Shown here: piece by piece, positions 1 through 64,000 of the stretch
How positions within the stretch are numbered: position 1 is the first letter of the stretch
How the letters are laid out: every line of letters begins with the position of its first letter
Origin: Eledone cirrhosa
Taxonomy: Eukaryota
DNA: 64,000 nucleotides
Direction: 5' to 3'
NCBI GenBank assembly: GCA_964016885.1
Contig: OZ024741.1
Coordinates: 412,610,001-412,674,000, forward strand
The notes under the pieces: generated by a model
Databases searched by the model: none
What the model was told of the DNA's origin: nothing
Seen by the model: the letters and a program-made list of their open reading frames with translations, nothing else
Translations under genes and position numbers: made by a program

Positions 1-244
1 GCAAAGCATGGTGTCCGACCCTCTACCGATACTGCCAATCCACCGCCATCACCAATAATAATAATAATAATGATAATAATAATGGAGGAGGTTATAGTTC
101 ACTTGAAGCATTGTGTAATGAGGTATAAACGTTTGAATATGTATAATAAAGCCAAAACAATGCAGGTATGGACATAGAAAAAAGAATGCAATTGCAAAAG
201 ATATTGTTGACAATTCGTCTTTTACCTTAGATTTATTTTAAATG

Positions 245-282
245 TCCTTAATTTTCGAGATAATATCTCTTCTTCAGAAGGA
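245..282 (-). ncRNA. Minimal type I hammerhead motif (left arm)
   Basis: Reverse complement reads TCCTT-CTGAAGA-a-GAGAT-att-ATCTC-GAAA-ATT-AAGGA: stem I, core, stem II and a palindromic AATT mini stem III. Confidence 0.7.
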
Positions 283-1599
283 AATAAAGGTCTCAAACCA
301 GCGTTCTAAATATCTTGCCAAGCCATGCTGACAGGAAATAGTATAGAGTATCTGTTCTATCTCTAATGTCAAAGAGTTAAATTAGGTGGATAAAGAGTAG
401 TCTCCCTTTAAAAGGGGTTTGTTTAGGGGTTTTTTTTTTTATATACATGCCTGTTTAAGTGTGTGGGAGAATGCATGAAGGTGTAAGTATGTGAGTGTGT
501 GTGTGTGAGTGTGAGAAGATAAGTCTATTCATAAATGTGGGGGATAGGTGTTATCTGGTGTTAGAGCTGGTTTTGTGTGTGTATGTGTGAGAGAGAATAA
601 GTGGAGGTGTAAGCGTGTGTGTGTGTGCGTGCGTGTGTGTGTGTGTGGGTGTGTGTAAATATGGGGCTAGAAGCCCTATCATGTTATAAATTGGGTGTTG
701 AGTTCTAGTCTATTATTGATTGGTGGTTGTGTTTTATCTATTATTAGTGCTTCCTTAATTCTAAGATTGCCGAGGTTTCTTTCCTTAGTTTCTATCCTAA
801 CTGTTATGGTTTTGTCGGTGTTTTTGCATTTAACTAGGTGTTTCTTAAATGAGGAAGCGTTAGTATTGAGGTGTTCTTTTATTCTTATGTGGAGTGGTAT
901 GGTGGTGCTACCTACGTAGAAGTTGTTGCATTTGTCACACTCTAGTCTGTGACAAAGAGTGTGACTAGAGTGTGACAAATGCAACAACTTCTACGTAGGT
1001 AGCACCACCAGACCACTCCACATAAGAATAAAAGAACACCTCAATACTAACGCTTCCTCATTTAAGAAACACCTAGTTAAATGCAAAAACACCGACAAAA
1101 CCATAACAGTTAGGATAGAAACTAAGGAAAGAAACCTCGGCAATCTTAGAATTAAGGAAGCACTAATTATAGATAAAACACAACCACCAATCAATAATAG
1201 ACTAGAACTCAACACCCAATTTATAACCTGATAGGGCTTCTAGCCCCATATTTACACCCCCCACACACACACGCTTACACCTCCACTTATTCTCTCTCAC
1301 ACATACACACACAAAACCAGTTCTAACACCAGATAACATCTATCCCCCACATTTACGAATAGACTTATCTTCTCACACTCACACACACACTCACATACTT
1401 ACACCTTCATGCATTCTCCCACACACTTAAACAGGCATGCATATAAAAAAAACCCTAAACAAACCCCTTTTAAAGGGAGACTACTCTTTATCCACCTAAT
1501 TTTAACTCTTTGACATTAGAGATAGAACAGATACTCTATACTATTTCCTGTCAGCATGGCTTGGCAAGATATTTAGAACGCTGGTTTGAGACCTTTATT

Positions 1600-1637
1600 T
1601 CCCTCTGAAGAAGAGATATTATCTCGAAAATTAAGGA
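1600..1637 (+). ncRNA. Minimal type I hammerhead motif (right arm)
   Basis: tccct-CTGAAGA-a-gagat-att-atctc-GAAA-att-aagga; one stem I mismatch relative to the left copy. Confidence 0.65.
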
Positions 1638-2123
1638 CATTTAAAATAAATCTAAGGTAAAAGACGAATTGTCAACAATATCTTTTGCAATTGCATTCTT
1701 TTTTCTATGTCCATACCGGCATTGTTTTAGCTTTATTATACATATTCAAACGTTTATAATAATAATAATTTATTGTAATTAATAATAGTTCAGCAACATT
1801 AATCGGATGGTGATTGCCAGTATGAAAAGTTGTTAACATGGGTGGAGTGACAGAACCATTTAATTTATTACCATGGCTATAGTGTTGACATTTCTGAATG
1901 TGATTATGTAGCCTAACTTTTACCATAAGGATTAAAACACATACAGGCACACAAGAGAGCAACATATGACATAGAGAAGAGAAGTACGTCTATTTTAGCT
2001 GTACAATTCACGAAGAGTGAAGTGGCTTCGATTTTTCTGCAGTTTCGTAAGTACAGTTATTTTTATTGATTATCTCCCTTTGCAAGTACTAAACCCTTTA
2101 GTTTCGATTTTATATATAATTGG

Positions 2124-2692
2124 ACTAGCAGAAAACCACCCGGGGGCGGTTTTCTGCTAGTCTATATATCTAAAACAGAGAATTTCTGTCTGTCTGTCAG
2201 CTCACTAAAACTTGAGAACCATCCAACCGATTGTTTTCAAACTTTAGACATGTAATACTTATGGTCCTGTGAGTGTTTTGAGCAAAAATTATTTCAATTT
2301 GTTAATGCCCTAGGGACCGCATTAGGCGATTTAGCGTTCTCTCTATATAATTATTAGTCTTTCTTTTTAGATAGATACATAGATATAACGTTGCGCCCTT
2401 ATAATATCTGTCTGTATGTCTGGCTGTCTGCATTACGTCATTATGACGCGCTCAGTGTGTGTGTGTATATATATATATGTATCGTAATGCAGACAGCAAG
2501 ACATAGCTTTCCTTCCCCTCTTCCAGCGTCTCTCTCTCTCCCTCTCGCTATCCCCCTCTTGTAGTCTGTCTCTTTCTTTCACTCTCACTCTCTCTCTCTC
2601 TATGCGTCGGACAGACAGACAGAGAAATTGCTGGTTATATATTATAAGGAGACTAGCAGAAAACCACCCGGTGGGCGGTTTTCTGCTAGCAA
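2124..2692. mobile_element. Non-autonomous Helitron-like element with terminal hairpins and inverted 5' ends
   Basis: ACTAGCAGAAAACC...GGTTTTCTGCTAG hairpin at both ends. A TC-TATATAT...(CTGT)n...AACCGATT 5'-type sequence starts at 2161 and its inverted counterpart ends near 2650. Confidence 0.6.
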
Positions 2693-2919
2693 ATCTAGTG
2701 TATATTCCTCTGTTCTCTTTTCTTTTTGCGTTCTTCTTTTTCTTTATCTATCTCTCCCTTTCTTTTCTCCACGTTCCTCTCTCTCTCTCCATCTTTTTAC
2801 TTACTCTTAACACTATGACTTACTAAAGTAAACAAACCACTATCCTGATGGCCTCCAAAAGTAACGGTCAATTTTTAAAGGGGTACGTCAATGTCTATTT
2901 ATAAAACTGTTATATATTG

Positions 2920-2984
2920 TATTTTGTCTGATGAAGGCATACCATAATGTAACTTGGTATCCTTGAAATATATATAATGAAATA
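2920..2984 (+). ncRNA. Type I hammerhead motif
   Basis: tattttgt-CTGATGA-aggcatacca..tggtatcctt-GAAA-tatata-TA-atgaaata; a homologous copy is at 52506-52566. Confidence 0.7.
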
Positions 2985-2994
2985 AATATGGTTT

Positions 2995-3041
<47 letters not shown>

Positions 3042-3284
3042 CCAAGGTTAACGTATGTTGATGGCCTAAGGACAGACAGTGGTCTGTTGGAGACGCAGAC
3101 ATGGCAGCGAGAATGGGGGCAGAGACCGCTGGAAAGAACTCGTCCATGGATCTCGGGAATTTTACCCGCCCTAGATAGATATATATAGAGATATAATTAG
3201 AATATTATTTCTCGCCCTAGCACAACTGATACTTAAATGTAAGTATGCACACGTACACACACATCATATATATATATATATACA

Positions 3285-3543
3285 CACATATATACATCTG
3301 TACGTATGGGTTATATCGAACATTAACAATAATGTTCAATTCATTTGTAAACAAACGGCCCTATTTGAAGCTATGCCGGTGACGTATCGTCAGGAACATG
3401 TTGATTGTTCCTCAAAGCCAGTGTTATTTGACCAGATGACGATAGGTCATCGACACAGCTTCAAATAGGGCCGTTTGTTTACAAACGAATCGAACATTAT
3501 TGTTAATGTTCGATATAACCCATACGTACAGATGTATATATGT
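3285..3543. repeat. Fold-back palindrome flanked by TA/CA microsatellite; related to the post-hammerhead part of the 429-nt unit
   Basis: Arms of about 105 bp (3285-3390 vs about 3436-3543). It shares the gccagtgtt...gtttgtttacaaac..cgaacattat..aatgttcg..catacgtaca layout with 4870-5005. Confidence 0.8.
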
Positions 3544-3853
3544 CTGTGATATATATATATATACATACACACACATATATACATCTGTACGTATATATAT
3601 ATATATATATTTTTTTTTTAATATCCAATTGAGTTCTTAAACACGTGGTTAAAATACCTAACAGGCTTCAATGTCCAGCGTGTATATTATTTTATATTTT
3701 ACGATGACCTCCCCTTTCCCTTTTGGGGACAGTGTGAATTTTCTTTTTGAAGGACTACTGGCTTTTCAAACTTAGCTGTCCTTCTAGCACTGACGGAGAC
3801 CATCACTAATTATTAATATCGATGTAGTTTTTTATATCGATATTGCATGGGCA

Positions 3854-3976
3854 TCCACTGATGAGTTATAAGGGCCAGCTTGTGTGTATATCTATAGATT
3901 ATATACAAGTTTCTACATAACCTGGACATTATTTATCCCAACTTGTAGAAATCTTATAACGAAACGATCGTATGGA
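3854..3976 (+). ncRNA. Type I hammerhead motif with extended stem II insertion
   Basis: tcca-CTGATGA-gttataag-[~80 nt]-cttataac-GAAA-cgatcg-TA-tgga; all three stems pair. Confidence 0.8.
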
Positions 3977-4182
3977 AAGAAAGAGAGATTTACTTAATTG
4001 TGTCTCATATAAAATAATACAACCAGCTATCACGCAATACTGTATAGTTAGCACCCCAAACACTAAATTGGGATTATACTCAGGTATATCCTAATGTTTG
4101 TTGAGTGAGATGGAGTTGGTCAGAGTATCGCTTAAAGCTTTCTCTGTTAATGTATTAAATATATATATATATATATATATAA

Positions 4183-4367
4183 CTGTTTCTACTTTAGGCA
4201 CAAGGCCAGCAATTACCCAGTGCATTACTGGTACTTTATTTTATCGACCCCGTAAGGATGAAAGGCAAAGTCAACCTCGGCGGGATTTGAACTCAGATCG
4301 TAAAGGGACGTAACTATGCTGGAAAGCATGGCGTCCGACCCTCTACCGATACTGCCAATCCACCGCC
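4183..4367 (-). mobile_element. tRNA-headed SINE, family A (many copies in window)
   Basis: Reverse complement begins GGCGGTGGATTGGCAGTATCGGTAG...GAGTTCAAATCC (A/B boxes), then the core tttcatccttacggggtcgataaaataaagtaccag. Other copies at about 1-47(-), 7375-7500(+), 7555-7745(+), 7888-8070(-), 9860-10057(-), 11774-11957(-), 15971-16192(+), 23440-23624(-), 51787-51963(+), 62400-62538(-). Confidence 0.9.
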
Positions 4368-4451
4368 CTATATAACGAAGGAAATGTGGTAAGGAACCAG
4401 GTGGACCATAACGCACCAAAGTACTCAATACTTAGGGTAGTAGAGTGGGTA

Positions 4452-4596
4452 ATAGGAACGAGTAGGACCCCCAACGGCTGAGCTCAAGCCGTTTCGACGG
4501 CTAATTCTGGACTAAAAAAGAAAAAAAAAATTTTTTTTAAATTCCAGAATTACCCGTCGAAACGACCTGAGCTCAGCCGTCGGGGTCCTACTCGTT

Positions 4597-4601
<5 letters not shown>
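4452..4601. repeat. Fold-back palindrome carrying the 3' half of a hammerhead in each arm
   Basis: Arms of about 60 bp around an A-run/T-run centre. Each arm reads outward GTC-GAAA-cg(g/a)c..gccg-T(C/T)-ggggtcc. Confidence 0.8.
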
Positions 4602-4635
<34 letters not shown>

Positions 4636-4637
<2 letters not shown>

Positions 4638-5092
4638 AATAGAATGAAACGAAATTTCATTTCTCACTCTTAGTACGGCACTTACTTAAATGTATTCTAT
4701 TCCATTTATCGTTTTCAGTGCGCCTAGCCGACTGAACTCACTCGATATGCAAATTAGGCTGCTCAGCCGTTAATATGCATAAGGAAAGTATATACTTTCA
4801 GACGTTCAACCATCTGGCAGGAAGCTATACGATGCTGACGATATCTAATAAGCTTGAAACTAGTACATCGTTTCTGTGTCAGTGTTGAACAAAAAGATAA
4901 CGTGGTTGCCTAAACACTGTACGGCGTAATTCGGGCTGTTTGTTTGTATGCAAACAAACAAACCGAACATTATAATAAATGTTCGGTAAACCGATACGTG
5001 CATATATATATGTGTGCGTGTATGTATATATACACATACTACTGTACGTCTGTATACATATATGTATGTACGTATACATACATACTTACATT
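4636..5092 (+). mobile_element. Hammerhead-containing non-coding element (429-nt unit family) with a short inverted 5' segment, in (TA)n
   Basis: Homologous to 46172-47010. 4636-4692 is inverted relative to the rest, and both sides are (TA)n. Confidence 0.85.
4830..4870 (+). ncRNA. Minimal type I hammerhead motif
   Basis: cgatg-CTGACGA-tatctaataagctt-GAAA-ctag-TA-catcg; perfect stem I and palindromic CTAG stem III. Confidence 0.8.
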
Positions 5093-5105
5093 TATATATA
5101 TATAT

Positions 5106-5238
5106 ATATCACATAAGAAATGGAGAATCAGTGTTGCGACGAATAAAATTTATCGTTTCTCTGGCGACCAGCTCGATTGTAATATGTCTAATAAATTTTA
5201 TTCGTCGCAACACTGATTCTCCGTTTCTTATGTGATAT
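5106..5238. repeat. Fold-back palindrome (about 48-bp arms) with a partial hammerhead
   Basis: atatcacataagaaa...aaaatttat / ataaatttt...tttcttatgtgatat. The minus strand reads ctgg-tcg-ccag-a-GAAA-cga-taaattttat-tcg-TC-gcaac. Confidence 0.8.
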
Positions 5239-5316
5239 CATACTCTGCTCTGTAAGAGCATCGAGTGCTCAAACGGCCTACCGTTTACGGACGCTTTAAC
5301 CATCCCACACCATGAC

Positions 5317-5369
<53 letters not shown>

Positions 5370-5486
5370 GATATACACACATTTTCATATGTATATGTAT
5401 GTGTGATATCCGCCTTAACATGTTTTGCTCTATGACCGAAAGAATTAAAATAATTCAATAATCAGAGATATTTATCAAATTAAAAA

Positions 5487-6006
5487 TACGAGGAATTAAT
5501 ACACAAAAATATACCTTCTTTTTCTTCAAAGTCCCGACTGCAGTTTCGCCGAATCCGTTTGCAGCAATTTATACTCTGTAGAAGTGCACCATCGCTGTGA
5601 GGTTGATAAGGCCTATCAAGAGACACCGCAAAAAAGATTTGTTTCTTGAGGAGTTCGTAACAAGTGAGAAATTCTTGAAAGTCGCAGGGAGAAATTAACA
5701 CGTGTTACAGTATCACAGAAGGGTAGTAAAGGTGGACAATAAGTGAGTACCGTATTTGCTAGAAAAAGCAGTTAGCACACGCCTGGTTAACTCGACCATA
5801 AGGGAGTTTGGGACAATATAATAATGATATATACCCATATATACCCCGAACGCGTCAAGAAACAGTCCCTTTTGAGGTGTCTCTTGATAAGTTTTATCAA
5901 CCTCACAGCGATGGTACACTTCTATAGAGCATAAATTTCTGCAATCGTATTCGGCGAAACTGCAGTCGGGTCTTTGAAGAAAAAATAGGTATATTATTTC
6001 CTCGTG
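5487..6006. repeat. Diverged fold-back palindrome (about 160-bp arms, about 190-bp spacer) with hammerhead 3' halves
   Basis: 5487-5658 vs 5846-6006 are inverted. Each arm has ggc-GAAA-ctgcag-TC-ggg. Confidence 0.75.
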
Positions 6007-6050
<44 letters not shown>

Positions 6051-6360
6051 CGTATTTTAATTTTGTCAGTTATATAGCATAATGTGAACAAGTCCAGCTG
6101 GTTACATGTTTATTTAAGCGATAACATAATTATAATAACTGTTTTGATACGAAATCATCTGAAACAGTCATAATTCTACAGTTTGAAGCTTTGTATCATA
6201 ATTTATTTATATCTACCTAAAAACGTTTCGTCATAATTCTGCGTAAGAATGTTTTTATGTTGTGTTCTAAACACCATTGAGAAAGTTAGTTATATTACTG
6301 AATCTCTCAAAAGTCCTGATTACTAAATACTTATATATATGAAAATCATAGATAAATTCT

Positions 6361-6858
6361 TTCATTAGAAATATAGTAATTAATGAAAGGGTTAAAGACA
6401 TAGACAGTGTCTTACATTAGAAATATGGTAATGAAAGGGTTAAACAACATAGACAGTGTCTTACATTAGAAATATGGTAATGAAAGGGTTAAATAACATA
6501 GACACTGTCTTACATTAGAAATATGGTAATGAAAGGGTTAAACAACATAGACAGTGTCTTTCATTAGAAATATGGTAATGGAAGGGTTAAACAATATAGA
6601 CAGTGTCTTACATTAGAAATATGGTAATGGAAGGGTTAAACAACATAGACAGTGTCTTACATTAGAAATATGGTAATGAAAGGGTTAAAGACATAGACAG
6701 TGTCTTACATTAGAAATATTGTAATGAAAGGGTTAAACAACATAGACAGTGTCTGACATTAGAAATATGGTAATGAAAGGGTTAAATAATATAGACAGTG
6801 TCTTTCATTAGAAATATGGTAATGAAAGGGTTAAACAACATAGACAGTGTTTTTCATT
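6361..6858 (+). repeat. 49-bp tandem minisatellite, about 10 copies
   Basis: Unit CATTAGAAATATGGTAATGAAAGGGTTAAACAACATAGACAGTGTCTTA; there are no unique spacers. Confidence 0.95.
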
Positions 6859-6975
6859 TTATATAAAGGAGTTAAAAAATAAGACGTCACAAGTTTTCAG
6901 AAATTTATTTATTTATTTAAAAATATATTTATACATTTTAAATGGGAAGATAAAGGAAAGAAAAGTCAACTCACC

Positions 6976-8420
6976 GAGCCTCTCGGACACCCCCCCCTAC
7001 CCTTGCCAGACAAGACTCCCACACCTACCACACAAAATCCTCACCTCTGCCTGAAAAAATTTCACCCCTACCGGTCAAAACCCGCGCACCAAAAACTCCA
7101 TCCGAACCCAATAACACCCCCCCCATACCGAACAAAATCCTCACCCAGACCGGACAAAACCCCTACACCTACCGGGCAAAACCCACACTCTTATCAGAAA
7201 AAATCTTTACCCCTACCATACAAAACATCGCATAGTAAAAAGTTTGAATCCGATTTGAAGCTTGTCTCTATTTGTCTTATTAATTTCATTTAACATCTTA
7301 ACCTCATGTGTGATCTGTATAGTAAATGACTTTGTGTGATTTACACAGTTGTTATTATTAGTGAAGTGATAACGGGGAGTGGGGTGACAGAAACGCTTGA
7401 GCGTTGGACAAAATGCTTTGTGGTAATTTGTTTCAGCTTCTGAGTTCAAATCTTACCGAGGTCATCTTTGTCTTTCTTCTTTTCGGGATCAATAAAATAC
7501 TCTACTAATTGCTGGAATTGTAACAACATTTGAAATTATTGTTAGTGAAGTTGTAGAGGATGGTAGATTGGCAGTACCGATAAATTATAAGATGTCTCGT
7601 GGGATTTACTGACATTTACGTTCCGAGATTAACTTTGCTTTCAGCTTTCTGGGGTCAATAAAATAAAGTACCAATCACATTCTGGAGTCGGTTTAATCGA
7701 CGTTCCCTCACCCCACAAACTGCAGGCCTTTTGTCTAAATTAGAAGCGATTATCAGTGAAGTTGTACAGTTAAACAACAATTAATATATCTCCAAATGGT
7801 CTTACCTCATTATAGAAACAATTGGCAGCAATAAAAAAAATATATTTTATCGTGGTTAAGTTTGCCAAGTAAATTACACTTTATAATTGTTTCTACTTTT
7901 GACACAAGACCAGCAATTATCCCAGTGAATTACTGGTACTTTATTTTATCGACCCTGTAAGGATGAAAGGAAAAGTTAACCTCGACGGGATTTGAACTCA
8001 GACTGTAAAGGGACGTTACTATGCTAGAAAGCATGTCGTCCAACCCTCTACCGATACTGCCAATTCACCACTTTATAATGTTATGCTATTAGAAAATGTA
8101 GATCTATTACTGCTATATATATAGTTAACTCTGTAGGGTTTTATCTGGTGGGGGATTTTGTCCGGTGGGAATTTTGACCTGGAGTTTTTATCTGGAGATT
8201 TGTTCAGCGGGGCTTCCACCAGGAAGAGCGTTTGTGTAATACAGTTTTGTCCAATGTGGTTTTATCTGTTAGGGATTTTGTCCATTACGGTGCTTATCCG
8301 GTGGAGTTTTTGTCTGGTGGAGTTTTTGTCTTGTGGAGTTTTGTCTGGCGGAGGTTTTGTCCGGTGGAATTTTTGTCTGGTGGAGTTTTTGTCCAGTGCA
8401 GATGTTGTCCGAATGGTCTC
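6976..8420. mobile_element. Fold-back DNA element with subterminal ~15-bp tandem repeats (Phantom/MULE-like architecture), with nested SINEs
   Basis: The left arm has ccggacaaaa(c/t)cc-type repeats (6976-7230) and the right arm has gg(a/g)ttttgtccgg repeats (8134-8420). Termini gagcctctcggaca / tgtccgaatggtctc. Confidence 0.55.
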
Positions 8421-10339
8421 TGGTTTACATCCGATGATTGACATTGTTTTATTTCTATCCAAAATGTCTTTGATGTCAGATTTGAAGTCTAAGAAATTCT
8501 TTAGTATTTCTACCATTATCAGATTTAGTGTTTCAGAAACCTGTTTGTGTTGCAGAAAATCTGTATTTTTGATTGCTGAACCCAACGACACTCCTTTAAA
8601 AATAAATGAAAAATATTAAAAGAAACAAATATGAAATACATTAACTTCTTAATAAAAAGAGATTTAAAGTTTTAAATCCATAACTAAAGTGACAAATCAA
8701 TTTTAGTAATATATTTCAAAAATCAATGCATATCTTAATCTTTAAATGGATATATTTCACATTCAAATAAATATTTCAAAGTTTAAAATACATAAATTTA
8801 AGATGTAAATAAAACTTCTCAATGATCTCTGGACTACATTTTAACTTTTAACACCCAACAATGATTTCATAGAGAATATCTAAAACTGGTTTGTTAATTC
8901 AATTGTTTATAATATCGCCACTTGTGGACAATTTGTTGCTTATATTTGCACTAAATTAACCTAAATATTTTAGTTTTAAATGTAATAGCGATGTTTTATA
9001 ATTTTCAAGAATCTCTTGTTGATGTAGTTTCATGTGGTACAGGATGTTAAGAGTTAATAACCACTGATTTAGACTATGTATAACTGGCCAACCTGCAATT
9101 GTGGACATGGAAAGTATTGGTCACACGCCTCTAAGTAATATAGTGGTACAACCTAAACAAAAAGTCCTCAATATCAGCTACACCTTATTCAAATGTCGAG
9201 GGAGCGGTTACCATAATGAGAGGGTAGATAAGATTATTTGGGCATTATATAGAAGAAAGATAGGTCAACACAGGATGGGGCCAATTGGAACCAGCTTGAG
9301 GGAGGTCACCTGCACCCCACAGCTGGTGCTGGTTAGGGGGAAGGTCTTATTTATCTTGCAGTGGGCAAACATGATGATGATGATCATCATCATCATTATC
9401 ATCATCATCATCATCATCATAGCAGCACCGTCTGCATACATATTGATGATAAACTAAACAGGTTATATCTCATATCTACGTCATCACACCTCTGTAGATT
9501 TAAACTTTTCAGTAATTACTTCAACTGGTTTTGGTAGAATATAAACCAATCCTTCACTTAATAAACACGGCTTTAGTTTTTGATTGTGTTTCGTCCTTGT
9601 CAAATGCAGACACACAACGATGTGGTGATAGCTAGTACCTCGTGCTCACCACATAATTACCCGTGAATCTGTGTGTGTGTGTGTTGGACCTCTGTCGGTT
9701 TCGGCGATGAGTATTCCAGTTGTATGATCAATGGCACAGCCTCCTAGTGATATTAACCTACAAAATATTGAGCACTCCACAGACTGTAGTGTAGGGATTC
9801 TAAGCCCTGAAGGTTCAGCTTATAAGCTTAACTTTTGGACGAAGACTCCATATAATAATGGTTTCTTATATAGGCACAAGGCCAGCAATTTTGGGGGAGG
9901 GGAAAGTCGATTAAATCGACCCCAGTGCGTGACTGGTACTTTATTTTATCGACCCCGTAGGGATGAAAGTCAAAGTTAACCTCGGCGGGGCTTGAACTCA
10001 GATCATAAAGGGCCATAACTCTATGCCTCAAAGAATGGCGTCCGACCTTCTACCGAATAGACATACATATGAGGGCTCCAATTAATGCCAATTTTGCTCA
10101 ATGAAGGAATTAATAAGAATCAATTAGTCAAAGTATAATAAAAATTATATTTGGGAAAAGCAAACAAGATAAAGAAAAATTTACGTAATTAAATTGAGCA
10201 AAATTGGTATTGGTTGAACTCGGGCCGTAAATGGACGTAACTCTATTCTGCAAAGCATGGCGTCAGATCCCTCTAATAATAACTAAACCCACGTTTAAAG
10301 AGAATACAAAAGATAGAACTAATGGGAACTCTCCATATA

Positions 10340-11110
10340 CTAAGGAATATACTAAGTCAATATAGATGTCTCATAAGTGTGAATTTCAATTGATATATCT
10401 TTATATTTACTGAGATTTCCAAACTCTTTCAAGGAGATGGTACCATCTGATGGAATGCTCTTGTCAATTAAGAAGCATATTTTCTCTTTATGGCCCTTCA
10501 CAATTATACCAGGTCTGTTGACCTTGATTGTTCTGTCAGTGTTCACATGGAAGCCCCACAGGATTGTTATGTTCTTGCCTCCTGTTACTGCATCTGGGTG
10601 ATGGTTGTACCATTTCCCCTCCGTTTTCAGACCATAAAACCTGCATATTACCTAGTGTAAGCATTGCCCAACTCTATCATGCCTCATTTAATATTCTTGG
10701 GGAGCCAATACCTTGCAGCCTGAAACCAGGTGGTCAATGGTCTCAGCATGGTCATCACAGAATCGAGACTTTTGGTCAGTTCCATTTCTGATAACATTGG
10801 TTTGAAAGTTGCACATTGGGAGACATTGGTCTTGTGCAGCCAAAATGAATCCCTCTCTCTCTGCCTTTAGCCCAGAGGTCCACAGCCACTGATGGGTGGG
10901 GGATTGATCTACATCAGGTTCTTTGCTACGGCAAACACACTGGCCATGCAGTGGATTTTGCTCCCGTTTAGTGCAGTCTCTGTTGGCCTTCATATTTTCC
11001 CAACACTGATATTCTTTGCAGCTTTAATTTCAGAATCGACATTATTTTTTTCAAACTATATTCCCAGTTCTTCTACAAATTTCTTATTTTTCTTTGTGAC
11101 TGAATGTAAC
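10340..11110 (-). pseudogene. R4/Dong-like non-LTR retrotransposon 3' remnant (CCHC + REL endonuclease)
   Basis: PLHGQ...WLWTSGLKAE.EGFILAAQDQ...FCDDHAETIDHLVSGC..LA and TDRTIKVNRP.IIV...CFLID...KLSKYKD-type motifs, with stops and frameshifts. Confidence 0.8.
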
Positions 11111-11399
11111 TTTTTCCTTTATTATACCATATCAAAGAACATGAAAGAAATGATAATTTTATTGCATCTTTTTTCAGTCTTTCATTCCATAGAAGTAAGA
11201 CAGACTGGAGGAAGAGAAAATATGATATTTACAAGGAATATTAAAGAAACGGACAACCAAGTCTTGGGACAAAAGTCATCTTAAATATGGAACATCGAAA
11301 GGACAATTATAACTGAGTTTGTTTTCCTGAAGTTCAGTTCACAGTTGAAATATAATATTCCGTAAGTAAATATAGGAAAACCAAAAGTAAAAGAAGCAT

Positions 11400-11404
<5 letters not shown>

Positions 11405-11465
<61 letters not shown>

Positions 11466-11493
11466 AAACAACAACAACAACAACAACAACAAT

Positions 11494-11533
<40 letters not shown>

Positions 11534-11535
11534 GC

Positions 11536-11594
<59 letters not shown>
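11405..11594 (+). repeat. (CAA)n(TAA)n microsatellite followed by a short R4/Dong-like 3' end (11595-11730)
   Basis: Direct reading. 11595-11730 matches the reverse complement of 31495-31630 (QKACLLGTARTLRYVL). Confidence 0.85.
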
Positions 11595-11596
<2 letters not shown>

Positions 11597-12179
11597 CTTC
11601 AAAAGGCATGCTTGCTGGGAACAGCAAGAACCCTCCGATACGTCCTGAATATCTGAGGCTGCAGGTAGTGGCTTGATATTCATTTCAACAAACTTTCCAG
11701 TTAACTAACATCAATGACTGAGACTCAAAGAACAATAATAATAATAATAATAATGATAATAATGATAATAATAATTGTTTCTACTTTTGGCACAAGGCCA
11801 GCAATTATCCAGTAGATTACTGGTACTTTATTTTATCGACCTCGTAAGGATGAAAGGCAAAGTTAACCTCGGCGGGATTTGAACTCAGATCGTAAAGGGA
11901 CGTAACTATGCTGGAAAGCATGTCCGACCCTCTACCGATACTGCCAATTCACCGCCCTAATAATAATAATAATAACTAGCTAGGTCTGTGGAATACTATC
12001 ATTACCCACAATTAAGAGAGTAACATATTTGTGCAATTAACTTAATTTTGTTGAAGTAATTTACCCCCCCATAAATGGGTAGATTGTAAGGATTTCTGAA
12101 CGTGAGTAAAAGACCATAATGGCAACAACAACAACAGTAATATAACCGTGTGTATATATGTATATATATATTGCCGGCA

Positions 12180-13092
12180 ATCACATTGGACGCCGAGCTC
12201 TGGCTAGTTCAGCACCCTCAACTCCTTTGTCGATACTTGCCGGCGTACTATGAATCGGTTCCGTTTCCACCAGCATTCTCGTCTCTCTAACATCACGCGG
12301 ACATATCCTCCGTTCCTTCCGTATCCTCTCTTCTGTCCCCGTCACTTCTCGCTTTATTCCAAATCCACCCATTACTGCTTTTAAGCGCGCCCGCAACCTC
12401 CGCGACCTCCTGTTTCGCAGTTCCTTCTCGTCTTCTCCCACGACTCCACCCGGCTCTGATCCTTGTTCCCGTTCCCGCTGCAACACTTCTCCCTTTATTT
12501 CCACCCTCACCACTCTTACAGGCCCAAACGGGTCTTCCCGTATCCGCCATTCCTTCACCTGCACATCCACCCACGTTGTCTATGACCTCCGGTGTTCCCT
12601 TTGCGGGTCTTTATATATCGGACAAACTGGACGCCGAAATGGCAGACCGTTTTGCCAAACATTTGAGGGACATACAACTCGGTTTGGATACTCCTGTGGC
12701 CCGTCATTTCTCTTCAGTGATGTTTCAGTCCTGGGTGTCCTTTTACATCATGGATCACAAGCCTCACGCACCAGGACTGAACAAAGTCTGATTCTCCGCC
12801 TTGGGTCCTATTCCCCTCTTGGATTCAACTCACCTCCCCAATTTCTCTAATACCCCATCCATTATCATACCCCTAAATTCCTATCGCTTTCTCTTGATCA
12901 TTAGCAGATTCTATTACTACTATTACATGCCGACTATATATGCTCACTCCACTTTTCCCTTTCACTGCTCTGTATACACACATACACAACCTTATATTAA
13001 CACTTTTTGCTCAGAGCTTCGTACTGACATGCACACACACTTTTTTACTCATATATACACACTCATTTCTGCTTAGCTTCGTACGGACGTAT

Positions 13093-13176
<84 letters not shown>

Positions 13177-13545
13177 ACACACACACACACACAAGCTTAC
13201 GCACGTGCACAAGTATAGCTCTTTTTACAAAACGGTTTCTTTTCCATTTCAGGTAGACGCGCTCCATCATCGACTTTTCTAAAAAATAAATCATACACAA
13301 AACGCCGGCACCAACAGTTTTGCAAGAGATGTCAACATGAATGGACCTGTTATTTTTTTATCTAAAGACATTATTTCCAATTCCAAGCCGCCCGTCCCCT
13401 TAATCCATCTTATTTCTTATTCTTTCTTCTGATGAAGGACTAGCGTCCGAAACGTTAAGACCCTCTTCCTGCTATTTCAAGCGTTAACCTAATATATCCC
13501 TTCCATATACTGTACCGATTGTGTTGTTATTTCTGTTTACCTTTT
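12180..13545 (+). mobile_element. Penelope-like 3' remnant (Zn finger-GIY-YIG) with 3' hammerhead
   Basis: PCSRSRCNT...FTCTSTHVVY..CSLCGSLYIGQTGR..ADRFAKHLRDI (frameshifted), then a (CA)n UTR and a hammerhead. Confidence 0.85.
13425..13460 (+). ncRNA. Minimal type I hammerhead motif
   Basis: tctt-CTGATGA-a-ggac-tagc-gtcc-GAAA-cg-TT-aaga (AACGTT palindrome). Confidence 0.85.
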
Positions 13546-13595
<50 letters not shown>

Positions 13596-13736
13596 AAAGG
13601 TATAGACTTAGGAAATACTGTGAAAATTTAACAAATCCCCAGCACCAGCAATACCATCATTATTATTACCATCGTAATTTCATACCCATATCCACCAACA
13701 TCATCTCGTATTATCTCCAAAACCACCACCACCTCC

Positions 13737-13823
<87 letters not shown>

Positions 13824-13933
13824 GTTGGTATTTACGTCCCACATAGGAATGTGGTGGGATGGGTTGGTTTGTCTGTAGAAAAAAATACTTTTGAAACAGG
13901 TTATATCACTTAACGACTTCCCCTCTTCTAACT

Positions 13934-14016
<83 letters not shown>

Positions 14017-14034
14017 TAATACTAATAATAATGA

Positions 14035-14330
14035 TGTTTTATTTATTAGCCAAACAGGGCTCACAGTTAAGTTAACATTAAAGACTGTACAGGGCGATAC
14101 AGTAAAGGTTTTTTGTATGAAATAAATTTGTAACAGAGACTAAGAAAAATAAACGTTAAAAAAACAAACATAATAAATTCCCCAAAGATGAGAAGACTCC
14201 ACGGGACACTTGTGGAGAAAGGCCACAAAATCCATGGTCACCCTGTTCGCTAGGACACAGTGCCCTCTCCCAGTTGTTCTCTACCAGGCATATGCTCACG
14301 ATAGACGCTCTCACCCACCTTTGAAATTTA
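14035..14330 (-). mobile_element. Short Tx1/L1-like 3' end
   Basis: FQRWVRAS.VS resembles the C-terminus FYERWVKVAR at 60030; AATAAA-like tail adjoins (TAA)n. Confidence 0.45.
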
Positions 14331-14478
14331 CATGAATCAAAGGAACATATACAAATGTAAAACATACATGCCAATATATATGACTTAACATATTTCCCAC
14401 AACATATAACATGTACATACATTGATCAGCGATTTATTGACAAATTATATATAAAAGGTAAAAAGAGGATTAACACAT

Positions 14479-14520
<42 letters not shown>

Positions 14521-14523
<3 letters not shown>

Positions 14524-14671
14524 GTAAAATTCCGATATAACGAATTTTTCAGTATAACGAAATGTTTTTCAAACCCCCACGCTCAATGTGTTAGGTCGAT
14601 CTTGTTATAAAGAAATTTTCGTTACAACGAATGTTTGTACCCGGTGAATTTCGTTATAACGGAATTTTACA
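14521..14671. mobile_element. Tc1/pogo (Tigger-like) MITE
   Basis: TIRs caggtaaaattccg.tataacgaa / ttcgttataacggaattttaca, TA flanks, internal TAACGAA repeats. Confidence 0.75.
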
Positions 14672-14728
14672 TATATAAATATATAAGATATACTTAATTT
14701 TACTATATATAAAATATACTTAATTTTA

Positions 14729-14781
<53 letters not shown>

Positions 14782-14982
14782 ACATAAATACAGATAAATA
14801 AATATATTATACAATATATCGATATTTTAGATAGTTTTGTATTATTATTATTATTATTATTATTACAGTTGCATTTATCTTGCTTTATGTTCATACGAGT
14901 TATCACCAAGTCACAACCAGTGACCTCAAGAGAGAACATACATATTCACACATGCATCTTTAGTGTTTAGACTTGTGATGTA

Positions 14983-15280
14983 CTTATATTGACAGAATCT
15001 TCCTTAGTATATGGGCAGTTCCCATTAGTACTATCTTTTGTATTTCTCCTATACGCGGGTTTCCTGGGATTTGCGATATGTAATCATTAGACCCCTTAGG
15101 TATCATTCCCAGAGCGCCTACAACCACTGGTATTGTTTTAGTTCTCAATTTCCACATTTTTCCAATTTCTATCTCCAGGTCCTTATACTTGCTCAATTTT
15201 TCAAATGTTTTTATAGATACATTCTTGTCTATTGGAACAGACATATCAATTAGCAGGCATACCCTCTTTTGAAAGTCTTT
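14983..15280 (-). mobile_element. R4/Dong-like REL endonuclease 3' fragment
   Basis: CLLIDMSVPID...EKLSKYKDL...IPVVVGALG...IQKIVLMGTAHILRKIL, abutting (TAT)n. Confidence 0.85.
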
Positions 15281-15283
15281 CAA

Positions 15284-15338
<55 letters not shown>

Positions 15339-15346
15339 TATCCACA

Positions 15347-15913
15347 ATGACGGAATCAAAGGGATTAAAAAGAACAGCACTTGCTGCTTTGATCCCAGGA
15401 ACTAAATTTGATCCGACCACATTTGAGGTTACCGGTGTCTCTGACCAAGAAGCTCCCACCGTTGTCTTCAACTTACGTGGAACAATCTTTGAAACATATC
15501 GTTCGAATTTATACCGCAAGAATCTCAGTAATTTATCCGATAGCGACTTCTTAAATCAGTTTTATCGCAAGAAATTCAACGATTATTTCTTCGACCGTGA
15601 CCCTTCACTATTTTCATCCATCTTGGAATACCAACGGACGGCCATACTACATGTGCCTGTAACTGTTTGTGGTAAATTAGCCAAACAAGAGTTAGAGTTC
15701 TGGGGAATCAACGAATGCCGCATAGAAAAATGCTGTTGGAATAACTTCGATTCGTGGAATAAAACCTACGATTCACTGAACCAACTGGAAGAAGCTCAGA
15801 AAATCACATATGTGGAATATGATCCTCAAAGAATCGAGACAGAGAAATACGGAAGAATAAAATCAATAATCTGGAATTTTCTCACTAACCATAGGTCTTC
15901 AAAAGGCGCTCAA
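15347..15913 (+). CDS. Shaw/Kv3-like voltage-gated K+ channel, coding exon 1 (T1/BTB tetramerisation domain)
   Basis: ORF MTESKG...VVFNLRGTIFETY...YFFDRDPSLFSSILEY...LHVPVTVCG...ELEFWGI...EKCCW...SSKGAQ. It carries the exact HX5CX20CC Zn motif of non-Shaker T1 domains and ends at donor CAA|GTAAGT (15914), phase 0 (567 nt). The start ATG is the best guess; an upstream exon is possible. Confidence 0.9.
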
Positions 15914-15927
15914 GTAAGTATTATTGT

Positions 15928-15970
<43 letters not shown>

Positions 15971-16190
15971 GAGGGCGGTGGATTCGCAGTGTCGGTAGAG
16001 CGTCGGACAACATGCTTTGTGGCATATAGCTACGGCTCTTTACATTCTGAGTTCAGATCCCACCGAGGTGAGCTTTGCTTTTCATCCTTACGGGCTTAAA
16101 ATAAAGCACCAGTAATACATAGGAGAGGAGTCAATTTAATCGACTTTCCCCTTCCCCCCAAATTGCTGGCCTTGTGTCTAAAGTAGAAAC

Positions 16191-16235
<45 letters not shown>

Positions 16236-16239
16236 CACA

Positions 16240-17665
16240 CGGAAAAACTCAGCTTTATTCGCTGGAGATGGTAGAAAGTGTCAGCTGTCCACAACCAGCT
16301 AAGGTGACACTTGTTTACTGTCCATGCTTCAAGAACTCTACCGACAACTCTTGCTGCTTCATTCATGATTTATGTAAGTGTTCTGTCTTTATATTTGTTC
16401 CAATCTTTTCGAGCCATTGTCGTCATTTGTATTGTGCCAGTTTCAGGCCCTTACTACCAATGTGCCACACTGTTTCATCTTTCTCATTTCACATTCTACA
16501 TTTGTCACTCTCGGTTGTTTTATTAATTCTATAGTGTTAATGTTTGTTCTTGAGCCGCACAGTACTTCTGATTCTGTCTTCAAGTCATTCTTCCCCATCC
16601 ATAACCATCAGCCTTCTCTATCAGTCTTCGTCTTCTCAATACTGGCAATTAATCAAACCTCCCCCACAACAAGTATAACCGATTTGTGTCACTCTTGGGA
16701 TGAAATTCTTCCTGCAATGTCAATAATTTCCGTGTCTTCCTGTTTCAACTCCTCAGTTTCTTCTTTTGCCAATTTAATATTACAGCTGCATACCTACTTC
16801 GTATTATCATCCATGTATTCTCTGCTTGAAATTTATTCTTTGCACTCAATTTTTAGTGCAGCACCAATCATAGTTTTTAAAAATACTCTTTCTTCAGCGG
16901 TTCCTTCATTTCCTTCTCCATAATTCCATTGAACTGTCCTATGCCAAGTTACATATCAATTCGCTTCATTATTTCCTCATTAAGTAATTCTATCCATTCC
17001 AGGGAATGTACCTTGCCTTATTGCACAGTCATCACACCACACAACATCAACATTAAAACAACGGACATTGTTGGCCAAGGAAATCATTTGTAACTCATCT
17101 TTGCTATACAACTACAAATCAATCAAGTAGAGGAGATGATTGATCCTTTGTGTTTTTCCTTTGAACTGATATCCTATTATACTCCTCTTCAGAAAACCTG
17201 TTACATTCCATGTATTTCTAAACATATCCAAACATTCAATGATCCACAAATTTGGAATCGTATTGTAACTTTTGTGATAGTCAATCCACACCATTCCCAA
17301 ATTTTTCTTCTTTCTATTACAATCTTGCTTTACCATTTTATCAATAATTGGTCTTTTGTACTTCTGTATTTTCATCTCCATCCATTTTGTTCCTGTCAAA
17401 ATATTATCATCAAGACATTTGTACGTTTCTTCTGCAATCACTTCTGAAAGTAACTTCCACATTGAAGGAAGACAAGAAATTGTCCTGTAATTGTCAACAG
17501 TATTTCCTTTCGAGACATCGTTCAAACACAACACTGTTCAGCTTATGGTCAACTACATTGGAATTTGTTCTGATCCTTCAATCAACGCATTAAAGTGTTC
17601 TGCATTCAGTCTATGACACTAACAGAACTTCTTTATCCAGAATTCCTGACAACACCAGGTCCTGC
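16240..17665 (-). pseudogene. Degenerate R4/Dong-like LINE (RT remnant)
   Basis: NYRTISCLPSMWKLL...IDKMV...NLGMVWIDYHKSY...INHLLY; many disablements. Confidence 0.65.
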
Positions 17666-17779
17666 TACTTTTTAATTACTGGGGTTGATAAAATGAAGCA
17701 CCAGTAATGTACTGGAGGGGTTGAGAGAGAAAGAGAGCCAAAGAAAGATCCTACTGCCATAGAGGTAAACATTTTAATT

Positions 17780-18050
17780 AACCCAGGCTCTGCCACACTT
17801 TGGGCTAAGGAGCGTAAACTCTCCAAATATCGGTCACTCTCCGACAGGTTTGTTGTTGAGCCCATAGCAATGGAGGCTTCTGGTGTCTTTGGCTCTAGGG
17901 CTACCTCCCAACTCACCACCATCGGCACAGAGTTGGCTACTCGCAGGGGTGAGCCTCGCAAGCCGGAATGGATTTTCCAGCGCGTCTCCCTCACCATCCT
18001 CTATTCCGACCACTGGGGCTGCTGGGCGGCCAGCGCGTGGGCCCCCATTT
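17780..18050 (+). mobile_element. Short 3' fragment of the CRE-like element
   Basis: EASGVFGSRATSQLTTIGTELATRRGEPRKPEWIFQRVSL matches 44690-44880. Confidence 0.8.
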
Positions 18051-18778
18051 GCTCATAATAGTGAGTGATGGGGAGATCGGGAGAGATGGAGGCAATGACA
18101 GTAGGAGTTTGATTCCTGGTGTATATGAATTTATTTACCACACTTCCACACATTAAAACAAACTTTCCTGAATTACAGAAATTAGTAAGTAAATTCTTCA
18201 TTCATAAACCAATGGTAAATTTATTATTTTATTTTATTTTATTTTATTTTATTTTATTTATGCTTTTTAAAATAGCCTTCACATTTTGTTTGAATTTCAG
18301 AGGTTCTGATTGTGCAAAAAAAAAAAAAAAAAGGATACATAAAACGTAAATTTATTTTTTGGGTCATGCCCTTTTCACTGACAACACACCTAATGATTCT
18401 TCCAAGTGCGCAGCATTATACATGCTGACTGTAATAGAGAGCAGTATTAAAAAAATTACGACTGGACAAAACTGATAATATTTTTATCTACATTATTTGC
18501 TTTAAACAAACGGCAATAAATATTCTGCTATAATTCCTACTTTAGTTAAAATTCAGCAATCATATTTCAATGGTCAAATATTGTAACTTTAATAAAATAC
18601 CCGGAAATCAGTGGGTAGCTCAGATAGTATATATATATATATATATATATACTTCTCTCATTTCTCATCATATGCTTTAGACTCTTTTTCTTTCATTCTT
18701 TCCCTTCTTCTCTGAACATTCTTCCACTCGACGTTTTGCTATGCACAATAGCAGCTGATTGTATTTACAGCTACTTTA

Positions 18779-18837
<59 letters not shown>

Positions 18838-18859
18838 GTGTGTGTGTGTGTATTAATCA

Positions 18860-20300
18860 TCTGCTGATGCACATTACAACTAATATTCTGCTGGAATCTC
18901 AGTGTGATTTCCGTCTATATCGGGGCACTACAGATATGATCTTCACGGCGCGGCAGGTGCAGGAGAAGTGTACAGAGCAACAGCTTGATTTGTATAATTG
19001 CTTTATTGATCTCACAACGGCCTTTCACACAGCCAAAAAGCAGACCATTTGGAGTATATTCTTGAAATTTTATCATGAGAAGTTTACAGAATTTATACGT
19101 TCATTGCATGATGACATGAGAGTATGGGTCTGTGTGATTGGTGAGCTGCTATAACTTTCTCGAGACAGGCGTGATACAGGGTGACCTGCATGCTCTCACT
19201 TTGTTTGCCAACATGTTTGCTGTTGTTTTGCTAATAGCATTCACCAACAACGATGCCGCCATATATATACGTTATCGAACAACAGGAAGGCTTTTTAACA
19301 TTCGACAATTCCTCGCTACATCAAAAAAATATATCACACTGATACGTGATGACTGTGATCTTATTGGCCACACAGAAGAAGACCTTCAACTCATGATGGA
19401 TTGCTTCTCGGCAGCATGTGATGAATTTGGGCTGAGAATTAGCCTGAAAAAGACAGTGGTGATATACCAGCATGTACTCGGAAAGCCATATATTCCACTG
19501 TCTACATCTATCAAAGGGAAAATATTGAACGTTGTGGATAAGTTTGTCTACCTGTGTTGTACTCTCTCCGGCACCAGAATCATTGATGAAGAGTTGAGAT
19601 ACCAGCTGTCTAAAGCTTCCGATTTTTTGGTAAGCTGGAGAAGCACATGTGATCACAGTCAGATATCAGTGTACGCACGAAAGTCAAAGTGTATGAGGCA
19701 TATGCGCTTATAGTGATGCTCTATGGATGTGAGGCATGTACAATATACAGTGGACGTATCCAGTTTCTCGAACGTTTCCACCAAAAATGCTTGTGCTCCA
19801 TCTTAAAGATCTCACAGAGGCCTCATACACCAGACACTGATGTGCTACAGCAGGCCTTTATGCCAAGCGTCAAGAGCATGATCATGAAACAGCACCTCCG
19901 ATGGACAGGTCATATAGTATGCCTAAATGAGAGCAGAATCCACAAGCAAGTTTTGTATGGCAAATTATTGTAAGACAAATGCTTATAGTGCAAACCACAC
20001 AAGCGCTTCTAAGACTGCCTGAAAGATAACTTGAAGAAAGTCAACACCAACATGGAAACATGGGAAATATTGCAACTAATAGAGCCCAGTAGAGAAACCT
20101 CATTGCTGCCAGGGTTGAGGAATTTGAAAAGAGGCAGAGGGCCTATGCTGAAGTGAAGCGAGCAGCATAGTATATGGGGTTGTTAGTTCGCTACTAGAAC
20201 GAGTTTTGAAAGAAACTCTTACCTGTGGGTAATGTGGATGTGTACGCATGTCAAAGGCTGGGCTATTAAGCCAAAACATACGTCGTATTCATGGAAATAA
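18860..20300 (+). pseudogene. RTE/BovB-type LINE RT remnant
   Basis: ESQC.FR..RGTTDMIFTARQVQEKC...FIDLT.AF; GL.ISLKKT; LYGCE; LERFHQKCL; LRWTGH...LYGKL. Confidence 0.85.
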
Positions 20301-20637
20301 CATCTTTGAGTTTGTTTTCTTCGTTCTAAGTAGTGTCCGCAGTCGAACACGAGTAGGCTTTCCACTCTATATGTATGTATATATGTATATATTTATTATG
20401 TATGTATGTTCTTCTGGTTTTATAATTTCACAAAGTTGTACCAATAGAGAGAGAGAGTCGATTTCTAACATAGACACAAGACTCTCTCATTGGAATTTAC
20501 ACAACATCAACTAGGTATATATGTATGTATGCATGCATGTGTAGATATGGATGTTATTGTATGTGTGGATGTGTATATTTTGAGTTGTATGTGTGCATGT
20601 GTATATGCTTTGCATCTGCACATGTGTATATGCAGTT

Positions 20638-23125
20638 ATTAGATGCAAAATCTTTGGAATGTTTTACATATTTTTACTGTTCCATTAATGGATTGTACTT
20701 GTAATTTCCTAACTAGTGTTATTTCTGTTCCTGTGAACCCTAGCTTCTCAAGATTTGTATTGAGGCAGTTACTAACATACCCCAGTGCCCCAATAACCAC
20801 AGGCATAAATCTGAAGGTGTAATCAGGGTGGAGTATCTGCAGATTTCTCATCAGTTCTGCATAAATATTCTCCTTTTAGCTAATCTTTGATATTATATTG
20901 GCATCTGTTGGGCAGCTAAATTCAACTACTGTGCATGACTTCTTTTCCCTGTCCCATATCATAATATCTGGTCTGTTAATGCCTCCATTTCATTGGGGTT
21001 TTTACTGGAACATTCCACCAGTACTCTTTCATATTATGTATATGTATGTCTTCCACATTGCTGTATCTTTTAATGTGTTTATTATCGGGGCTATCTTTTT
21101 TACAGATTGCATTGTACAGTGATTTGGCCACTACATCATGCCTCATAAGTAGATAGTAGCGCAATGACATCTTTGGACAGCTGCTGATGACATGGGTGAC
21201 ATCTTCCATGTTAATTCTGCAGAGTCTGCACTTGTTATCACATTTAGGTGTTTTGCCTGCATCCCTATCTCTTTTGTGAATCAGGTATTTCATGTTGATT
21301 TCCTGTTCTTGGATTGCAAAAGCGTATCCTTCAAAGTGGGAGCCAATATAGCGGTTGTTGGTCCAAGATAGACTACTTTCCTTATCTATATTACTCTCAC
21401 TCTGGAGCTTCCTGGCAACATATCCATGCATGATTTTTTGCTGAAAAGCATGCAGTCTTTCATCCATGGATTCACTGCGATACTGCTGAGCGACATCCCT
21501 GATGTGAGTTTTTGATTATCACACAGGGAATACCTATCTTATCTGTTTCATGCAGATAGCCTTGCTTAAGAGACGGGTTCCTACACTTTGAGGTTCGTAG
21601 ATGTTGTCGGAGGGATATGATGCGACATTCAAATGTTGTCTGGACTGATGTTAGGCCTCTGCATCCCTGCCTACGTTTCAAGTAAAGGCGGTCTATGTCA
21701 CTGTTGATGTGGAAGTTTCCGGTGGTTTTTATTATTTTTTGAGTTCTAACATCAATTGCTCGGATTTCGTCTATCGTCCAATTGAATATTTCAAAAGTTG
21801 GTGTTAGGACAGGCACAGCAAACACATTATCAGCCATTGTTTTGTTTTGCGCAGAGAGTTCCGATGACCAGATCTTTCTTAATCGGGTGTAGTATTCCCT
21901 GGTTACGCGTTGCTTATTACAGATACCATTATAGGAAATGTTCTCATCTATCCCCAGGTATCTGTAGCATTCCTCATCAGATATTGATGAAACAGTTAGG
22001 CCATTGATACAAATGTTGCTAGATTGGGTTGTTGTTTTTCCGCGCTTTACAGTCATGTATGAGCATTTATCTTGGCCAAACTCCATTCCTATAACCTGTG
22101 AGAATGTTGTAACCAGGTCAAGATTTTTCTTCATCCCATCCATGTTCTTGGCATAGAGTTTCAGATCGTCCACAAAGAAATTATGGGTTAGGTTCGTATT
22201 TCTGTCCTCCTGTGAGCCAATGATGTATCCCTCACATTTCTTGAGCAGAAAGGACAAGGGGCTTAATGACAAGATGAATAGTATCACAGAGGGACTGTCT
22301 CCCTGCGATATTTTATTTTATCAGTGAAGTAGAGTCCTCCTTCTCTGTCTTTAACTTTAGGATAGTAGCCCAAGAAGAAGACAGCTTCTCTATGGCTCTG
22401 ACAATAATGTCTGGGACTTTAGCAAGTTGGAGGGCCTCTATCATCCAAGAGTGGGGAACAGAATCGAAAGCTTTCTTGTAGTCCAGCCAGACTGTAGTCA
22501 TATTCCTCCTAAGTTGTCGCACCTCCGACATCGCAGTTTTGTTGATTAGGAGTTGTTCAGCACATCCCCAAACCCTTTTCTTTCCAGGTGCTTGTTTATC
22601 TGTGATGTTATTATTTTCACAGTGATCTTGGAGGAATAGGTTGAGGCAGGCTGTATACATCTTATACATCAGGTTCTGGCATGCAATGGGTCGGTAGTTT
22701 TTTGCCAAGTGGGTGTCTTTGTTCTTGGGGACCAGTAACGTTTGTGCTAATATCAACCATTCTGGTATAAGTGTATCTCCCTTAAGAACTTGTTGGTAGA
22801 GGTCAGTAAGATACCTCCGATAGAATATTAGTTTTTTGTACCAGTAGCCGACAATCATGTCTCTTCCTGGTGTTTTCTTATCTTGGAGTTTTCCTATCAC
22901 AGTCTCAAGGGTACCCTCACTTATTTCGTATGTTTTTGTTGTAGTGTAGGAGCAAAAGTTCTTTCGGATTTCTCTTAGCCACACTGCATCTTGGTTGAAA
23001 TTCTTCTTTTCACCCCATATTTTTCTCCAAAAGGAATCTATGTCTTTCTGGGATGGGGCCTCAGTGACACTTATTATTTTGCCCTTCATATCTCTATAGA
23101 CTGATGTTTGGTTTCGTCTAAATCT
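20638..23125 (-). pseudogene. 5'-truncated R4/NeSL-type REL LINE (RT, CCHC, endonuclease)
   Basis: NYRPIAC...WLDYKKAFDSVPH; THNFFVDDLKLY; CRLC...HVISSC; PVVIGALG. A related 3' piece lies at 23278-23690. Confidence 0.9.
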
Positions 23126-23155
23126 TTATTGTATGTATATATGTATGTATGTATG

Positions 23156-23189
<34 letters not shown>

Positions 23190-24637
23190 TGTATGTTATC
23201 TCTTTCTCTTAATTTCGAGTATATTTTTTTTGACCGGCCACCTTCCTGGTGGCAAGGTTGTAAAAGAAAAGAAATTGTCATCCCTTGAATCGCAAGACTG
23301 TTTTGCAAATTTTGAAGGTGCCAGCTATCGCAGCCATTTGTAGACTATGAATTAGGGAGCTGCGCTTTTTGTCCGCAAATCCAAGTTCAGTCATACTTTG
23401 GTCCAAGCGGGTTGGTATATAACCCGTAGCTCCAATAATTGTTTCTACGTTTGGCACAAGGCCAGAAATTACCCAGAGCATTACTGGTACTTTATTTTAT
23501 CGACCCCGTAAGGATGAAAGGCAAAGTTAACCTCGGCGGGATTTGAACTCAGAATGGCATGGCCGTAACTCTATACGTCAAAGCATAGCGTCCGACCCTC
23601 TATGCTTTGACGTATAGAGTTACGTAGCTCCAATAATGATGGGTATGAAGCTAAAGGTGTATCTTGGATACTGGATTTGTAAACTCCTCTGTATGTATGT
23701 ATGTATGTATGTATGTATGTATGTATGTATGTATGTATGTATGTATGAATGAATGTATGTATGTATGTATGTATGTATGTATGTATGTATGTATGTATGT
23801 ATGTACATATGTATGTGTGTATGTATGTATACATATATGTACATATGTATGTACATATATATGAACATATGTATGTACATATATATGTACATATGTATGT
23901 ACATATGTATGTACCTATGTTTACATATATGTATATATGTATGTACACATATATGTATGTACATACATATGTATGTATGTACATATGTATATATGTTCAT
24001 ATGTATATATGTACGTGTGTTCACAATAAAGTACCGCCAAAATTTCACTAAAATTCTCTTCTTAAACCGCAAAATACCTGTAAATATAAAGATTTACACG
24101 TGGCAATAGAATTCTCTCAAAGAACATAACACTTATCTTCCGTTAATACAATCTATTTAACTATGGGAAAATAACAAGTTTTATTTATTCTCTTATTAAA
24201 GACAACACATTTGAACAAAAGCTTTAAACATTACTCTTTTATGTAAATTATTTTGTTTGTCTTGAAGAAGATGTGATTCAATATGAATAATGTATATTAA
24301 CACTTCCGTTAAAATGTGGTAACTACGCAAATATAACAAAACAGTAACTGATTATAATAATTATTCAAACGTATCTATCAAAGATCGGAAAACTTTATAT
24401 TTCTATTCAATACATTTTGTCACGGCAAATTCTTCATTGTCGTAAACTGCCTCATATCTTTTATAAAGAGAAAACCACCTGAAAGCTGGTCGGATACTTA
24501 ACCCTGTCATAACAGGTGAATGTCTACTGAATAAAAGGTAGGTTTAAATGATATAAAAGGTGTTTTATATATAATGTTGTAACTATTTCAATTGTTTTGT
24601 ACAATAAACCATCTGGCACTGATCACCTATCCTTAAA

Positions 24638-24690
<53 letters not shown>

Positions 24691-24899
24691 GGGGGGGGGC
24701 TAGATAGATATGGACGTACACATACTATATACACATATACATATACACATACACAAGTGCATCCGGTTGGGGGCGGGAGCACTCTTGAGGTTGGTGGTGA
24801 TATGGGCTTTCATATTTTTAGCACGTGAATATGCGAGTTTCACCCTGTGTCTGTGAAAGGTAGATCTGTATTTATGCCCTATAGTGATGTGCTTGTCTA

Positions 24900-25494
24900 G
24901 TAACGCTTAGAATTTATTACCCACATTATTTCTAACTCCAAGTGAGAAGGGTGGTTTAAAGAACACTTCTTTATCCATCACACAACCTTTAGACTCTCTG
25001 ACCAACGATCGTCCACGAAGCTGGCAAGCCACGTATTGTCACTCAAGGATGCAGACGTAAAGTTCTCGACCCAATGGAAAATCCTCAGTAAATCGAGACC
25101 ATACAGAAATGGAACGAGATCCTGTAAGCTGTTCTTCAATGAAAAGTAAATATCTTACAGAAATTACATAACACTACTTGCATTAACGCGAAATCTGATG
25201 TTTTTAATCACTGCCCTCCATGCTATGAAATTTCTATTGTGTCACTGGAAGAACTTAAAATAACAAGATATTTAAACCGGATTGAACTATCACAAGGGAT
25301 CCTTCTTCAAAATTGTTCCCTCTACAATAGTTATACTCAAGTTGTCTCCCTTGTCATTCAGCTACCAACATCTGCCGCGCAGAATCCAGCTAGCTCCTAA
25401 ATATTTCCGTTCTCAGAATAACTACACAGGAGATGAAGAACACTTCCGGGGAAACGCATGTTCTCAAGTATTGTTTATTTATTTATTGTGGATG

Positions 25495-25500
<6 letters not shown>
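24900..25500 (+). pseudogene. Degenerate Penelope-like GIY-YIG C-terminus with decayed hammerhead
   Basis: WKILSKSRPYRNGTRSCKL..EK at about 25075-25146, the same motif as in ORF 47986-48471. A hammerhead-like ga-TGAAGA...GAAA-cgcatg-TT-ctc lies near 25430-25466. Confidence 0.55.
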
Positions 25501-25581
<81 letters not shown>

Positions 25582-25695
25582 TAAGAGGAATTCCAACTTT
25601 GTCTGATTTACTCGTTTTATTTACAATCCTTTAAAATATATATAATGGTATTATAATGAAATAGTATGATAGAATATTAAATTCTAAGTGTTAAT

Positions 25696-25734
25696 TGAAC
25701 AAGTACTTTCATGCTTTCGCAATCTTCAGGTTCA
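25696..25734 (-). ncRNA. Minimal type I hammerhead motif (left arm)
   Basis: Mirror image of 25812-25850. Confidence 0.85.
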
Positions 25735-25811
25735 TGATATGTGGTGACAGTCGAGTTTGCAATTTTCAACTGTCAGTTGAAAATTGCAAACTCGACTGTC
25801 ACCACATATCA

Positions 25812-25850
25812 TGAACCTGAAGATTGCGAAAGCATGAAAGTACTTGTTCA
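25812..25850 (+). ncRNA. Minimal type I hammerhead motif (right arm)
   Basis: tgaac-CTGAAGA-t-tgc-gaaa-gca-t-GAAA-gtac-TT-gttca: perfect stem I, GNRA-capped stem II, palindromic GTAC. Confidence 0.85.
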
Positions 25851-25960
25851 ATTAACACTTAGAATTTAATATTCTATCATACTATTTCATTATAATACCA
25901 TTATATATATTTTAAAGGATTGTAAATAAAACGAGTGAATCAGACAAAGTTGGAATTCCT

Positions 25961-26022
<62 letters not shown>

Positions 26023-26092
26023 CATATATATATATATGTATGTGTGTGTGTGTGTGTCTAACCCATGCTAGCGTGGAAGATAGACGTTAAAA

Positions 26093-26125
<33 letters not shown>

Positions 26126-27210
26126 ATAAAAACTAGCCGAATTATCCGTGCCTTTCTGCGTTTCACACTATTTTTTTGGTAAGAAAATGATGATTGATTT
26201 TAAATCAGTGATATAATTTATGGAGAAAAACTCTGCATTTCAATATTACTCAATGTAAAATGTAATGCATGAAAAATTGGAAAATATTATTTTTTGTAAT
26301 ATATCAAATCAAAATTACATTATTAAATCTTATTCTTATTTTGTTTCTTGTAGATAATTTTTTCAAAATATCAATCCAAAACTTGATCATTTAATTTTTG
26401 TGTAAAGCATTATTTTCAAATTAGAAATTCAAAGTTTAATTATTTATTTTTTAACATAATAAATACATGAAAATATATTTCATACTTTGTGCTAATGAAG
26501 AACTTCAGAGTAAACAACATTTCTTGTCTTTCTTTGATTAGCTAAAATATAAAGATTTTTTGAAGTTTTAGTCCTTGAAACAGCCACATAAAACATGCCA
26601 TGACTGAAACATAGGTTTGTCAGATCTATACCAATAGTTTTGAAAGTTTGACCTTGACTCTTATTGATGCTTATGGCAAAGCCTCACTGGGAACTGCAGC
26701 CTCTTAAATGTAAAAAGCAACTCGCTATCACTTGGTATAAGTGGAATCCTCGGAATGAGAAGAGCTTGACCTTTGTAAGCCCCGAATATAATGGTTGCTT
26801 CAATGAAGCCCTCATGCAATCTTGTTACAACACATTTTGTTCCATTTATTGGCCAAAGTTTTCACTATAGGTGGTTTAACCCCCATTAGGGTGTCTTAAT
26901 GTTATTGAAATTTTGCTGAAATTTTGTGAATAGGCATCATATCTTGTCATTTACCTATAGTTTAAATTTCATATAAATCGAAAGGCGAAACTTTTCAGTG
27001 GGGGGTTTCCTTTATCTTTGTCTTCTCCCTCTTATTTCAGAGAAGGTTGTGTGTGTGTGTTCCATGACTTGCATTAAAAAGACCAATGGAAAAATAATTT
27101 TCTTGGTCCGATCCGACGATTGCTTCTTTTCTTTTTTTTTTTACTATATTTATAGAAATTGTAATATGTTTCATGTTTGAATTTCTTTTTCTCTTTCGTT
27201 CTGTTTCCAG

Positions 27211-28308
27211 ATTTATAGAATGACAGCAGTAGCGTTCATCCTACTGTCCGTGATATCTTTCATCACAGCTACCCACCCTGCCTGTCGGATAGAAGGCACC
27301 CGAGATTTTCTGGGACGATTACATGGAAACAGAACCATGGGTCTGGATTTACCAGTCACGGTGCCCCACCCTGCTTTGATCATAATTGATTTGATTTGTG
27401 TGGTGTTCTTCACGTGTGAGTTGACATTCAGATTCATTTCGAGTCCAAACCGGAAAACGTTTCTCACTAGTCTCCTGAATATCGTAGATTTGACGTCGTT
27501 GCTGCCTGACTACGTTGATCTGATTGTTGGCTACACCACAGACATAGAATTGGCGACTGAGGTGATCCATTACGTCCATTTCTTAAGAATAGCTCGTGCT
27601 TTCAGGATCTTTCGCTTGATTCGTTATGTACCAGGATTATGGATTCTGTTCTACACCTTCAAAGCCAGCTTCTGTGAATTGCTTCTGATGGTCGGCTTTA
27701 TGGTAGTAGGTATGATTGTGTTTGCCACTCTCATGTTTTATACCGGAGAGAGATCATTCTCCAACATTCCTATCGGGCTGTGGTGGGCGTTAATCACCAT
27801 GACAACTGTCGGTTACGGGGATATGTACCCAGTGAGTGTCTGGGGCTATGTAGTTGGTTCGCTATGCGCTGTCACTGGTCTCTTAATGGTCGGTTTCACG
27901 GTCCCTATAATCGTGAATCATTTCATCATGTATTATACACACATGCGTTCGATGAGGGCAGCCAAGAGACGCCAGAAGATAGTTCAGGAAGAAATGAAAG
28001 AACTAAGAAATTTAATTGAAGCGAAACCAAACGGAAATAATTCAATCTCAAGAGGAGGAAAAGAAATAGCAGAAAGTTCTCCAAAGCCCAAAGCTACAGT
28101 GGCCAAAACAAAAGAAGATTTAGATCAATCAGTTCGAACCATCCTGTCAAACAGTCCACCTCCTTCTTATGAAGGTATCGCCAATAGCGACAGCCATAGA
28201 CGGTTGCGGATAGGTCTGACTCAAAGCTTAACATCCCGAAAAAATGGATGGGATGTATTAGAACTTGGCAACACTTTTCATGAAGACGAAAAGCAACATT
28301 TCATCTAA
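27211..28308 (+). CDS. Shaw/Kv3-like voltage-gated K+ channel, coding exon 2 (S1-S6, pore, C-tail)
   Basis: Polypyrimidine tract plus TTCCAG acceptor at 27210, phase 0, in frame with exon 1. S4 HFLRIARAFRIFRLIRY; Shaw-type pore IPIGLWWALITMTTVGYGDMYP; stop TAA ends at 28308. Joined product is 554 aa. Confidence 0.95.
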   Translation: MYRMTAVAFILLSVISFITATHPACRIEGTRDFLGRLHGNRTMGLDLPVTVPHPALIIIDLICVVFFTCELTFRFISSPNRKTFLTSLLNIVDLTSLLPDYVDLIVGYTTDIELATEVIHYVHFLRIARAFRIFRLIRYVPGLWILFYTFKASFCELLLMVGFMVVGMIVFATLMFYTGERSFSNIPIGLWWALITMTTVGYGDMYPVSVWGYVVGSLCAVTGLLMVGFTVPIIVNHFIMYYTHMRSMRAAKRRQKIVQEEMKELRNLIEAKPNGNNSISRGGKEIAESSPKPKATVAKTKEDLDQSVRTILSNSPPPSYEGIANSDSHRRLRIGLTQSLTSRKNGWDVLELGNTFHEDEKQHFI

Positions 28309-28370
28309 GGACAAAACATAAATGATATTCCGAGTTCTGCATTATGAGACATTTAATATCCCAGCCAATG

Positions 28371-28423
<53 letters not shown>

Positions 28424-28789
28424 TGATAATAATTGTTTTTTCTACTTTTAACACAAGGCCAAACATTTTATATATTTATTTATTTATACATATAAATAAA
28501 TAAATAAACATACACACACATCCGGATGTAATGCATGCGCAAACCAAACGCACAGCACACAACACAAAAACAAGATGGTGTAGGGCAGAACAAAGGAGAA
28601 ACACAAAATAAGAAATCAGTCACTGAGGAGGTTAAAGAATGCGTGACGAAAAGCTTTGACAATATATAAACAACCATCTGGTTATTGAACCAGCCAACCG
28701 GAAAATTTATAATAAATTGAAGTGAAAACTAAGAGGTGCGTGTGTTTTTATTAGCAGCATGACCCTCCCAAACTATAGCAATATATATA

Positions 28790-29008
28790 GGCGTATGACT
28801 GAGTGGTAGGCATTTGGATTCGCAATCGTGAGGTTGTGAGTTCGATTCCCGGACTGGGTAATGCATTGTGTCCTTGAGCAAGACACTATATTTCACGTTG
28901 CTCCTTCTATCTGGATTTGCGACCGATAGATAGTATTAGCAATTGGAAAGACCGATGGAAACATTGTTTCCTCGGTCCGATTTGACGAAAGTCGATCGAC
29001 TGTTGATA
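28790..29008 (+). mobile_element. tRNA-headed CORE-type SINE, family B
   Basis: ggcgtatgactgagtggtag...gagttcgattcc head followed by tgtgtccttgagcaagacact. Related copies at about 57680-57830(-), 58465-58617(-), 60840-60970(-). Confidence 0.8.
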
Positions 29009-29495
29009 TACTTACATACACACACACACACACACACATATATATATTTATATATATATATATAACAAAGAAAGAGTGGTAAGAAACCAAGTGGACCATA
29101 ACGTACCAGAGTACTCGATACTTAGGGCAGTAAAGTGGGTAATAGGTAAAGAGTCAGATCAACCACATGTGGAGGATGACCACAAACACTATCCCAGTGG
29201 TAATAGAGGCATTAGGATTAATACTCAAAATCCTCAGACCTGCACCTTAGCGTCCTTCCCTGCAAGATCAGCAAATATGACCTACAGAAGATCAGACTAC
29301 TAAAAACAGCACATATCCTCAGACGATTTCTCTCCCTACAATGAAAACCTCTATTGCCTTAGGTTCAAGGCCTGGACCCGGCAATAGAGAAGCCCTATTG
29401 TTAATAGTTAGTATTTTTTTCACCCTAGAGAAGCTGGTCCCTTACGATTTGAACACATATTTTTATATCTGTGTTTATCTCTCTTTTATATTCAA

Positions 29496-30447
29496 CTAGC
29501 AGTAAAGCCCGGCGTTGCTCGGGGTCGCTCAGTAGCTATATTAAAGTTACAATGTTAAGTTTCTTTCTTGGCTTAAAAACTGTAGTGTCTACTGTGCAGA
29601 CTTGCATGTGGTGTTTTTGATTAATATTCCCTCAACCAACAATATGCCTTATGAAGTTAAGAAAACATAACGATAACCCGAATGTTATAACAAAAGAGGA
29701 TGCTGGGGATAGAAACTGCACTGGTTATTTATTAACAAAGATCGAAAATGTAAACACTGCAACGCAGAGAAAAACATTAGCGTAACCAAATTATCAGTTA
29801 TGTCTGTCTGCACGCCTATATCACCTCTCTGCACGACTGTCTGTCTGCACGCCTATATCACCTCTCTGCACGACTATCTGTCTGCACGCCTATATCACCT
29901 CTCTGCACGACTGTCTGTCTGCACGCCTATATCACCTCTCTGCACGACTGTCTGTCTGCACGCGTATATCACCTCTCTGCACGACTGTCTGTCTGCACGT
30001 CTGTTGTGTCTGCACGCCTAACGACGAAATATTTGCTTGTTTTACGTAGTCTTTAAATAGACTTGTTTTCAAGTAAAAATATTGTTTTAAAATGCTTTTA
30101 AATGGAAATGAAGCAAAACGGAAGCTTAGTGTTCGAACTGATGAATTTTGCAGGTCAATATTTTGCTGGCTCGACAACTGTTAAAGCCAGCGTAATTTTT
30201 TACGTAAGACGCTCAATGTAAACAGAACAAAGGGAAATAACTGATAACTTACGCTCAAAAATCGATACATTATATTCGATTTCGTCACATAGGGTGGGTC
30301 AATTTGAAATTTTTTTTTTCCGATGTCTTCGCTAGGGCTCAACGTACAAGTATAGCAATTTCGGTGCAATTCCGTGAGAGATTCTAAGAGGAGATGTGTG
30401 CCAAAAATCGATAGACAGACAGACAACCACAGTTTTATATATAGAGA
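29496..30447 (-). mobile_element. Complete non-autonomous Helitron
   Basis: On the minus strand: A|TCTCTATATATAAAA..(TGTC)n ... hairpin CCCGAGCAACGCCGGG ... CTAG|T, i.e. TC/CTAG ends, an A|T target and no TSD. Confidence 0.85.
29801..29999 (+). repeat. 37-bp tandem repeat (about 5.4 copies) inside the Helitron
   Basis: Unit TGTCTGTCTGCACGCCTATATCACCTCTCTGCACGAC. Confidence 0.95.
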
Positions 30448-30756
30448 TTATATTACACAGCTCAGAAAAACCTCTTTCTTTGAGCTATTTAATTGTAAGA
30501 GACTATTTTGAGTTTCTAACTCAATATATATCTTTGATATATATATATGTATACATTTATACATACTCAGACACATACACATACACATGTATATATGCAT
30601 GTGTATATATATATATATACACATGCATATACCCATACACATATATATACATACATACACATACATATGTATACATATCAATAAAAGGCACACACACACA
30701 TACACATACACATACACACACTCATCCACACATATATATAAGGAGGGATATCATAC

Positions 30757-31446
30757 TCACAGAGATAGTGCTTTTCTCCATATGTGTGCAGTACCAGTTA
30801 AAACAATTTTTTGCACCTCTTGCAGAGAGGGTAAACCATGGATCATTCTCAAATACTGTTCTGTTCCTTTCTTGATCATTCCCAGTGCGCCCACAATCCC
30901 TGGTATTGTAACGGCCTTGAGGTGCCACATTTTTTCAATTTCTATGAGCAGATCTTTATATTTTCTTAACTTGTCAAATTCTTTTGCCGTGATATTCTGA
31001 TCACATGGGATGCTCATATCAATCAATAAACAGACCTTGCTGTGTTGGTCTTTTACAATGATATCTGATCTATTAAATTCGATGGTCCGCACAATATGTA
31101 CAGGAAAATCCCAAAGAATCGTTACTTTTTCTCCTTTAGTTACAGCCTCAGGGTGATGATTCTACCACTTGTCAGCAGTTTTGATATTATAATGCTGACC
31201 TATTACCCAGTGTAGGTATTAGCCAATTCTGTCATGTCTATATGTGTACTCTACAGAGGCTAAAACTTTACATCCAGAGATTAAGTGGTCCACTGTTTCA
31301 ACCTCATCATTGCAGGATCGGCATGTTGGATTTACTCCATTTCTCATCACATTGGCCTGTTAGTTTCGTGTCAGTAAGCTTGGATCTTGGGCAGCTAAGA
31401 TGAAGCTTTCGCTCTCTGCTTTTAGCCCTGAGCTACGTAGTCACTG

Positions 31447-31484
<38 letters not shown>

Positions 31485-31775
31485 CATCCTTATTATTGGA
31501 GTCTCAGTCATTGATGTTATTTAACTGGAAAGTTTGTCCAAATGAGTATCAAGCCGCTACCTGCAGCCTCAGTTGTTCAGGACGTATCGGAGGGTTCTTG
31601 CTGTTCCCAGCAAGTATGCTTTTTGAAGTGTTCCAAAAAAGGGACTGGACTAATCTTCTTTAACCATCCTTCAAAACTCTTCTAGATAGTACCTAGTGCT
31701 CCTATGACAATCAGGATGACCTTGATCTCATGACAGTCACAAATCATTTTTAACTCCCACTTTAAGGCAGGCTAC
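30757..31775 (-). pseudogene. Two R4/Dong-like 3' fragments separated by (TTA)n
   Basis: LRSSGLKAESESFILAAQD...; CLLIDMSIPCD...KYKDL...VGALG...GTAHI. The second 3' end is at 31495-31775. Confidence 0.8.
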
Positions 31776-31814
31776 ATCTACAATCAGGCTGAAGTAGAGT
31801 TTTAAAATCAAGGC

Positions 31815-31929
31815 TAGATAGTGAGGCTTGTAACTCGGGAGTTTCGCCTGTTTATCACAGGCTCATCATCTTGTCTGACGACCCTGTGAGAAACAAGCGA
31901 AACTCCAGAGTAACAAGACTCACTATTTA
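31815..31929. ncRNA. 115-bp palindrome made almost entirely of two head-to-head hammerheads
   Basis: + strand 31870-31917: cttgt-CTGACGA-..-GAAA-ctc-ca-gag-TA-acaag. - strand 31868-31827: TGATGA-gcctgt-gataa-acaggc-GAAA-ctc-cc-gag-TT-acaag. Confidence 0.8.
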
Positions 31930-33800
31930 GACAAGGCAATCAAAGAGATGAAGACGGGCAAGGCGGCTGGGCCTTCGGAAATGGTTGGTGAAATGCTGAA
32001 AGCATCTGGAACGTTGGGACACACTATGGTGTCGTACCATACAGAATGGGGTCGTACCAAAGGACTGGCGTAGCAGCATCATCATTAACTGCTACAAGGG
32101 TAAAGGAGACGCCCTAGATAGGCGAAACTATAGAGGCATTAAATTAATTGACCAGGTCAGGAAGGTCACAGAAAAAGTAATAGCGCAACTAATCAGAGAG
32201 CGAATTGATCTAGATGAAATGCAGTTCGGGTTTGTGTCAGGTAAAAGTACCACAGACACTCTTTTCGTTGTACGACAACTACAGGAGAAGTACCTAGCTA
32301 AAAGAAAACCCCTCTAATTAGCTTTTGTAGACCTGGAGAAAGCCTTTGACAGAGTCCCCCGCTCCATTATCTAGTGGGCTCTTAGAAAACTAGGTGTAGA
32401 TGAATGGCTTGTGAGAGCTATACAAGCCATGTATAAAGAAACAGTCAGCAAGGTTAAAATTAACAACGAATATAGTGAAGAGTTTAGCGTAAAAGTTGGT
32501 GTTCATCAGGGCTCCGTCCTTAGCCCCCTACTATTTATTATCGCCCTCCAAGCTATAACGGAGGAGTTCAAGACCGGCTGCCCATGGGAACTTCTATACG
32601 CAGATGATCTAACGCTCATAGCCGAATCAATGGCTGAACTAGAGAAGAAATTCCAAACATGGAAGCATGGCCTAGAATCAAAAGGCCTTAAAGTTAACTT
32701 GTCTAAGACTAAAGTCCTAATATGTAGAAAGGAGAATAGGGCACTGGTCCCATCTGGGAAATGACCATGCTCAGTGACTAGGAAAGGAGTAGGCAGAAAC
32801 TCCATTTTATGTCCCAAATGCAAAGTATGGGTGCATAAAAGATGTAGTGGGATCTCAGGTAAGCTAACTAAGAATATATATGTGGCCGGTGCTCTGGTGC
32901 AATAAGTAGCAGCAAATGCCCACAGAATACTAGCTCATTCCATTACCCAGATGGTTCTATAGAAATAGTGAACACCTTCCATTACCTGGGTGACAAAATC
33001 AGCAGTGGTAGAGGGTGCTCCGAAAGTACAGTAGCTAGAGTCCGAACGGGATGGAAAAAGTTCAGAGAGCTTATACCACTATTGGCCGCTAAAGGTTTCT
33101 CTCTAAAAATAAAAGGCAGGCTGTATGATGCCTGCATACGAACAGCGATATTACATGGCAGTGAGACATGGGCCTTGTGTGCAGAGGATCTACGCAGACT
33201 GGAGAGGAACGAAGCTTGCATGCTCCGTTGGATGTGTAATAGTAATATACGCGAACGGCAAAGCATAAATGAACTAAGTGAGAAATTAGGAATAAGAGGG
33301 ATCAGATGCTGTTTACTCGAGAGAAGACTACGTTGGTATGGTCACGTAATGCGCATGAAAGATGACAGCTGTATAAAAAAGTGCAGGGTGATCAAAATAG
33401 ACGGTAACTACGGAGTAGGCAGACCCTGAAAAACCTGGGACGACTTGATAAAATCGGACTCATACACTTACACTTCTCCAAGACAATGTCACTGGACCGA
33501 GATCTTTGGCGCTATAGAATAATACAGAAGACCCGCCTTGCCTAAGTACAAAGCGAAACCTACAGTCAGTAGGCACCTCTTAACCAAAATAAACCCCGTC
33601 CCACTAACCCTACCCACCCCGCCATCTACACCACCCCTTTCGATGTAAATCTATGTTGGTACCACAACATCCAGGCCGAAATAAAAGAGGTCGTGTAGGT
33701 GTCACGACAAAAACACACACAGTCCACGCTGTAATGTGGCCGTGTAGGTAACACGGTAAAAACCTCCCAGTCCACACTGTAAACATCGTTGTCCATACCA
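31930..33800 (+). pseudogene. RTE-clade LINE, 5'-truncated
   Basis: YKGKGDAL..NYRGIKL; FVDLEKAFDRVP; GVHQGSVLSPLLF; LLYADDL; LHGSETW; RRLRWYGHV; in-frame stops. Confidence 0.9.
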
Positions 33801-33864
33801 ACGCAGTCTTCTCTCCTGCACACTACAACTTATCCCTCTTATCTACAGTTTCTCTCTAAACTCA

Positions 33865-36570
33865 TCTATGCTTGGTCATTCACACACATTGACATTGCTC
33901 ATTAAATGGAGCATACTTGCTTCATTGCTCTCCAGCCGTCGCATATCCTCTGCAGTTGCTGCCCATGGCTCACTACCATGCAGCATCGCGCATGTCACAC
34001 AGGCATCATATAACCGGCCTTTCATTCATAGAGAGAAACCCTTCTTTGTCAACAGAGGAAGCAGCTCCCTAAACTTTGTCCATCCTGTCCTTATTCTAAT
34101 TACTATGGCCTCGGAGCATCCTCCTCCCTTGCTAATTTGATCACCTAAATATTGGAAGCTATCAACAACCTCTATAGATCCTACCTGCATTTGAAAAATG
34201 TGTCTATCACTGCAACTTCTACTATCAAATTTCCATGAACATCTACTGCATATGTAGTTTTCCCTACCTGTTAGTTTGCCTGCTATCCCACTACATCTCT
34301 TGTGCACCCAAGATCTGCATTGTGTACATTTTATTGAATTTATACCAACTCATTTTCTACATATCGAACATGGCCATTTCCCTGATGGAATCAGACTTTT
34401 GTCCTCTTTTCTACTTATTAACACTTTAGTCTTAGCTAAGTTCACTCTCAGTCCTCTTGATTCGAACTGCTGTTTCCATAGCCAGAATTTATTCTCTAGC
34501 TCCTCTACTGATTCTGTCATAAGTACCAGATCGTCAGCATAGAGAAGTTCCCATGAGCAGCTAGTCTTAAACTCTTATGTTATGGCTTGGAGATCTATAA
34601 TAAATAAAAGCGGGCTAAAGACCGAACCCTGATGCACTCTTACTTGTATCTGGAATTCCTCACTAAACTCCATTCCTACTTTCACTTTACTGACAGCACC
34701 CCTGTACATAGCTTGCACTATCCTCCCAAGCCATTCCTCTATACCTAGTTTCCTTAGGCACCAAAGGCCTTCTCTAGGTCAACAACAGCTAAGTATAGTG
34801 GCTTATTCTTCTCTAAAAATCTCTTGTAATTGTCTCACTAAGAAGAGGGCATCTGTTGTACTTGTCCCAGGCATAAAACCAAACTGCATCTGATCTAATT
34901 TGATCCTTTCTCTAATTAGTTGCGCTACTATTCTTTCTGCCACTTTCATAACCTGATCCATCAGTTTTATGCCCCGATAATTGCTCCTCTCCAGAGCATC
35001 CCCTTTACCTTTGTAGCAATTTATAAGAATACTGCTGCACCAGTCTTTGGCTATGACACCGCCATATATAGCCTGATTGATGATGCGTGTAACCAGTTTA
35101 GTGCCTACTTCTCCTGATGCCTTCAGCATCTCAGTAACTATCCCTGACGGTCCAGCAGTCTTACCACTTTTCATTTACTTAACTGCATCTTTGACCCTAT
35201 AGTTGTCAATCTCAATAGGTGGTCTCTCTGTCGGGTCTACTGGGGGTAGTTTCTCTCTCTCTCCCATTTGTTCTCAACATTCATCAGTCTCTCATAATGA
35301 CATTTCCAGGCCTCCTTTTTCTGATCATTCGTGACACTAAGTACACTGGCATAATTTCGGACACACTTATCTCCAACAACATCCTGATTTACAATGACAC
35401 ACTGCCTCGCAATGCGGTACACTGCACATCCCTGATCTTCTCGTCGCAGAACATTGGGAAACCTCCTACTCTCGGCTTCCCTGTGTGCTAAGTATACCTG
35501 ACATCTAGCTTCTCTTTTAACGGCTGTGTATCGGTCTCTACTGCCACCATTTTTCCAAGCCTTCCATGCTAGTCTTTTGTCTTTAATGGCACTATCTACT
35601 GTGCTGTTCCACCACCAGGTCACCCTTTGTCTGGTTGGAGCTCTGCTCCAGCCACTAGTTTCTTCCGTAGTTGTCACGTAAGAAATTCCAGTTATCATCT
35701 ATGTCATCCGATTCTAACTCGTCTTCTTTTTCATCATACACACTTTGAAGGGCTTTCCTAAATTTATATTTTAGTGAAAGGTCCTTTAGCTTCCAGACCT
35801 TCTTTTTATACACCTTCCTGTGTGTCTCATTTTGTCTCTTGCTTGCTTATTGAGATGTCACTAACGACTAACCTATGTTGGGGTGGGGGGCATTCTTCCC
35901 CTGGGTATTCCTTAGTATTTGACACCGTCTGCCTCGTTGCCTAACTAGCAAGAAGTCAATCTGGTTTATGAGCTCGCCTGATTGGTAGGTTATTAGGTGG
36001 TTGGTAGGTTTGTTGAAGTTAGTGTTACAAATGGTTAGTTCACTTGCATCACAAAATTCAAGAAGCCTCACTCCTTCTTCGTTTCTTGAGCCGTAACCGT
36101 GCCCACCATGTACCCCAGTGTATCCATCCTGGAGCTGTCCAACATGACCATTGAAGTCCTCTGCTAGCATAACGATGTCTCTGTCCTCTGTCATTGTGGC
36201 TGTCTGTAAAAGTTGCTCGTAAAAGCAGTCTTTCTCATCTTTACCTAGGCCTGCCTGGGGAGCATAGGCAGAGATGATTGATTGTCAGCTGTCTCTTGCC
36301 TACATCTAATCTAATCTTAATTATTCTATTACTGATTCTAACTACTTTTATTGTCTTATTGATCCACCTTTCGGCCAGTAAAATGCCTACCCCACCTAAC
36401 CCATCATCATTTCCTACCCAGAAAAGCTTATAGCTAAGATGTTTGCCTGCGATTAGTCTTGCTGAGGCACCTCTCCATCTCATCACTTGCATGCAGCACA
36501 TATCCATATGTCTTCTCTCTAGCATCTCCACTATCTCACCATATCTACCTATTAGAGTGCCAACATTGTG
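33865..36570 (-). pseudogene. RTE-clade LINE with APE endonuclease and RT, 3'-truncated
   Basis: NVGTL.GR..EIVEML...Q..RWRG; DFNGHVG; QIDFLL; WWWN; NYRGIKL; LLYADDL; many disablements. Confidence 0.9.
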
Positions 36571-37204
36571 TGGCAACCCTGAGATGCGACGTCTTTTGTT
36601 GTTTCTTCCTTTTCTGCAAAGAAAAAAGGTTTATAATCATGTTGTTGTGCGATTGCTTGATGACGGTCAGGGGGTTCTTGCACATGGACGCACCAGCCAC
36701 CCCACTACCGTGCGCAGCCCTAACATGGTTAGTGTTATTGCTGTTTACGCAGTTATTGCAATATTTATTTGTTGTTGTGCTCATAATTGTTTTGGCATTA
36801 ATACACTGGTTGGATGCCCTTCCTAACACCAGCACCTCTTTACAGCATGGACTGGGTGGTTTTAGTCATGCCACCAGCACTAGAGAGGTTGTCTTACTGG
36901 ACTCAGGGGCCCTCTCTACCCCGCACCAATTTATTCAGAGTAGTAGCACTCCTAGACGGGTTGCCTACATTACAGCTTACAGAGCCTCCGTCTGCCCCGT
37001 GTCTGCTCTGAGCAGAACTGGGCTTAAGGTGCTATATGCACGAGGAAGTACTAGCATATAGCGTCAGGCATGTATACTGGAGCTGGTGGAGTGGGGCGGG
37101 CGCGTGGGATGGGAAATGGCGATTTCCTAACACAGCTTTTATCATACTCAGTAACATACACATAAATATTGCCATCCTATATAAGAAATTACTTATATAT
37201 ATAG

Positions 37205-39700
37205 TTTAATAAATGAACAGAGAACAAAAAACAGAGAGGCAGTACAAATGATATTTGTATTAGTTTCACGCTTGAGAGTGGGGGGTGGGGGACGACGTTT
37301 CGGGCATAATCCCTTCATCAGTGGGTAGGAAGAGAGTTCCGAGGGTGTGTGGGGGAGTGGGGGAAAGACATATTTAAAAAAGGGAGGGGGAGAGAAAGAG
37401 GAAAAACAATTTTTTGGGAGAGAAAAGGAAATCTTTTAAAAGTACAAATAAAAATAAAAATAAAAATAAAAATAAACAAGTGGTGAAAGGGTGTGAGGCG
37501 TGTAGGGTAGTGGTGGGTGGATGGGTGGAGAGGGGAGAGGGAGGTGGGGGTCCGAGCGGGAGGGCTGAAGGTGGTGTAGGTGTACATGTGTGTGTGTGTG
37601 TATGTGAATGTGAGAGGTGGGGGAAGAACGAGGTTCCATGTTCAGGTAAACTGGAAACCGATGTGTACGTGGTGTGGGGTGTCAGTCGATGTGGGCGTGC
37701 GTGTGGATGGAGAGGGAGGAGGGGCGTGTGGAGTCCGAAGGCTGAGTGTGTGTATGTGGAGATACGCACGTCTGTGTTTGTGTTTATATGTGGTCTGGAT
37801 GTAGGTGGCGTGGTTCGAAAATAATGTAAGTGTTTGTTGGTGTGTATGTTCCTAAGGTATTTCCATGGAGGGTGAGACGAGATGTTGGAGATTTCACGTG
37901 TCGTAGAATGGAGAGCTGGAACGATGACCGGTGGTGTGAAATCCTGGTGGGGTAGTGAGGAAGTGAAGAGATGTGGGGTGCCCGCGCAACAGGAAGTGTT
38001 CAGAGGGTCAAGGCAGGGTGAAGAGATAGCAGTAGAGGAGGATGACAGGGTCTGTATGTGGTTCGGACTGTGTGTCTGTGTGTGTGAAGGTGCGGTGGAC
38101 TAGGGAGGGATGGGTTGGTGTGAAAGGTGGAGGAGAAGGTGGTGTTGTGAGGGGATTGTGTGTATATTAGTGGAGGTGTTAGTGGGATGTGTGTGAGGGG
38201 GTGTTGGTGGAGCGGGGAGAGAGAGGAGAGAAAAGGTGTTGGGGACGGAGGAGGGAGTGTAGGTACTGGTGTGTGTGTGTACATATTTGGATATGAGTGT
38301 GTGTGTGGTAGAGAGGGTGTAAGTATTACTGGTGGTGGGGAAGGGGTTGAATGCGGGTGTGTAAGTGGGGGTTAGTGGTGGTTAGGTGTGTGGAGTGGGT
38401 GGTGTATCGGTGTGTACGTAGATGTGGGTGGGTGTATGTGTGATGGTGTGTGTTCGTGTGTGTGGGTGAGGGGGTAGGTGGGTTGGGGATGTTAGTAATA
38501 TTAATTGTGGGGTGGGCAGATGTGGATGTGTAGGTGGGGGTTAGTGATGGTAGTTGGGTGTGTGGATAGTGTGAATGCGTGTATATATGTACAGGTGGGT
38601 GGATGCGTGCGGGGTGTGTGGGTGCGCGGGTGCTAGGGGAGGGGTGGGGATGTTAGTTTTGTTAGTTGGGGGTGTTAGTATTATTAGTTGTGGGGTGGGC
38701 CAAGGGGTGGGGCGGTGAAACTGAGGAGTGTATTAGTGGTGTTAGTGAGGGATGTATGTATGTGTGTGTGTGTGGGGGGGGGGGGGGGGGTCGAAGGCTA
38801 AAGGAATAGGGGTGGGGAGTTCACGCCGGGGTGTGTGAAGGTCTGTAGGGTGAAGATGGTGTGTTGTTCGACCGTCAGGCGGGTGTCCCATGGCATTGGA
38901 TCAGGTAGTGGGAGGAATGCCCAGGGGAGCCAAAGTGACGAGCGATGGGGGAACTCCCACCGAGACGAATATCGCGGAGGTGCTCCGTAAACCGTAAGCG
39001 ACGTCCAGTCTGTCCGACGTGCAGCGAAGTCCATAGACGAGGTTGGAGGAGGTGCAGCGGAAGGAGAGGGGGGTCTTAACCCCTCCGGATGAAATGGCTG
39101 ACTAGAGAAAGGGCCTGGGTCTCGAAGTCAGCATCCTGGCTGCAGAGGCGGCAGATCCGGAGGAGTTGGGAGTAGGGAATAGTGTTTTGTGTGTGTAGGG
39201 TGGGAAGAGGTGAAGTCGAGGTAGAAGTGGGAGGAGGTGGGTTTGAAGAAGGCAGAGGTGACGAGTGAGCGGTGGAAGGGGTCGATGGCGACGGAGATGT
39301 CCAAGAAGTGGACGTGGGTGGTGGAGATAGAGGTGGTGAAGTGGAGGGAGAGTGGAAGGAGCAGAAGAAGGAGAGAAATGAGTCGAGCTGTTCTCGGGTG
39401 AGGGTCGTGGCTCCGATACAGTCATCGATGTAACGACCGTACAGTTCGGGCGTGGGGCCGGTGTACTGGGCAAAGATTTGGGCCTCAACATGGCCAACGA
39501 AAAGGTTGGCATAGTTTGGGCCCATTCTTGTGCCTATGGCTACCCCAGTGACCTGTTGGTAAAACTCACCCGAGAAGGAGAAGCAGCTAAGGGTGAGGAC
39601 CAGCTCGGCGAGGCGAAGGAGGGTGGGGTGGAGGGAACGGGGGAGGGGAGAAGGTCGAGGTAGTGCCGGAGGGCACGTAGGCCGTCGGCATGGGACATAA
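37205..39700 (-). mobile_element. Penelope-like element, 5'-truncated (RT, GIY-YIG remnant, long CA/C-rich 3' UTR, hammerhead)
   Basis: GVAIGTRMGPNYANLFVG...YGRYIDDCIG...IPYSQLLRICRLCS; GQTGRR-like remnant near 38990-39025; hammerhead core at 37292-37324. Confidence 0.85.
37292..37324 (-). ncRNA. Hammerhead core (stem I degenerate)
   Basis: Reverse complement CTGATGA-a-ggg-attatg-ccc-GAAA-cg-TC; same layout as 13425-13460. Confidence 0.6.
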
Positions 39701-40505
39701 CTGTCTACAACATAGATAGTGTCTTACATTAGAAATATGGTAATAGAAAAGTTGAGGTAATATTATTCAATTTCATTTTATTATCTATGTATTCTAATTA
39801 AACTATTGTGTTACCTGTCATATATTGGATAATTGGAGTGGAGACTATATATTGGCCACTGTGGGTTACATTAGGTAATGTTACACAGGCTTAAATAATT
39901 ATAAAATTCATAGGGTTTATATGATATAATGAACGGACTATTAATACTTAAGTAAGGAACATAAAATTACATGTTTCTATTGTGTGTGTATGTGCAATGA
40001 CGTTGTGTATAGTAAGCTATCAAAGGGAGGTAAGTATAAGGGAGATAACCTTTATAATGAACGGACTATTAATACCTAAGTAAAGTACATAAACATTGGA
40101 TACAAACACAGGATCAATTGAGGTTTACATAAAATCGTGTAAAAAAATGATAATGTGTGAAAATAAATAACAAGGTACATACCAATAAAATACCCTAATA
40201 TGGAGAATACCATCCAGGGTGGGGACATAAGAATGCCACTGATCTTAAACTACCCTACTATTCATGAGCACACTAGGAGGGTGACTCTCTACTCTCTTCA
40301 CCCTACAGGTACCTGGTTAGAGAAAGCTTATTGACTTGAGTCATACTCACTAAATTCACCGACACTTTAACAAATGCACAGGAGGGGGGAGCACTTTCTT
40401 CTCTACCTTCACCCTGCTTTCCAAGACTTATACTAGAATGATTTTTCTTCTTCTTTTCCTTTATCTTTTTCTTCTTCTCCCTCTTATTTCAGAGAAGGTT
40501 GTGTG

Positions 40506-40549
<44 letters not shown>

Positions 40550-40552
40550 TGT

Positions 40553-40588
<36 letters not shown>

Positions 40589-41879
40589 GGCAGAGTCCTC
40601 AGAGGCACCTTCCAGTACATTCTATCAGAAGCAACCGTCTACAAATGATCCGACTTTATCTCTGAGTCCAACTAAATTGATGGATATTATTTGTGGTTTA
40701 CACCTGGGTCTTCTTCCAGCTGGCTTTGACCGTGAAATCTGACCAAGAAATCTTTCCTTGGACATCCTAACCATATGTCCATAGTATCAGATCTGTGATG
40801 TCTCAATTAGGAGATGTAACGACTCTATATGGACTGGGTCCTTAATCTCCGAGATATACACCTATAGTGTTTAACTCTGGCTAAAAAAAACTTGCCATAA
40901 TTCAGTAAGTATCAGGTAGACAATACATTAGAGAAAGACGTGATGTTCACGGATGGAACACGTTTGATTAAAGGTCGGCTTAAGTCATGTCTGACATGGA
41001 AATAAAACACTGACTTTGCATAGTTACAGACATGACTCTACAATATACAGAGTAGTCTCCCTTGTACTGTTCAAACATCTATTTTAATATATTATACAGG
41101 GTGAGTATAATGTCTTTCCCTCAATATAAACCTTTATTAAGCAAAACAAAAACAGTTTTTGACACACTTATAGCATATGTCTAGAAGTTGTTTTCCTTCA
41201 CACCTGAACTTCAGTAACTTCAGCATGGACCTCACCCGGAGCACAGTGATATTCAATTTCATGCCATGTCTTCTGAATCATACATATCAAATAGAGAATA
41301 TATTTATTTGCCGCTGTGCTGCCAAATGATGCCGAAAGCCACTGACCTGCATCTCCGGCCAAGAAGGCGACAGCAACAGGATAATAACACCGGCCCCGCA
41401 TCTTCGGTAAAAGAAGGCGCTCGAGCCTCAGCATTCTGCGTGGCAGCCCGACCTGGTAGCCGTTTCATCTCCACCACCATTAACAAGAGGAAGGCAACGA
41501 CAACAACTCTGACATTAACATCAACAACACACATGTGTATAGATCAACATCTCACCAGCAATCTTCACCATTAACAAGAGGAAGGCAACGACGACAACAG
41601 TGACATTAACAACAACTCTACCATTAACAAGAGGAAGCCAACCCCAGCATCAGTGACTCACCTCCAGCCACAAGGTCCTATGACAAACTGCTAAGTTGCT
41701 CGCATGTATGCGTGCTGAACTCTGGGTCTTTTCGCTGGGAACAACCCCCTGTTTCCCCCCCCCCCTTTTGTACATTCATCCATTCACTCATTCATTTACT
41801 AACATTCTACCTTCCTGTGTGTCCCCCTCCATGCAGCTCCTTCTTTTCTGTCTTGTTTTCCTACGCCTCTATATATATA

Positions 41880-44800
41880 TAGGTGAGCTATCAGGCCCTC
41901 TTACCAGTACTTTCCCTTCCACCCACACACGCCAGCCACCCATCTCTGATGCCGCTCGGTGCCCCAGTCCCCGGCCCCACACCCCATCCCCTGTCCCTCC
42001 AAGCCGACACTTGCAGCACTTGCAGCACCACTAACAAACGCAAGAGGGGCCGGAACTGTTTGGGGTGCGGCTGCTTCTACCACCTCACCTGCGTTGGCTT
42101 GACTCATCGAGCTTCCGATGCCCTCACAGCGTGGAGGTGCAGGAGCTGCCTCTTCCCCACGTCTTCCCAGCCACAGTTGTCTGGCACACCAACAGCTGGG
42201 ACAGCGAGCTTGCCAGGCGCCCAAGCCTCGCTGGTCAATATCGCTCGGCTCAGGCGGCTCCAGAAGATCCCACTCAGGATCCCGAGAGTGAAACGGGTGT
42301 CGGTAGCCGATGCCCTCACTTCCTCGATTGAGAGCGCCCTGGACTCCAATCGAGCCAGTGACTGGGAGCGGCTGTTCTATTCGCTCCACTCGCCCTCGGC
42401 CTCCCCAGCTCTGGTGCTGACCGGGGCGGCCGGTCAACAGCAGCCTTTGTCAAGGCCAATGTCTCGTCCTTTGGACGAGCGCCGATTCCAAGCGTGCCAA
42501 GGGACGCCACACACCCCACCCCTAGGTACCCCCTATCCTCCACCCCCGAGGCCAGCGCCAAGCGTTTGCATGACCAGGTAAACGCCAAGCTTATCATGGG
42601 TGATGTCTCGGCCGCAGTCAGAGTTGTTGCCTCAGGGGACACTGTCCTCCAGCCCACCGAGGAGGTCCTGGCTGCTCTGCGACTCAAACACCCTGAGCCA
42701 CCTACTGATCTCAGAGCCATACCCCACCCGACTCCCACTTGCTTCTCGTGGCTTCTGATGCAGACATCATGTCCGCCATCAGGTCCTTCCCAGCTAGCAG
42801 CTGCGGAGGTGTTGATGGTCTCCGACAAGGCCACCCCAAGGAGTTGATAGTCCCCCTCTCCGCTGAGGCCGGGCGCCGCCTTCTGAGTGCGATTGTGGCG
42901 CTCACCAATAGGCTCATCCATGGCGCCCTGGACCCTTACCCCCGAGGCCTCTTTTTTCTGCCAGCCTCACCGCTCTCAGGAGGAAAGAGGGTGGCATACG
43001 CCCCATGCTGTGGGCAATGTCTTCCGGAGGCTGGCTGCCAAGGTGATCTACACATCCGTAACACACGAACTGGGTGAGGAGTTTAGTCCGGTGGCTGTGA
43101 GGGAGCCGCTCATGCAGCCATGCAGTTCTTCAACAGCTGCCCATCGGAACCGGCATCCAGGGACTCCAGGCACCTCATTGTCAAGCTTGACATGAGGAAT
43201 GCCTTCAACTCTTTACGCCGGGATCATCTGCTCGAGGCCAGCCTCAGCCGAGCCCGCTCTTCCTACCCGCTGGCGTACCTGTCTTATGGAGCCCCGAGCA
43301 TGCTCCTTGCTACTGGGGTCCAACAGGGCGACCCTTTGGGACCCCTCCTGTTCGCCCTTGGTATTGACCACATCGCCCGGAGTATCACGCCCCCCCTAAA
43401 CGTTTGGTATCTGGATGATGCTACGTTGGGCGGGCCCGTACGGACGGTCTGCCATGACCTTCAATCGGTGGTTCCTGCCTTGGCGGGAATCGGCCACCAG
43501 GTCAACTCGGCCAAGTCGGAGGTGGTGAATGTCAGCCTCGACGCTGTGAGCTTTGCAGCCTCCGTCTTGGACGTGCGGTCCATTCTCCGCCAGGTTCAGG
43601 TAACACCCCAAAGAGGATGTCCTCATCCTCGGGTCACCGATCCAGCCGCCGGCCATCCGCTCCACCATCAGGTCCAGGCTTCAACAGCTCCAGACTCTCA
43701 CGAGCCGACTGGGCTTGATTGACGGCCACCCAGCTCTCTTTCTGCTGACGAACTGCTTCGCCATGCCGAAGCTCCTCCATACACTCCGCAGCGCTCCGTG
43801 CTACACCCAGACATCTCTCCTCGCTGACCTCGATACTTGTATCCGAGCAGCATCCGAGGAGATATACAACGTCATGTTTGACGACATAGGGTGGCAACAG
43901 GCCACTTTACCTCTCAGGTATGGCGGCCTTGGCCTCCGATCCCCGATCTCACTAGCTTTGCCGGCGTATCTTTCGTCGGTAACTTCGTGCCGCGTCCTCG
44001 TCAGCAGGGTTCTTCAAAACACAACAGAACCCTCTGTGTTCAGAGAACGTGAGGCCACCTGTGAGACGTAGGACCGGCTGGGACTTAGCCCAGTAGATGT
44101 CCCTTCTCCTTCTCCCGCTGTTGACGTCAAGTCCCTCAACGCACTTGGGATGCCATCCAGTGCGCCTGGCTTCAGACAGGCTCACGCGCCAGCTCGACCA
44201 GCACCGCCTTGCTTGTTTTCGTGCGGCCTCCAAAGCCAACAGTGGTTCCTGGCTCCATGCCCTGCCCTCCTTCTCCACTGGCACGCAGCTAGACAACCAT
44301 AGCCTGTGAATCGGCGGTTCCCTGAGGTTCGGCCTCCGGATCTGCCAGCCACACCAATGTCGCTGCGGTTCCACCGTGGACTCTTTCGGCCTCCACCCGC
44401 TTTCCTGTCGCCACAGTGCCGGCCGCATTCCACGCCATGCTGCCCTCAACGAGGTCATTAAGCATGGCTTGGATGCTGCAGGCTTCCCTACCCAGCTCGA
44501 GCTGGTGGGGGCGGATCGAGGAGACGGCAAAAGGCCAGATGGCATGACCATCTTCCCGTTCCGCGGTGGTAAACCCCTCGTCTGGGATTCCACTTGCACC
44601 GACACTTTCTGCAGCCACAACCTGGTGCAGTCTGCGACTGGCCCAGGTTCTGCTGCACGTCGGGCTGAGGGGGGCCAAACTCCTCAGATACCGGTCGCTC
44701 TCCGACAGGTTTGCGGTCGTACCCCTGGCAGTGGAAACTTCTGGTGTCCTCGGCCCCAGGGCTACCTCCTTACTCACCACCATAGGCGCTGAGCTGGCCA

Positions 44801-44985
44801 GCCGCAGGTGTGAACCCCGCGAGTTGGAGTGGCTCTTCCAGCGCGTCTCCCTTGCCGTCCTTCGGGGAAACGCCTTCTCCATTCTGTCCGCCGGGGATGT
44901 GGGTGGGCCCCATCGCGTACCGTTGTAGTTGTTGTAGAGACCCTTCTAATTAAATACACATTCTGAATATTAAAAAAAAAAAAAA
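41880..44985 (+). mobile_element. CRE-clade-like non-LTR retrotransposon, near full length and frameshifted (PHD finger, RT, REL endonuclease, poly-A)
   Basis: PHD at 42012-42149; KLDMRNAFNS, GVQQGDPLGPLLF, WYLDD, LPLRYGGLG, CRC...H.LSC, DGKRPDG, FQRVSLAVLRGN; stop at 44928; A14 tail at 44972-44985; GC-rich. The 5' boundary is uncertain. Confidence 0.85.
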
Positions 44986-45406
44986 TTTAGTATGTTTATT
45001 TAAGCGATCGCCACCGGAAGTGTTGACATTTCAGAAACTGTTACATATGTTATTGATTCAGTATATATTCATTATTGTTTTACAGGTTTCAGTCATTAGG
45101 ATATGGCCATGCTGGAGCACCAACTTGATTTAGTCTTTTATACAAAATTTATTTTGTCAAGCCTAGTAGTTATTTTTAATCTGTTAAAGTTTAATCTGTT
45201 AAGTTTAATCTGTTGAAACTATGTTACAAGACAAATGGAGACACATGTAAACATTAAGATAGACACCGTATACACATATACATGTACATATGCATATATA
45301 TATACATATATATACAAAAAATGTTAAGCTTGTTGAATCCCAACAAATTAAATATAACCTCTGCATATATATATATATATATATATATATAGTTTTAATA
45401 TAGATG

Positions 45407-45457
45407 AGATTCTACAGGACTAGAACTGTTTCATTCTTTAGAAATCATCAGGAATCT
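45407..45457 (-). ncRNA. Type I hammerhead motif with a self-closing stem III
   Basis: Reverse complement agattc-CTGATGA-t-ttc-taaa-gaa-t-GAAA-cag-ttctagtc-ctg-TA-gaatct. Confidence 0.85.
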
Positions 45458-45670
45458 GGCTTTCCTAAATAAATGTTGTGGTATTTATATATTTTCAGGT
45501 GGTAGGAGAGGGTGGGGAGTGGGATGGGTGGAGGTCATTGGTTGAAAGAAAAGGGAATTCATTAAAATCTAATTCTTTAAGGTTATAATTTATATTTAGA
45601 GTGACAAAGGCAGAAAGAATTCTATAAACAAGTTCAGAATGGGGTGCCACTCCTTATTTTTAAATTTCTC

Positions 45671-45897
45671 TTAACCCTTTAACGTTCAAACCGGCCAAAA
45701 CCGGCTAGAATTCTCTACCTCTTTCTGTTGAAACTGGTTGTAACTGGTCGCTCAAACCAATGTTAAGGTATTGTTCTCAAAATAAATACTTTCAAAATCT
45801 CTAGATTCGATATTATGTGAGATAATTATGTGAGGTAAAGCCTTTACAATGAAAATATAATAGTATATATAGAGTAATGTGAATGCTAAAGGGTTAA
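45671..45897. mobile_element. piggyBac-type MITE
   Basis: TTAA-CCCTTTAACGTTCA ... TGAATGCTAAAGGG-TTAA. Confidence 0.85.
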
Positions 45898-46100
45898 GCT
45901 AACAATGCCTATATTTCAGGTGTTTATAAGATGGTTGGGGTCGGTCATGGTTGATGGATTTAAAGAAAAGGGAAATTCTTTAAAGCTCTACTTAGAGTGA
46001 CAAAGGCCAAGAGAATTCTATAAACCAGTTCAAATATTGGGTGCCTATCATTATTGTCATGTTTCTCTTAAGCTATATTTCAGGTGACAACAGACAAATC

Positions 46101-46171
<71 letters not shown>

Positions 46172-46174
<3 letters not shown>

Positions 46175-47010
46175 TATGTATACGTACATACATATATGTA
46201 TATAGACGTACAGTAGTATGTATATATATATACATACATGCACACATATATATATGTACGTATGGATTCACCGAACATTTATTATAATGCTCGTTTTTTT
46301 GTAAACAAACATCCCGAATTAAGCCGTACAGTGTTTAGCAACCATCGTTGCCCTTTTGTTCAACACTGACAAAGGAACAATGTACTAGTTTCAAGCTTAT
46401 TAGCTATCGTCAGCACCGTATACCTTCCTGCCAGATGATTGAACGTCTGAAAGTATATACTTTCCTTATGCATATTAACGGCTGAGTAGCCTAATTTGCA
46501 TATCGCGTGAGTTAATCGGCCGGGCGTACCAAAATCGATAAATGGAAAAAATGAAACGAAATTTCATTTCTCACTCTTAGAACGGCTGTTACTTAAATAT
46601 AAGTATGTATACGTACATACATATATGTATACAGACGTGCTAAGAGTGAGAAATGAAATTTCGTTTCATTTTTTCCATTTATCGTTTTCGGTACGCCCGG
46701 CCGATTAACTCACGCGATATGCAAAATAGACTACTCAGCCGTTGAACTTGAAACTAGTACATCGTTCCTTTGCCAGTGTTGAACAAAAGGGCAACGATGG
46801 TTGCTAAACACTGTACGGCTTAATTCGGGATGTTTCTTTACAAACAAATCGAGCATTATAATACGTGTGCATGTATGTGTCCATGTATGTATATATATAT
46901 ACATACTACTGTACGTCTGTATACATATATGTATGTACGTATACATATTTATATTTAAGTAACAGCCCTACTAAGAGTGAGAAATGAAATTTCGTTTCAT
47001 TTTTTCCATT
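46172..47010. mobile_element. Inverted pair of more-than-unit-length copies of the 429-nt hammerhead unit, in (TA)n
   Basis: Minus copy 46172-46639 (period 429); plus copy 46640-47010 with internal deletions. Both cross the same head-to-tail junction. Confidence 0.85.
46378..46418 (-). ncRNA. Minimal type I hammerhead motif
   Basis: Reverse complement cggtg-CTGACGA-t-agct-aata-agct-t-GAAA-ctag-TA-cattg. Confidence 0.8.
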
Positions 47011-47033
47011 TATATATATATATATATATTCAT

Positions 47034-47121
<88 letters not shown>

Positions 47122-47127
<6 letters not shown>

Positions 47128-47680
47128 GAGGGCAATCCCCAAAGTAAGGCCTCCTTTTTTTTTAGAAATACAAACAACCGTTTATTTCCTATAATATTTA
47201 CATCATTTTAAAGGTTTACAATTATTTATTTTTCCACATAATCGGCATTTCGGTCGATGCATTTTTGTAGACGCTGTGGCAGTTTTGTATGCCCATGTCA
47301 TACCAGCTCACCGCCATGTCCTCCAGGAAGTGTTGAACCTCATCTTTCACCTCTTCGTCGGAGCAGAATCGCCTCCCGGCCAAATGTTCTTTCAACTTAG
47401 GGGACAGGTGGTAGTCACTGGGTGCCAAGTCCGGACTATAGGGTGGGTGGGTGATGATGTTCCAACCAAAATTCGCGGGAAGAATCAACTCGTTGCCGTT
47501 TGTGGTCTTCTGTCAGCATTCGTGGCACCCATCTTGCACACACCTTCCGATATTGCAACTTTTCCGTTAAAATCCTGTTGATGGTGCTTCGGCAAACCTC
47601 AGGAACCAAAATGCAGAGAGCATCCAGAGTGATCAGCTGATCTTTACGCATGTTTTCCTCAACCCTTGCGACTGTCTCGT
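47122..47680 (-). pseudogene. Mariner transposase remnant
   Basis: KVCARWVPRMLT and HPPYSPDLAPSDYHL motifs; TA-CACGAGGG terminus; internal deletion. Confidence 0.9.
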
Positions 47681-47699
47681 ATATATGTATGTATATGTA

Positions 47700-49205
47700 T
47701 ATATATATACATATACATACATATAAAGAGAAAACATGCTGACTACAATTATAACGGAGGAAGGTAAAGTCCTGCTGTAGTAGTATTTTGAAATGTTCTT
47801 GGATTTAGGTTCATGTGTTGACAGCAGCTGAGAAGAGATATATTTATGGGTTGATAAGGTACTTACAGACATTAGTGTGGTATAGAACTAAAAAGGTTAG
47901 AATGTACTTAATGATTATATTTCTGTGGTGGTTCGTGCAGTAGAGTGGGTATCCTAAGTTGAAAGCTAAGTTACGTCGGTTCGATTCACGGAGGTTTAAA
48001 TCTTGTGAATTTAGTGGCGATCCTGTGTCTGCAGAAGATTGATCTTTCTAACTTCTTGTTGAGTAGCCTTTTTACATTTCTAAGGATATATAGTAATTCT
48101 AGATCACAGAGCCTACAGTGGGACATACCGGTACTGTAGGTCTTTGCAGCCGACAACCTCGACCAGTTGATACTGTAGTTGGTGTTATTGTCCTTAAGTT
48201 CCCAGATTTTTTTGGCGAGGGTTGTAGAACCCATAAGTGCACGATTTTTCATCGAGTGTCTGTGCACATACCATCTTTTTTTAAAAGTACCCGCGGTGGA
48301 TCCAATGTAATGCCAAGTGGAGTTGTCTGAGTTGATCGTACACATGTATACTAGGCTCGAATCAAGGCATCTATTCGCCAATGGGTAGGTGACAGTTACA
48401 GTTTGAGGTGTTATTTCGTGCAGCTTCCACACTGCTGTTTTGTACACTGCTATAAGTGGGTTGTGATTCATGCCCGTTGGGGTTTTGCTGCTGCGTGCTT
48501 GTATGCGCTTGTAGTTGTGATACTGTGATGTGTTTATGTTTATAATTTGGTGCTATGTTGCGCATAGGTGGGGCGGATTCCCTAGAGGTATTTCTGTGGT
48601 TGATCTTGCGTATGTGGGATTCTATATTTGCTGCCGTAGAGTATGAGAGTTTTATAGTTTTTCTATTGAGTATTTTATGATATCTGTGTGAAATAGGGAA
48701 GTGTTTATGTATTAGTTTAAAGAATGTAGAAGGCAGTCTAGTTTTTACAGAGGAGTTGAAGATTGGGTTGAACCATAGGTATTTTCTTTCTCTGATTCTT
48801 CTATTGTTTTTAGGGTTTACATTATTGGTGTTTGGACCGCTTACTCTAAGTGCTACGTGCCTAACTCTATGTCTAGTCCTGTTACCTCTATTTTTGTGTG
48901 AGCGGTTGGTGTAATTGCTATTAGGTTTGTTTAAGTTGTCTTTATTCGCTATATACTGCAGTTTATTTTTATGTCCAGCCCTATGTAATGCTGCGTTATA
49001 ATAGTTAGCATGTTCATTAAAAATTCTAGCCTATACCACACTAAAGTCTGTAAGTACCTTATCAACCCATAAATATATCTCTTCTCAGCTGCTGTCAACA
49101 CATGAACCTAAATCCAAGAACATTTCAAAATACTACTACAGCAGAACTTTACCTTCTTCCTGTTATAATTATAGTCAGCATGTTTTCTCTTTATATGTAT
49201 GTATG
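47700..49205 (-). mobile_element. Penelope-like 3' portion (GIY-YIG) with inverted copy of its own 3' end
   Basis: ORF 47986-48471 CHLP...CLDSSLVY...YIGSTAGTFKKRW..H...CRLC..E. About 47715-47886 is the reverse complement of 49031-49200. Confidence 0.85.
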
Positions 49206-49352
<147 letters not shown>

Positions 49353-49822
49353 TGCCTCCTTAACCTCTGTATTAACTTGCCTATTATATTGCTACTTTGT
49401 TAATGTTGTCTTATGCATGTATGTTATTGATGATGAGAAAGCTAGACAAACCTTTCATCTAATATAGACCACACAAATATTACTATCCTCACTACAGTGA
49501 TAAATTCTTCTTCTGTCAGATAATAAATGATTCTTACGGCCACCAGACCTACATTGTTTAAAGCCACCGGCTTATCTTTACACTATATATAATACACCCC
49601 ATGACAGCTTTTACATGTCAATTTTATACATCTGCCTCATGTCAGCTAGTTTTACACGCTAAAATCGTAGATATACTATACTTCCCACCTAGATTGATGT
49701 TGTGATTATTTCAAATAATTTATTGCTTAGTATTGTTGTTAGTATTGTTGTTATTGTTCCGATTGAATGCCATTACTAGTATATATAGTAGCCATGCCTG
49801 TATATTCCTTTCATTCTCACAA

Positions 49823-49928
49823 GCTCCGATGAATTGACTGGTTATAACTTTGTATTGGTGATCGAATAACGTGAAAACAAGCGGGTAGCGGTCTCTAGAC
49901 CTACCAGTTCAGAGAAACAATTGTCAGC
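49823..49928 (+). ncRNA. Variant hammerhead motif (CCGATGA core, long stem II)
   Basis: gct-CCGATGA-at-tgactggt...accagttca-ga-GAAA-caattg-TC-agc. Confidence 0.55.
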
Positions 49929-50007
49929 AATGAGATTAAAAACCTTTTTTGTATATAAAACAGTGTCACTCGTCTTTCCTGATTTTTATATATATATATA
50001 TATATAT

Positions 50008-51653
50008 GGAAGAGGCACCGCTGATGCCCTCTTCCTTGTGAGGCAGTTACAAGAAAAGTACCTAGCTAAAAGTAAGCCACTCTACCTGGCATTCGTCGAT
50101 CTCGAGAAAGCCTTTTACAGAGTTCCACGTGCTGTAATCTGGTGGGCTCTTAGAAAACTAGGAGTAGAAGAATGGCTTGTGAAAGCTGTACAAGCCATGT
50201 ATAGGGGAGCAGTCAGCAACGTTAGGATTAGCAATGAGTATAGCGAGGAATTTAGCGTACAGGTTGGTGTCCACCAGGGCTCTGTTCTTAGCCCTCTCCT
50301 GTTCATCATAATCCTGCAGGCAATAACGGAGGAGTTTAAGACCGGATGCCCATGGGAAGTCCTGTATGCTGATGACCTCGCACTTATAGCTGAATCTATG
50401 GTAGAACTAGAGAAGAAATTCCAAACTTGGAAGCAGGGACTAGAAAGAAAAGGTCTCAAAGTCAACATGTCAAAGACTAAGGCCCTTGTAAGTAGACGAG
50501 AAAACAGAACCCAGATCCCCTCAGGGAAATGGCCTTGCTCAGTATGTAGGAAAGGTGTAGGTAGGAACTCCATTCTCTGCCCCAAATGCAAACAATGGGT
50601 ACACAAGAGATGTAGCGGGATCTTAGGAAGCTTAATTTAGAATGTAGGCTTCATATGCAGCAGCTGTGATGGGACAGCAAGCAGCAAACAGCCACAGGAA
50701 ACAAGTACCACCAATCTCTGGGAGGGCTCTGAAGAAACAGTAGACAGCTTCTGCTACCTAGGTGACCGAATTAGCAGCGGAGGTGGGTGTTCAGAAAGTA
50801 CAATAACTAGGGTAAAAACGGGATGGAAGAATTCAGGGAACTACTGCCACTGCTAGCTTCAAAAGGCTTCTCCCTCAAAATGAAAGGCAGACTGTATGAT
50901 GCGTGTATACGAACAGCAATGTTACATGGTAGTGAGACCTGGGCGCTGAAGGTGGAAGACTTACGTAGATTAGAAAGAAACGAAGCCTGCATACTCCGAT
51001 GGATGTGTAATAGTAATATACGCGAACGACAAAGCATAAATGAATAAGAGAGAGACTGAGCATAAGAGGAATCAAATGCTGTGTGCAGGAGAGGCGGTTG
51101 CGTTGGTATGGACATGTGATGCGTATGAAGGATGACAGCTGCATAAAAAGGTGCAGAGCACTAGAAGTCGATGGAAACCGCGGAGTGGGGAGACCCAAGA
51201 AGACCTGGGATGAGGTGATAAAAGCCGACCTTACCCAATTACACCTCTCAAAGGCGATGACACACGACCGTGACCTCTAGTGTCACGCAGTAATACAGAA
51301 GACTCGACCCCTCCCCCCCACGGGTACAAGCCGAAGCTGAAGCATATAGATAATATTCCCCACACCCTCCCACTGCAGAGTGGTCGTGGAGGTGCCACGG
51401 CAAAAGAGCACCCAGCCCACACTGTAAAGAGGACGTGTAGGCGCCACAGAAAAAAAAGGACCAAGCACTCACTGTAAATGAGGTTGGTGTTAGGAAGGGC
51501 ATCCAGCTGTAGAAATCAAGCCAAAATCAGTTCCTGTATGAGCAAGGCATGGTCAGCCGACCAGACACTGCCCACAACAGGACAACCCGTCTAACCCATG
51601 CTAGCATGGAAGAACGGACGTAAAACGGTAATGATGATGATGATGATGATGAT
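50008..51653 (+). pseudogene. RTE-clade LINE 3' portion with 3' UTR and (GAT)n tail
   Basis: FVDLEKAF, GVHQGSVLSP, LYADDL, RRLRWYGH, then gttaggaagggcatcc...catgctagcatgg..(gat)n. Confidence 0.9.
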
Positions 51654-52505
51654 AAATTTATATATTCCTGCTCTGTAAAACTCCTGATGTTCTTACATTG
51701 AGCTATTTCCCTTACTGGTAATAATGTAGTAATAAATTACTGACCTTTCCTGTTTATAGTATATACATAACTATAAATAATATCAATTGGCAGTATCGGT
51801 AGAAGGTCAGACGCCATGCTTTCCAGCATAGTTACGTCCCTTTGCGGTCTGAGTTCAAATCCCGCCGAGGTTAACTTTGCCTTTCATCCTTAAGGGGTCG
51901 ATAAAATAAAGTACCAGTAATGTACTGGGTAATTGATGGCCTTGTGCCAAAAGTAGAAACAATTATTATTATATATATATGTATGTATGTTATAAAGTGA
52001 AATGACAGGGGGTCAAATATGTTGAATTTCTTTAATTTTTTATTTCTGAAAACACTATGCACATGGCCAGGTTGCGTAAGAACCCGGTGACCTCATCAGG
52101 TGTAAATTGCGTAATAGAAGTATACCAACGGATGATGGTAAACTTTAAGGAAACAAACAAAGAAAAGACAGAGAGGAAAAGGTTAGTGTTTATGTTTTTG
52201 ACCCAGAGACGGACGAAGTAGCATGCTGCCCCACCTGACAAGGGAGCAAGGTATATAACTGTTTCTGAAGAAGACGGTTTGATCGAACCTATATATGAAG
52301 TCTGATACTATACCGTTATATAATTGCTATAGATCAGTCAATATATCAATATGATTAACCCTCTGAAATTATCGTAAAACAATGAATAGGTAAAATAACT
52401 TGACTTTTTATTGTTTTCATTATTAAATTAATATCTAATATATGAATAACTTGAACCGTTAAGATCTTCTTCCTGGATATGTCAATATTTATAAAACAAA
52501 CTTTG

Positions 52506-52566
52506 TATTTTATCTGATGAGAGCATATCAAATTTTGGGTACCCTTGAAATATATATAATAGAATA
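52506..52566 (+). ncRNA. Type I hammerhead motif (same family as 2920-2984)
   Basis: tattttat-CTGATGA-..-GAAA-tatata-TA-atagaata. Confidence 0.65.
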
Positions 52567-52706
52567 AATATGGTTTTATAAATAAATATATTTCCCATTT
52601 ATTCAATATCATTGATATTATACTCCAGAAAACTTGTCGAGTGCTTCAAATCAGTTATAAACATATATATTTGTTGAATTACCAACAAATTAAATATCCC
52701 TTTTGC

Positions 52707-52770
<64 letters not shown>

Positions 52771-52786
52771 TTACAAACACACAAGC

Positions 52787-54216
52787 CAGTCAGCAAAGTT
52801 AGAATTAGCAATGAGTATAGCGAGGAATTTAGCATACAGGTTGGTGTCCACCAGGGCTCTGTTCTTAGCCCTCTCCTGTTCATCATAGTCCTTCAGGCAA
52901 TAACGGAGGAGTTTAAGACCGGATGCCCATGGGAACTCCTGTATGCAGATGACCTCGCACTTATAGCTGAATCTATGGTAGAACTAGAGAAGAAATTCCA
53001 AACTTGGAAGCAGGGACTAGAAAGAAAGGGTCTCAAAGTCAACCTGACAAAGACTAAGGTCCTTGTAAGTAGACTAGAAAACAGAATCCAGATCCCCTCA
53101 GGGAAATGGCCTTGCTCAGTATGTAGGAAAGGTGTAGGTAGGAACTTCATTCTCTGCCCCAAATGCAAACAATGGGTACACAAGAGATGTAGCGGGATCT
53201 CAGGAAGCTTAATTAAGAATGTAGGCTTCACATGTAGCAGCTGTGCTGGGACAGCAAGCAGCAAACAGCCACAGGAAACAAGTACCACCAATCTCTGGGA
53301 GGGCTCTGTAGAAACAGTAGACAGCTTCTGCTACCTAGGTGACCGAATTAGCAGCGGAGGTGGGTGTTCAGAAAGTGCAATAACTAGGGTAAGAACGGGA
53401 TGGATAAGTTCAGGGAACTACTGCCACTGCTAGCTGCAAAAGGCTTTTCCCTCAGAATGAAATGCAGACTGTATGATGCGTGTATATGAACAACAATGTT
53501 ACATGGTAGTGAGACCTGAGCGCTGAAGGTAGAAGACTTACGTAGATTAGAAAGAAACAAAGCCTGCATGCTCCGATGGATGTGTAATAGTAATATACGC
53601 GAACGGCAAAGCATAAATGAATTGAGAGAGAAACTGAGCATAAGAGGAATCAAATGCTGTGTGCAGGAGAGGCGGTTGCGTTGGTATGGACATGTGATGC
53701 GTATGAAGGATGACAGCTGCATAAAAAGGTGCAGAGCACTAGAAGTCAATGGAAACCGTGGAGTGGGGAGACCGAAGAAGACCTGGGATGAGGTGATAAA
53801 AGCCGACCTTACCCAATTAAACCTCTCAAAGGCAATGACACACGACCGTGACCTCTGGCGTCACGCAGTAATACAGAGTACCCGACCTCCCATGGGTACA
53901 AGCTGAAGCATATAGACAATATGTCTCCGCACCCTCCCAGTGCAAAGTGGTCGTGGAGGTGCAACGGCAAAAAAAGCACCCAGCCCACACTGTAAAGTGG
54001 ACGTGTAGGCGCCACTGGAAAAAAGCATCCAGCACTCACTGTAAATGAAGTTGGTGTTAGGAAGGGCATCCAGCTGTAGAAATCAAGCCAAAATCAGTTC
54101 CTGTATGAGCAAGGCATGGTCAGCTGACCATACACTGCCCACAACAGGACAACCCGTCTAACCCATGCTAGCATGGAAGAACGGACGTATAACGGTGATG
54201 ATGATGATGATGATGA
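52787..54216 (+). pseudogene. RTE-clade LINE 3' portion (sister of 50008-51653)
   Basis: Near-identical RT C-terminus, 3' UTR and (GAT)n tail. Confidence 0.9.
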
Positions 54217-54329
54217 CAACTCACATATATATATATATCGCAGAAACGGTAGTGTGCTGGATAAAATGTTTCCTTCTAACCCATGCTAGGATGGAAAAAT
54301 GGATCTTAAATGATGATGATGATGATATA

Positions 54330-54380
<51 letters not shown>

Positions 54381-54414
54381 GAGTGATGGATATATATATA
54401 TATATACATATAAG

Positions 54415-57070
54415 TGGTGGATAGCTTCTGGTACCTAGGAGATCAGATTAGCATGGGAGGAGGGTGTTCCGAGGCCATAGTATCTAGATTAAGGACGGGT
54501 TGGAAGAAGTTTAGGGATCTGCTTCCTCTGCTGACGAAGAAGGGTTTCTCCCTGCGTACGAAAGGCCGGTTTTATGATGCCTGTGTGAGGAGCGCGATGC
54601 TGCATGGTAGTGAGACATGGGCAGCAACTGCAGAGGATATGCGACGGCTGGAGAGAAATGAGGCAAGCATGCTCCGTTGGATGTGCAGTGTAAATGTGTG
54701 TGAACGACCCAGCATGAATGTGTTGAGAGAGAAACTGTGTCTGAGAGGGATCGAATGTAGTGTACGGGAGAGGAGACTGAGGTGGTATGGACATGTGATG
54801 CGCATGGAGGATGACCGATGGGTGAAGAAGTGCCAAGAAATGCCAGTTGAAGGAAGATGTGGTAGAGGTAAACCACGAAAAACATGGGCGGAGGTGGTGA
54901 GAACAGACCTCAGATCATTGAAGCTCACAGTGGAGATGACGAAGGACCGTGACGAGTGGAGAGATGCTGTGCTGAATAAGACCTGTCCCACCCTTGCGAG
55001 CAGGGAAGAGCGGACGTAAAATGAAGATGATGATGGAACAATAAGGTAGATGAGGCAGTTAAGGCCAAGAGACAGGCATGGAAAGAATGGAAGAACAGGG
55101 GAAGCAGGGTACATTGCATAGAGATCAGGAGGGAAGCTAGGCGACAAGTATACTTAGCTAGGAGGGAAGCAGAGGATAGAAAATTCAAGCATGTTTTGCA
55201 ACGTGAGGACCAGAAACAGGAGGTGTTCAAGATTGTGAGGCAGCGTGTCAGAGAGAATTGTGATGTCATTGGAGGGAAATGTATCCGGAATGATAAAGGT
55301 GAGCTTGCCCTCACAAGTGCTGAGAAGAAAGATGCATGGAAGAGCCATTATGATAGATTACTAAATGAGGAGAATGCATGGGAAGAAGAGACCCTACCTC
55401 AAGTAGACCCTATAGAGGGACCGGCAGTACAAGTCAGCAACAGCGTAGTAAGTAAGGCAATCAAATATATGAAGATGGGGAAGGCAACCGGTCCATCGGG
55501 TATAGCTGCTGAGATGCTGAAAGCATCTGGGTCGGTAGGTCACACTATAACCACACGTATTGTTAACCAGGTAATACTAGAAGGTGTCATACCAAAGGAT
55601 TGGTGCAGTAGCATCATTGTGAACTGCTACAAAGGTAAAGGTGATGCACTAGATAGAGGAAACTATAGAGGTATAAAGCCGATGGATAAGGTGATAAAAG
55701 TAACAGAAAGAATTATAGCACAATTGATTAGGGACCGGGTGAAACTAGATGAGATGCAATTTGGGTTTGTGCCAGGAAGAGGCACCACTGATGCCCTCTT
55801 CCTTGTGAGGAAGTTACAGGAAAAGTACATTGCTAACAGTAAGCCACTCTACCTGGCAATCGTCGATCTTGAGAAAGAGTTCCCCGTGCTATAATCTGGT
55901 GGGCTCTTAGAAAACTAGGAGTAGATGAATGGGTTATGAAAGCTGTACAAGCCATGTATAGGGGAGCAGTCAGCAAAGTTAGGATTAGCAATGAGTATAG
56001 TGATGAATTTAGCGTGCAGGTCTGTGTCAACCAGGGCTCTGTTCTTAGCCTCCTCCTGTTCATCATAGTCCTGCAGGCAATAACGGAGGAGTTTAAGACC
56101 GGATGCCCATGGAAACTCCTGTATGCAGATGACCTCGCACTTATAGCTGAATCTATGGTAGAACTAGAGAAGAAATTCCAAACTTGGAAGCAGGGACTAG
56201 AAAGAAAGGGTCTCAAAGTCAACATGACAAAGACTAAGGTCCTTGTAAGTAGACGAGAAAACAGAACCCAGATCCCCTCAGGGAAATGGCCTTGCTCAGT
56301 ATGTAGGAAAGGTGTAGGTAGGAACTCCATTCTCTGCCCCAAATGCAAACAATGGGTACACAAGAGATGTAGCGGGATCTCAGGAAGCTTAATTAAGAAT
56401 GTAGGCTTCACATGTAGCAGCTGTGCTGGGACAGCAAGCAGCAAACAGCCACAGGAAACAAGTACCACCAATCTCTGGGAGGGCTCTGTAGAAACAGTAG
56501 ACAGCTTCTGCTACCTAGGTGACCGAATTAGCAGCAGAGGTGGGTGTTCGGAAAGTACAATAACTAGGGTAAGAATGGGATGGAAGAAGTTCAGGGAGCT
56601 ACTGCCACTGCTAGCTGCAAAAGGCTTTTCCCTCAAAATGAAATGCAGACTGTATGATGCGTGTATACGAACAGCAATGTTACATGGTAGTGAGACCTGG
56701 GCGACGAAGGTGGAAGACTTACATAGATTAGAAAGAAACGAACCCTGCATGCTCTGATGGATGTGTAATAGTAATATACGCAAACGGCAAAGCATAAATG
56801 AATTGAGAGAGAAACTGAGCATAAGAGGAATCAAATGCTGTGTGCAGGAGAGGTGGTTGCGTTGGTATGGACATGTGATACGTATGAAGGATGGCAGCTG
56901 CATAAAAAGGTGCAGAGCACTAGAAGTCGATGGAAACCGCAGAGTGGGGAGACTCAAGAAGATCTGGGATGAGGTGATAAAAGCCGACCTTACCCAATTA
57001 CACCTCTCAAAGGCGATGACACACGACCGTGACCTCTGGCGTCACGCAGTAATACAGAAGACCCGACCAA
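54415..57070 (+). pseudogene. Two consecutive RTE-clade LINE fragments (54415-55035; about 55040-57070)
   Basis: The first encodes LHGSETW...RRLRWYGH and ends in (GAT)n. The second runs from the linker through the RT to the C-terminus. Confidence 0.9.
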
Positions 57071-57146
57071 CAAAGCTGAAGACTAGGTGTTTGGCATCTG
57101 GAATGGAAAACAGAAAAATTAGAATAGTGAGCAAAAGGATAAGAAT

Positions 57147-57208
<62 letters not shown>

Positions 57209-57281
57209 ATAGTGATGGTGGTGGTGGTGGTGGTTCTGCTGCTGGTGTTGGTGGCACCGCCGCTGATGCAGCAACAGCAGC

Positions 57282-57343
<62 letters not shown>

Positions 57344-57518
57344 CAGGAGCAGCAACAGTAGTATTGGTATGTTTCTATGACTATGTAGAAAAGATTGCAT
57401 CAAAGAGCTGCAAAGAAGCATCAGTGAAGTGAAAACAAGACCCCCCGGAGATGGCGATGAAAATATATTAGTGAGTGTTCAGACTTGTTAAACACTGGTG
57501 ATTATCACCAGCTGTTTG

Positions 57519-57581
<63 letters not shown>

Positions 57582-57582
57582 C

Positions 57583-57629
<47 letters not shown>

Positions 57630-58728
57630 AAAGGTAAACAGAAATAACAACACAATCAGTTCAGTATAAAAGGAACGATTGACTTTCGTCAAATCGGACC
57701 GAGGAAACAATGTTTCCATTGATCTTTCCAATTGCTAATACTATCTATCGGTTGCAATTCCAGGTAGAAGGTGCAATGTGAAATAAAGTGTCTTACTCAA
57801 GGACATAATGCATCGCGCAGTCCGGGAACAGTATATGGAAGGAATATATTAGGTTAACACTTGAAAGAGCAGGAAGAGGGTCTTAATGTTTATACATATA
57901 TACCGGCGATGTATTTGTTTTGCAAAATTTTGATATAAATTTGTGTTGAAACATATATTGTTATATTTGGGGAGCTTTATGTTGTTCTAATATTGCCAGA
58001 AAAATATAATAAAACACTGTTTGGTTTGGTTTACACTTCAGTAAATTTTTATACTTCAATCAATAATATAACTGGCAATCAATGTTTATTATTGATAGAC
58101 CAACTGTTAAATATATAAGTATATTTTCTCAAAGTTCTTTCATCACACATCTGTGATAACTTCAGTGATGATTATCGCCGTTTCCTCCTATTGAGGCAAT
58201 ATTAGGACAACAGAACCCTCCCCAAATATAACCTATATAACAATATATACATATATCATCATCATCATCATCATCATTTTACGTCCACTTTTCCCTGCTT
58301 GAAAGGGTGGGACGGGAACTGATTCTGGCTTGATTTCTACAGCTGGATGCCCTTCCTAACACCAACCTCATTTACAGTGAGTGGTGGGTGCTTTTTTCCC
58401 GTGGCGCCTACACGTCCACTTTACAGTGTGGGCTGGGTGCTTTTTTGCCGTGGTACCTTCATGACCACTATCATCTCATTTCTACAGCTGAGTGAACTGG
58501 AGCAATGTGAAATAAAGTGTCTTGCTCAAGGAAACAACACATCACCCGGTCTGAGAATTGAACTCACAACCTTTTGATTGCAAGCCCAATGCTCTAACCA
58601 CTAAGCCATGTGCCTCCATATATTTGTATATATATATATATGTATGTGTGTGTGTGAGTCCCGGATTCAATTGGGGGTAACCACAGTAAGTAAGGTACTC
58701 AGTACATTAATAGATTGTAAATAACACA

Positions 58729-58802
58729 TTTAATATAGAAATGGCTTCTACAGGAATAGAATGAAACAGTTCTAATCCTGTAGAAGCCACTTCTATATCA
58801 AA
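58729..58802. repeat. Mini palindrome with a hammerhead 3' half (family of 45407-45457)
   Basis: atatagaaatggcttctacagga / tcctgtagaagccacttctatat; contains gaat-GAAA-cag-ttctaatc-ctg-TA-gaag. Confidence 0.75.
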
Positions 58803-59561
58803 TTTATTATATATATATATATCATCATCATCGTTTAACGTCTTCCACGCTAGCATGGGTTAGACAGATTTGTACCACTTGAAGTAAGTTGGGTCAGGTG
58901 ACCGTATCTCGCTCATATAGAACTGTTTCTGGCTGGTTTTCTATGGTTGGATACCCTTCCTAGTACCAACCACATTTACAGTACTTGCTGGGTGCTTTTT
59001 ACCACTACATGACCATTTTACAGTGTGGACTGGGTGCTTTTTGTTGTGACACCTATATGATCACTTTAGAGTGGGTTGGATGTTCTGTGGTACCAACATA
59101 ACTTTACAAAGAAAGGGTGGTGTGGGCGGAAGTGGGAGGATGGTGTAGGGGGTGGGGGCATATTAGGTTAAGAGGTGCCTACTGACTGTAGATTTAAGTT
59201 TATACGTAAGGGAAGGCGGATTTTCTGTATTACATGGTATACATACATATATGTAGAAGAGTTCACATTTTTATTTCTCACTTTCTCTCTTTCCCTCTTT
59301 GGTGATGTTGACTATATACATGTATGTAAACCATGTTATTTTATACTATATTCTTATTAATATACAACTTAACTCCATTATAAATGTTATTATACACTTC
59401 CGTAGCATGAAGAAGCCACATGGCTGAAACCTGTACAATAAATTTCTTTTTTTGTAAATAAATGTTTTGCGGTTATTCTATGAGAAAATCCCATTAGCAT
59501 TTTCTACTGTTTTTTTTCTTTTTTGCTATTATCTATCTATCTATCTACCTATCTATCTATC

Positions 59562-60360
59562 GGGACCTATGGACAACTTCCAGAAGTCCCTGGCCTGGCA
59601 GTGCTACCGAGGGGCTTTACCCGTTCGAGAAAGGCTCTACAGACACGGGCGCCCGGGTAAGGACCCCGCCAAAAAGATCTGTCCCAGATGCGTGTGCGAC
59701 GAGGAAACCGTTGCACACGCATTGGTACACTGCTCGGGCGTAGCCGATCTGTGGGGCTATGTCGAACAACTGCTGTCAAGGGTGGGACCGTTCCGGTTGA
59801 CCACCGAGTCTATTGTAATGATCAAGCCGCCTCCCCCCTTCAAAGATGAAGCAGAGGCGGTGTTTCTGTGCGTAATAGCCATGGCGAAAGAGGTTGTATG
59901 GTGGACGCGTCTGAAAGGACTGAGGTCAGGCACCTTTCTCTCTAGCCAACAACTGGTCCGTTTCTTCCGATATCATTTCGGAAGAAGGATCAGGATGGAG
60001 AGAGAGGTGCTGCACCCCAGTCGTTTTTATGAAAGGTGGGTGAAAGTGGCGAGAATGGCCCGTGTGAATGGGCCTTCTCTTTACATAAGCCTGTAGGTGG
60101 AAAAGAGGAAGGAACGAGGGAGCACCCCCTCTCTGTGCTCCTGAGGAAAAGGGTTGCACACTTTTTTCGGGGGTGTGTGCGACCCCCCAAGGCGCCTCCT
60201 CTCTATTGAGGATTTTGTTAAAAATTTTATTTTTTGTTATATCTTATTTTATTTTTATATTTTGTTATTGCCTCCTCCTTATTGAGGACGCCTTTTTGTG
60301 TAAACTCCCCCCTTTGTACTTGTCCCACTTTTGATGCCCTAGTGGCAAATAAAAGAAACA
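59562..60360 (+). mobile_element. Tx1/L1-clade LINE 3' fragment (zf-RVT) inserted in (TATC)n
   Basis: WQCYRGALPVRERL...CPRC..DEETVAHALVHC...W; AATAAA near 60349; (TATC)n on both sides. Confidence 0.8.
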
Positions 60361-60569
60361 TATCTATCTATCCACCACCATCACCATCATCATCATCATC
60401 GTTGTCGGCGAAAGTTAAAACAACTATGATGACCATGGGATTTACACCAAGAAAGTTCTCTGAGGTTTGTGGAAGACCAGCAGTCACCCATACCAACTCT
60501 CCTCTCCACACCACTGATGTTGTCCAAGGGAAGGCTGATACAACTTGCCACCAGTGATGTCACAACATA

Positions 60570-60775
60570 CACTATATATATATACACCCTATATACACAC
60601 TATATATACACCCTATACTCTCTATATACGCTATATATACACCCTATACTCTCTATATACGCTATATATACACCCTATACTCTATATATGCACTATATAT
60701 ACACCTTATACTCTATATACACACTATATATATATACACTATACACTATATACACACTATATATATACACTATAT
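60570..60775 (+). repeat. Degenerate TA/C-rich minisatellite between duplicated SINE-tail segments
   Basis: tatatatacaccctatactctc-type units; tccaaggg...ccagtgatgtcacaacata is repeated on both sides. Confidence 0.7.
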
Positions 60776-61129
60776 ATTTTATCCAAGGGAAAGGCAATGG
60801 CTGATACAGCTTGGCACCAGTGATGTCACAACATATATATACAGCTGAGGGAACTGGAGCAACATGAAATAAAGTGTCTTGCTCAAGGACACAACACATC
60901 ACCCGGGAATCGAACTCCCAACCTCACAATTGTGAATCTAACACTATTACCACTAAGCCATGTGCCTTCACAATGGATTTTTATGTATGTGTGCATGTGT
61001 GCTTGTGTGTATGCGTGTATGTGTGTGTGCATGTGTGTGTGTGTGTGTGAGTTTGTTTCCATGTGTGTGTGTGTGTGTATGTATATGTATATATATATGT
61101 GGCCTTCTAACTTTAAACGTTTATACATA

Positions 61130-62285
61130 TATAGATTGCATAAGTATCAAAGTATCACCTTAGACAAAAACACTAAAAATGTTAACTTCCTTGATGCTAC
61201 CTTTTACCTAGACTCTAAAATATATACACCCTTTCATAAACCTAACGAAACACTAATTTATGTGGATACCAAGTCTAACCACCCTAAATCCATATTAAAC
61301 CCAATCACTAAAGGAATATCTAATAGAATCTCTAATCTATCTTATAACAAAACCATATTTAACAATAATTCACAATACTATAATCAGGCACTAGCTAAAT
61401 CAGGCCATAAATATGAGATTGAATTCCTACCTATAAAATCACATAGTTTCAACATTATTTCTCACAATATGGCCATGAGGAAAAATAATAATAAGAATAA
61501 TAGCCACCCTTACTACGAAGGGTAGTATCAACTCTAATCCATAAATATGAATACAATAACACCAAGTTACAATGCATTACTATAACAAACATTCAATACA
61601 GATATAACTTAACATATGTAATGGATGTGAAATCTGTAACTCTCATATTCTACACACATACAAATTTGAACTCTACAGAAAATATCATCGCATTGAATCC
61701 TCCATAATACACTAACATATTCGCTTATAGTGGTTGTATTTTATGTAATACCTTTCCATACAGTACTCATATATGCATAATACATTTGCTTGTTCCATTC
61801 CTTTATATATGACTAACGCATGTACTATCTCTTTAATTATTAGACTATTCTCTTATATTATCTGTTGCATGTATTCCACTCTGTGCTTTTAATTTTAATT
61901 TTTAATTTTAATCTTAATTTTAATTATTGTACAATTCTCATATAATATATGTCGCATCCATTCCACCCTGTAAACATCAAACTGTTGTCCACAACATCAA
62001 TATATATGTATCTGTATGATTCTTCAGTTGAATAGGAGGTTAATTATATGTACAAACATTGATAATGCTCCGAGGACTCCAAGCTTAAGTTTGGAAGAAA
62101 CAATTGTCAACGATTAAATGTTTTAAACATAACTTTGATACTTGTGTATTCTATATTACTGCTCTGTAAAACAACTGATGTTCTTACATTGAGCTATTTC
62201 TCTTACTGGTAATAAGGTAGTAATAAATTACTGACCTTCCCTGTTTATAGTTATTTATAGTATAGTATATACATAACTATAGATA
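61130..62285 (+). mobile_element. Penelope-like remnant (RT C-terminus) with variant hammerhead at 62067-62111
   Basis: VNFLDATF...FHKPNETLIYVDTKSNHP..I...ISNRISNLS; then CCGAGGA-ctccaagc-ttaa-gtttggaa-GAAA-caattg-TC. The tail 62150-62280 recurs at 51660-51775. Confidence 0.7.
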
Positions 62286-62291
62286 GTATCT

Positions 62292-62332
<41 letters not shown>

Positions 62333-63399
62333 AAAAAAAGGAAAAGAATGACTTCACTTGTAGTGTTAAAAAATTTATGATTTAATGTTATAATATAATT
62401 GCTTCTATTTTTGGCACAAGACCAGCAATTACCCAGTACATTACTGGTACTTTATTTTATCGACCCCGTAAGGATGAAAGGCAAAGTTAACCTCAGTGGG
62501 ATTTGAACTCAGATCATAAAGGGACGTAAATCTATGCTTATAATATAATAAAACATTAAATCATATCCTTTCCTATCTCTTCTTCTTATAAATTCCTTAA
62601 TTCCTTAATTCTAGCGTATTTTCAAAACAAAACAAAATCCTTTTCCTTCTTTCGAAAACTCTAAACTCCCGCTTCTACTAGCCCCCCCCCCCCCCACCCT
62701 CTACTTCACGAGGGTATGGCGATCAACCACCCCAATACCTACATCATGTCTCTCTCCCCCCCCTCTCTCTCTCTCTTAGCTATATATATATACATATAAG
62801 ATAGTAATCACTTTCGCCAAATTTCATTGCTGTTCCCTCCACGGTATATCATGTAACGTAATGTACATATTTTTCTATCATCTCCACCTCCACACTTCTA
62901 TTTCGTATCCAGTCCAAACATCCAATCTATTGCTAAAACAAATCTGCATTTTTTGTTATCATTAATTGTTAGATACAAGAGTTTTTGTCGTATTGAACAG
63001 AACAAATCTTGTATTTTTGTTAATCGCTTGTTAAATACAAGGACCTCATTCAATCATTACCTTCTAGCTAGCTACCCAACACCCCTCCCTCGTGCCCCCA
63101 CGCACCACCATTGTTATTACGTGGACCAATCATAAGCCAGAGCCCCCACGCATCACCATTATTATTATTACGCGGACCAATCATAAGCCAGAGGCCTATA
63201 CTATCGCTTGCCTGGTTGCCTTTCGATATATGATGGATGGATGGACTACGGAATCCTGGAGAGTGGAGGAGAGAGAAAAATCTGGACGCTCAGCGACAAA
63301 GCCAAAGATAAAGACAAATTCACCTCGTGGACGAGAATGCGAGCACTCCTCTTTGTTTCGACCGCGGACGGCTAACATAACCCCATCGCCCCCCGCCCC

Positions 63400-64000
63400 C
63401 CACCGCCCCACCCCCCCAAACGCAATCCAAAACTTCAGAGTTGGTACCATAAATGTAGGCACCTTAAAGGGTCGCGCTAACGAGGTTGTAGAAATGCTTG
63501 AACGTAAGGAGGTCGATGTTTGTTGTATTCAAGAGACCAGGTGGAGGGGTGGGTCTGCTAGATTCATTGAGGGTAAAAAACGATGTTATAAGCTTTTCTG
63601 GGCGGGAAACGACGATGGGCTGGGTGGAGTAGGAATCATGGTAGCAGAAAAGTGGGCAGATAAGATAATAGACGTAAATAGAGTGAACGACAGAATAATG
63701 AAAATAAGACTTGTCCTCAATAGAACTACAGTGACAGTAATATCTGCGTACGCACCCCAATCCGGACTGCCCGGCACTATAAAAGACAGATTCTATGAGA
63801 CACTGATGCTCACTACCTCCCAAATAACCGACAGTGACTATATAATTATTGCAGGCGACCTAAATGGTCACGTTGGACAACATTGTGACGGCTACGACGA
63901 AATCCATGGAGGCTATGGGTTTGGTACTAGAAATGAGGAAGGCTCCAGAATCCTGGAATTCTGTGACGCAAATAACCTAACTATCTGTAACACTAACTTC
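63400..64000 (+). mobile_element. RTE-clade LINE 5' region, APE endonuclease (runs off the window)
   Basis: FRVGTINVGTLKGRANEVVEMLERKEVDVCCIQETRWRG...SAYAPQ...AGDLNGHVG...NLTICNTNF; appears open to the window end. Confidence 0.9.

What the first reader, a model, noticed from the sequence alone, without database searches (positions are those of the whole stretch)
25581..25965. Near-perfect twin-hammerhead palindrome inside the K+ channel intron
Seen: 192-bp arms, a 1-nt loop, one mismatch noticed, and an intact hammerhead in each arm (25696-25734 minus, 25812-25850 plus), about 1.25 kb upstream of the exon 2 acceptor. Inference: in the pre-mRNA the antisense arm is made first and would sequester the sense ribozyme in a long duplex, so the insert may neutralise its own cleavage. 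The duplex is also an ideal ADAR or Dicer substrate, which matters if the host is a coleoid cephalopod with heavy A-to-I editing. Near identity of the arms implies recent insertion or arm homogenisation.
Basis: partly seen in the sequence, partly recalled or inferred. Interest (0 to 1): 0.75.

Follow-up and report, generated by a model that had tools for sequence, protein, structure and literature searches.

The report
Penelope retrotransposon hairpin marks RNA start
This mirror-image insert is a recent, two-armed stub of a Penelope-like jumping gene, one of about a thousand in the genome that fold back at the same point; that point likely marks where the element's RNA begins, and nothing found here points to a special role in the potassium-channel gene it sits in.

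Summary
The palindrome is real: 192-bp arms, a 1-nt centre, one mismatch, and a minimal type I hammerhead motif per arm. It lies in a (TA)n tract 1,245 nt before exon 2 of a Kv channel gene. It is not unique. The arm is the pseudo-LTR/5' UTR of a Neptune-like Penelope-like element (RT plus C-terminal GIY-YIG). At least 1,014 genomic palindromes fold back at the same spot, 31 nt downstream of a TATA box in the parent. Another 24 fold near the predicted ribozyme cut, against 2 and 4 in control windows. Inverted, 5'-truncated pLTR pairs with one tail are described PLE products. The left arm is 192/192 identical to the pLTR of an ORF-linked copy, so youth explains the arm identity. Folding models agree that the hairpin would bury the ribozyme, but this holds for every such palindrome. 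Editing and small RNAs were not tested, and genomic copies show no A-to-G excess. The interest lies at family level: the junctions suggest a sense-RNA template running off its 5' end, and occasional in vivo cleavage. The scan noted this pattern before in other PLE palindromes of this genome.

The parts
25581..25772 (-). Left arm: 5'-truncated pLTR/5' UTR copy of a Neptune-like PLE (putative +2 to about +193), no tail
   Evidence: 192/192 identical to the pLTR upstream of the ORF in L053
25773..25773 (.). Fold-back junction (CAACTG-T-CAGTTG): one arm ends at putative +1, the other at +2
   Evidence: 4 of 51 sampled palindromes, this one included, have this junction form; exact junction-spanning 34- and 38-nt contigs in run X1
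25774..25965 (+). Right arm: second pLTR copy, sense to the K+ channel pre-mRNA, no tail; G25937 is a rare variant
   Evidence: G at this site in 19 of 7,305 exact 28-mer matches
25812..25850 (+). Minimal type I hammerhead motif, palindromic loop III, predicted cut after 25845
   Evidence: motif scan, fold and dimer model
25696..25734 (-). Mirror hammerhead motif (antisense in the channel pre-mRNA)
25497..25580 (.). (TA)n target tract, left part
25966..26041 (.). (TA)n target tract, right part; a target-site duplication cannot be discerned
24880..25495 (+). Older decayed repeat (73-83% identical to other copies) with a PLE-like endonuclease C-terminus and a degenerate hammerhead; the palindrome sits in the TA tract at its end
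   Evidence: PLE assignment from motifs is an inference
15347..15913 (+). Kv channel exon 1 CDS (T1/BTB_2)
   Evidence: Pfam E 7.7e-18; GT donor at 15914
27211..28308 (+). Kv channel exon 2 (S1-S6, Ion_trans); subfamily unresolved
   Evidence: Pfam E 6.2e-29; Kv1, Kv2 and Kv3 chains score alike, 155-165 bits; spliced join in run X4

Best explanation
The insert is a recent head-to-head pair of short pseudo-LTR copies of a Neptune-like Penelope-like retrotransposon, likely made when both ends of a cut in a (TA)n tract primed reverse transcription of the element's sense RNA and both copies ran off its predicted 5' end and were joined. Shown: the parent element, the family size, the fixed fold-back point, the TATA box 31 nt upstream of it, the one-tail rule in other copies, same-source arms and youth. 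Inferred: that the fold-back point is the transcription start, that the template is sense RNA, two-ended priming with end joining, and occasional cleavage by the hammerhead. In the channel intron it is most likely a neutral passenger. Its hairpin would hide the one sense hammerhead and could be edited like any intronic inverted repeat.
For: Parent. Copies run upstream into a GIY-YIG domain (Pfam E 3.5e-7, above cut-off) and an RT (RVT_1 E 9.4e-5, below cut-off). In ORF-linked copies the arm is followed by a ~40-nt tail and an ATG about 50 nt later. Four tandem units are spaced ~4.19 kb. Abundance: 5,114 and 7,305 exact 28-mer matches, reversed controls 0. Fixed fold point: 1,014 palindromes match the junction pattern. 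19 of 30 arms taken in genome order end at parent positions 1499-1504, and the other 11 run at least 15 nt further upstream. TATAAAAG starts at 1469. Second, weak fold point: 24 palindromes around the predicted ribozyme cut, 15 with both ends within about 2 nt of it by my reading of the listed matches, against 2 and 4 in two equal-width control windows. Tails: 27 of 27 other full two-arm palindromes have a tail on exactly one arm. Same source: arms disagree at 27 of 252 subfamily-diagnostic cells against about 129 expected by random pairing; mean arm-arm distance 2.35%, between palindromes 4.6%. The commonest junction (26 of 51) has a 1-nt spacer and 2-bp microhomology, too tight for an intramolecular snap-back loop (inference). 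Literature: inverted 5'-truncated copies, tails and (TA)n bias (PMC8557442); opposite-strand dual hammerheads 100-700 bp apart (PMC4209133); RT starts at two internal sites bounding the tail (PMC11167929).
Against: No 5'-end RNA data: the start site rests on a TATA motif, its spacing and truncation points. A pause site or processing site at +1 would look the same. No clear cap-copy signature was seen. The window copy breaks the tail rule: it is the only one of 28 with no tail on either arm. About 5 of 28 palindromes have arms that differ by linked subfamily alleles (L121; L071, L114, L137, L143), which needs two templates, template switching or later conversion. The ribozyme-cut excess is small, 8-9 of the 24 involve the AAGTACTT micro-palindrome, some may be duplicates, and the three patterns differ in conservation. 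The hammerhead core mutates in genomic copies at the same rate as its flanks (10 of 616 against 134 of 8,588), as expected for dead copies but no sign of function. No locus-specific read support was obtained.
Confidence: 0.72

Rival explanations
1. Same PLE origin, but the palindrome forms by self-priming or snap-back of one nucleic acid (an antisense RNA template as proposed for Adineta Penelopes, or one cDNA folding on itself).
For: Arms mostly share subfamily alleles and 21 further non-majority variants. PMC3846280 reads head-to-head palindromes as self-priming on an antisense template. 14 of 51 palindromes have one arm of only about 20-35 bp.
Against: Fold points sit at the predicted sense start and, less often, at the predicted sense ribozyme cut. 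1-nt spacers are too small for a priming loop, and some arm pairs are mosaic.
Confidence: 0.17
2. The insert has a host function in the channel gene: it blocks its own ribozyme, recruits ADAR or Dicer, and changes channel splicing, editing or level.
For: A ~190-bp duplex is predicted in the pre-mRNA. [quoted passage not shown]
Against: It is one of more than 1,000 like palindromes and very young. No A-to-G excess: 8 of 123 private changes. The intron is spliced in run X4, though whether that sample carries the insert is unknown. Single minimal hammerheads did not cleave in vitro. Bystander editing is likely but is not a function.
Confidence: 0.06
3. Assembly or library fold-back artefact at this locus.
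For: No listed read or contig spans the insert with both unique flanks; the TA tracts break short-read contigs.
Against: The arms differ at one site and at their outer ends. Exact junction-spanning contigs exist in run X1 (not locus-specific, under 31 letters per side, possibly the assembly's own sample). Palindromes genome-wide show tail asymmetry and 2% arm divergence.
Confidence: 0.03
4. A non-autonomous fold-back DNA element (MITE-like) or retrozyme that moves as a fixed 385-bp unit.
For: Many copies have nearly the same length and centre.
Against: 15 junction forms occur among 51 palindromes, arm pairs follow several subfamilies, and the arm is collinear with an RT/EN element; no tandem monomer array is present here.
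Confidence: 0.02

Closest known systems
EN+ Penelope-like elements, Neptune (or Nematis) clade (Craig et al. 2021, PMC8557442; passages and section 11 read)
   Same: RT with C-terminal GIY-YIG; GxKF, DKG, CX4CxxC linker and CCHH motifs; pLTR with hammerhead; inverted 5'-truncated copy; 30-40-bp tail at one end; (TA)n targets.
   Different: Here the product is two ~190-bp arms with no ORF, and neither arm has a tail. A fixed fold-back point shared by over 1,000 copies was not in the passages read. No tree was built.
Minimal hammerheads of metazoan PLEs (Cervera & de la Pena 2014, PMC4209133; parts 1-2 of 4 read)
   Same: Type I, short helix I, palindromic loop III, predicted dimer; paired motifs on opposite strands 100-700 bp apart are reported there.
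   Different: U.U instead of the conserved G10.1-C11.1 pair, a 3-bp helix II, a CUU triplet; the two motifs here are 77 nt apart.
Adineta vaga Penelopes (Arkhipova et al. 2013, PMC3846280; passages and discussion read)
   Same: Head-to-head inverted pLTRs with palindromic junctions, optional tail, TATA and Inr-like motifs in the pLTR.
   Different: That paper favours an antisense template and leaves the question open; the junction positions here favour a sense template.
Anolis Poseidon PAc in vitro (Frangieh et al. 2024, PMC11167929; parts 1-2 of 4 read)
   Same: Two internal RT start sites bounding the tail; cuts in AT-rich DNA on both strands.
   Different: Different clade. That study found no RNA-seq reads ending at the hammerhead cut, whereas here a small set of genomic junctions sits at it.

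Membership tests
EN+ Penelope-like element | RT followed by C-terminal GIY-YIG endonuclease in the parent | tested here: met
   L036: RT frame then EN; GIY-YIG above Pfam cut-off, RVT_1 E 9.4e-5 below cut-off; this copy is broken by stops and frameshifts
EN+ Penelope-like element | [quoted passage not shown] | tested here: met
   Arm follows the EN (L002, L036) and precedes the ORF (L043, L047, L049, L053, L055, L060); four units ~4.19 kb apart on C1
EN+ Penelope-like element | Inverted 5'-truncated copy and 30-40-bp tail at one end | tested here: met
   27 of 27 other full palindromes have one tail; the window copy itself has none
EN+ Penelope-like element | Hammerhead motif in the pLTR | tested here: met
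   37 of 56 sampled arms match a strict motif
Neptune/Nematis clade | CX2-5CxxC linker plus CCHH in the EN; DKG and GxKF motifs | tested here: met
   C-X4-C-X2-C linker, CxxC inside the GIY-YIG core, two downstream His, DKG, GLKF; criteria
Neptune/Nematis clade | RT phylogeny placing it in Neptune rather than Nematis | not tested
   No reference set held
Hydra clade | DKT, CxCX5C linker, no CCHH | tested here: not met
Minimal type I hammerhead | Core CUGANGA/GAAA/UH with helices I and II and palindromic loop III | tested here: met
   (loop III duplex -6.6 kcal/mol)
Minimal type I hammerhead | G10.1-C11.1 pair | tested here: not met
   U.U in this copy and across the family
Minimal type I hammerhead | Self-cleavage | not testable with these tools
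   Only indirect: 24 junctions near the predicted cut against 2 and 4 in controls
Non-LTR retrozyme | Head-to-tail array of short hammerhead monomers | tested here: not met
   Two head-to-head arms only
ADAR or Dicer substrate | A-to-G clusters or small RNAs from the locus | not testable with these tools
   No raw RNA reads were served

The most novel reading that the evidence does not exclude
The palindromes are a fossil 5'-end map of a PLE's RNA: over 1,000 junctions record the capped start and about 15 record cleavage by a non-canonical CUU, U.U-closed hammerhead in vivo. This would show that Penelope-like elements copy sense RNA from both ends of a double-strand cut, sometimes from two different RNAs, settling the open sense-versus-antisense template question and showing that PLE hammerheads cut in cells.
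Probability: 0.45. Interest if true: 0.6.

Novelty: new member of a known kind. Interest (0 to 1): 0.36.

Why it matters
The locus itself is an ordinary young transposon stub. As a family, the fold-back points address how PLEs build inverted ends and which RNA strand they copy, which PMC3846280 and PMC8557442 both leave open. They also bear on whether PLE hammerheads cut in vivo, which PMC11167929 could not see in RNA-seq. One 5'-RACE or CAGE experiment tests the main inference. Over 1,000 near-perfect hairpins are also a likely genome-wide source of double-stranded RNA where they fall in introns (inference).

Tried and rejected
Rfam: no hammerhead match; the miRNA-family hits reflect the perfect hairpin and are below gathering scores. 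The G at the arm mismatch looked recurrent in the BLAST list, but that was query bias: 19 of 7,305 genome-wide. Fossil A-to-I signal: none in 28 palindromes (private A>G 8, T>C 13 of 123). Cap-copy signature: ambiguous. No RNA holder was listed. RAD-seq runs X21 and X22 gave 1 and 2 partial reads at the junction, which is uninformative. The summed contig depth over the arms (1e5-3e5 against 12-20 at exon 2) was not used as a copy number. The search for an empty duplicate site found only an older repeat family. Host species not determined; 'octopus' comes only from an earlier AI note. The Lunse 2016 paper on PLE hammerhead dimers could not be read (seen only as cited in PMC6765202). A search for Penelope + twin priming + inverted + retrotransposon listed 2 papers, neither about PLE mechanism by title or abstract; Penelope + octopus + hammerhead listed 4. 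These two searches do not prove absence from print. Supplements were not read.

Full report
Observation. The arms 25581-25772 and 25774-25965 pair without gaps around T25773, with one mismatch at 25609/25937; further pairing is (TA)n only. A minimal type I hammerhead motif lies at 25812-25850 (+) with its mirror at 25696-25734 (-). It has all core bases and a palindromic loop III, but U.U at 10.1-11.1 and a CUU triplet. Rfam reports no hammerhead. The host gene is a Kv channel: exon 1 CDS 15347-15913 and exon 2 from 27211; Kv1, Kv2 and Kv3 chains score alike. A contig of run X4 joins exon 1 to exon 2. The insert ends 1,245 nt before the acceptor.

What the arm is. A search of the own genome gave 52 matches, a lower bound. 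Two different 28-mers give 5,114 and 7,305 exact matches, with reversed controls at 0. Longer copies continue upstream into a GIY-YIG endonuclease and an RT. In ORF-linked copies the arm is followed by a ~40-nt tail and an ATG about 50 nt later, so the arm is the pLTR and 5' UTR of a Penelope-like element. Motifs (GLKF, DKG, C-X4-C-X2-C linker, CCHH) fit Neptune or Nematis and exclude Hydra and Poseidon by the criteria in PMC8557442 (passages and section 11). No tree was built.

The palindrome is a class. 1,014 places match a pattern for a fold-back within a few bases of the window's centre. I fetched the first 50 listed (all on C1) and added the window. There are 15 junction forms: 26 of 51 have a 1-nt spacer with 2-bp microhomology, 9 a second microhomology form, and 4 the window's form. 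31 of 51 have both arms reaching the outer end. 28 of these had at least 160 shared aligned positions and were analysed; 27 carry the tail on exactly one arm, and the window copy on neither. That symmetry is its only peculiarity. These structures are described: inverted 5'-truncated copies, a tail at one end and (TA)n bias (PMC8557442), palindromic head-to-head junctions (PMC3846280), and paired hammerheads on opposite strands (PMC4209133).

Age and source. The left arm is 192/192 identical to the pLTR of ORF-linked copy L053. The G in the right arm is rare (19 of 7,305), so it is most simply a single later change; an edited template cannot be excluded. The window copy belongs to a young subfamily whose arm pairs differ by 0-3 further substitutions. 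Arms of one palindrome disagree at 27 of 252 diagnostic cells against about 129 by chance, so they usually come from one source; about 5 of 28 are mosaic. No A-to-G excess is seen.

Where the fold-back falls. In parent coordinates (L002), TATAAAAG starts at 1469. 19 of 30 arms taken in genome order end at 1499-1504; the other 11 run further upstream (a few of the 30 are two arms of one insertion). Position 1500 is 31 nt after the start of the TATA box, the usual spacing for a start site (recalled), and about 72 nt before the predicted cut (1572|1573). A second pattern finds 24 palindromes around the cut. By my reading of the listed matches, 15 have both ends at 1571-1575 and 8-9 use the AAGTACTT micro-palindrome. 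Control windows give 2 and 4. Both peaks are features of the sense RNA. I infer that cDNAs run off sense 5' ends, mostly the capped start and rarely a ribozyme cut, and are joined. PMC11167929 shows two internal RT starts bounding the tail and cutting of both DNA strands, which fits two-ended priming; it saw no RNA-seq ends at the hammerhead cut. PMC3846280 proposed an antisense template and left it open.

Folding agrees that the hairpin would bury the sense hammerhead: stem probabilities are 0 in the full insert, 0.3-0.83 in the right arm. This is true of any head-to-head pair on either strand. Single minimal hammerheads showed no cleavage in vitro and dimers little (PMC4209133), and PAc's needed protein. 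Editing of intronic repeats is common in squid (PMC9068888 passages), so bystander editing is plausible if the host is a coleoid, which I did not test. No raw RNA reads were available.

Artefact check. Run X1 holds 34- and 38-nt contigs that cross the junction with no mismatch. They are not locus-specific, fall short of the tool's 31-letters-per-side rule, and may come from the assembly's own sample. Unequal arm ends and the family-wide pattern argue against a fold-back artefact, but no listed read or contig spans the locus.

Earlier notes. The scan has reported the same reading for other PLE palindromes in this genome; a sequence look-up with this arm found none. The two-ended run-off wording and the lead to test the ribozyme cut came from those notes, and the counts above are my own.

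Verdict. A real, young, ordinary PLE stub in a K+ channel intron; new member of a known kind. Interest 0.36, carried by the family-level junction map.

Noticed in passing
window 124-1758: A larger nested palindrome (arms 648-947/963-1262 and 124-381/1501-1758) from another PLE family, with a GIY-YIG-like frame on each arm.
   Followed up: partly
window 24880-25495: Older PLE-like 3' end with a Hydra-like endonuclease tail and a degenerate hammerhead starting with T instead of C in most other copies.
   Followed up: partly
window 46413 (-); L002 1-700 and 1770-2870: Hammerhead motif of a different repeat that forms roughly 500-600-bp tandem units around L002, retrozyme-like.
   Followed up: no
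window 2928 and 52514 (+): Two copies of a further hammerhead-like motif with long stem II and an AT-only helix III.
   Followed up: no
L067, L068, L070, L072, L074, L075, L078, L079, L112, L118, L120, L129, L133, L139: 14 of 51 palindromes have one arm that aligns for only about 20-35 bp, ending at parent 1519-1536; unexplained.
   Followed up: no
L071, L114, L137, L143, L121: Arm pairs that differ by linked alleles at parent 1533-1536 while agreeing further out (L121 differs at several sites); in the first four the tail arm has the A-type allele.
   Followed up: partly
L142 arms: Both arms share two A-to-G changes and are otherwise identical, compatible with an edited template but not significant.
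   Followed up: no
window 21472-23125 (-), 19138-19713 (+): Reverse-transcriptase fragments in the same channel intron.
   Followed up: no
window 58551-58608 (-): Weak tRNA match, probably a SINE head (inference).
   Followed up: no
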